The notes under the pieces were generated by a model that saw only the letters and a list, made by a program, of their open reading frames with translations, ran no database searches and was not told the origin of the DNA. Positions 1-41,953 of a DNA stretch of 41,953 bases are shown piece by piece. This DNA is from a virus (lineage: Duplodnaviria > Caudoviricetes): the IMG/VR virus record IMGVR_UViG_3300044564_000014, positions 1-41,953 of that record; one strand, 5' to 3'. Position numbers and translations under genes: made by a program. Position 1 is the first letter of the stretch. Each line of letters starts with the position of its first letter.

Positions 1-4
1 TTCC

Positions 5-12
5 TACCTTTG
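5..12 (+). promoter_or_regulatory. Bacteroidota -7 promoter element (TACCTTTG) upstream of tRNA
   Basis: Matches the TAnnTTTG consensus ~30 bp upstream of the tRNA; the -33 element would lie outside the window. Confidence 0.7.
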
Positions 13-44
13 CAACCGCAAATCAGAAATGAGATGTAACATAT

Positions 45-117
45 CGCGGAGTGGAGCAGTTGGTAGCTCGCCAGGCTCATAACCTGGAGGTCGCACGTTC
101 GAGTCCTGCCTCCGCAA
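45..117 (+). tRNA. tRNA-Met (CAT), initiator-like; probable prophage integration site
   Basis: Cloverleaf CGCGGAG...CTCCGCA-A; D-arm GAGC/GCTC; anticodon arm CCAGG-CTCATAA-CCTGG; TTCGA T-loop; C1:A72 mismatch and A11:U24 are initiator traits; no encoded CCA. Confidence 0.92.
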
Positions 118-234
118 CTAAAACGCACTAAGATACTGTTTTACAGTGGCTTATGTGCGTTTTCCAGTTTTACTGGGACAATTTACAGACATTTTGTGGT
201 TCACATTGGTGACTTTTGTCAACAATGTAAAAAA

Positions 235-1398
235 ATGTTGGTCACAAGAAAAGAACTTATTTCTGAAAAAGCAATTGTTGAGTTTACAGTTCCCCGCCTG
301 CATACAGGGAGATCTTGGTATGTTGATTTTTTTGCATTCGATCCTTCTTTGGGAAAAATGCGTCGAAAAAAATATATGCTTAACCACTATCATCAGCAAA
401 GACAAAAACGGGACATTGCTTCAATTTTGATCCATAACCTTTACGAAAAATTAAAGGCGGGATGGAATCCTTTTATCAATGGGCGGAAGACCCGTCAATT
501 TACTGACTTTGAATCTGTGGTCCAACGTTATGTTGAATATACTCTTATTGCAGAAAAGAAAGAAATTATCAAGCCCAAAACCGGTATAGATTATCGTAGC
601 CGGATGAAACAACTACAGGAATATATGCAGGAATCAGGCAATAAGATCGGATATGTCTATCAGTTTGACCGGATCTTTGCCGTGGACTTTCTTGACTATC
701 TCATTTACGACAAGGATGTTTCTGCCAAGACCAGGAACAATTACAGGACATGGCTGTCCACCTTCGGTACATGGCTTACCGACCGGCAATATATTGATAT
801 CAATCCTATTGAGGGCATCCATATGATGCGAGAGAAAGATAAGAATCGTGATGCTATTCCAGTTGGCCAGTTGCGTAGGCTCCGCGAATACCTTGTGAGC
901 AGAACCCCGCCGTTCTACCTTGCCTGCATGATGGAGTATTATACCTTTATTCGTCCCGGAGAGCTCCGGTACATCAAGATCGGAGACATCTCCATCAAAG
1001 ATCAGACCATCTATGTATCTTCGGATGTTTCTAAAAATAGAAAAGGGCAGGTCGTGGCCATCAGCGATGCCTTGCTAAAGATGATGATTAGCCAACATGT
1101 CTTCGATCATCCGTCACAGGACTATCTTTTCGGCAAGGATATTTTCCCCGGGCCCGAGCAGATCTACATCAACCAGTTCCGGAAAGAGTGGGTAAAAGTT
1201 CGCAAAGCTCTTGATTTCCCTGATTCCTATCAGTTCTATTCTCTCAAGGATTCTGGTATCAGAGATTTGGCGAATGCCAAGGGAATCGTCGTTGCAAGAG
1301 ACCAGGCGAGGCACTCGGATATTTCCATTACCAACAAATACCTCAAGAGGGAACAGTCGGTAAATGAAGTGACGAAGCATTTTAAGGGCGAACTCTAA
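235..1398 (+). CDS. int: Tyrosine recombinase / phage integrase
   Basis: IRPGELR box I, YSLKDSG, ARHS and KYL catalytic motifs in Bacteroidota integrase style; SAM-like core (KTRNNY); ATG at 235 preferred over GTG at 196. Confidence 0.92.
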   Translation: MLVTRKELISEKAIVEFTVPRLHTGRSWYVDFFAFDPSLGKMRRKKYMLNHYHQQRQKRDIASILIHNLYEKLKAGWNPFINGRKTRQFTDFESVVQRYVEYTLIAEKKEIIKPKTGIDYRSRMKQLQEYMQESGNKIGYVYQFDRIFAVDFLDYLIYDKDVSAKTRNNYRTWLSTFGTWLTDRQYIDINPIEGIHMMREKDKNRDAIPVGQLRRLREYLVSRTPPFYLACMMEYYTFIRPGELRYIKIGDISIKDQTIYVSSDVSKNRKGQVVAISDALLKMMISQHVFDHPSQDYLFGKDIFPGPEQIYINQFRKEWVKVRKALDFPDSYQFYSLKDSGIRDLANAKGIVVARDQARHSDISITNKYLKREQSVNEVTKHFKGEL

Positions 1399-3323
1399 TC
1401 GATGAGTTCGTAGAAGTACCCGTTCTTTAGTGGATCTATTCCCTTTTCGGTCACTTCCATTTCAATTTTTGCGCAAATATACCTTTTGTTATGAAAAGTA
1501 TAAATGTACGCAGGATCCGGGATTTCTTCCGTTATGAATTGAATTTCAATCTCATTGTTTTTGTCAACATTATATTCTTTTTCCAGCAATCCCAATGAAT
1601 ACGGCAATTTTGACAGTGATAAAGATCCGCTATCCAACTTGCTCCAGGCATTGATCCTGCTATCCGAATAGGTAACAGGATAGCAATCTGTGCCATACTT
1701 AGCCTGGGGGATGTCAACGTTCTGTAATCCTTTAAGGTCTGTTACGACATGAGGAGATTGAAACATGACAGGCATCTTCGTATCATTCCCTTCGTTCTCT
1801 GTTCCTTCGTCTGTATCTACTCCATTCTCCATCGCATCCTGCACTGATACGTAATAGTCTCCATTTTCATCTTCAGTCATATTCTCATATCCGGATTCTT
1901 TGTCATTGGACACAGAAGGCACATAGACCTTAGTGTCACTCCCCATAAGGTCAAGAGCCGTAATCCATTTCGGTTCTGCCTGATAATGCTTGTACATCCT
2001 GACAAATGCTGCTGGACAGATGTTAAGGTCTACATAATCGTCAGAGTCTATGTCCCGAATAATAGGTGAGAAATAACCGCATTGTATCAGCTGTTCACTG
2101 GTATTATCGCTATCCGGATCATCATTGTTTGACATCGCGGCAAAGATATAATAATCGTTCCCGATCTGAAAAAGAGTTGTCCGTCTGTCCTTTGTAGACA
2201 TGCTCTTTGCAGCTGTCAGCAATAGATCCTTACTGTCATATTTTTTTAAAGTGAATTTCTTTTGCACATCATTTGAGATTACCTCTCTCCATTCATGATT
2301 AGTCGAGGCATCAAAGGCATATTCGATGTTGGATGTGGCGAGATTCTGCAGTCCGTCGTCGTCATGTTCGACGGTGAAATCGTCGGCCACTTCCTGCTCG
2401 ATACTTTTATTATTGAAAAGTTCATTCGTTGACAGTATGCTGACGGTTTTCTCGATCTCATCGAAAACAATCGAAGCATTAAAGAGCTTTCTGATTTCAT
2501 CGAGGAAATAATATACCGTCCAATGGGGGAGGGCATGTTCTATTTTTGTTGTCTTGGTAGCCGTGGCAACAAGGAGCCTGTTCCAGGGATCTATATCGAA
2601 GTCGTTTTCGGTGATTGTATAGCCCTCATATTCTAAAACCTTTTTAAGTACGTACATGAGATTAGGCTGTACCGCAATATTATACATGTGTGCCCATGTT
2701 CCCTTGTGGTTTATGCCATTCACGACACACGTGTCAAATGGCGTAACATTGATTGAATTGGCTATGATATTATTAGTTTCATCGTAGATCGGATTCAGGG
2801 CGCAAACTCCTTTTTGACCAACAAAGCTATCCTTAGAGAGATTGATAAAAATCATATCCCCGAAATTCTTGTTATCGGTACTGGTGTTATGCTTGATAAT
2901 GTTATTGAGACGGTAGTCGGTATAGAATCCTGATTGTATTCCAGAATCCAGGACTACGTCCGGAAAAGTAATCTCATCGATGTAATGATCCTCAAACTTT
3001 GAGTTATATTTGATTCTGGACTTTCCACCCACTATCTGCACCTTTACCGTTTCATTCGTAATTCCGGTAACGGTACCCTTGCCACTGATGATCAGACGGT
3101 TGTCAACATATAGACGGCACTCCTCGAAATCGGAAATCTTTTTCTTTACGTCGAAGCGCTGCACATTCCCGAATAATGTCCTATTGACCATTATCGCCAT
3201 AGGAAATGAAATCTCGTAGGTGTATGATCCGCTGTCCGTAACATACTGATTTTCGTATGTGATCTTGATTTTCGAAGAAGAATCAGGATAGCCTACCTTT
3301 CCGTCGAGTGTACAATAGATCAT
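1395..3323 (-). CDS. Phage tail structural protein (tail tip/hub-like)
   Basis: 642 aa directly downstream of tape measure gene; N-terminal 'ITYENQYVTDSGSYTYEISFP' typical of proteins after TMP in such phages; function inferred from position. Confidence 0.6.
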   Translation of the reverse strand: MIYCTLDGKVGYPDSSSKIKITYENQYVTDSGSYTYEISFPMAIMVNRTLFGNVQRFDVKKKISDFEECRLYVDNRLIISGKGTVTGITNETVKVQIVGGKSRIKYNSKFEDHYIDEITFPDVVLDSGIQSGFYTDYRLNNIIKHNTSTDNKNFGDMIFINLSKDSFVGQKGVCALNPIYDETNNIIANSINVTPFDTCVVNGINHKGTWAHMYNIAVQPNLMYVLKKVLEYEGYTITENDFDIDPWNRLLVATATKTTKIEHALPHWTVYYFLDEIRKLFNASIVFDEIEKTVSILSTNELFNNKSIEQEVADDFTVEHDDDGLQNLATSNIEYAFDASTNHEWREVISNDVQKKFTLKKYDSKDLLLTAAKSMSTKDRRTTLFQIGNDYYIFAAMSNNDDPDSDNTSEQLIQCGYFSPIIRDIDSDDYVDLNICPAAFVRMYKHYQAEPKWITALDLMGSDTKVYVPSVSNDKESGYENMTEDENGDYYVSVQDAMENGVDTDEGTENEGNDTKMPVMFQSPHVVTDLKGLQNVDIPQAKYGTDCYPVTYSDSRINAWSKLDSGSLSLSKLPYSLGLLEKEYNVDKNNEIEIQFITEEIPDPAYIYTFHNKRYICAKIEMEVTEKGIDPLKNGYFYELID

Positions 3324-3324
3324 A

Positions 3325-6300
3325 TTACTTGTTGTTATTCAATCTGTTGAATAAATCCAGCTGACGTTTCACTCCATTTCTCCCGTCAATGGAAACACTG
3401 GCCTGGATGCCTTGTGACAACTGTCTTTGCAGCTGGTCCATGATGTTACTGAGAGCTCCTATTGTGCCTGAGAGTTCTGAATTATCAGTACTCACGTTGA
3501 CTGTTGGGGCTGAGACGACCGTATTTTCCCCGCCAACAGAACGGCTCACATCGGCAGCGGTGAGACTGCCTACCGTATTGTTTTTCTGCGCCTGGTCAAT
3601 CAGTTGCAGTGCCGGCATGATGGCAGTATTGGCCAAAGCGGTATGGTTGGCCACAAATTCACCTTCGTGGACTATCCCCGCTTTCTTCCTGTAGTCGGAG
3701 CCGCCTGTGAACCCGCCTTCGTAATATCCGGCCTCCTCTGCCTGGTGTTGTTTCTTTATGGCAGCAAGATTGAGCATTCCGGCGGCCATGGCTATTCCAG
3801 CAGCGATAGGTGCCAGAACGAGATTCGCAGGATAGGGTGTACCTTCGTAAGCGGACGAATATGCATTCATCGCACCGATGATCATGGTTGCCGTGGCCTG
3901 AGCCAGTTCTATTTTCATCTGCTTCTTGTTGTATTTCGACTTGATCTTGGCGATTTCTTTTTCCTTTTTTTCCTCCAATGCTTTGGTTTTTGTAGAATTG
4001 CTCCCCGCAGCACCTTCCAGTTTTTCGTATTTCTTCGTCACGATATTCTGTTCGTACTCAGATTGTGCGGAGTAATAAGAGGACATCGCGCTCATAACCT
4101 GTGCGACAGATTCGTAGGCAGTCTGGATCTTGGAGACCATATCCTTGGCAAATTGCGAGGTAGCCTGCGATTTAGCCTGTTGATACTCAGCGTACGAGAT
4201 GGAATCGCTCTTGTATAATTCCTGCAACTGTGCCATCGTATCCTTATAGTGAGTAATATCTCCTGTGAGATAGGATCCCACAGATATTTCTGCTTCTGTC
4301 CCTTCATTAGCATATGCATTATTCGATGCAGCCTGATAGGCCGTGTTCGCATTTTCAGCGGTTCTTGATCGTAATGAATTCCGGTCAGCTTCTTCTGATT
4401 TCTCCCTTGCAAACTGGAGACGGATATTTTTCCGCATCTCCTGATATTCCTTTTCTTTTATCAGTCCTTTTTTGTAGAGGGAATCAAGTCCTTTCAGGGT
4501 AATCGTTTCCTGTTCCTGCAGGTCCTTACGCCCCCATTCCTCACGATACTGTGAGAGTTTTTGCAGGTAATTTTCCTCGTTGTCCAGTTGATGCTGTCTT
4601 TCGTTGTCTTCAAGTTCCGATTGCAGTTCCAGCCAATCTTCCGTCCCTTGGCCATAGAGTTTCTGTTTTTTCTTCAACGCCTCCTGGTCGCTCTGGAACA
4701 GGGCTTCGTTGACGGCGTCCTCGTCCATGTATATCTCGCTGTCTTTGTTGTAGTACTGAGCCTTGATAGCGGCATCGCGCTGCTGCTGCTCCACCTCGAT
4801 CGCCTTCAAGTTCATTTTCAACTTTTCTTCGTCATGGTCTTGTTTGGCTTTTTCTTCGGAGCGTAGGATGTCGTCATATTCCCTGGATCCGGATTTCCAC
4901 AGCTTTTTCCGGTTTTCGAGCCCTTTTTTCAGAATTTCCTCTTTCCGGTCGATGAATTCCTGGTAGGTGATCGTCCCTCTCGCATATTCCGTAGCGAGGT
5001 TGGCCAGTTCGAGGTTGGTAGCCGACTGTTCTTTCTGATCAGCCTCTTTTCGTCTTCTTTCTGCCTCCTTTTCTTCTTTTTCCTCTATATCTTTACGGTG
5101 TTTTTGTTTCTTTTCAAGTGCCTCCTGCTCCTTATCCGTAAGTCCACCTCCATTATTGTTGGAATCGGGATCGGGTTTTGGCTTTGGTTTGATCTCTTCC
5201 TTTTGCATGTCAGTTCCATAGACAGACTCAATGGCCTTTGCTTTCTTACCAACAGCATCAACCTTATTCTGGGCTGCCTTTACCCTTTTTTCAGCTCCAG
5301 ACACATTTGCATTAAGAAATTGAGTCTCGGCCTGAGAAGGAGCCATCATTGACTTCCGATTGATTTCCGTTGTCTTTTTTCTCAGTTCAAGTGTTTTGTT
5401 GTAATTTTCCTGAGCATCTTTCAGTTCAAGAGTAGCGTCAGCCTTTTCCTTACCGAGCGCTTGTAATTTTTCCTTGGCCCCCATGACTTCGTACATCCTC
5501 ATGAGAGACTTGATATAGTCATCAAGTTTTTGCTTATTAGCAACATACTTTGTGCGAGTTTTATCCAGTTTGGCATTATACCCAGGTATGATAGCATTTA
5601 ATTGATCTGCAGCTTTCTTTCGTTCTTCCATAGATAGGTTGCCGTTGTTCATTGCCTTTTCGAGAAGTTTTATCTTCGTGGTCTCCTCTGCCGTTTTTTC
5701 CGATGCCTGTTTTTGTATCTCGTTCAATTCTTTTTGCACGTCAATTTGTTTCTCAGTCCTCCGTGAAAGGTCAATCACCAACCCTACAAGAACTGCTATA
5801 GCTCCGGCTACTGCTATGTATGGATTGGCGATAAGGACTGCCCATAATTTCTTGCAGGATGCTACTACTGCATCGTTCCAAAAAACCTCCAGTTTCTTTT
5901 TAATAATATCTGCTTCTTCGACAACCGTAAGTGCAGTAATTCCAACAATTAGAGTAATAATAGTAACTTTGTACTTACTCACAAAATCAATTAGCCTTGA
6001 GAGTAAATGCACAAGATCACTGCCTCTTGATATCGTATATCTCGCCACCGGCATCAGTTTCTGTCCGAGTTCTATACTAAGGTCTGAAAATTTCTTCTTT
6101 GCTTTGTCTAATTGTGCAGCAACGGTATTATTTTGAATATTAAACTCATTGAGCACTGATGTGCCTTTATTATATTCCGTTGTAGCCAGTCTCTGTGCTG
6201 TTTTAACTTGATCCAAATGTGATGCTACAGAAGACAATACACCTACAGCACGAGTACCATCCAAGTTCATTGATTCGAACATAGGAGCCATCTGCGCGAA

Positions 6301-7944
6301 CCCGCCCTTACTTTTCATTGCTGATAAAAATTCCAGCAAAGCACCATTGGCATCTGTCTTCAACAGTTGTGAAAACTTTTTCACGTTTTCTCCGGCTAAC
6401 TTTGCGAACTTGGCCGGATCCTGGTACATTTTTGTAATTAACTGCGAGAAGACTGTAGATGCAGTTGATTCTTCCTGCATGTTCTGGTCCAGCGTGGACG
6501 CCAGTCCCATTATCTGTGCCTGAGTCATATTGGCCTGCCTGCCTACACCAGACAGATCAGCGGTAAAGTCGACGATATATCCGGCATTCGCAGAAGAATT
6601 CTGTGCCAGTTCGTTGACCGCTGAACCTGTCGCATACATTGCTCCCCGGAGTCCTTTAGTCTTATCCTCACCAAACATTTGAGCGAGCTTACCGATTTTT
6701 TCAACCGCTCCTTCTCCGAGGTCATCTCCTAAAGCCACATTGATTTTATCAGCTCCATCCACAAACTCTTCTACCATTTGCGTACTGGTAATACCCAGCC
6801 TTCCGGCAGCACCTGCAAGATCATTGAGCTGTTCCCGAGAGGTGCGCGTATCCATCTGCTTGAAATCCTCATTCATCTGGCGGACCTGTGTGTCCGTCTG
6901 TCCCGTGTATTTCCGGACGTTAGCCATCACATCTTCCATTTTGGCAAAATCCTCCACACACTTGCGGATGGTAAGTGACAGCCCCGTAATGGCAGCAATG
7001 GCAGTCATGGCCATAGCCTGCATCCGGTTGAATTCGTCCGCAGCCTTTCCGATCCACGACTGCTGTGCCGCTCCTTCCGTGCGGACTGCCTGGAGTTGTG
7101 CTTGCAGTCTCCTTGACTGGCGGGTCATCTGGCGGAACTCTTCCGTTCCCCGGTCCATGCCCCGCAACTGTTCGTTGACGATTTTCAGAGAATATTCCAG
7201 GTCCCTTACCGATGACCGGTCGAGGGACTTCAATGTCCTGTTGACCAGTTCCGTATTGCTGGCCACTGTCCGTGACTCCTGTCCGGCTTTTTCAAGTTCG
7301 TTGTTATACTGTTCGATGACCGTATTGACCACCCTTTGTTTTTCGGCTATCTCCGCCAGGCGGGCCTTGATTTTCAACAGGTCCTCGTTCTGCCGTGCGT
7401 AGGCTGTCGATGACGGGCTGAGTCCGGCCATGCGACTCTCAATTGTCGACTGTGCCGACTTGAGGTCGTTGACCGATGAACCGTTGATATTTCCCACCAC
7501 ATTGGCCGCGAGCTGCGCATCATTGACCATCTTCCGGATTTCCTCATTGGAAGCACTTACCGCTCCCTTGATCTCATCAACCCTGTCCTTGCATTGTTCG
7601 AGGATATTGTTCAGCCGGCGGAAATCGTCCGGATCAGAAGTTTTCTTCATTTCCGTCCGAACTGCCCTCATGGCCTTCTCCACGTCCCCGAGGGTAGCTT
7701 CCGACAGGTTGTTGACCGTATCAATGGTCTTCCGGACATTCGTATCGTACGACCTGAGTTCTGCACGAGCAGCTTTCAGGTCCTTGTTGATGTCTTTGAT
7801 AAAGTTACTGTCAGCCTTGGCTGCGATAGCCTTATCGCGGGCAGCGGTAAGGTCTTCCACCTTTCTTTTCAGCTCCTGGAGACTGTTCTTTGCCTCCGAA
7901 TCGTTGAGCCGGATGATGGTCGTAAATTCCTGGGTATTTGCCAT
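3325..7944 (-). CDS. Tail tape measure protein
   Basis: 1539 aa, helical/coiled-coil, TP901-like core (MANVRKYTG...LAGAAGRLG...AVNELAQN), hydrophobic segments, C-terminal GYYEGGFTG...GIVHEGEFV motif. Confidence 0.93.
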   Translation of the reverse strand: MANTQEFTTIIRLNDSEAKNSLQELKRKVEDLTAARDKAIAAKADSNFIKDINKDLKAARAELRSYDTNVRKTIDTVNNLSEATLGDVEKAMRAVRTEMKKTSDPDDFRRLNNILEQCKDRVDEIKGAVSASNEEIRKMVNDAQLAANVVGNINGSSVNDLKSAQSTIESRMAGLSPSSTAYARQNEDLLKIKARLAEIAEKQRVVNTVIEQYNNELEKAGQESRTVASNTELVNRTLKSLDRSSVRDLEYSLKIVNEQLRGMDRGTEEFRQMTRQSRRLQAQLQAVRTEGAAQQSWIGKAADEFNRMQAMAMTAIAAITGLSLTIRKCVEDFAKMEDVMANVRKYTGQTDTQVRQMNEDFKQMDTRTSREQLNDLAGAAGRLGITSTQMVEEFVDGADKINVALGDDLGEGAVEKIGKLAQMFGEDKTKGLRGAMYATGSAVNELAQNSSANAGYIVDFTADLSGVGRQANMTQAQIMGLASTLDQNMQEESTASTVFSQLITKMYQDPAKFAKLAGENVKKFSQLLKTDANGALLEFLSAMKSKGGFAQMAPMFESMNLDGTRAVGVLSSVASHLDQVKTAQRLATTEYNKGTSVLNEFNIQNNTVAAQLDKAKKKFSDLSIELGQKLMPVARYTISRGSDLVHLLSRLIDFVSKYKVTIITLIVGITALTVVEEADIIKKKLEVFWNDAVVASCKKLWAVLIANPYIAVAGAIAVLVGLVIDLSRRTEKQIDVQKELNEIQKQASEKTAEETTKIKLLEKAMNNGNLSMEERKKAADQLNAIIPGYNAKLDKTRTKYVANKQKLDDYIKSLMRMYEVMGAKEKLQALGKEKADATLELKDAQENYNKTLELRKKTTEINRKSMMAPSQAETQFLNANVSGAEKRVKAAQNKVDAVGKKAKAIESVYGTDMQKEEIKPKPKPDPDSNNNGGGLTDKEQEALEKKQKHRKDIEEKEEKEAERRRKEADQKEQSATNLELANLATEYARGTITYQEFIDRKEEILKKGLENRKKLWKSGSREYDDILRSEEKAKQDHDEEKLKMNLKAIEVEQQQRDAAIKAQYYNKDSEIYMDEDAVNEALFQSDQEALKKKQKLYGQGTEDWLELQSELEDNERQHQLDNEENYLQKLSQYREEWGRKDLQEQETITLKGLDSLYKKGLIKEKEYQEMRKNIRLQFAREKSEEADRNSLRSRTAENANTAYQAASNNAYANEGTEAEISVGSYLTGDITHYKDTMAQLQELYKSDSISYAEYQQAKSQATSQFAKDMVSKIQTAYESVAQVMSAMSSYYSAQSEYEQNIVTKKYEKLEGAAGSNSTKTKALEEKKEKEIAKIKSKYNKKQMKIELAQATATMIIGAMNAYSSAYEGTPYPANLVLAPIAAGIAMAAGMLNLAAIKKQHQAEEAGYYEGGFTGGSDYRKKAGIVHEGEFVANHTALANTAIMPALQLIDQAQKNNTVGSLTAADVSRSVGGENTVVSAPTVNVSTDNSELSGTIGALSNIMDQLQRQLSQGIQASVSIDGRNGVKRQLDLFNRLNNNK

Positions 7945-8531
7945 TAGTCTACGGTGATATTTTGCTGATATTCAATCTTTGAGTGAGGGTTGAAGTTGAC
8001 GATCTTCACTCTGTAACTTTTCACGCCCCATCTCCACCAGAGGAACCTATGCCGATATTCCTTGTACAGGATAGTCGTGACTGAATCCCGTACGGAATAG
8101 CGTAGGGAGGAATCCCGCAGGGACAGGTGGAACTCCGCCCAATGGTCCCTGTAATCGTACCGGTCCGGAGAGACTTTTTCCAGTTGTACCGAATCGGAAA
8201 CCGATGATACCGTCATGGACTGGTCACGCACCGTTCCCGCTGTCAGGTCCAGGTCTTTGAGGAAAGTCCGGTCTGCAGTCTTCTTGTATGAGGACCTGCT
8301 TACTTCGTCCACAGGTGCGGACACCACCAGGACGGAGTCCCTGATAGTGTCCACGCGAATGGGCTGAGCTATCTGCACATGAGCCAGTTCGTTTTTCAGT
8401 CTGTCGATCTGCTGTCCCCTTGACGACAGTTCGATGGCCCCCTTATAGAAAAGGGCGGAAAGCAATAGCACCAGCAGGATTACTGCAGGCCATTGCTTTC
8501 CGCCTCCTTCTTCTCTGATTCTGACTTCCAT
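7944..8531 (-). CDS. Membrane-anchored lysis-cassette protein (spanin-like, DUF6549-like)
   Basis: N-terminal TM helix, short coiled coil, C-terminal RFLWWRWG motif; downstream of holin and lysin. Confidence 0.5.
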   Translation of the reverse strand: MEVRIREEGGGKQWPAVILLVLLLSALFYKGAIELSSRGQQIDRLKNELAHVQIAQPIRVDTIRDSVLVVSAPVDEVSRSSYKKTADRTFLKDLDLTAGTVRDQSMTVSSVSDSVQLEKVSPDRYDYRDHWAEFHLSLRDSSLRYSVRDSVTTILYKEYRHRFLWWRWGVKSYRVKIVNFNPHSKIEYQQNITVD

Positions 8532-9017
8532 TTATAGATTGGCTTTCGTGTCATAGATGGCCTTGACTATGCTGTACACCTCCTGCCAAGAGAGTTTTCC
8601 GTCCGTGAGCGACGCGGCAATCATGGCTGACAGCTCCGTCCATGCGATAGCCCTCTGGTCTGTCTCCAGTTGCCGGGCATAATCGAGTATGAGTTTCAAT
8701 TTTTCCGCCACATTCGGCGTGGATGCGGCATCGTAGGAGATATTGAGCGCAGCGATGGCACGGTTCATGTTGTCATCGGTAAAAATTGTGTCTACGAGTT
8801 CTACACCGATTTTCGCGTAGGTTCCGCCAAGCGTTACTACCCATGATTTCAGGGCGGATACAATTGCAGATCCGTTGTACTCTTTGATGAAGTTGAGGAT
8901 GTTCACAGCCAATGGCGCATAGACCTTGACAAATTCATCATTTTCCTGCAGCACTCCGGCAAACCAGTTGGTGAGTTTGTTGAAGAGCGCCTTGATTTTG
9001 GCAAAAAACTTTTTCAT
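8532..9017 (-). CDS. Hypothetical protein in lysis cassette
   Basis: 161-aa ORF with amphipathic basic N-terminus, tightly packed between lysin and spanin-like genes. Confidence 0.6.
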   Translation of the reverse strand: MKKFFAKIKALFNKLTNWFAGVLQENDEFVKVYAPLAVNILNFIKEYNGSAIVSALKSWVVTLGGTYAKIGVELVDTIFTDDNMNRAIAALNISYDAASTPNVAEKLKLILDYARQLETDQRAIAWTELSAMIAASLTDGKLSWQEVYSIVKAIYDTKANL

Positions 9018-9035
9018 AATTGGTATTTGTTGATA

Positions 9036-9452
9036 TTATAAAAGATCATACCCGCTCCGGACCTCTTTCATGTCTGCCTGTACCCCGTTTTCAATTCGGG
9101 ACATGGCAGCGACTACTGCACACATCATCGCCTTGCTTGACAGTTCCAAGGTAGCATCAGGACCTATGCCACTCCATTGCGACACTTTCGAGATATAGTT
9201 GGCTGTATCATTTTCCGTTGAAGGAGCCCATCTGGTAATGATTTTCCGGATTGTATTCAGTCCGTATTTGTTGTAGTAAGTACGGACAATCACGAACATA
9301 GCCCGATAGCCATAGGTCATCGACGTGAACTGCTTGAACGCTTTGTCCTGGGACGGACGACGTTCACCCTTGAATTTCGTTATCCGTGAGATGCGGATAT
9401 TCCCCGGATTATAATTTCGGAGACCTCTACTTTTTTTCATCATCGTCTTCAT
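9036..9452 (-). CDS. Lysozyme-like endolysin candidate ('P5-like' RNxNPGNIR family)
   Basis: RGLRNYNPGNIR, F...YGYRA, IITRWAPSTENDTANYI and IENG motifs; adjacent to holin. Confidence 0.75.
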   Translation of the reverse strand: MKTMMKKSRGLRNYNPGNIRISRITKFKGERRPSQDKAFKQFTSMTYGYRAMFVIVRTYYNKYGLNTIRKIITRWAPSTENDTANYISKVSQWSGIGPDATLELSSKAMMCAVVAAMSRIENGVQADMKEVRSGYDLL

Positions 9453-9687
9453 TTTTAGTTACTTTATCTTCGATAAAACTCTTAATATCGCCCATTTTCG
9501 ACCGTATATAGACCGAAACACCGAAGATACTCCCGGCATAAACGAGCGTCTGTGCCACGTACCACAGGACGCTGTCATCCACCTTGTAGTGATTTAGGAA
9601 AAAACACAGGAAAGTCAGTAAAATGCCACTAAAAAGCATAACTACCGCAGATCCATATTGTATCCATTCTTTAGTATTTGCTTTCAT
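9427..9687 (-). CDS. Holin
   Basis: 86 aa (start MKANTKEW), two TM helices, charged C-terminus, overlaps lysin start. Confidence 0.7.
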   Translation of the reverse strand: MKANTKEWIQYGSAVVMLFSGILLTFLCFFLNHYKVDDSVLWYVAQTLVYAGSIFGVSVYIRSKMGDIKSFIEDKVTKNEDDDEKK

Positions 9688-9708
9688 GCCTATATTTTTA
9701 TTCAGGCA

Positions 9709-9742
9709 CAAATATAGAGAATCGTTTATGACATAAAAATAC
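9709..9742 (-). promoter_or_regulatory. Putative late promoter (GTATTTTT-N18-TATATTTG) for lysis/TMP operon
   Basis: Bipartite motif shared with three other structural-operon leaders. Confidence 0.6.
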
Positions 9743-9771
9743 GCCATCACCCTTTTGGATGATGGCGTATT
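9735..9771 (-). terminator. Intrinsic terminator ending the TR-RT transcript
   Basis: 12-bp perfect inverted repeat AATACGCCATCA/TGATGGCGTATT followed by a T-run on the minus strand. Confidence 0.7.
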
Positions 9772-9789
9772 AACGAGAAAAGAAGACTG

Positions 9790-10167
9790 TCAGGCTTTCA
9801 GCCACTCGTCAACTATATTTTTTGCATTCTCACACCAGGCAGTATACGTCGTCCATTCGTCGGCGTAGGCTTCCGAGTCCGTCTGATGATGTCGTTGGAC
9901 GGCGAATTCTTCGGATTCTCCGTATTTCGATCTGATGACCGCATTGACCAGATCGTCCCTGCTATTAGTGTCCGTACAAGGCATGATTGTGCCTCCATCC
10001 ACTTCTGGACCGGAATACTGATACCCTGTATAAGGTTCCGTCTGAGTTCCGGAGTCATCCGCTTTCGGCTGATACTTATCCAGAATCGTCTCGTTAAGAT
10101 AACCGATGATGTGTGTGGAGTCGTACTTCTTATATGTCCGTTTCTCCCGATATACTACTGTGTTCAT
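9790..10167 (-). CDS. Hypothetical phage protein downstream of DGR RT (possible tail-fibre assembly chaperone)
   Basis: 125 aa with 'LVNAVIRSKY..EEFAV...W..Y..W...AK' pattern typical of small proteins near tail-fibre genes; function inferred. Confidence 0.5.
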   Translation of the reverse strand: MNTVVYREKRTYKKYDSTHIIGYLNETILDKYQPKADDSGTQTEPYTGYQYSGPEVDGGTIMPCTDTNSRDDLVNAVIRSKYGESEEFAVQRHHQTDSEAYADEWTTYTAWCENAKNIVDEWLKA

Positions 10168-10179
10168 ACTATTTTATTT

Positions 10180-11820
10180 TTAGGTGAATTTGAAAAAATC
10201 CTGGCCGTTCTTGCCCTCAAACTGTTGGATGACAGTAGGGCAAGGGAGATCCTCCCTGGAAAAATCATGTGTGGCCTGATCTATAAGAATTCTAGATCCT
10301 GTATAGGCGTAATATTCTGCGTCAAGGAGAGTAGGATTACCATCCTTGTCCCTTTTCTTCTCGAAAGCGTATGTTTCAGTGACATTTCCGTATGAGTCCT
10401 CTTTTTCTTCTGTCTTTAGAATTTTCTTAAACCTGATTGCAAGGGCCTTTCCCGGTACAACTTTTGGCACATCTCTGAGAGTTCCTGAAGAATCTTGCAC
10501 ATTGACTGTTACTTGTTTCTTGTTTATCTTAGAGTCCAAGATATTATAGTCCTCCAATAAAATTTTTTTATTCCATCCAGTTGTGCTTTCCCTCAAATAC
10601 TTACATATTGAAGAAAATTTTACTTTTTGTTCACTATCCATGCCGTCGAAGGGCGCATGGATACGATGTTTTTTAATAATTTTTCCAAGCGATTTTTCCA
10701 TACCGATTGACTTTATAAGATGAATTGTATTTGCGTGTTTAGCGTAGCCGAAGCGGGATGCCTGTCGGATTCTTATCTGCTCCTCCGTCAGTCCTTTTTT
10801 CCGCAGTTCTGCCACATGTCTGCAAAGTTCTTTTTTGTTTTTCTTTCCTAGCATCGTCCGGTCGTGATAGAATTGGTACCCTACCAGACGAAGCCCCATC
10901 CATGTGGGCCGCACGTTATAGTCTCCGTTGATCGTAATATGATAGTCCCGTGCGAGGATCGCAACGGAAGTTTCCGCCACAATATGTAGAACGGTTTTGT
11001 CCTCATGGAAAAAGACCATGTTGTCGACAAACCGGTAATAGTGTCGGAGTCCTTGTTTGACGAAATAGCGGAACCTGTCGGCAAGGAACTGCGTCCCTTT
11101 GGAGATCAGTATCTCATCATCAGGAGTAATAGCCGTGGCAATTTTATCAGTAATATATATTGATGTCCAATAGGACAGTTTTTCCGGATCCTTTCCGATG
11201 TCGAAAAACCGTTCAGCCATACGGTCGAAGTCGGCAAGATAGACCTGCCCGAATATCTGTGCGATTTTGATACCCAATGGAACCCCCTGCAGGTAACTGT
11301 CCACTACCTTATCGAGGAACCGGCGGAACTTCCCGGGCTTTACCTTATGGTCGAGTTTATCTTTTAAGATTTGATGATCCATTAGTGGAAAATAATGGTG
11401 TGCATCCATGGACAGATTGTACATCATTTCGTTCTGCGATGACTTATATAGGTCGTTACGGATAAAGCGCAATAGCGCATGGGTTCCCATATTCGGCCTT
11501 ACCGCGGGGGCTTTCCACGATATGTAATCGTATAACTGACGTTCGTAAGGAAGGATTTCTGCTGCTTCTAAAACATGGTCATGAATAGGTGCTTTAGCAA
11601 GGATTCTTTTTTTCTTTTCGAAGATAACTTTCCTCTTATAACCTGACGGTTCCCAATTTTCATTGGAAATCTCTTTGATAATATTGGATAAATTTTTATC
11701 CAGATCTTTTTCAAAAGCTTTGATATTGTGTCTTTTTTCTTTGCCTTTTGAAAAATTTTCATAGGCCTGGAGTAAATTATCAGATGTCTCATTCTCTTTT
11801 CTGTCACGTATTCTCCTCAT
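10180..11820 (-). CDS. DGR reverse transcriptase with C-terminal extension
   Basis: RT motifs: KKRIL..API.DHVL, G.H, MDAHHYFPLMDH, GVPLGIKIAQ...YLADFD, YYRFVDN, LVGYQF; directly downstream of TR; start MRRIRD at 11820 (546 aa). Confidence 0.92.
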   Translation of the reverse strand: MRRIRDRKENETSDNLLQAYENFSKGKEKRHNIKAFEKDLDKNLSNIIKEISNENWEPSGYKRKVIFEKKKRILAKAPIHDHVLEAAEILPYERQLYDYISWKAPAVRPNMGTHALLRFIRNDLYKSSQNEMMYNLSMDAHHYFPLMDHQILKDKLDHKVKPGKFRRFLDKVVDSYLQGVPLGIKIAQIFGQVYLADFDRMAERFFDIGKDPEKLSYWTSIYITDKIATAITPDDEILISKGTQFLADRFRYFVKQGLRHYYRFVDNMVFFHEDKTVLHIVAETSVAILARDYHITINGDYNVRPTWMGLRLVGYQFYHDRTMLGKKNKKELCRHVAELRKKGLTEEQIRIRQASRFGYAKHANTIHLIKSIGMEKSLGKIIKKHRIHAPFDGMDSEQKVKFSSICKYLRESTTGWNKKILLEDYNILDSKINKKQVTVNVQDSSGTLRDVPKVVPGKALAIRFKKILKTEEKEDSYGNVTETYAFEKKRDKDGNPTLLDAEYYAYTGSRILIDQATHDFSREDLPCPTVIQQFEGKNGQDFFKFT

Positions 11821-11955
11821 GGTATTGTGAGCATCATATTGGATTTCTGCTATTTTTTTTCGACAGGTATGCTTTTCACAACTGTTACCAAGCTCTCTGT
11901 CATCTTTCGATATGTTTCCCCATTGGGGGAGGCTCATCCCTATCTCGTGCATATA

Positions 11956-12077
11956 GTTGAGGAACGCCCCGTAGTTCTCATTGGCATTCGAGGGCACATT
12001 GTTACCCGTGAGGGCACAAGGGCCAGCTTCGGCGCCATCGTTCGCATTGTCGAGAGCAGTAAGGGCCCGAAGACCGG
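11956..12077 (-). repeat. DGR template repeat (TR)
   Basis: 122-bp ungapped match to 12261-12382; all 17 mismatches are at TR adenines (minus strand); rich in AAC/AAT codons. Confidence 0.96.
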
Positions 12078-12112
12078 GGGCAAGGGATTCTACCCGTCCA
12101 TAATGAACTTTG

Positions 12113-12145
12113 CAAAAGTACATAATTTTAGTTAATTAACACAAA
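12113..12145 (-). promoter_or_regulatory. Host-type promoter (TTTG-N21-TACTTTTG) for TR-RT RNA
   Basis: Canonical Bacteroidota -33/-7 elements ~35 bp upstream of TR. Confidence 0.65.
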
Positions 12146-12164
12146 AATCAGCTTTGTTTTTTAC

Positions 12165-12208
12165 AAAAAAAAAGCGACCGCCCTACGGGCGGAGGCGCTG
12201 ACGCGCCT
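12165..12208 (-). promoter_or_regulatory. Tandem GC hairpins 3' of VR (DGR target-recognition hairpins and/or terminator)
   Basis: Minus strand AGGCGC-GTCA-GCGCCT, then CCGCCC-GTA-GGGCGG, then TCGC-T9, starting 7 bp after the target stop codon. Confidence 0.7.
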
Positions 12209-12215
12209 AGTTTAC

Positions 12216-13625
12216 TCAGGCCACCCAGAACGGAGTCGTGTCCCAGTCCTCCGCAGCTTCGCAGAGGAACGCCCCGCAGGACTCATCGGCAAGCGAGGGC
12301 ACACTGTCACCCGCGAGGGCACAAGGGCCAGCCGCGGCGCCATCGCCCGCAGTGTCGAGAGCAGCAAGGGCCCGAAGACCGGATATAGCACCATCACCGT
12401 AGAATCCGTCAGAATAGTTAGTAGCTGTACTTCCTCCAAAGGCTAATGGGTATAAGCACAGATGTTCGAGATTAAGGTCAGATGGATAATTCCAACCATT
12501 GTTGGATGCTGGTATCGTCCCGATTTTTTCCATTCCAGTCAAGGTTTCCAAAGGTATGGAATCTCCAGTCCATATTTTTTTGATGTATACGTCTTTTGAC
12601 GTATCACTGTTATTGCTCAGAATGACTCCGTGCTGGATATGCCAAAGATAATGATAGAAATTCTTCAAGCCATAGAAAACAGGGATATTTTTCACGGCTA
12701 CGGTATTCTCCCCGTTGGCTACATCCCATTCGTACACGCCCAGGGCATCCCCCTTATCGGCCAGTGCATCTATATCGCATACCGGCCAATATGTAAATGT
12801 AGAGTTCATGTTATCGACACCCATACCCAGACCTCCCTGGTGAAGTCCATCTGATGTTAAGGTTGCATTATATCCGGCCTGTCCGTTGCGGTTATGAAAA
12901 ATAATTCGCATCAATGCACCAACGATAAATGTCATCATATACATTGATGCACCCCAGCGTGCGCCGTTTTTCTCTGCATAGGTCTGATACGAATCACTGT
13001 TGATATTGACAACAGGTTTGCCTAATTGAGTATTCCAATCAACATCCAAGTCTGCATTATTAGTTCCTCCACGATATTGTACGTTACGATTACAGTAACT
13101 AACAAGTATCTTGTTAGTACGGTCAATGGCAGCAGCTCCCGCTGCAGACATAGATGCTACGGGAATTTTATAATTCCAGGCTCCGCTGATTGGAGATGTT
13201 GATACCCCTTCGTAATTATAGGTCCCATCGGCCCATTTAGCATAATAAAATGGCACATTCCAGCCCCATTGATAATGCCCCATTGTACCGTCCAATGCTG
13301 CAGCGGTACCATTTTCCAATTTGTAATGGGTCGATGCCGACAATTTTTTCCGACTGTGGTCATTCTGCACGAGATAGCCGCCGAGTCCTAAGACAGATGC
13401 GAGACTTCTTAGAAATTCCATATCTCCATAAGGCTCACCTTCTGGAGAACTATTTCCGATCAGCCATCGAACTCCTGCAATGATTTTCGTACTCAGTAAA
13501 GAACTTATGGGAACATATCCTATTTTATTGCCCGTTTTACTATATCCCATCATCCGAATTCCAGATTCTGCACCTATGTTATCGAAAGGTTCAAGATCTA
13601 ATATTTTTGTCGTTGCTTTTGTCAT
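12216..13625 (-). CDS. DGR target protein, putative receptor-binding protein with C-terminal CLec-like variable domain
   Basis: 469 aa; VR encodes GLRALAALDTAGDGAAAGPCALAGDSVPSLADESCGAFLC near the C-terminus; 'FYGLKNFYHYLW' and 'GGS.T.YSD.FY' patterns typical of DGR targets; at end of tail module. Confidence 0.88.
   Translation of the reverse strand: MTKATTKILDLEPFDNIGAESGIRMMGYSKTGNKIGYVPISSLLSTKIIAGVRWLIGNSSPEGEPYGDMEFLRSLASVLGLGGYLVQNDHSRKKLSASTHYKLENGTAAALDGTMGHYQWGWNVPFYYAKWADGTYNYEGVSTSPISGAWNYKIPVASMSAAGAAAIDRTNKILVSYCNRNVQYRGGTNNADLDVDWNTQLGKPVVNINSDSYQTYAEKNGARWGASMYMMTFIVGALMRIIFHNRNGQAGYNATLTSDGLHQGGLGMGVDNMNSTFTYWPVCDIDALADKGDALGVYEWDVANGENTVAVKNIPVFYGLKNFYHYLWHIQHGVILSNNSDTSKDVYIKKIWTGDSIPLETLTGMEKIGTIPASNNGWNYPSDLNLEHLCLYPLAFGGSTATNYSDGFYGDGAISGLRALAALDTAGDGAAAGPCALAGDSVPSLADESCGAFLCEAAEDWDTTPFWVA
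12261..12382 (-). repeat. DGR variable repeat (VR)
   Basis: Copy of TR within the 3' end of the target gene with A-to-N substitutions (10 G, 4 C, 3 T). Confidence 0.96.
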
Positions 13626-13645
13626 ATTTAAATATCTTTTATTGA

Positions 13646-14887
13646 TTAATATAATTTTGTTTTATATATTACATTATCGCTTACAATTGCCCATCTACAA
13701 TATTCAGAGTATTCATCCGGCACGCCTATCAGATACAAGATGCCACCTCTGAAAGTGAATGTTGATACTCCAGTGGTAGTTGTCGAATCATACGTCCCCT
13801 CAAAATTACATGCTATTGTGCCATATTGTGGTTTTACATTTGTATTATACCAATTTGCTTCTACCGCTCGTGTATAAGGACCAAAGGAATTATTGAATAT
13901 GTATATGTGTGCTCCTATAAATGATTTATCTTTCGGGAGTAATATTGTGTAACCACTCCCTGAATTACCTGTTGCTTCTATATTTAAATTACTGTTAATC
14001 AAATAACTTCCATCATCCTGTTGCACTGCATCACTATTAGCAATGTTTAAGAATTTTGTTATTAATCCACCTGCAAAATAACCAATTTTAGCAAATATTT
14101 TTCCAGTTAAAAAATTGATGTAGAAATTAGGTGAGAAATTTCCTGAGTTTTCTCCTTCAGGATCATCCTTGTCGAATTTTTTAAAATCTTCTGAATTCTC
14201 TTGATTTACTGTTCCCTGCTGTGAATACATATAATCTCCCGAAAAGACGGCACTTGCCAATTTTCCGAATTCAGCCATTAAAATTTTGGCAAAGACTATT
14301 TCATCAGCTGTAAGAAGATGCCAAAAGGTTGATGATGCAGAAGGTTCTTCTCCGGTATTGCTCCCTTCTTTTCCAGGATACCATAAGGAATCATTATGAG
14401 ATACGATAGGAAATCGTTCTCCTGATCTGGTATATTGTGTTGTATCATTCCAGGAGCCAGCATAATATGTGAATGGTCCTGAATCACCCGTTTTACCGGG
14501 ATCTCCTTTATCTCCTTTTCTAATAAGGGGAATACCAAGTACCGCTACGACATTAGTTTCGTCAGGGTCGTACATATCGATATGTATATTCTGCAGACCA
14601 GCAGCTATCTTACTGCTGAGTTGTGTCGGGACCACCAGCAATGGCAATGAACCTGTAGCTGATTCATTTTTTGACGAGTCTGCATATTGATAGGTAATCT
14701 TGTAACTGTTGTTAGCACTTGCCGGTGAGTTGGATCCAGTAATACTAAATCCATAGACATAGAAACTATCCTGGGAAGAGGCCTGTCCATCCTCCGTGGA
14801 TATGCTCGTTGTCTCGGCAACCATGTAATAAGATGTAGCATCTTCTGGGGCAGAGATCAGTTCCTTTATACCCGTTATTTTGGTCAT
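13646..14887 (-). CDS. Tail fibre-like protein
   Basis: Short collagen-like run GDKGDPGKTGDSGP, 'YAGSW...Y...P.V.H...W' module and 'AVFSGDYMYSQQG' segment; in tail module. Confidence 0.65.
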   Translation of the reverse strand: MTKITGIKELISAPEDATSYYMVAETTSISTEDGQASSQDSFYVYGFSITGSNSPASANNSYKITYQYADSSKNESATGSLPLLVVPTQLSSKIAAGLQNIHIDMYDPDETNVVAVLGIPLIRKGDKGDPGKTGDSGPFTYYAGSWNDTTQYTRSGERFPIVSHNDSLWYPGKEGSNTGEEPSASSTFWHLLTADEIVFAKILMAEFGKLASAVFSGDYMYSQQGTVNQENSEDFKKFDKDDPEGENSGNFSPNFYINFLTGKIFAKIGYFAGGLITKFLNIANSDAVQQDDGSYLINSNLNIEATGNSGSGYTILLPKDKSFIGAHIYIFNNSFGPYTRAVEANWYNTNVKPQYGTIACNFEGTYDSTTTTGVSTFTFRGGILYLIGVPDEYSEYCRWAIVSDNVIYKTKLY

Positions 14888-15936
14888 GACTTCGTCGCTT
14901 CAATTCTTACAATTACTCCACCAACTGATTTAATATTATCATAAGTCAGAGCGGTTTCATCAAAATCCGTAATGACAGATCCGTCTGTCTTCTTGGTAAG
15001 AGTATACGTAAATGTCCACCCCGTGCTCACCTCTCCCGAACTGCGGTCATATACGACAGGGGTGAAAGTAGCCGTTTCTCCAGACTTGACCGCATCACCG
15101 GCGATGTTGCATCCGACATCGATATAGTACGGATCATGCACGTCCGAGACTTCGTAAAAGCCGTAATAGTCCTTACCTCCGTACGTGATTTTCGCCCGGA
15201 TCATCTCCACGCCTTCCACGGCTGCATTGTACAGCTTGCAAGTGTTGGTACCTATTTCCGAAAGACCGGAGACGTTACTGATGTCCTGCCATGTTGATCC
15301 GACCAATTTCTGGAAGACGATGCTCATTGCGCCTGTCACGTTTTGGCCAACCAGCTGCAGGTTGGCAGTGGCCTTTACCCAGTCGTTGTCATTAGAAAGG
15401 ACATTGTCTCCGGAACCATCCTCTCCCTCAATGGAGATCAGGACGGAATAGGCGTCACCGACTGAACTCTGAATCGGAATCAGTTGCTGGCAAGTGAATG
15501 CCTTGCCATCGTATGTGCTGCTGTAGTAGATATATTTATCCGTATGGTCATCCTCCGTGGCAAGATTCCCGATGATGACCAGACAGGGGAACGTCTTGCC
15601 GTTGACCTGTTTCGTACCGATGGAAAACCTGTCTGCAAATTTGCTCTTGACGGCTCCGTTTTCAAGGATAGCCCCCTCATCGCTGATATTGTTGTAATAC
15701 CATTGCTGTCCCTCTGTCTCCGGAATGACAATAGCCCCTTTCTGCGACGAATAGGGCTGTGGATACAAAGTAGCATTATGGACTGAAAAATCCGTATTGA
15801 CAACCGCTTTCGTCGTCGGGTTCCAATACTGGACCAGACCGTAGCCTGTGTCAATACTTACGCCCATGGCCGGGGTGATTGTATCACCATCCTCATAGGC
15901 ATATAGCCTTTTGATGGCAGAATAGCTGTTGCTCAT
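14884..15936 (-). CDS. Phage tail-associated structural protein
   Basis: 350 aa, beta-rich/Ig-like composition, overlaps neighbouring genes. Confidence 0.6.
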   Translation of the reverse strand: MSNSYSAIKRLYAYEDGDTITPAMGVSIDTGYGLVQYWNPTTKAVVNTDFSVHNATLYPQPYSSQKGAIVIPETEGQQWYYNNISDEGAILENGAVKSKFADRFSIGTKQVNGKTFPCLVIIGNLATEDDHTDKYIYYSSTYDGKAFTCQQLIPIQSSVGDAYSVLISIEGEDGSGDNVLSNDNDWVKATANLQLVGQNVTGAMSIVFQKLVGSTWQDISNVSGLSEIGTNTCKLYNAAVEGVEMIRAKITYGGKDYYGFYEVSDVHDPYYIDVGCNIAGDAVKSGETATFTPVVYDRSSGEVSTGWTFTYTLTKKTDGSVITDFDETALTYDNIKSVGGVIVRIEATKS

Positions 15937-16142
15937 GATTTAATGCTTTTAATGATTTCCTTGGCTTCCTTGGCTGTAACCTCTCTGGCTCCGTCAGCGA
16001 GTGCGGAGTCTACTCCTATTACTGCCAGATCGCCTTGCGTAACGATGTAGCCTGTTCCGGTATTCCCTTTCCGGAATTCCCGGATGTTCAATGCGTCGGC
16101 CAGTTCGGCCGGAATCAGATAGTATTTCATTTTTATCAACAT
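15933..16142 (-). CDS. Small hypothetical phage protein
   Basis: ~69 aa (MLIKMKYYLIP...), fills the gap between two tail genes; start may be 16130. Confidence 0.6.
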   Translation of the reverse strand: MLIKMKYYLIPAELADALNIREFRKGNTGTGYIVTQGDLAVIGVDSALADGAREVTAKEAKEIIKSIKS

Positions 16143-16143
16143 A

Positions 16144-17277
16144 TTAGTCCACTTCCCTCTCCGATGTCGGGAACTGTGCCACGAGGAGGTTGTCATCCTC
16201 GTCCGTCAACAGAGACCCGTCAGGGAGCTCCAACGGCATGAAGGCTGAGAGTTCCCGAGTCAGATGACCACATTGGTGGTCGTCTACAGCGGAGTCCCTG
16301 GCAAACCTCACTTCCGGACCATATCCTACGGAAACAAAATCCGACTCGTTGTTTTCCTTATAGAAGATTTCTATAGAAAAATAATTCTGCGGGTCTGTAA
16401 TTACTCCCTGTCTGTTCGTAACCGTAACATCGATCATAATGTCCGTAGTATCAGGCGTAATATATTTTCCCAGGGCAAAATCCACTTCGGGGGAATAATT
16501 CCCGTACCATCTCCGGAGCAGGACTGTCTTCGACTTCGATAGGTTGCTGTTCTCTGTCGGGTAGGCAGTGACTTTTACGATCACGTGCTGCAGATAGTCC
16601 TGTTGCACGGTAAGCATTTTCGTGTTCTTTCCGGATACGTACCAGAGATCATCGTCGTCAATGTCTACCCATGTGCTGCTGTCCTCGTCAAATTTTTTCC
16701 AGACGTATGTACACAGACTTTCCGAAAGCTCTTCGTCCCCATTCTTGAGCGTGGCCGTTATAGGTACCGTTCCACGGTATTTGAAGGGGGATAAATTGAG
16801 CTTGGACGGACAGTCGAGTTCCAGGCTGAGATTATATTCGGTTTCGCTTTGTGTTGTAATGTCTTTCGACCATGTGAAGTGAGATGTCCTAGATCTCGTC
16901 TTGTCCAGATAGTCGGCCGAGAATGTCACTCTAAGGAGTTCGTTGACCGCCACATTATGGGAGAGCGTGAGCGCATGTGTGGAGCTATCTACGGTAAATC
17001 CTGTAGTTAATTTTTCAGAGACCCCGTCGATGACGGAGGTAACGGTCCATGACACGTTGACCAGGTAGGCTGCATAGTCCCCAGTGGGGAGGATCCCGTC
17101 CGGATCCGTTATCACGAGACTTGGCTTGAGCAGATAGGGAGTGATATTCCTGTCAGGGCTATATTCCCCTGAAATCGTATTGAATTTCTGAATATAGCTG
17201 CCTCCCAGCTCCAGCATTTGGAACAGGAAAGACAGTGGCGAGTGGACGGTATAGCCGCCGTTAGTCTGCATCTTCAT
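16144..17277 (-). CDS. Phage tail-associated structural protein
   Basis: 377 aa, beta-rich, in tail operon. Confidence 0.6.
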   Translation of the reverse strand: MKMQTNGGYTVHSPLSFLFQMLELGGSYIQKFNTISGEYSPDRNITPYLLKPSLVITDPDGILPTGDYAAYLVNVSWTVTSVIDGVSEKLTTGFTVDSSTHALTLSHNVAVNELLRVTFSADYLDKTRSRTSHFTWSKDITTQSETEYNLSLELDCPSKLNLSPFKYRGTVPITATLKNGDEELSESLCTYVWKKFDEDSSTWVDIDDDDLWYVSGKNTKMLTVQQDYLQHVIVKVTAYPTENSNLSKSKTVLLRRWYGNYSPEVDFALGKYITPDTTDIMIDVTVTNRQGVITDPQNYFSIEIFYKENNESDFVSVGYGPEVRFARDSAVDDHQCGHLTRELSAFMPLELPDGSLLTDEDDNLLVAQFPTSEREVD

Positions 17278-17281
17278 AGGG

Positions 17282-18706
17282 CTAATTATTTATCGTATAA
17301 CTGTTTTCTACAGAATTACCGTCGGGGAGCGTGACGACGCAGCGGAACCCCACCGACGTACCGGAGTTCCAGGGTGACGGTATATCCACTGTGGAGTCTA
17401 CGGTGAGTGTCATTCCCACGGACCCCGTGGGATGTTGGATATTCCAGGCCGTGTCACCGTTCGCATCATCAGATACCCGCAGCCAAGTGATGTTGCCGAT
17501 TCCGATTTCCGCTTCCGTGATTTCCATCTCCGCATTGTACAGGGTGGCCACCAGGTCAGTGGTCCAGTCAGAGCCGACGCGGAAGGCATCTCCTTTCGAG
17601 GAGACGATCTGCAGCGACATGTTCCCGCCTCCGATAAGGCAGGTCCAGTCGGCGTTGTTGAAGCGCGGCTCCGATCCCGTGCAGGAGGAGACGGAACAGG
17701 CCCACAGGCATCCCCCATGCCATATCCTGTCTTCGTAATATCCCTTTGCCGTGGCATCATAGCCCCGGTAATAGGTCTTGGTAGCGTCGTAAACCTTCCA
17801 CTCCCGGATGGAGTAGACCGGATTACCGAGATAGTCCAGACGTATCACGTCCTGTACGATGATACCCCGGAAGTACAGATACGGCTGATCGGATGAGATC
17901 ACGCCGTCGTCAAGCAACTTCCGTATAGCCTGTATATTCGGGGGCAGGCCGATGAATGCGGCATAGTTGGAACCTTCCGCACTGTCATCCAGGATGGGTT
18001 TGTTGACACCCGTCAGAAAAAGCCATCTGCCTTCGTTGCTCGAGACATACCAGCAGCTTTGCCGTGACGTGTCAACCGTGTTGCCCCATCTCCATACATA
18101 CGCCCCGGCTACTGGAGGATAGTTCTTTCCGCCATCCACGTCATCGTCATCATAGAGCGTACAGGTAGCCTTGTTGTTTTCGAGGTCGATGGAGTCTATC
18201 CGGAGCCAGAAGGTATAGTAGGTATGTCCTGAGTCGAGATTGTTGATCTTGCTCTTGATAATATCGTTGACCTTGAAGGTAATGCGGTCATTGTCATACT
18301 CCTTCCGGAAGGTCAGTACATATTGATTGAGATCGGTATGTTCCACAGACTCGATGATACCGTGAGAGGCGAAGATCGTATCTCCGTCAAGGATATTCTG
18401 CCTGTTCATAACCACCTCGTCAAAGATAGCGGACCCGTTGACCTTTATTGATCCGCAGGTGATCGATCCGTCCGGATTGAGCTGCACGTTTTCGGATTCC
18501 CCGATGACACATCCTTTGAGGAGGTTCAGCAGATAGGGGTCAGTATCCTCACGGTCCTTGCGGAGATACGGAGCACTCTCCAGGTATGATGACAACGACA
18601 GAAAGGCATTGCCGATACGTGTGGCCGTATTGGCATAAGTCCGTCGCTCGTCCCTGATGGCGGTGAAAAGCGACTGCAGAGAATCTATAGTTGTTGTCGT
18701 TGCCAT
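17282..18706 (-). CDS. Phage tail/baseplate-associated protein
   Basis: 474 aa; N-terminal 'IRDERRTYANTATRIGNAF' and 'YLRKDRED' motifs seen in tail proteins; first gene after a late-type promoter. Confidence 0.6.
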   Translation of the reverse strand: MATTTTIDSLQSLFTAIRDERRTYANTATRIGNAFLSLSSYLESAPYLRKDREDTDPYLLNLLKGCVIGESENVQLNPDGSITCGSIKVNGSAIFDEVVMNRQNILDGDTIFASHGIIESVEHTDLNQYVLTFRKEYDNDRITFKVNDIIKSKINNLDSGHTYYTFWLRIDSIDLENNKATCTLYDDDDVDGGKNYPPVAGAYVWRWGNTVDTSRQSCWYVSSNEGRWLFLTGVNKPILDDSAEGSNYAAFIGLPPNIQAIRKLLDDGVISSDQPYLYFRGIIVQDVIRLDYLGNPVYSIREWKVYDATKTYYRGYDATAKGYYEDRIWHGGCLWACSVSSCTGSEPRFNNADWTCLIGGGNMSLQIVSSKGDAFRVGSDWTTDLVATLYNAEMEITEAEIGIGNITWLRVSDDANGDTAWNIQHPTGSVGMTLTVDSTVDIPSPWNSGTSVGFRCVVTLPDGNSVENSYTINN

Positions 18707-18720
18707 AACTTTTACAGGAG

Positions 18721-18755
18721 CAAAGATATTTCCGGCTTTCCTGTCTTAAAAATAC
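18721..18755 (-). promoter_or_regulatory. Putative late promoter (GTATTTTT-N19-TATCTTTG)
   Basis: Shared bipartite motif in a 49-bp intergenic gap. Confidence 0.6.
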
Positions 18756-19349
18756 TCAAAACCTGTTGGAGCGGATTCTGTTCTCGCTGCCCACCTTGGC
18801 AAACAGTCCTTCGAGGAATGTAGAGACCATCCCCTGATAGGCCTGGCCGTACATCAGTGCATTTTTTTCGTTCAGCCGTTGCAGTTGGTAATAGTATTTC
18901 TTCATGAACCAGTCTTCCCGCTGTCTTTTTCCACGGGTAAGGGCGGCAGTTTTCCCCTTGTTACGGCCATGCCTGACCGTGATATGCTCAAACTTGCCCA
19001 ACATTGCATGAGAGGACAGTCCGGCTCCTACCTGCCGGCTGCCATAGCCATTAGCCGAACGGTAGCTATCTCCGAGAAACAGCAGGTTGCCTCCGTTGCC
19101 ATGGCTATAGCCCTTGCCTACGCCCGCTGCGACATAGACACCGTAGATAAGGAAACGGTGCTCCAGCGTTTCGGCACCTTTCGTCACATCCATGATACTC
19201 GCCCGCAGGGTACGGGTATCATTGACCTGCAGACGGTCTACCTGTTCCTGCAGAATATCGACTAGGAACCGTGCCCATCCCCTGTTGTAGGCATCTATAT
19301 CTTCCTGGGACTTGGCCGTATAGTTACTTGATCCAGTCATTATCATCAT
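18756..19349 (-). CDS. Putative neck/tail-completion protein
   Basis: Basic, Gly-rich; 'DT.TLRASI...YGVYVAAGVG...R.REDWF' resembles HK97-gp10-like neck proteins; position consistent. Confidence 0.5.
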   Translation of the reverse strand: MMIMTGSSNYTAKSQEDIDAYNRGWARFLVDILQEQVDRLQVNDTRTLRASIMDVTKGAETLEHRFLIYGVYVAAGVGKGYSHGNGGNLLFLGDSYRSANGYGSRQVGAGLSSHAMLGKFEHITVRHGRNKGKTAALTRGKRQREDWFMKKYYYQLQRLNEKNALMYGQAYQGMVSTFLEGLFAKVGSENRIRSNRF

Positions 19350-19830
19350 AGGTAAGATCTACCGGCTCCTCATTGTTGACCATCATGAGAAGACCGGTCA
19401 CCCCGTTAAGTGAATAGCGCGGGAACTCCCTTGACAGCACACTCTGCACATCCAGGTACGACAGCTGATTGCCGTAGGCAAGACTTGCCTGGTCCCGGAT
19501 CAGCCGGGAGTGGAACTGTCGGAATATCCGACGGCACAGCTCCAGTTTCTCCTGACGGTCTTCCATGTCGTCGATACGGTAGCCGGCGAGAATGAATATG
19601 GTATAGACGTTGCGGTCGAAGAACGTCACGCCGTGACTGTACGTATTTTGCGATGTCGTATCATCGATCAGGATGAAGTTCTTCGTTGTCCGGAACTCCT
19701 GCAGAACATCGTTGATTCCATCCGGCCCCGAACAATAGCCCACCTTGAAGTCATTGTCGATAGCCAACTTGTTTTTTTCCGCCAGGGCCTTGAAATAGGC
19801 CTGGGCGTTGAAGGTACTTTCCGCTGCCAT
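19324..19830 (-). CDS. Putative tail terminator-like protein
   Basis: 168 aa, acidic, in head-tail joining region; positional inference. Confidence 0.45.
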   Translation of the reverse strand: MAAESTFNAQAYFKALAEKNKLAIDNDFKVGYCSGPDGINDVLQEFRTTKNFILIDDTTSQNTYSHGVTFFDRNVYTIFILAGYRIDDMEDRQEKLELCRRIFRQFHSRLIRDQASLAYGNQLSYLDVQSVLSREFPRYSLNGVTGLLMMVNNEEPVDLTYDDNDWIK

Positions 19831-20630
19831 TATTTATTGTATTTAGCGTTGAACTCCTCCGCTTCCCGGGCCTTGGCATCCAATTCGGTGAGAGCTCGCC
19901 AGCAGTCAGAATTGAAGATCAGGTCCTCCTTGGTCACGTCCCCGTCCGTGAGCGCCCGTATCTGGGCGTTCATCGAGGCGAGGAAGTCAAACGAGGCTAC
20001 GGACTTAGGGGGGATTTTCCGGAAAAAGTGCGGGAAGGCCCTGCCGAACTCGCTCTTGATGTACGAATACCACAGGAAGGTGCCCAGCAGTTGGGCACGG
20101 TCCATGTGGATCCTGTCCGCCGTGCTCCCGTCCTTACGACGGTAGAGGAGCAGGGCGAGACTGCTCAGGAAACGGTCCTCCTTATGGATGCTATAGGCCT
20201 GATAGTATTTTTCCATATTGAGATAGTCCACAAACCGGACTCCGTGCAGAAGAACGTCGACCGCCCGGAGTCCACGGATGTCATCCAACCTAACACCCAT
20301 GTCCTCGTAGGAGTCGACGTATGAGAATTGGCCGAGCAGTGATTCCACCTGCCAGGCCTGTATGGTAAGAAATCGTCTCCGGCCCCATCTCTGCCGGATG
20401 AAGCACTTCCATCCGTAGCGATCCTTGCGGACGATATGGAGGCCGGTGAACCGTACGAACATATAGGTCTTGACGACCGTATGGTCCTCGAAAGTGGACA
20501 GCAGGGTAAGGACGTAGTGCAACTGGTCCTGGTTGAGATCCTTCCATGACCGTGGAGCAGTCAGGGCCAATACCTTGTTATCCTCCGAAAAAGAAGGCCG
20601 GTGAATCCTTATCGTTCTGATAATTTTCAT
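19830..20630 (-). CDS. Hypothetical phage protein (possible tail assembly chaperone)
   Basis: 'APRSWKDL' N-terminus and 'LTDGDVTKE...WRAL.EL' C-terminus; start moved to ATG 20630. Confidence 0.5.
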   Translation of the reverse strand: MKIIRTIRIHRPSFSEDNKVLALTAPRSWKDLNQDQLHYVLTLLSTFEDHTVVKTYMFVRFTGLHIVRKDRYGWKCFIRQRWGRRRFLTIQAWQVESLLGQFSYVDSYEDMGVRLDDIRGLRAVDVLLHGVRFVDYLNMEKYYQAYSIHKEDRFLSSLALLLYRRKDGSTADRIHMDRAQLLGTFLWYSYIKSEFGRAFPHFFRKIPPKSVASFDFLASMNAQIRALTDGDVTKEDLIFNSDCWRALTELDAKAREAEEFNAKYNK

Positions 20631-21405
20631 TGTGTCGTGATTGATATTGCGTTGATGCGAGATATAAGAAGAAGGTCGTTCCGTCCGCCTCCAGGTCATT
20701 GAATAGACGGCGCACGGATGTCCGTACAAGTCCCGGATTATCCTTGGACTCGGTGATAGTCCGTATCTCGTGTATGACTTCACTGTATTGAGTCAGTTTC
20801 GATACGGATCCGCAGCGGAAGGCGGAAAGCAGTTCGTCCATCTGTGCGTCCGAAATCATCGACCGGAGCATCTCGTCGGCCTCCGAAATGAGCGGTACCA
20901 TGATTTTCCAGTCTTCCGCCGACCGAGAATTGGGTGACTCGAGAAAGAAATAATACAAGTCATAGAGATACGGAATATTGTTCCGGGCCTGTTCCGTTAC
21001 TCCCCAACTGTCGGAGCGGAGCAGTCGCAGTAACCTGCCTCTGGACTTGAGTTCCAGGGTACGAAGGGAAGCCTCCAGTGCGTCCACTCTGTTCTGACTG
21101 GCAGGAGATATGTTATCGTTGCTCACCACGCCGAAGCCTGTTGGAGTAAGGACGGTATCCAACTGTCTTATAATGTTCAGGAAGGCAGCATAGACCACGT
21201 CCTTCCGGAAATTGACAGCCAATGGGTCATTCTCTTCCGCATTCATCACTGCAGTTTCCCCGGCACTCCCGAGGATTGACGTGCGGACCTCTTCCAGATG
21301 TGCCGTCAGTCCCGGCAAAATCATACTATAAATCTGATCGTGGGCACTCATACCCACGGGGAGGGCCGATTCAAACTCATCCTTACTGATTTTCGTTATG
21401 TCCAT
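20578..21405 (-). CDS. Putative head-tail connector (DUF6712-like)
   Basis: Directly downstream of portal; 'LTPTGFGVVSNDNISPAS..RV' motif. Confidence 0.55.
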   Translation of the reverse strand: MDITKISKDEFESALPVGMSAHDQIYSMILPGLTAHLEEVRTSILGSAGETAVMNAEENDPLAVNFRKDVVYAAFLNIIRQLDTVLTPTGFGVVSNDNISPASQNRVDALEASLRTLELKSRGRLLRLLRSDSWGVTEQARNNIPYLYDLYYFFLESPNSRSAEDWKIMVPLISEADEMLRSMISDAQMDELLSAFRCGSVSKLTQYSEVIHEIRTITESKDNPGLVRTSVRRLFNDLEADGTTFFLYLASTQYQSRHNENYQNDKDSPAFFFGG

Positions 21406-22855
21406 ATTCTTCGGTATTTGCGTTGGCATTTCCGCTGACCGTGTGCGCGTCCGTATTCTTATCGAGCGTCGTCAGCGTGATCATCGGCACGTCAACGGTG
21501 GCTTTTTTCGCCCAACCGTTGTAGTGCAGGATGACATGGTAGGGTTTGCTCATTACGTCATGGAAAGGCTTTTCGATGGCCTGCTTGAGCGTAAAAAGTT
21601 CCCGTTTGTCTGATCCTGAATTATTCATCTGGCTTTTTCCCGGAGTGGCACCCACAAGGTTGGGATGAACTCCGAAAGCAAAGCACAGTGCATTGCTGGC
21701 TTCAACGAGATCATCTGCCCAATTTCCCCCTTCTTTCTTCGACGGGTCATTGAGCGTGTTGATACGGACCATCCTGTTTTCTTTACCGTTGGGGTCAACA
21801 TAGTAGCCTGATATCAGGGCTTTCCCCGCATTTTCCACGCCCGTGACGAACTCGATGATATTCTGCTTTTCCTTTTCGATCCGTTCTTTTCTTTTCTCCG
21901 GATCCGTGATATTCTCGTTGTCGCAGAGATTATCCCAATAATCGCTGTGGATTTCGATCTGTACCCGCGGAGCGGAGGTATTCTTGATCATATACCGCTT
22001 GCCGATACCTATCAGGCGGTAGATGTCCATCCATGAATCTCGAAAAACAGACGTGTAATAGGGTACGGGGTAATACTGGCATCCCGGAGTTGCCATCCGG
22101 CAGAGTATGGCAAATTTCCGGTCCTTGCACTTTTTTGCATCCCGTTTTCTTCCGGTCATGGGATCAGGAGCCTTTCCCATCCGGATATTGAGATCCCCAA
22201 GGGGGTCCCAGTAATCCAACAGAGGAATGACCTCAATATCCTGTTCGCTCCTGTTGCCGTACCGACAGTCTCCGAAGAAGACATGTTCGATTTTACCGGA
22301 ATCCGTGGTCGTAGCGTCCTCGAACCGGCAGAACATCGCATCCTTGTTGCGGACCTTGACAATTTTGCTGCCATCCCTTGACAGGATGATGACGGTAACG
22401 GAGAAAAAGAAGAACTTCATATCCGTTGCCTGCTCCATGAAGGCCTCCTGCAGGGAATTCGACAGGCAGAAATTGAGAATTTCCGGATCATCAACATCCT
22501 GCTTGGTCTTTCGGTCCACGAACCGTACGCCCTGTCCGTAACAGCACATGATATTGAACGCCTGGCACTGTGACGTGACCATGTTCCTCATCAACTGATC
22601 TCGGATCTTGAACGGCAACAAGTCATTGGCCCCGAAACAGATATATTTATAATCTTTGCCGTCAATGGAAAGTCCGACACTGGTCGTTGTACCATATTGT
22701 TTGTTCCCATCTTCGAAAATCTCGTGGGTATCTTGTCCGTATTCCGTTACCAGGGAATCCTTTGCAGTGCTGCTGCCGATCCCGACCGGGACGATCCGGT
22801 AACGGGTAGAATCCTGGTTCTTGCCCGTGGGCAATAGTTCATATTTCTTGTTCAT
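21383..22855 (-). CDS. Portal protein
   Basis: 490 aa; 'FGANDLLP', 'YYPVPYY', 'GVENAGK', 'FGVHPNLVGATPG...SGSDKRE' motifs of Bacteroidota phage portals. Confidence 0.75.
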   Translation of the reverse strand: MNKKYELLPTGKNQDSTRYRIVPVGIGSSTAKDSLVTEYGQDTHEIFEDGNKQYGTTTSVGLSIDGKDYKYICFGANDLLPFKIRDQLMRNMVTSQCQAFNIMCCYGQGVRFVDRKTKQDVDDPEILNFCLSNSLQEAFMEQATDMKFFFFSVTVIILSRDGSKIVKVRNKDAMFCRFEDATTTDSGKIEHVFFGDCRYGNRSEQDIEVIPLLDYWDPLGDLNIRMGKAPDPMTGRKRDAKKCKDRKFAILCRMATPGCQYYPVPYYTSVFRDSWMDIYRLIGIGKRYMIKNTSAPRVQIEIHSDYWDNLCDNENITDPEKRKERIEKEKQNIIEFVTGVENAGKALISGYYVDPNGKENRMVRINTLNDPSKKEGGNWADDLVEASNALCFAFGVHPNLVGATPGKSQMNNSGSDKRELFTLKQAIEKPFHDVMSKPYHVILHYNGWAKKATVDVPMITLTTLDKNTDAHTVSGNANANTEEYGHNENQ

Positions 22856-23109
22856 AGATATACTTGATGATTATTGATTTCAAAGATGAATATTTCCGGG
22901 ATTTGCCGGATCTGTCTGCTGACAGGATTCCGAAGTTTCACATAACCGCCTCTCCAGTAGTCGTGGTGAACAAGCCACCCTTTGTATTCAATGATTTCCC
23001 CGTCTGACCGCCAGGCCTTGATGTTGAGGGTCTGACGATGCTCCTCAGCAATGGCAAGCAAGTGTAGCATTTCGTTGAAATGCATGGCATATCGTGTCTT
23101 TTTCTCCAT
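22852..23109 (-). CDS. Hypothetical phage protein
   Basis: 85 aa, translationally coupled to portal. Confidence 0.6.
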   Translation of the reverse strand: MEKKTRYAMHFNEMLHLLAIAEEHRQTLNIKAWRSDGEIIEYKGWLVHHDYWRGGYVKLRNPVSRQIRQIPEIFIFEINNHQVYL

Positions 23110-23110
23110 A

Positions 23111-24154
23111 TCAATTGAATGTATGATCGAATGTGTTGTCAAATATCCTCCCCGCCCGCTGCAGGTCTACGACGTTGTGCACCCGTTGTGCATATTGATA
23201 GGAGAAAGTGAAGCGTGGAAGTACGTCATCCTCGTTGGTATATTCCGATTTGGACTCCGTAATCACGACTTCCTTGCCGATATTTGGTGTGCCTTCGTAG
23301 ATGTTGACGAGCCGTACATACGGCGAGCGGAACAGGTCATCCAGCCAGTTGGCCATGGGGACATTGAGTACACCGGTATCTCCCTTGAAGGTGCGCGTTT
23401 CCTCGATCTTGTAGTTTTTGAGGATGCCTTTAACGTAGGTAGAGGACCGCGTATAGGACGGAGACACGGTATGAGTCCCCGTACAGTAGCACAGCTCCTC
23501 GCAGCCGAAGGAGTTGTCGAAGATCAGGATCGGGGCGCAGTCAGGCTCGTCAAAGTCAATCGTAAATTCCTGGCTACGGCTCCCGGCGGTGACGATGTAA
23601 TAGGTCATCGTCTTGCCCGATGTGAGGAACCGATCGGGCGAAACGTCAATGGTTGTATATTTGTCATTCCCCCCGACGGTAGGGGGCGTGAACGTTGCGG
23701 TCGTCCCGTCAGAATAATAGGCAGTGGCCACGGCACTGTCCGTACCGAGATAGTGGAGATATTCCAGTCTTCCCGGCGCGGTGACTTTCGTCCCCATGAG
23801 GATACTCAGGTAGTGGTTTTTTAGAAAATCCTCTGCCGAGTCATCAATGTCCGCCTGGCAGTAGATGACCGTTGCCTCGCAACTGTTCTCATTCGTAGTG
23901 CTGTCACTTTCATATTCCTCCTTAATGCCGATAGCCACGTCTATGACCAGTGACTGCCGGGCGTAGGGGGTGAGCAGGTCACCGAGGTCCGACAGGGTGA
24001 TTTTCCCGTCCACCGGGTACAGGTACTCCGAATAGATCTCCGTACCGTCCACGGTGATGGTGACCGCAGCGCGGTACCCATCTATGGTAAAGACCACATC
24101 GGGAATTGTGCAGGAGAAGTACTTACCAGACAAAGTGCTATTAATTGTTATCAT
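23111..24154 (-). CDS. Phage structural protein (tail-related)
   Basis: 347 aa; 'F.NSFG.EE' motif, C-terminal 'IFDNTFDHTFN'; first gene of a late-type operon. Confidence 0.55.
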   Translation of the reverse strand: MITINSTLSGKYFSCTIPDVVFTIDGYRAAVTITVDGTEIYSEYLYPVDGKITLSDLGDLLTPYARQSLVIDVAIGIKEEYESDSTTNENSCEATVIYCQADIDDSAEDFLKNHYLSILMGTKVTAPGRLEYLHYLGTDSAVATAYYSDGTTATFTPPTVGGNDKYTTIDVSPDRFLTSGKTMTYYIVTAGSRSQEFTIDFDEPDCAPILIFDNSFGCEELCYCTGTHTVSPSYTRSSTYVKGILKNYKIEETRTFKGDTGVLNVPMANWLDDLFRSPYVRLVNIYEGTPNIGKEVVITESKSEYTNEDDVLPRFTFSYQYAQRVHNVVDLQRAGRIFDNTFDHTFN

Positions 24155-24174
24155 TGCTCAGAATATTACAGGAA

Positions 24175-24209
24175 CAAAGATAACAGGGATATAATTTCTT
24201 CAAAAATAC
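24175..24209 (-). promoter_or_regulatory. Putative late promoter (GTATTTTT-N19-TATCTTTG)
   Basis: Shared bipartite motif upstream of portal operon. Confidence 0.6.
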
Positions 24210-24212
24210 AAC

Positions 24213-24244
24213 AAAAAAAGCAGCACCTCAAAAAAGGTGCTGCT
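24213..24244 (-). terminator. Intrinsic terminator
   Basis: AGCAGCACCT/AGGTGCTGCT 10-bp stem followed by a T-run on the minus strand. Confidence 0.75.
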
Positions 24245-24250
24245 CTCATT

Positions 24251-24541
24251 TTATTCGGGGAACTGGTAATTTCGCCAAATTGCCCATTTGATTTTCCCGT
24301 CCTCCGAAGTCGTATATCCGTACCCGCATTTTTTCATGTAGTCGGATACGATTTTCGGATCCAGATCCATCATGTCTTTCAAATCATCGACAATATCTAA
24401 AGTGGATTTATCCTCTTCCTGCAGTTCGTTTCCTGCTTCCGATTTCCCTGGAAGAGGACGACGACTCATCAGATAGGCTTCAAGAAGCCGTACCTGTTCG
24501 TCCCTGTTGTCATCGCCAACCGATACGATAATATGTTTCAT
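24251..24541 (-). CDS. Hypothetical protein (possible winged-helix DNA-binding)
   Basis: 96 aa; 'STLDIVDDL......VSDYM...GY......W' pattern; coupled to upstream ORF. Confidence 0.55.
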   Translation of the reverse strand: MKHIIVSVGDDNRDEQVRLLEAYLMSRRPLPGKSEAGNELQEEDKSTLDIVDDLKDMMDLDPKIVSDYMKKCGYGYTTSEDGKIKWAIWRNYQFPE

Positions 24542-24756
24542 AAACTATTCTTTAATTTTTCAAGAATTTTACCTAGATTGCGTAGTGATGCTACATTATC
24601 CAGAATCTGTTTCGCCTCTTCCTGTCCATCTGGGATCTGGAAGAGATAATCATCCATGACCACATTGATGAGATCGATGTAATTATCCAGGAGGTCCTTA
24701 TTGAGTATATCATTAATTGCCTCAATAGCCTCTTTCGCCATTTCAATCTTTGCCAT
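24538..24756 (-). CDS. Hypothetical protein
   Basis: 72 aa helical ORF with AGGAGG upstream of ATG 24756. Confidence 0.6.
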   Translation of the reverse strand: MAKIEMAKEAIEAINDILNKDLLDNYIDLINVVMDDYLFQIPDGQEEAKQILDNVASLRNLGKILEKLKNSL

Positions 24757-24769
24757 TATTTCCTCCTTT

Positions 24770-25054
24770 CTAGTTGATCCGGTAGACAATCCATGCCGAG
24801 ATTAACCCGGAGATGACAGCCACCACGGGGGCCTTAGCTACCGTAATGGCAGCGATGACCAACAGGAGCGGCAGGACAATCCCTATCCTTATGGCCATGA
24901 TCCATGTTACAGGATAATCGGCTATCCGGCTGTAGAATTCTGACTTGGAATGTATCCAGGAGTTGACTGATGATTTCACATCATTGATTTTCTCTGAAAT
25001 CAGAGACGGAGCATGTGAATACTCCTCGAACTCGATGGATTTTTGATTTTCCAT
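24770..25054 (-). CDS. Small membrane protein (2 TM), first gene of putative antisense-controlled operon
   Basis: 94 aa with two C-terminal hydrophobic helices; translation-initiation region carries a copy of the 15-bp repeat. Confidence 0.65.
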   Translation of the reverse strand: MENQKSIEFEEYSHAPSLISEKINDVKSSVNSWIHSKSEFYSRIADYPVTWIMAIRIGIVLPLLLVIAAITVAKAPVVAVISGLISAWIVYRIN

Positions 25055-25058
25055 ATTG

Positions 25059-25289
25059 CGTTATTTGTTAGCATACCAGGATCCGCCCGGTGCGGAGACA
25101 AAAGAAGCGGCTGCACATCCCGCTGCTAACAAATAACGACTTCGTCCGAGGACTGATCTTATTTACGGAATGGCAACCGCCAATGACTTTATATTTTGGG
25201 CATAAAAAAAGCCCAAGCAATTTGCTGGACAATTGACCGATGTCCTACGGAACGAATGATTTCGTTATTTGTTAGCAGTGGCAAAGATA
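25059..25289 (-). ncRNA. Putative c4/CI-like antisense regulatory leader RNA
   Basis: TGCTAACAAATAACG occurs three times (direct, inverted, direct) with extra stems, downstream of a TATCTTTG promoter at 25282-25289. Confidence 0.55.
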
Positions 25290-25310
25290 TGGAATCTTTC
25301 TGAAACTGCA

Positions 25311-25337
25311 AAGGAAAAGGCGAGAAAATTTCTCGCC
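25311..25337 (-). terminator. Inverted repeat / probable terminator of moron genes
   Basis: GGCGAGAAA-A-TTTCTCGCC followed by TTTTCCTT on the minus strand. Confidence 0.5.
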
Positions 25338-25347
25338 CCCTAAAGAA

Positions 25348-25902
25348 TTACCAATTCTCGTCATTGTTATTTCCGTGCATATCTTGTTTTATACCCTTTA
25401 AAAAAGTATATAGATCATGTAATAACCATTTTTGGGATCTTACTCCTCCTGCTAAATTATATTCTCCTCTATCTTCGATAGTAAAGGAACTATGATGCAC
25501 ATACTTGACCAATTCCGGTTCGACCATTATTACAATATTATTAATAGTCATTCTATATCTTCCTTCCTTGAATTGTAGCTCAACAGTTCCATTTAGCGGC
25601 CCTTTTAATTGACCATTAAAGATGATTTGGGAGGGAGAAACTTGTGATTTAATAACCTTATCTGGATTCTTATACGTTCTTCCTATCCAAGCGAGGGCTT
25701 TATTGTATAAAGATTGAGCTGATTGTCCCTTAATAGTATCAACTCTAATAATATTATACACGCCATCAATCACCTTAACTTGGCAGTCAGTCATAACCGA
25801 ATCAGGATTAGGATCATGTGTTTCCCAGTATCTCGGCTCATCCTTAGCCTGAATTGTTAGACATATCAAAGACATTACTAAAACAAATAAAATTTTCTTC
25901 AT
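25348..25902 (-). CDS. Secreted protein, DUF4468-like (moron)
   Basis: Signal peptide; 'SAQSLYNKALAWIGRTYKNPDKVI...FKEGRYR' pattern; AT-rich. Confidence 0.65.
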   Translation of the reverse strand: MKKILFVLVMSLICLTIQAKDEPRYWETHDPNPDSVMTDCQVKVIDGVYNIIRVDTIKGQSAQSLYNKALAWIGRTYKNPDKVIKSQVSPSQIIFNGQLKGPLNGTVELQFKEGRYRMTINNIVIMVEPELVKYVHHSSFTIEDRGEYNLAGGVRSQKWLLHDLYTFLKGIKQDMHGNNNDENW

Positions 25903-25925
25903 AATAACACTATTTTATATTAGAT

Positions 25926-26561
25926 TCACTTTTCGCATATTTTAATCAGTTCATTTCTTGCCTTATTTGCTTTTTGAGCAGCATCTTTCCCTTGGAACAT
26001 AAATGTTGTATCGTTTTCAAATTTCCCTTTCTTCCATACAATATTCACAAATGCCATTTCGTTCTTCTTTTTCTTCTTCCATGCTAAAGCGAAAATGCCT
26101 ACTAATACCATTCTGCCCAAAGTAACTTTTTTCTCAACAGTGCTGGCATCTTCGACCTGTATAGCAGTTATATTGCAAATCGGTATATTGCTACCTTTAA
26201 TCTCAACTGGCATAGAAGCGTCAGGCACGTCTTCTGTATATAGGACAATATCAGATCCTTCTTTTTTTCCATAGACACTATCCCGGCTGTCATCTATTGA
26301 TGGATGCCCTCCTGCATACATTCCCAAGCGCTTAAAATCAGAAAATTTCAAGCCTTTTTTAGAAAGTTCTATTTCCGCCTTTTTTTTCTTCTTATTCCCA
26401 TCAATTATTGTTATTGCCAAAAGTACTATAAAGGCGACAATAATAAGCCATCCCCACCATGTGATAGACATTGTGTCATCATCATTAATCTTACATGAGA
26501 CTAAGAACTGACATGAAAGGACCATCGTAATAAATGCTGGGGGAAAATTAAATTTCTTCAT
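25926..26561 (-). CDS. Membrane protein (moron; possible superinfection exclusion)
   Basis: N-terminal TM, 'VTLGRMVLVGIFALAWKKKKK' segment; AT-rich; own TATATTTG promoter at 26601-26608. Confidence 0.6.
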   Translation of the reverse strand: MKKFNFPPAFITMVLSCQFLVSCKINDDDTMSITWWGWLIIVAFIVLLAITIIDGNKKKKKAEIELSKKGLKFSDFKRLGMYAGGHPSIDDSRDSVYGKKEGSDIVLYTEDVPDASMPVEIKGSNIPICNITAIQVEDASTVEKKVTLGRMVLVGIFALAWKKKKKNEMAFVNIVWKKGKFENDTTFMFQGKDAAQKANKARNELIKICEK

Positions 26562-26640
26562 AATAAGATATTAAAGTGGACATTAGACTATAATTTAATG
26601 CAAATATAGCAAATTATTGAGAATAATAAACCTCTTTCAC

Positions 26641-26673
26641 AAAAAAAACCTCCGATGCTTCACGCACCAGAGG
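26641..26673 (-). terminator. Probable hicAB terminator
   Basis: Imperfect GC stem (CCTCTGGTGC/GCATCGGAGG on the minus strand) followed by T8. Confidence 0.55.
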
Positions 26674-26698
26674 CTCAGAGTTCTTTAATTTATATGAT

Positions 26699-27130
26699 TT
26701 ATTGAACGTAGGACGTTACAGGATGATTTATCATCACCCCGGAGCCTAAATCGTTTGCCAATCTGGAAAGCCCTTCACGGATCTTATCAATCTGCGCCTG
26801 CCGTGGCGCTCTGAGAGCAGTAATATACTGACGTAACACAGAAGCGTTAATGCCAATATATTTTGCTACAGCTGTTGCATCGAGAGGATAGTAATCGAAG
26901 AACGCACCTATATCAAAGCGGAAATCGAACTCCACATCAGGAAACTCTTCGCCCTTCTCAGCTGCCATCTCCTTATATTCCTGCACCGTAAGTTTGATGT
27001 CCTCCATTGCTTCGCGAGCAGTAGCACCATAGCCTGAGAGTCCGCATTTGCCTACATCCTCAGGGGCGAAGCACGAAAAATTACGCTTACCTTTTCCCCG
27101 TTCAACTATTGCCAGTCGCTTAACCTTCAT
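26699..27130 (-). CDS. hicB: HicB-family antitoxin
   Basis: 'GYGATAREAMED' HicB core plus C-terminal HTH (VAKYIGINASVLRQY); downstream of hicA. Confidence 0.85.
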   Translation of the reverse strand: MKVKRLAIVERGKGKRNFSCFAPEDVGKCGLSGYGATAREAMEDIKLTVQEYKEMAAEKGEEFPDVEFDFRFDIGAFFDYYPLDATAVAKYIGINASVLRQYITALRAPRQAQIDKIREGLSRLANDLGSGVMINHPVTSYVQ

Positions 27131-27216
27131 ATATCTGTTATCTTAATTTAATTTAATCAAAAAGAGTTCCTGTGCAAATCCGCTGATGATTTACTTTGGT
27201 AAAAGGCTGCCCGGGC

Positions 27217-27402
27217 TTAATGCCCGAGCAGTTCCTTTTCAAGAGATTTGAGAAGTCCCGTAGGAACTTCCTTGGCTCCATGACGTGGCACTGGTCTCGA
27301 CAGTCCCGTAACAGGACTATACCAGATGTCGTGTCTCGCCCCATGCCTGATTATAAAGCATCCAGCTTTTTTCAGGCTTTTCAATAAATCATAATACTTC
27401 AT
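27217..27402 (-). CDS. hicA: HicA-family toxin (mRNA interferase)
   Basis: 61 aa; 'LKKAGC...RHGARHDIW.SP.TG....VPRHG.KE..TG' signature. Confidence 0.9.
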   Translation of the reverse strand: MKYYDLLKSLKKAGCFIIRHGARHDIWYSPVTGLSRPVPRHGAKEVPTGLLKSLEKELLGH

Positions 27403-27434
27403 TGCATCAAAGAACTCTTTGTCTTACGACAATG

Positions 27435-27489
27435 CAAAAGTAACAAATAAGTTGCAAACAAACAAATAATACCGCAACTTTTTTGTTAC
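27435..27489 (-). promoter_or_regulatory. hicAB promoter (TTTG-N20-TACTTTTG) with overlapping 16-bp inverted repeat (putative HicB operator)
   Basis: GTAACAAATAAGTTGC (27440-55) and GCAACTTTTTTGTTAC (27474-89) are 15/16 complementary. Confidence 0.65.
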
Positions 27490-27596
27490 ATATACTATCT
27501 TTTAACATTTGAGCTATTTTTGAAAATGTAATGGAAAAATCAAACCTGAAACAGACCATTTTTTAGCATAGAAAAAAGAATTGTTTGACCACTTTC

Positions 27597-27631
27597 CCCT
27601 TGATTTCGCTACATAATAGCGAAATCAAGGG
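27597..27631. repeat. Perfect 15-bp inverted repeat
   Basis: CCCTTGATTTCGCTA-CATAA-TAGCGAAATCAAGGG. Confidence 0.85.
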
Positions 27632-28039
27632 TCATTTTTGCGGCTTCCAATGCCCTGGAAGTCGCAAGAGGTGCTTTATTGTTCCATTTTATGACCTTTT
27701 TTCCACGGTCAAAAAATCCACATGCCTGAAAATCAGCGATTTGGCATCTGGATTTTTTGAAAGAACGGGAATTTGTGCAACAGCACCCCCCACCGCCCTA
27801 CGCTTCTTGGGCAATTGCCGACAAAGAATTTAGCGGAATATGTAAAGAACTTTTACTTTTGTGAGGATAGGAACGGAGCGCAGGCAATTGCCGATGCGCG
27901 GTACACAGCGGACCGATGGCATTATCGGTTGGCTGTGTAAAAGAAGGTACTATCCTCTTATCCTTTGACTGGATAGGATTAGGCGGTGTGAAGCTTGCCC
28001 CACGTTAGCCTAAGGAGGTGCTGTCAATGGAGCATCAAT

Positions 28040-28070
28040 AAAAAAGCCCCGGGCCATTGGGCCCAGGGCT
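28040..28070 (-). terminator. Intrinsic terminator after ardC-like gene
   Basis: GC-rich stem AGCCCTGGGCC/GGCCCGGGGCT followed by a T-run. Confidence 0.75.
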
Positions 28071-28090
28071 GAATTGGGAAGAGGACGGGG

Positions 28091-29080
28091 TCATGCGGTG
28101 AGTTTGTCAAGGATCATCCGGCTGGCCTTGTCAACGTCACCCATGAGCGACAGCACATACTTGGGTTCCTTCTTGAAGTCGGCGATCCAATTGTCCAGGT
28201 AGGCAGCGTTGTTGTCGAGTATTCGCTTGTCAAAACCGAGTACCTGACCACAACGGGCAGCGCCGAGTTCAGCGACAAGTTCTTCCTTGGCATAGAGACC
28301 GTCTCCGAATCTCTTGCCCATAGTCCTGTTGAGACGCTCCGGCGTACCGGTGGAGTGGATCATCTCGTGCAGGAGGGATGCATAATATTCCTGTCCATCC
28401 GTATAGATTTCTTCGTCGGTTTCTCCGATCCGGAACTGTGCCTTGGTAGGTATGACTATCCTGTCATACGATGCACTGTAATAGGCTCCGTCTGCAGGTT
28501 CGTCAAACTGTATAGGACATACCCAGTCCTGACGGTTCAGAAGTTCGTCGAGAGCAGCATTGTCGTACATCCCGTCAGAGTCGGTAAGCACATCGACCTT
28601 GAACATGCTCTTGAGCTTATCTAACTTTTCCGGATGTTTTTCTCCGAGGTTGGTCTGGTCAACATTAAAGACGTTGTAGCTTTTCAGGAACGGGACTAAC
28701 CCGCACTGCTGTTTTTCCGCCGGAGTCATGTTATCGTAAACGTCCATAGACAGCTTGCGACCGGTGGGCGTTACGGCGTAATGATCCCAGAAGATGACAG
28801 GCATAGACTTTGCGCCCTTGTTGACATGGGCACCGAGCTTATTGGCTTGACGAAGCGTGCAATATATAGGGTAGTTGAAGTGACCCATCGCGCAATCGAG
28901 CATGAGCCAGAAGATGTTATGCCCTTGATAATTGCGCCCCTCGATATTGACGGGGCTACCTCCGATGGTCTTTCCTATCCATCCTTTTTTCCACTGTTCT
29001 GATTTCATCTCTTCCATTCTCGTGATGATCATCGTTGCGAACTTTTCCAAAACTTTTTCGTTGTGCTCTGTAATTTTCAT
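28091..29080 (-). CDS. ardC: ArdC-like ssDNA-binding anti-restriction protein with zincin-like domain
   Basis: 'W.K.W....P.N...R.YQG.N', 'T..QA..LG..V.KG.KS', 'YNVFNVDQ', 'AYY....D.I..P', HEMIHSTG, 'YAKEELVAELGA', 'AAYL..W'. Confidence 0.88.
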   Translation of the reverse strand: MKITEHNEKVLEKFATMIITRMEEMKSEQWKKGWIGKTIGGSPVNIEGRNYQGHNIFWLMLDCAMGHFNYPIYCTLRQANKLGAHVNKGAKSMPVIFWDHYAVTPTGRKLSMDVYDNMTPAEKQQCGLVPFLKSYNVFNVDQTNLGEKHPEKLDKLKSMFKVDVLTDSDGMYDNAALDELLNRQDWVCPIQFDEPADGAYYSASYDRIVIPTKAQFRIGETDEEIYTDGQEYYASLLHEMIHSTGTPERLNRTMGKRFGDGLYAKEELVAELGAARCGQVLGFDKRILDNNAAYLDNWIADFKKEPKYVLSLMGDVDKASRMILDKLTA

Positions 29081-29113
29081 GATTCCAATATTTATTTGTT
29101 ATACAAAATGTGA

Positions 29114-29350
29114 TTATCCCATTATCGTTATTTGAATATAGCTGATGTCTACCATCGAGTCAGAAGCGAGTTGCTCAGCTATCTCCGTAGCCTGTGCACT
29201 GGAGTCTGCCATGATCTCATACTGTTGATATTCTCCGTCTTCTCCGTTCACTTCCACTTGGTAGATGTTCTGTGAAAACTTGTAATTGTCGCGTCTTTTT
29301 TTGAAACCGTTGCCAGTCAATTCTCTTGATGTTACTGATGTCGTTGTCAT
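29114..29350 (-). CDS. Small acidic hypothetical protein upstream of ardC
   Basis: 78 aa from MTTTSV; acidic C-terminal half. Confidence 0.6.
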   Translation of the reverse strand: MTTTSVTSRELTGNGFKKRRDNYKFSQNIYQVEVNGEDGEYQQYEIMADSSAQATEIAEQLASDSMVDISYIQITIMG

Positions 29351-29381
29351 AGTCGTAAATATTAATTTGTCAAACTTATTA

Positions 29382-29571
29382 TTTTTTACGTGCAAAACAA
29401 ACAGGCAAGAGGAAGGTACGGAAATGCAAGGGATGTCCGGAAAAGAACATCCATTGGACTTGAAAAAAATCCGAAAAAGGCAAACCTGCCCGGATTGTTT
29501 TTATTGTTTTCCGAGACAAATGGAATGTGCCCTTGCAGAGTACCGCTTGACGTAGATTTGCAAAGGAAAAA
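29382..29571. promoter_or_regulatory. Long imperfect hairpin upstream of ardC operon (Frpo-like ssDNA promoter or structured RNA)
   Basis: Nested complementary blocks TGCAAA/TTTGCA, CAAG/CTTG, GGTAC/GTACC, TGCAAGGG/CCCTTGCA, CCATT/AATGG, AATCCG/CGGATT, GGCA/TGCC. Confidence 0.5.
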
Positions 29572-29937
29572 AGGAGAAGTGACAATATACGGAGACATGC
29601 CGGCGACAGCGTATCAGAAAAATACTGGCAGGTCAGAAAGAGAAAATAGAGACAGGACAAAGTTATAGAACATCCAAGTGGGCGTGACTGGAGAGGACAT
29701 ACCAATAAGAGTGCATGGTGATGCCGGCATAGGTGTAGGAATAGATGGTGCAGCTCATGACCGATAGTTAATCATCAGACCTTGATAATGGGCGCATTTT
29801 GCAAAATAAAAAGAAAAAAAATGACAGAAACAACGGACATCATCGGTTCGCAATGACATCCGGAATGGGATTTTGGAGAAAAAATGTGGAGGAAGGATAG
29901 GGAATACGATCAGGGTCGCCCTTATATAAAGGCGCGA

Positions 29938-31563
29938 TTATCCATAGGTGTTGGATATGATACCGGTCGATTGCATGACGGGGAACCGTTCCACGCCGAT
30001 GCACAGCTCGTCGAAGGCGTCAGACCCGTCAGTACGGCCTTCGAGTTTGTCTTCTTCTGTTTCTGCTAATTTCTCGCCGCGTTTGTCCTTGTTTCCGTTG
30101 TAGACTCCAGCGGACTGTATGGAGATCAGAAGATCCGGGTTGTTGTCACGGTTGATAAAGACCTGATGCCTTGCACGACCTCGGAACATCCGGTTGATAA
30201 GCGCATTTTTGTCGATATGCTTCATCGGCTGACCGGTATAGACGGCACGGACATTCCACTTGTTGCGACGAAGGATGCTCTCGATCTCCCGGTGGAAATC
30301 ATTGTTGTGCAGCGCATAATTGTTGCCGACGAAGGTAGCGTCGTAGTAAAATATCACTTGCTTTCTCCGGTGATATTTGTAATAGGCCATAAAGTCATCT
30401 AACAGTTCCGGGATTTTCCGCTCATACTTGACGAAGAAAGACTTGAGGATACGCAGTTTTCCTTTCGCGTCCACCTGACCGACCACGAGCCAGTTGATGT
30501 TGGCATTGGCATCGAAGGCAATGATGAGGGGCAGGCCCGCATCCAGGTCGCTGTCCATACGACAGTTTTCCGGGAGATTATTTTTATCAAGGTTGGCGAG
30601 ATTGAGTACCGACTCATTAGGTGCCGTATACAGATTGACATCCTCGCGCATCCCGCCATAGAATCCGTCTGCAGAGATTCCTATCCTCTTGCACATGATA
30701 GACGTGGCAAAGGTAAGTGGAGGGAGATCACGTTTTGCACGCCGTATAAAATCCTCACCCAACAGGGCGAGATTTTCGATCGAGGAATATTCCTTGTACA
30801 ACAGGCATTTCGACTGCAGGAAATTCAATTGCTTTTCCAGACTTTCGAGACGGGCTGTGATTCTTTCCGCCCGTTCCGGGTACCTTGATAACTTTTGACG
30901 TAATTTCCACCGCTGATAGATCATCCCTTCGATGACTGCTACAAGTTCCGGATCCATCTTATCCTTGTAGCCCAGGAACCAAGAACCTTTCTTTGTGACG
31001 GGCATATCTGAAGTAATGGTCATCCCGTGATGAAGCGGAAAATTACTGAAATACTGTTCATTTCCGCGGTTCGCCTGAAAGGTTTCTTCTTTCAACTGTT
31101 CGAAGTCCACGAATTTAGCCTCGTCTATGATTATATAATCCAGTGACATGGAGTTACTGGTACCTGAACGGTCCTGTGAGATGATGTTGATGACAGAACC
31201 ATTATAGAACGATATAGTATTTTCCCAGTTGGCGGGCGTGAAGATGGGGGATTTCCAGTGGAGTTTTCGCCAGGGCTTTTTGCCGACCACATAGTGCAGG
31301 TCGCGCTTAAAGCCCCACCGCTCCAGGTGAATCAGCATGGAGGGAAGAATATTGGTCAGGCAGCGCTTGACCGATGGAGAAACGAAACCTCCCATGCTTC
31401 CGGGCATCCCCTGGAAACAGCGCTGGATGCGTACCGCCTGCAGCGCACCCTTGCCCCAACCACGTCCGCAAACTGCAACTTCGTCGTGGGCCATCATCGA
31501 TGCCATATAGATTTGCGCATCGTTGAAATACTGTCTATTCGGTTCCGTCGTCTGTTCCATCAT
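29938..31563 (-). CDS. terL: Terminase large subunit
   Basis: Walker A CGRGWGKG, Walker B YIIIDEA, RNase H-like nuclease AFDAN...YYDAT...DGSDAFD. Confidence 0.9.
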   Translation of the reverse strand: MMEQTTEPNRQYFNDAQIYMASMMAHDEVAVCGRGWGKGALQAVRIQRCFQGMPGSMGGFVSPSVKRCLTNILPSMLIHLERWGFKRDLHYVVGKKPWRKLHWKSPIFTPANWENTISFYNGSVINIISQDRSGTSNSMSLDYIIIDEAKFVDFEQLKEETFQANRGNEQYFSNFPLHHGMTITSDMPVTKKGSWFLGYKDKMDPELVAVIEGMIYQRWKLRQKLSRYPERAERITARLESLEKQLNFLQSKCLLYKEYSSIENLALLGEDFIRRAKRDLPPLTFATSIMCKRIGISADGFYGGMREDVNLYTAPNESVLNLANLDKNNLPENCRMDSDLDAGLPLIIAFDANANINWLVVGQVDAKGKLRILKSFFVKYERKIPELLDDFMAYYKYHRRKQVIFYYDATFVGNNYALHNNDFHREIESILRRNKWNVRAVYTGQPMKHIDKNALINRMFRGRARHQVFINRDNNPDLLISIQSAGVYNGNKDKRGEKLAETEEDKLEGRTDGSDAFDELCIGVERFPVMQSTGIISNTYG

Positions 31564-32134
31564 CTTCCACCTCTATGTATTCCGTATTGTCCCAGGACTT
31601 GTCGGTATTATACTTGGAAATGAGTTTCTTGATCTTATTCCGCAGGTCTGGTATCTTCTGGATACCGATTACCGTAGGATCATCCACAGGCTCGAAAGTC
31701 TGCGGGACGATTTTTTCGAATTCCAGTTCAGGCTCATCATCCTTATCCGTCCGGTTGTTGAGAATCCTGTTTTTTTCCAGTTGGGCCACCGCCCGGTAAT
31801 CCTGTGCACGGCGTGCAGCCTTCAAGTCCTCCTCTATGTCCATATTGATTTTCCAGCGCATGAACTCCTTGTTTGCCTGTTGCAAATTACCCAGGAGAAC
31901 TTGCACGAGATGAAGGTCATCGTATGCTTGAGTCCGGCTGACCCTGAACATATTAATGTCGTAGGTCACGATTTCCCGGTCACATTTACCGGGGAACTGG
32001 AGCCAGTAGGCATAGAGTCCCCGCAGCCTGTGCAGTCTCGTAAGGATAATTTGGCTAACATGCTGTTCCTGCAGTTCGTCATCGTTCATCGTGACGTACC
32101 GCGAATATTCGTCTATGTTAACGGGTAAACTCAT
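31535..32134 (-). CDS. Putative terminase small subunit
   Basis: 199 aa immediately upstream of terL; HTH-like 'FRVSRTQAYDDL'. Confidence 0.55.
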   Translation of the reverse strand: MSLPVNIDEYSRYVTMNDDELQEQHVSQIILTRLHRLRGLYAYWLQFPGKCDREIVTYDINMFRVSRTQAYDDLHLVQVLLGNLQQANKEFMRWKINMDIEEDLKAARRAQDYRAVAQLEKNRILNNRTDKDDEPELEFEKIVPQTFEPVDDPTVIGIQKIPDLRNKIKKLISKYNTDKSWDNTEYIEVEDDGTDDGTE

Positions 32135-32412
32135 AGTGTTACTTCTGATAGCATATTGAGGATCTGCCGCTGGCATTCTGTGATGGAGTAGGGGGAGCCA
32201 GCAATGGCGGCATCTCTGATATTATTCCGGAGCTGATTTGCGGTTGTGGCCATACCGCGGAAAAATGCCCTTCGGACAGGATGTCCGAGGGTATTAATAT
32301 CGTCTTTCAAGCTCATTTCGTCAAGATCAAGGAGATGACTGATCTCAGTTGGAGTCATCATTTCCTGAGCTTTCTTCTCGATTTCTTTGAGCAATTCTGT
32401 CGAATAGTCCAT
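32131..32412 (-). CDS. Hypothetical protein (possible HTH; packaging module)
   Basis: 93 aa, coupled to neighbouring genes. Confidence 0.6.
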   Translation of the reverse strand: MDYSTELLKEIEKKAQEMMTPTEISHLLDLDEMSLKDDINTLGHPVRRAFFRGMATTANQLRNNIRDAAIAGSPYSITECQRQILNMLSEVTL

Positions 32413-32887
32413 TGAGTAATATCGCTTTTTCTGTTATCCGGGCAAAGCTGGCATAGAGATTATCCCAGATTTTCGGATCAGTTGTCACAACAGTACATTC
32501 CGCACGGTCACCGTAGGTCTGGTTTTGCGAGCTGATGGATGACACCCTCATACGGCCGTTGGTGACCAGTACGATTTTGGAGTGATTCTGTGCCAGGAAA
32601 ACATCATCGAAGGCGTGTTCCATGAGTTGGGACAGGGCCACGGTCTTGCGTGATGCTTTTAGGTCGGCCATCAGGACGGCATGCTTTACCAGTCCCTTTT
32701 TCCTCAATCGAAGGAATCCGGAGAGGAAAGCGTCGGAAGTGGAAAAGGTACTCACATACACCTGTGACGGTCCGGTCTGTTCGAGGATCCATCCGATAAG
32801 GCCGAGGGTATGCAGTCCTTTCCCGAGATATGTCTGCAGTGGGCTCCGGTCAAGAGGCTGCAGGAGTTCCGTTATCTGTCTTGACAT
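32345..32887 (-). CDS. Phospholipase D-like (HxK) nuclease-fold protein
   Basis: 'VYVSTFS', 'NHSKIVLV', 'SSQNQT...R.E' match a single PLD half-site; start MSRQITE. Confidence 0.7.
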   Translation of the reverse strand: MSRQITELLQPLDRSPLQTYLGKGLHTLGLIGWILEQTGPSQVYVSTFSTSDAFLSGFLRLRKKGLVKHAVLMADLKASRKTVALSQLMEHAFDDVFLAQNHSKIVLVTNGRMRVSSISSQNQTYGDRAECTVVTTDPKIWDNLYASFARITEKAILLNGLFDRIAQRNREESSGNDDSN

Positions 32888-33812
32888 TTTCCGTACTTTC
32901 CTTAGTCTCAGTTGTCGATGTTTGGCTCTCTTCTTTTGCTTCTTTAGTCTCCTCTGTGCCGGTCTTGGCATCTTCTGTGTTTTCCTTGGTCGTTGGTGTC
33001 TCTCCGCAACCTTCAGCAATTTTTTTGGTCAGATCATCTCCCAGTGTCTGTCCGTTATTGATCAGGATGTCCCTTCTCTGGATGATATTTTCCTTTAGTG
33101 CCTGGTATCTGGAGATGGTGTCCGCATCAGCATTTTCTGCCAATGCAGCAGCTTTCAGTTCAATGAGCTTATCTATGTTTTTTGACAGATAAGACCTCGC
33201 ATTGTTGATGTCTTTCACCAGTTGGGTAGGATCTGCGGCTGATGTCGTTTCTTCCATTGCGCTACCATCACCGACTTTGTAATTATCGTAGGTCTCGAAA
33301 GCTGCTTTGTAGGCATACCAGAGTTCCTTCATGGCACTCAGATATTCATACCTGTCGCACGGTTCCGTCAACGTCTTGCAGGTATTGTAGGCAGCCTTGA
33401 TTTTCTTCCATCTTTCGGCATTTTCTGTCCAGATGGCCTGGATGTCTGCAGGCAGACTGTCATGATCCGCTCTTTTGCCATTACGTAGTGGGAGATCCAT
33501 TTCCTCATCACTCTTGGTATCATTTCCTGCCGGTTCTTCAGCGATTGCCGTAGCAACAGTAGGTGTGATCTGTGCATCCAATGTCTTTACGTCTCCCATG
33601 GTCATTCTGGCCAGGCGAATGGGAAGGAATTTTTTTAATTCGTATATAACTTTGCTCTCATACTTTTCCGGTTTCCGGAGAATATTCTGGTGGAGTGACT
33701 GATTGCGGTTCAGGCGCAACAGCAGATTGGCTCCCTCGACAATACTGTCGGAATCATGGCTGTCCTCTTCAAGCCATCTTTTGATTTTTACGGTCAAATC
33801 ATTATCTATCAT
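32850..33812 (-). CDS. Hypothetical phage protein
   Basis: 320 aa helical protein with 'GKRADHDSLP..IQA.W..N' motif and low-complexity T/E/K tail. Confidence 0.65.
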   Translation of the reverse strand: MIDNDLTVKIKRWLEEDSHDSDSIVEGANLLLRLNRNQSLHQNILRKPEKYESKVIYELKKFLPIRLARMTMGDVKTLDAQITPTVATAIAEEPAGNDTKSDEEMDLPLRNGKRADHDSLPADIQAIWTENAERWKKIKAAYNTCKTLTEPCDRYEYLSAMKELWYAYKAAFETYDNYKVGDGSAMEETTSAADPTQLVKDINNARSYLSKNIDKLIELKAAALAENADADTISRYQALKENIIQRRDILINNGQTLGDDLTKKIAEGCGETPTTKENTEDAKTGTEETKEAKEESQTSTTETKESTENVKTDNGTPAAS

Positions 33813-33895
33813 CTTGTTATCATTTATAAAATTATCAAAAAAGGGTGGCTCACAGTAATATCTGTAAGACACCCGTCACCTGATTATACAATCTT

Positions 33896-34513
33896 TTAAG
33901 AACCTGTAGATCCAGTTCCCGTAGTTACTGCAGAACCATCTTCACCGCTTATATCCCCGTCTGCAGTCTCGATGGTACCCGGATAGTAGGGTGCTGGATA
34001 CATATCTGTGGCTACAGCCGTAACAGTTGTTGAATTTGTATCCGTCGCTGCCTTTCCGGAGTCCTGTGCGAGGGTAAGTTCCGGAGAAAAATCTTTCGAT
34101 CCGATCATGCGGTATTTCCCGTCACGGCCAGGAACAAGGAAGATCATCTCGTCGTTGTTGGCTTCCGCGATGAACCCGGAAACCTCTTCCGTTGTGCGCG
34201 GTATGACGAAAGTACCCGTGTTTTTAAACGACTTGCTGCCATACGAACCTTGCGATTCGACCTGCAGCTGACTCTGGTCAGGGATCAGGTCCACCTTAAA
34301 CCATTTCTTGTCAGCGGCCAAAGTAAAATTACCCGTATATGCGGGGATTGAAGCTAGTGTGGCCTTATCTGCACGGGAAATAGTCGGATAGCCTACAATA
34401 TCTCTCTTTGATATTGCGTAGAAATGATTAAGGAGTCCGGCTGGTGCTGCTTGCCCCTGGCAAAAGCCGATATCCGAATATAATGACTCCTGATCTGTAC
34501 ATGATTTTGTCAT
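33896..34513 (-). CDS. Probable major tail tube protein
   Basis: 205 aa, Thr/Ser/Gly-rich beta protein directly after capsid gene; call by position and composition. Confidence 0.55.
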   Translation of the reverse strand: MTKSCTDQESLYSDIGFCQGQAAPAGLLNHFYAISKRDIVGYPTISRADKATLASIPAYTGNFTLAADKKWFKVDLIPDQSQLQVESQGSYGSKSFKNTGTFVIPRTTEEVSGFIAEANNDEMIFLVPGRDGKYRMIGSKDFSPELTLAQDSGKAATDTNSTTVTAVATDMYPAPYYPGTIETADGDISGEDGSAVTTGTGSTGS

Positions 34514-34538
34514 TTCTTTGTTTTTTTAGTTTATATAG

Positions 34539-34559
34539 GGAGATTGGTTTCCAATCTCC
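34539..34559 (-). terminator. Hairpin after major capsid gene
   Basis: GGAGATTGG-TTT-CCAATCTCC; no strong U-tract, so may be a stabilising or partial terminator. Confidence 0.4.
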
Positions 34560-34572
34560 TGGAAAATTGATA

Positions 34573-35565
34573 TTAAGCTGCGGTCTTTTCGTATACAGAG
34601 AATACCTTATTACTTACTGACTCGAATTGAGTGCCAAAAAACATATTAGCGATGAAGTCAACATCATAGTGGTTGTTCAGTGACTTTTCGCAGATATATT
34701 TCTCGTCATCTGTCTGCTGATTGTACAGGCAGTAGATGTTTGATTTCGGCGTGAGCAACAGAAAATCTGCCGGCACATTGCTGAGCGGTACCAGTTCCAC
34801 GTTCGATGCCCCTTCCAGGGTGCGTTTGTCGTAGGTCTGATTGTACGGCAATGAACCGTGGTTCATCTGATATGCCTCAGTATAATAGTGGTATGTCAGA
34901 TCTGACATGAAATATTTCAGTTGCTGCCCGCGCAATATTTCGTTGCGAGACCAGAAGAAATCCTTGATGACATCCTCTGCATTATCCTTGGAGATACTGT
35001 CCGTTGACGTCATGAGATTACCGAGATCAGCGGAAATCTTAACAGTAGCAGAATCATTGGTTCCGGCAATATCATTGTCAATAATGGTCTTGAGCCCATT
35101 GAAGAAAGACGCAGTTTCGTCAAATTTCGTACCGTCGTGCTTTGCAGTCCACAAATTGAGGTAGAGGTTCTCGCCGAGTTGCGCCATGATGTATGCGCAG
35201 ACAGCCAGAACGATCGGAACATTTTTCAGCCCGTCACCCTTGGTAATGTTAGAGCCCCAGATAGTCTGGTAGATGGCATTCGGATCAATTGGTTCGATAC
35301 AGTTGCCGAAGAATGTTTCAAATACCCTACCTTCAACTGACACGTTACCGGAACCAAGTTTGTCTTTTTTGTAATTACCGAGTTGGAATTTCCCACTCAT
35401 TTCTGATACCGTTTCACGGTAGCGGATACCCGTCCTTACCGACATGTGCTGCAATGCTGTGCTCATCGCCAGCATCGGCTGGATGATCAACTGTTCCCGG
35501 TAGGTCTGGAAGGTTGTTGTCAACTCTTCCGGAGTGAAGGTAATATATCCTTTTGTTGTTGGCAT
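34573..35565 (-). CDS. Major capsid protein
   Basis: 330 aa immediately downstream of prohead protease/scaffold; size and position typical. Confidence 0.7.
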   Translation of the reverse strand: MPTTKGYITFTPEELTTTFQTYREQLIIQPMLAMSTALQHMSVRTGIRYRETVSEMSGKFQLGNYKKDKLGSGNVSVEGRVFETFFGNCIEPIDPNAIYQTIWGSNITKGDGLKNVPIVLAVCAYIMAQLGENLYLNLWTAKHDGTKFDETASFFNGLKTIIDNDIAGTNDSATVKISADLGNLMTSTDSISKDNAEDVIKDFFWSRNEILRGQQLKYFMSDLTYHYYTEAYQMNHGSLPYNQTYDKRTLEGASNVELVPLSNVPADFLLLTPKSNIYCLYNQQTDDEKYICEKSLNNHYDVDFIANMFFGTQFESVSNKVFSVYEKTAA

Positions 35566-35567
35566 AG

Positions 35568-36653
35568 TTATACTTGACTTACAAGGTTAAACAATTCCTG
35601 CGCTGTGACATTGGCAGGTACTTCGGGAGGATTGTTGTGGGTATCATCACCAGCACTCCCTTTCAGCACGGTGATCTGTGCATCTCTGTCTTTGAGGTCG
35701 GCTTTCGTTTTTTCCAGGTCGTCCTTGAGCTTCTTGATTGCTTCTGCAGCTTTTGTCATAGCCTCCGAATTAGCATGGAGGGTATCATCTATCTGCTTCA
35801 TCTGATCATTGCTCAGAGAGATATTCCCTTTTTCGTCCGTCGTAAATCCGTCCTTCCTGGACAGGAGATTCATGACGGAGGTAAACACTTTGGTCATGTT
35901 TTTTAATTTTGTGTTATCGTGTTGGTTATGGACCAGACTCTTTAATCCCTGCCACGTCTTTTGCAGAAAATTCTGAGTTGGATTGCCCTCCTGATCTATC
36001 ACATAGGACAAGCGATTGTCCCCATGAGACATGACAGGGAGAGGCGGTATGCCTGAATCCTTGAATGTAGTTGAATATAAGTTCGTAAATTGATTATTGA
36101 ATTTATCTGTTTCCGCTTCCGCCTGTGAATCGTTCCGGATGGAATCGACGAGACCGAAGGCGAGGGTCTGATCGGCATTAAGCCAATTCCCTTTATCCAT
36201 CTGTACCTTGCACTCCTCGATGCTCTTTCCTGTTTTTTCGGCATACATCGAAGCAAGTACATCGTCAAAGGTCTTCAGGTTTTCTTTCTGATCCTTGAGA
36301 CTTTTGATATAGGCATCGATCTGATCCTTGTTGGCCTGGTCGTCTATGCCGACATAGGTAGAAGTGTTATGGATAAGGAAAAAACTGCCCTTGACCATGT
36401 CGATGGTCTTACAGCCTAACATGGCGACAGTAGAAATAGAAGCATTCATTCCAAAGGCATGAGCGTGTACATTGCCATGATCACGGAAGGCCTGATTCAT
36501 TTCCAGTCCATCTTTTACCATACCACCGAGTGAACAGAACCCTACATGTACTTCCTTATTTTTGTTATTATTGAGCACATAACGTACATAGTCAGCTGAA
36601 CAACTGCTCCACCAACTACCAATTGTACCCGATATAATAATCTGATATTCCAT
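35568..36653 (-). CDS. ClpP-like prohead protease with C-terminal scaffold
   Basis: 'SLGG.V..G', 'GMNASIST', 'FLIHN', 'WLNADQ...FGLVDSI' ClpP motifs; coiled-coil C-terminus. Confidence 0.88.
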   Translation of the reverse strand: MEYQIIISGTIGSWWSSCSADYVRYVLNNNKNKEVHVGFCSLGGMVKDGLEMNQAFRDHGNVHAHAFGMNASISTVAMLGCKTIDMVKGSFFLIHNTSTYVGIDDQANKDQIDAYIKSLKDQKENLKTFDDVLASMYAEKTGKSIEECKVQMDKGNWLNADQTLAFGLVDSIRNDSQAEAETDKFNNQFTNLYSTTFKDSGIPPLPVMSHGDNRLSYVIDQEGNPTQNFLQKTWQGLKSLVHNQHDNTKLKNMTKVFTSVMNLLSRKDGFTTDEKGNISLSNDQMKQIDDTLHANSEAMTKAAEAIKKLKDDLEKTKADLKDRDAQITVLKGSAGDDTHNNPPEVPANVTAQELFNLVSQV

Positions 36654-36669
36654 GTTCTTTCTTTTTGTA

Positions 36670-36704
36670 CAAAAGTAAGGTAATGGATTTTTTCGCAAAA
36701 ACAC
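36670..36704 (-). promoter_or_regulatory. Putative late promoter (GTGTTTTT-N19-TACTTTTG) for capsid operon
   Basis: Shared bipartite motif. Confidence 0.6.
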
Positions 36705-36706
36705 CG

Positions 36707-37108
36707 CTAACTATCAATATCCGGTATTTGACGATTGACGGTCCATGTTACGGTAACCTCGTCGAGCTGATTGTCGGTAACATTTTCCGGCATGTTCTGC
36801 GTAATGGTTACAACGGGGAAGGGCCGCTGGTCTGTTCCGATGATTTTTTTCGTTCCGTCTGTCAAGGTTGCCCTATAGGCATATCGGGCCATTCTCGACA
36901 ACTTTTCACAAGTTTTGAACTTCAACGTTGCAGTATAGAGTTGATTTTTGTCATCATCCTTATCCGTAATGGATAGAGATGCGGGGATTTTGATGTTTAC
37001 TGGCTCCCATGATAGCCCTTCCATGACCTTGACCTTGTTGTTACCTGTCCAGTAGAGTCCGGACAATTCCGAGCATGGAATTCTGTCGATAGCAATTACC
37101 ACATTCAT
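36707..37108 (-). CDS. Hypothetical phage protein
   Basis: 133 aa from MNVVIA; 'DG...IIGT..RPFP' motif. Confidence 0.6.
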   Translation of the reverse strand: MNVVIAIDRIPCSELSGLYWTGNNKVKVMEGLSWEPVNIKIPASLSITDKDDDKNQLYTATLKFKTCEKLSRMARYAYRATLTDGTKKIIGTDQRPFPVVTITQNMPENVTDNQLDEVTVTWTVNRQIPDIDS

Positions 37109-37210
37109 GTTTATTCCTTTATAAACGGATAAGAACGGCTCCGAACCCATTTGAACGCAAACGATGTTTTTCACTGCTTTTATCCATACGATTTTTATAA
37201 TTATTAACTA

Positions 37211-37693
37211 TTATTTTTCGTCATGATTCCTGGAATAGTTCCGGAGATCCACTCCACTCTTGAGATATGCGTTCCGCATCCGTTGATATCTCATCTTGAT
37301 TGTATAGTCATAATCTACTGAGATGCCGTTATTTTCGCACCAGGCACGCACTGCCTTGAGTATCGAACAACCGCTGTCATGCAGATCATTGAGATCCTTC
37401 CATAACTGCAGGCGAAAGGTATCTTCTATGGTTTCTATGACCGCTGCCCTGGCATGAGGTCCCAAATAGTTGTAGGTCACCACCGGTTTGGCCTTGCTGT
37501 CCGGAATACGGATGGCTACCTCTTCTTTCTCACCAAAATCTGGACGGGTATCATGCGGTTGCTTTGCAAGGAATCGTCTAATTGTAGAATTCTCTGCTGA
37601 TCCGACAGGAAATGTTACAGGATTACCATAGTGGTGATTGAGCCATTGCTGGATGAAAGGCTTGACTTTAAGATAGACAACGTAATTACTCAT
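37211..37693 (-). CDS. Hypothetical protein, candidate transcriptional activator
   Basis: 160 aa; C-terminal 'AVRAWCENNGI...TIKMRYQRMR' HTH-like; own canonical promoter TTTG-N20-TATTTTTG (37718-37749). Confidence 0.55.
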   Translation of the reverse strand: MSNYVVYLKVKPFIQQWLNHHYGNPVTFPVGSAENSTIRRFLAKQPHDTRPDFGEKEEVAIRIPDSKAKPVVTYNYLGPHARAAVIETIEDTFRLQLWKDLNDLHDSGCSILKAVRAWCENNGISVDYDYTIKMRYQRMRNAYLKSGVDLRNYSRNHDEK

Positions 37694-37759
37694 GAGTGCA
37701 AAAGGTTGATTTACCTACAAAAATAGGAAAATTTGTCGATAATTTCAAATTTAAATTGG

Positions 37760-38130
37760 GGAATGTGATTTTTATGCCCTATTTTTTGTAAATATTTGTG
37801 ATATTTTTTATATTTTCTTTCTTTCAACTATATTCTTCTGAGTTTCAATTCCGTACTAATTTTCTGTAATTTTGTGATATGTGATTTTATATTTTTAAGT
37901 AGTTGATTATCAATATAAAACCCATATCACAGATTTCTCACACAAATTATTTTGGATTTTTTGTTTTGTGATAAAGGTTATTGATGCCTTATCAGGAACC
38001 TTATATCACAATCTTATTTTTTTTGTGATAAGTTTGTGATGTAAGTTTGTGATAAGTTTGTGATGTTCAAACTCCCTTTATTTATTGACCTTTTGACCTT
38101 TTTTTAAACTAACATTACAGAATCACAAAA
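37760..38130. repeat. AT-rich iteron-like array (TGTGAT/ATCACA), putative replication origin
   Basis: About 12 copies in both orientations, including a 21-bp direct repeat TTTGTGATAAGTTTGTGATGT at 38022-38042 and 38046-38066; directly downstream of primase-helicase. Confidence 0.6.
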
Positions 38131-38285
38131 TTTTTATAGTAAATTAAAAAGGGGGGAAGGGAAAAAATAAAACAAACAACTCAAAAAAATGCAGTTGTAA
38201 TAAAAAAGTCACATATATATACAAAAAAAACGACGGACTCGCTGATCATTCAGGGGGCCCGTCTAGATTGGCACATAAAAAATAA

Positions 38286-41180
38286 TTAAAATGGTATATC
38301 GTCTTCTTGGGTTTGTTTTATTTCTTCTGTATCTGGAGATGGTCCATCAACTGATCTTAGATAGATCATGTCTTTCGTTTTAAGAATTCCAGGTGCAATT
38401 GCTACACTTTTCTGTATTCTTCCTGAAGAATTTTTAAGGCAATCTGGATTAAGTTCAATCACCCATGGGCAGATCTGTACAAAGGACTTGAGCTTGCGAG
38501 TGAACGATTGCATCGTCACGCGGTTGGTCTTGGCATATCCCATGAAGTCTTCTAGTACCTGGTCACGCTGTAGCATTTTGTCCAGGTTGCCTCCTTCCTG
38601 AGAGAAGTACCCATAAGCCCAGTCCTCGAAATTGGAGCCCATGTCGGCCTTGAATTTCCTCTGCACGATATTTTCCATCGGTGGGAGAATTTTGATCGGT
38701 TCGTCGGATAAGGAGAGATAGAACCTGCAGCACTGGATGAAGAAATTAATGTCGGCCATCCATTCCTCCTCGCTGTACGCACGTCCGTATAAGTCCTTTC
38801 CGAAATCATCGCGAATGGAGCGGCTTTCAAGGTAATCGTTGTCTTCGGTCTTCTGATGATAGTAATCCGAAAAGACCATATAGAGCAGACGGGCCTCACT
38901 GGATGGGTCGAAGTCAGCGGGTACGAAATTAGTTGTAAAGGCAATCTTAGGACTGTCCTCAAAAGGAATGGTAAAACTCTGATTGTTCTTTGGGTTGACC
39001 GTCATATCCGAAGTGATATTGTCGTAAAACAGCCCCGTGTTTAAGTATCTGTCGCAGTCATCCAACAGGAGCATCTGTGTATGCTGATTAACTTGATCAA
39101 AGACGTGCGGGTTATCCATTAACTTAGGATTTCTTCCGGACAATTTTACGGTTTTCATTAAAAAAGAAAGAGTCTTGAAGAAGAACGATTTTCCGGATCT
39201 TCCGTTGCACTCGTTGTCCTCTCCGATCTTGTTGTCCATGGCCATAGGTGCCCACGCCCGGGACGGACTCTTGTAGTGGTGGAGCATATACCCGAAAGTG
39301 AAGATCTTGTTGATGAGATTCTGTTTCTGCTCGTTGATTTCACTTTCGGTCAGCCCTGCTCCACAGATGTCGAATAGGTGATTTTGCCGATATTCCGCTG
39401 CAGCCTTCGGATCATCTGTGAAGGGAGTTTCCATTTCCTTCCTCCAGTAGAGTCTTGATGTGTTGATGAGATAGCCGAAGAAGTGACTTTCGACGTTGAG
39501 AATTTCAATATCAAATTTATCATTTGCTTTATCGTCTTTTGTTCTGTCAATGCGGAACATATCCGGCATGGCTTTGAAATGATGTGGTATTACGTTTTCT
39601 TGCCACACATAGTTATGCAGGTCATCACTCCCCGGCTCATAATCTGTAATCGTGCCGTCGTCATGCACTTCTATCGTTTTATTCGGAAAGAAGAATAATT
39701 GCGACTTGGCGGTATAGTTCGTGAAGTCCAGATCACATTCCTGGAGACTTTCCAGTGCAGCTCCAGAGAGTCTTGGCGTATTCAGGACGAGATTCAGAAT
39801 ATCCCTGTCTTCGAACCGTTCCACAACCCATGCGCGGACGAACTCACGTATATCTTTGACCGTGATTTTTCTCACGATATTTCCTTCCACCCTCACATAT
39901 TGCGTGATAATTGAGTTTTCGTCGTGGAGGGCGAAAAAGCCGTTCAGTTGCAGGAAATTGAACAGGCAGGCAGTGTCTATTTCATGTTTCCATTTGCCAT
40001 CCTTGTTCTGATAGCTGACCCAGAACTTGGCAGGCATGGCAAGCTTCATCAGATTTTTAAAGTCCTTCTTTTCAGATCGCAGTTCCATCCAGTCCCGGAG
40101 ATCCTTTCGGGACTTACCGCGGTTATCCTTGTATCTTCCAAGACTTTTGGGAAGCCATACTGTATGGATGTCGATATATTTCAGGGCGAGTTCCTTACCT
40201 TTTCTGACTCCCGTCTGATCAATATCGGGGATATTGTACAGCACATCCACGTATTTCATAATCTCCCGGTATTCCTCTGCACTGAGCTGATAGGTCTCGG
40301 AATTGAACCACAGCGGATAATATCCCATGGAGTGGCAACAGAGTGAATCCCGCTCTCCGGAGCAGATGAAGGCTTCCGGCAATTTCTTTTCCTTGTAAGG
40401 TCTGTTCTCATCATGTGTGCGCATCCACTCTTTTTCCTCCTTTGAGTTCATCTGGTGATACGCCTCTTTCAGTTCTGACAGACCGTTGATGTAGAACCGT
40501 GGTTTTTTGCCGGCAGGTGTGTAGGAGAAGCGGAACCCCTTATCGCAGTTCAACGGCTCGTAGACCTTGCAAAACTTTTCCTCCGGTTTGTCGCCATCAG
40601 CCGGAGCGATGAGACACTCCCGGATGAAGATGGGATAATGCTCGTTACTATATTTGACTGTGACATTACGGTCTTTTACGTTGGTGATCCACTTGACTGA
40701 ATGCCAGTGCAGATCATCCACATCTTTTTGTGTTACCCGTGGTCCGAGTACTTTCAGTTCATCTTCGGTAAGTTTTTCATTAAGTTCGAAATTTCTCGTT
40801 CCGTCCTGTTCGTCCTGCCTGGCTGCTCTTTGTCGTATATCAGGCTTGTTTATCGTATGGTCGAGTTCGTCTTTCACGCCATAGATGGAAGCCATCTGCA
40901 GCAAAGCCTCGTAAAATCTTGATCGGTCAAAGCCCTTCTCGTGCATATACAGGTCAATGGCATTTTCGCCCCGGCCGTCACCTCCGAAATCCGTTACCTG
41001 CCAAATCTTGCCGTATTTCTGAGACTCAAACTGCCTGAGACTGCATGAGGGAGTCCTTTCGTCCCGAATGGCGAAATGTTTATTCCGGACTCCCACACAG
41101 TCCTTGGCCTGAGGATAGAGATCAAGGATGATCCTAAGACCTCCGTCCGTTGCTCGTAAGATATTCTCTGGTCTTATCAT
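38286..41180 (-). CDS. DNA primase-helicase (replication protein)
   Basis: 964 aa; N-terminal 'RDERTPS...W..TDFG' primase domain, TOPRIM-like 'CSGERDS...PDID.TG', Walker A GRSGKS, 'LLLDD', 'FTTN' SF3-like helicase. Confidence 0.85.
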   Translation of the reverse strand: MIRPENILRATDGGLRIILDLYPQAKDCVGVRNKHFAIRDERTPSCSLRQFESQKYGKIWQVTDFGGDGRGENAIDLYMHEKGFDRSRFYEALLQMASIYGVKDELDHTINKPDIRQRAARQDEQDGTRNFELNEKLTEDELKVLGPRVTQKDVDDLHWHSVKWITNVKDRNVTVKYSNEHYPIFIRECLIAPADGDKPEEKFCKVYEPLNCDKGFRFSYTPAGKKPRFYINGLSELKEAYHQMNSKEEKEWMRTHDENRPYKEKKLPEAFICSGERDSLCCHSMGYYPLWFNSETYQLSAEEYREIMKYVDVLYNIPDIDQTGVRKGKELALKYIDIHTVWLPKSLGRYKDNRGKSRKDLRDWMELRSEKKDFKNLMKLAMPAKFWVSYQNKDGKWKHEIDTACLFNFLQLNGFFALHDENSIITQYVRVEGNIVRKITVKDIREFVRAWVVERFEDRDILNLVLNTPRLSGAALESLQECDLDFTNYTAKSQLFFFPNKTIEVHDDGTITDYEPGSDDLHNYVWQENVIPHHFKAMPDMFRIDRTKDDKANDKFDIEILNVESHFFGYLINTSRLYWRKEMETPFTDDPKAAAEYRQNHLFDICGAGLTESEINEQKQNLINKIFTFGYMLHHYKSPSRAWAPMAMDNKIGEDNECNGRSGKSFFFKTLSFLMKTVKLSGRNPKLMDNPHVFDQVNQHTQMLLLDDCDRYLNTGLFYDNITSDMTVNPKNNQSFTIPFEDSPKIAFTTNFVPADFDPSSEARLLYMVFSDYYHQKTEDNDYLESRSIRDDFGKDLYGRAYSEEEWMADINFFIQCCRFYLSLSDEPIKILPPMENIVQRKFKADMGSNFEDWAYGYFSQEGGNLDKMLQRDQVLEDFMGYAKTNRVTMQSFTRKLKSFVQICPWVIELNPDCLKNSSGRIQKSVAIAPGILKTKDMIYLRSVDGPSPDTEEIKQTQEDDIPF

Positions 41181-41461
41181 TACTGTATGTTATTATTATT
41201 TCTGATTGCATTTTTCTTGTTCAGAAATTCTTTGGTGGTACCCAAAATTATTTCCGCAAACGTTTCATTCTTGGTCATCATCTCCACAAGGTAAGATTGC
41301 AGTTTTTCTTTCTTCGTTCCATAAGCGCAATGAAATTTGGAAATCAATTCGTTAATGGGCTCGTCGATTACGATAAGATAACTTCTGCGTTCTTTCTTCC
41401 ATTTTTCTTCCATGTCAATCAGACTTGCTACCATTTCCTGCCATTTTTCTTTCTGTGCCAT
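41180..41461 (-). CDS. Hypothetical protein
   Basis: 93-aa ORF coupled to primase start. Confidence 0.55.
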   Translation of the reverse strand: MAQKEKWQEMVASLIDMEEKWKKERRSYLIVIDEPINELISKFHCAYGTKKEKLQSYLVEMMTKNETFAEIILGTTKEFLNKKNAIRNNNNIQ

Positions 41462-41559
41462 TTTTATTAATATTTAGTTCAACATATTTTTGGTCAATCA
41501 GGCAAAACCGCCCATTGATGCAATTCCTTCCATTCTTACATTTAAGGCAATATTTGAGA

Positions 41560-41796
41560 TTAGACATCCTGTATATTGTTTGTAGTAATAATTTCTTTAA
41601 GCCTTTCTTCTACTTTCCCTTCCTCCAAGCATTTGATGTCACAATGCCATAGATTATCTTTCCTCGGATATGTTTTCCTTACATCCATTTCAAACCATTC
41701 TTCCGATTTATCGAGATAATCATAAAGTTGGTGTAATATATGAGACGAAAAGTTCAAAGAGATTTTAATTTGGTGTTTACCGAAGATTTCTTTCAT
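41560..41796 (-). CDS. Hypothetical protein
   Basis: 78-aa AT-rich ORF co-oriented with early genes. Confidence 0.45.
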   Translation of the reverse strand: MKEIFGKHQIKISLNFSSHILHQLYDYLDKSEEWFEMDVRKTYPRKDNLWHCDIKCLEEGKVEERLKEIITTNNIQDV

Positions 41797-41953
41797 TTCT
41801 TATTTTTTAATATAATGATACAAATTTCATTCTGTGTGGTGATTGCGGTACTAATTTTTGTTAATTCAAAATATATATCTTTGTAAATAGCTAAAATACA
41901 ACTACTTTTATGGAAAAATACAGACCGATGTTGCTCAAAGACTTTTTCAGTAG

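Follow-up and report, generated by a model that had tools for sequence, protein, structure and literature searches.

A conserved C-terminal domain of a prophage DGR RT as a candidate helper of Avd-less DGR cassettes

The DGR cassette analyzed here encodes an RT whose reading frame continues for about 173 residues behind the thumb, raising the question of whether this addition is a built-in accessory factor that may substitute for Avd, as the initial annotation proposed. The window, by which we mean the whole 41,953-nt virus record, is 93% complete and carries integrase, terminase, and tape-measure genes in profile searches. It is a prophage carrying a DGR, and its named relatives point to a Prevotella-like host. 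The phage also carries an ArdC-type anti-restriction gene (PF08401 and PF18818; 28091 to 29080, minus strand). The features of the cassette are the following.

12216 to 13625, minus strand: DGR target gene, encoding a 469-aa tail protein (phrog_5302, E 1e-38)
12264 to 12382, minus strand: VR, at the 3' end of the target gene (repeat match to TR)
12177 to 12207, minus strand: two short GC-rich hairpins, then a T run, just behind the target stop (predicted fold, without shuffle control)
11959 to 12077, minus strand: TR, 119 nt with 22 adenines (repeat match to VR)
11820 to 10180, minus strand: RT, 546 aa, from the ATG at 11820 to the stop at 10180 (open frame and profile)
10702 to 11820, minus strand: RT core, residues 1 to 373 (phrog_1423, E 8e-52; Foldseek match to 8ub7, E 1e-17; motif census)
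10180 to 10701, minus strand: C-terminal extra domain, residues 374 to 546, with a basic N-terminal segment, a variable linker, a predicted OB-like beta barrel, and two long hairpin insertions
10567 to 10608, minus strand: variable linker, residues 405 to 418, the site of a poly-G tract in many relatives, absent in the window
9790 to 10167, minus strand: 125-aa ORF directly 3' of the RT, kept throughout the fused clade and also present next to some stand-alone versions of the domain

The window holds a DGR-type RT and a TR/VR pair with adenine-only differences (15 of 15 at TR adenines), the VR lying at the 3' end of the target gene. The gene order is target-TR-RT, which is also found in all fused relatives with enough flanking sequence, and the 138 nt between the target stop and the TR leave no room for avd, so that the cassette has the architecture A1 of Wu et al. 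(TG-TR-RT without avd). The window was compared with four other metagenome runs (sludge, fermentation, and digester); among the sites listed, all 17 variant VR sites are TR adenines (69 further differences lie outside this list), which makes the cassette look active. The hairpins behind the target stop are candidates for the DGR stem-loop and/or a terminator. The 125-aa ORF, in a CH1-like position, may belong to tail assembly or be a second gene linked to the cassette, and its profile also matches RT-adjoining ORFs in about 25 other loci.

The open frame on the minus strand extends from 12123 down to its stop at 10180, and the RT most likely starts at the ATG at 11820, since the 101 codons upstream of it include the TR. 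The RT profile phrog_1423 spans residues 14 to 383 only, and the best structural match of the RT model in the Foldseek search, the Bordetella DGR RT (8ub7), aligns over about 378 columns. Because both the profile and the structural alignment stop there, the residues past about 380 are extra, and the C-terminal domain of about 173 aa noticed in the initial annotation is real. With Met374 encoded at 10701, this segment comprises residues 374 to 546. The catalytic motif of the window RT is F-V-D-N (residues 261 to 267; 11020 to 11040, minus strand) and not the canonical Y-x-D-D. A census of 119 relatives finds RFVDN in 111 and RFVDG in 8, making this a clade variant, and the adenine-located VR variation suggests that the enzyme works. 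Inspection by eye indicates a helical insertion before the catalytic motif (about residues 205 to 256 in the window RT), which is common to the fused clade and missing from RTs of about 335 to 350 aa with a stand-alone partner.

The fusion is kept far beyond the window. The 173-aa segment is matched by 134 of the 606 candidate proteins of 300 to 956 aa, each match being a separate cluster, and segment coverage is 92 to 100% in the 120 matches listed of these 134. All 54 aligned RTs share the Gly373-Met374 pair without exception, and the Y/F-T-G-S and L-P motifs of the domain are likewise invariant. More distant fused forms of 496 to 548 aa were found in a representative search (56 matches), and their profile retrieved 80 loci, 62 of them from one gut-phage group; among the 75 full-length loci (the other 5 being fragments), the RT and the domain share one open frame in 69, and a frameshift or stop is present in 6. 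The 134 matching clusters, the invariant Gly373-Met374 pair, and the open frame in 69 of 75 loci rule out a one-off lost stop codon, which had been named as an observation that would undo the proposal. The identity to the window is 0.58 for the domain and 0.58 for the RT core, with the last 47 residues of the domain more conserved (0.73). Contigs from the four other runs cross the RT/domain junction with no indel in the RT gene, and the four domain SNPs listed are all synonymous. The domain is mildly basic, with a pI of 8.9 (8.5 ± 0.7 in relatives), and the fusion is real and conserved.

The fused-domain profile matched 2 of 401 phylum genomes, one being the seed genome. A weak match in 1 of the 401 genomes led to the first stand-alone member, a 97-aa ORF that lies second in order behind a DGR RT and aligns to the fused domain with an hhalign probability of 96.7% (E 4e-10); the comparison of family against family gives 98.7% (E 3e-16). 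A family profile was iterated from stand-alone seeds, later taking in one frameshifted and one fused member, and the stand-alone family profile matches the window domain with an E value of 3e-9 in a single-sequence test. The domain is thus homologous to genes that sit beside DGR RTs, so that it is not unrelated to DGR-linked genes. The initial annotation had pointed to small beta-rich ORFs ending in F-T behind the RT genes of Bacteroidota phage DGRs; such genes exist, adjoin RTs, and are homologous to the domain, but they are not limited to Bacteroidota and also occur in archaeal viruses.

The stand-alone genes, 92 to 99 aa long, are found in bacterial and archaeal viruses, the archaeal-virus members including those of ANMV-1 (AJP62065) and vir525 (DBA35194). 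A DGR-type RT lies upstream in 29 of 31 loci, abutting in 28 and with one ORF between in 1, and the remaining 2 loci are contig-end fragments. Clear A-biased TR/VR pairs accompany 22 of the loci with an upstream DGR-type RT. The stand-alone genes often overlap the RT stop, and the gene that follows them varies between loci. Four placements relative to the RT are seen, namely abutting, one ORF later (as in Bacteroides phage Versailles), fused, and upstream. The upstream placement is represented by 15 copies, and in the 11 with a detected repeat pair the gene lies between VR and TR, which is the usual avd slot. No intact stand-alone copy was found away from an RT in the loci examined. An ORF matched by the family profile in locus L363 is nearly identical to the PAG1 of Alistipes shahii, with 2 differences in about 116 residues when compared by eye, and by this sequence comparison PAG1 belongs to the same family as the fused domain and the stand-alone genes.

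Some further observations concern the edges of the family. In the cassettes of two loci (L307 and L310), the RT is flanked by two family members, one on either side. A 257-aa protein (P0250) with a Q/N-rich N-terminus weakly matches the barrel (E 1e-4). Stand-alone members match phrog_19665 weakly, which is uninformative because phrog_19665 was detected in 0 of 301 genomes and in none of the controls. The DGR RTs of two crAss phages (cr55_1, L199, 2917 to 4242; LMMB, L202, 2465 to 3760) have C-terminal tails of about 75 aa, which resemble the family by eye but reach only E values of 5e-4 and 8e-3 in single-sequence tests and are not counted, although they may be degenerate fused versions.

To survey the relation to avd, three sets of 80 loci were chosen with the RT as the sole criterion, each being the best 80 of about 590 confirmed loci and seeded from RTs of known neighborhood; sets 1 and 2 share a few contigs. 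The family is present in 56 of 80 loci in set 1 and 73 of 80 in set 2, with Avd in 0 of these 160 by iterated profiles, while set 3, comprising Avd-type RTs, has Avd in 77 of 80 and the family in 0 of 80. Overall, 129 of the 240 loci carry the family, 77 carry Avd, and none carry both. The Avd profile, built from 7 seeds and thus able to miss distant Avd, matched no stand-alone or fused (L276) member among loci L197 to L481, and the window domain has no Pfam match to Avd. Neither helper was detected in 31 of the 160 Avd-less loci, 19 of which have A-biased TR/VR pairs, and a more sensitive recheck of the helper-less loci, including codes 4 and 15, rescued one partial match. The family is therefore either not universal or diverged beyond detection in these 31 loci. 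RT genes with in-frame stops occur in L282 to L287, L279, and L293 to L298, suggesting that these genomes are recoded; no helper was found in them even under codes 4 and 15.

In a tree of the sampled RTs, all Avd-less RTs form one clade (support 0.999), so that the mutual exclusion of avd and the family represents a single clade-level split and not many independent swaps. The window RT groups with PAG1-bearing loci in one Avd-less clade, in a tree built without the RT sequences of Wu et al. themselves. The fused RTs of Bacteroidales form one subclade (support 1.0), and the L276 fusion lies separately, apparently having arisen independently of the Bacteroidales fusion. The anticipated anticorrelation with avd therefore holds, with fused and separate versions both existing and 0 of 240 RT-selected loci carrying the domain together with Avd, as one clade-level event.

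The predicted structure of the domain (pLDDT 87.8) is mostly beta strand. A short helix is joined by a linker to a beta barrel, in which a helix separates strands 3 and 4 and two long hairpins are inserted. The domain has no match in Pfam, PHROGs, or the PDB sequences, and none of 58 or 23 family members matched Pfam, PF17427 included. The VIA structure search gave no match at Z 5 or more, the best reaching Z 4.7 (rmsd 3.3 over 69 residues), and its top 50 rows are mostly OB-fold nucleic-acid binders from the editosome, CST, Pot1, Teb1, and SSBs. The best match in BFVD has an E value of 3e-3, with several phage SSBs at probabilities of 0.99 to 1.0. In the ESM Atlas, a compact homologue reaches 0.96 against phi29-SSB (PF17427) clusters, its recognition score being low (1771), and the domain of the window itself has no match there. 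In the Foldseek check proposed earlier, OB/SSB-type rows recur, but nothing in the PDB or BFVD reaches an E value of 0.001 or below. The model is confident and the matches are weak but consistent, suggesting that the domain is likely an SSB-like OB fold of the phi29 type. The earlier description of the domain as nucleic-acid binding is compatible with this predicted fold, which is the part of the analysis that speaks for it.

We consider the domain a likely helper of Avd-less DGR cassettes, and our main reading, to which we give a probability of roughly 0.62, is that of a single-strand-binding helper dedicated to DGRs, which would be attached behind the RT thumb and do Avd's job with another fold. 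From its position, the domain would bind the single-stranded TR RNA and/or the adenine-mutagenized cDNA, keep it open and shielded, and so perform the Bordetella-type job of Avd with a different structure. Nucleic-acid binding, necessity, and the step served by the domain are what we infer here. A single-strand-binding helper fits the pathway, since the accessible text on the reconstituted BPP-1 DGR (PMC12875486) reports that cDNA integration prefers the lagging strand and that ExoI inhibits it. For the Bacteroidales prophages a single fusion event is most likely, in which the stop between the RT and an abutting helper gene would have been lost. Met374 would be the old start methionine of the formerly separate gene and, as the initial annotation suggested, may be an internal start; an origin from an abutting gene is suggested by the frequent overlap of stand-alone genes with the RT stop.

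The main rival keeps the domain dedicated to the DGR but lets it act only at cDNA integration, as an SSB-like or annealing-like protein at the replication fork, the need for Avd having been lost in some other way, so that the domain is an addition and not a replacement. The resemblance to phage SSBs in BFVD and the ESM Atlas agrees with such a role, as do the lagging-strand bias and ExoI inhibition reported for BPP-1. Avd-less DGRs without the family exist and could use a host SSB, and the exclusion of avd amounts to one event. However, the gene occupies the avd slot in 11 loci and has been fused to the RT at least twice, which suggests action on the RT complex, and we regard a role confined to integration as unlikely.

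Whether the domain is needed at all is a question posed by a poly-G tract in its relatives. A census of 104 full-length close loci (76 viral and 28 genomic, partly redundant) finds a run of 7 to 16 G about 40 codons into the domain (RT codon about 410 to 414) in 64; the window has no such tract. The tract keeps the frame in 18 alleles and shifts it by +1 in 28 and by -1 in 18, leaving 46 of 64 out of frame, and 38 of the 40 loci without a tract are continuous. This one site holds 64 of the 67 long G/C runs in 803 kb. After clustering at 95% identity the tract is present in 35 of 66 clusters; among the 12 clusters with several members, 9 differ internally in tract length and 6 contain both in-frame and out-of-frame alleles. 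A stop triplet (TAA, TAG, or TGA) directly follows the tract in 29 of 35, a count inflated by shared ancestry, compared with 4.9% after short G runs elsewhere (21% if T follows). Most out-of-frame alleles are predicted to yield the RT plus about 41 to 50 residues, and in 14 of the 46 the barrel frame contains an ATG close to the tract, so that a restart is possible in some alleles. Apparent stand-alone genes of 119 to 141 aa were set aside, as they start at the G tract and are products of out-of-frame alleles. Example tract loci are L001, L004, L005, and L007 (at about 4110 to 4125), the L019 group, L091, and L114, the last two being isolate genomes of Prevotella lysogens with the tract out of frame. 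A related fused RT (L008, MT835875.1) is frameshifted at another site, a G8 run at codon about 230 in the middle of the RT.

The tract is likely a phase-variation switch; slippage during expression may be an alternative, and a pure assembly error is unlikely. The fraction of TR adenines substituted in the VR is 0.56 for out-of-frame and 0.58 for in-frame alleles, a similarity that fits either reversible switching or dispensability. The domain could accordingly be a dispensable enhancer or regulator, tuning the rate or serving as a protein scaffold, with the RT core mutagenizing alone, and the 46 out-of-frame relatives with undiminished VR divergence and the 19 apparently functional DGRs without either helper are in line with this. 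Nevertheless, the domain equals the RT core in conservation, its last 47 residues exceeding it, and outside the tract-bearing alleles it is almost never broken. The coexistence of both frame states in 6 of 12 near-identical groups fits the reversible switching of a needed part, and we consider dispensability improbable.

SSB-like genes are common in phages. An unrelated gene, such as a replication SSB or a tail-assembly gene, could have adjoined the cassette by chance and been fused by accident, given that the cassette is part of a tail module and that conservation in the fused clade extends to the next ORF, but this very improbable reading is largely refuted by the gene context, as the family accompanies the RT in unrelated viruses of bacteria and archaea with changing flanking genes, shifts its position within the cassette, and has no intact stand-alone copy away from an RT in the loci examined.

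Returning to the single-strand-binding helper, the domain is a member of an under-described DGR-linked family including PAG1 and a strong candidate for the helper of Avd-less DGRs. This names a candidate helper protein for most of the Avd-less cassettes sampled and unifies three unlinked observations, namely RT extensions without annotation, PAG1, and the hypothetical genes that follow RTs, as in ANMV-1. It also touches a standing question of the DGR field, the route by which cDNA reaches its target. With the helper fused to the RT, a single gene would suffice as the mutator, which would be easier to engineer and to reconstitute than the pair of bRT and Avd, and the natural in-frame and out-of-frame alleles offer a ready-made test. 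More tentatively, a large clade ranging from gut phages to archaeal viruses may possess a second, OB-fold-based DGR machine, in which an SSB-like partner replaced Avd, the fused form would be a single-protein mutator in Bacteroidales prophages, and the G tract with its built-in stop would give phase-variable hypermutation in many of them.

Among known systems, Avd of Bordetella phage BPP-1 (bAvd) is likewise small, mildly basic, and RT-linked, and the family occupies the same gene slot in some loci. Avd subunits are helical, whereas the domain is a predicted beta barrel that does not match Avd in sequence and can occur in a 1:1 fusion with the RT. Avd is described as an essential homopentamer in the accessible text of Wu et al. 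2018 (PMC5758913). The phi29-type SSB (PF17427) and other OB-fold SSBs share a similar predicted barrel topology with the helix between strands 3 and 4, as indicated by weak structure and language-model matches, but the domain, unlike phi29-type SSBs, is encoded in DGR cassettes and not in replication modules and has no Pfam match. The available part of a report on an engineered system (10.64898/2026.07.21.739853) describes the addition of an ssDNA-annealing protein.

Our literature search, in which subscription journals were sparsely covered, found no description of an OB or SSB-like DGR accessory domain. The accessible portions of Macadangdang et al., Roux et al., the hankyphage paper, and the Bacuni paper name Avd or Msl or leave accessory genes out altogether, and nothing resembling the domain appears in them. 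One ANMV-1 ORF is labeled "Avd" in a figure within the available part of Paul et al. 2015 (PMC4372165), and this may be the stand-alone family gene. The DGR RT of Quimbyvirus, as described in the accessible text of Benler et al. 2021 (PMC8008677), is a Bacteroidota phage RT in three overlapping ORFs that nevertheless shows A-specific VR variation, the split being read by its authors as programmed frameshifting.

The closest precedents are found in the accessible text of Wu et al. 2018 (PMC5758913), where the authors conclude that mutagenic homing must follow another, unknown route in Avd-less DGRs and describe architecture A as lacking accessory genes. The Lineage 3/A1 DGRs have the same TG-TR-RT order without avd as the window. 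That text reports motif-less RT extensions in about 20% of DGRs and C-terminal extensions of up to about 150 aa, without a motif in most and MutS_I-like in three; the domain has no MutS or HRDC match in Pfam, and the one CH1 sequence compared by eye does not resemble it. Two RT ranges in their table, 1515 and 1548 nt for P. distasonis and B. cellulosilyticus, have the size of the fused RTs described here. PAG1 ("potential accessory gene 1") was reported there in 3 DGRs on evidence called tenuous, with all three genes in the Avd-less Lineage 3 between target and TR, and the accessible text neither assigns it a fold nor connects it with RT extensions or with genes located downstream of the RT. 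Unlike PAG1, the window domain is fused to the RT and carries two long hairpin insertions.
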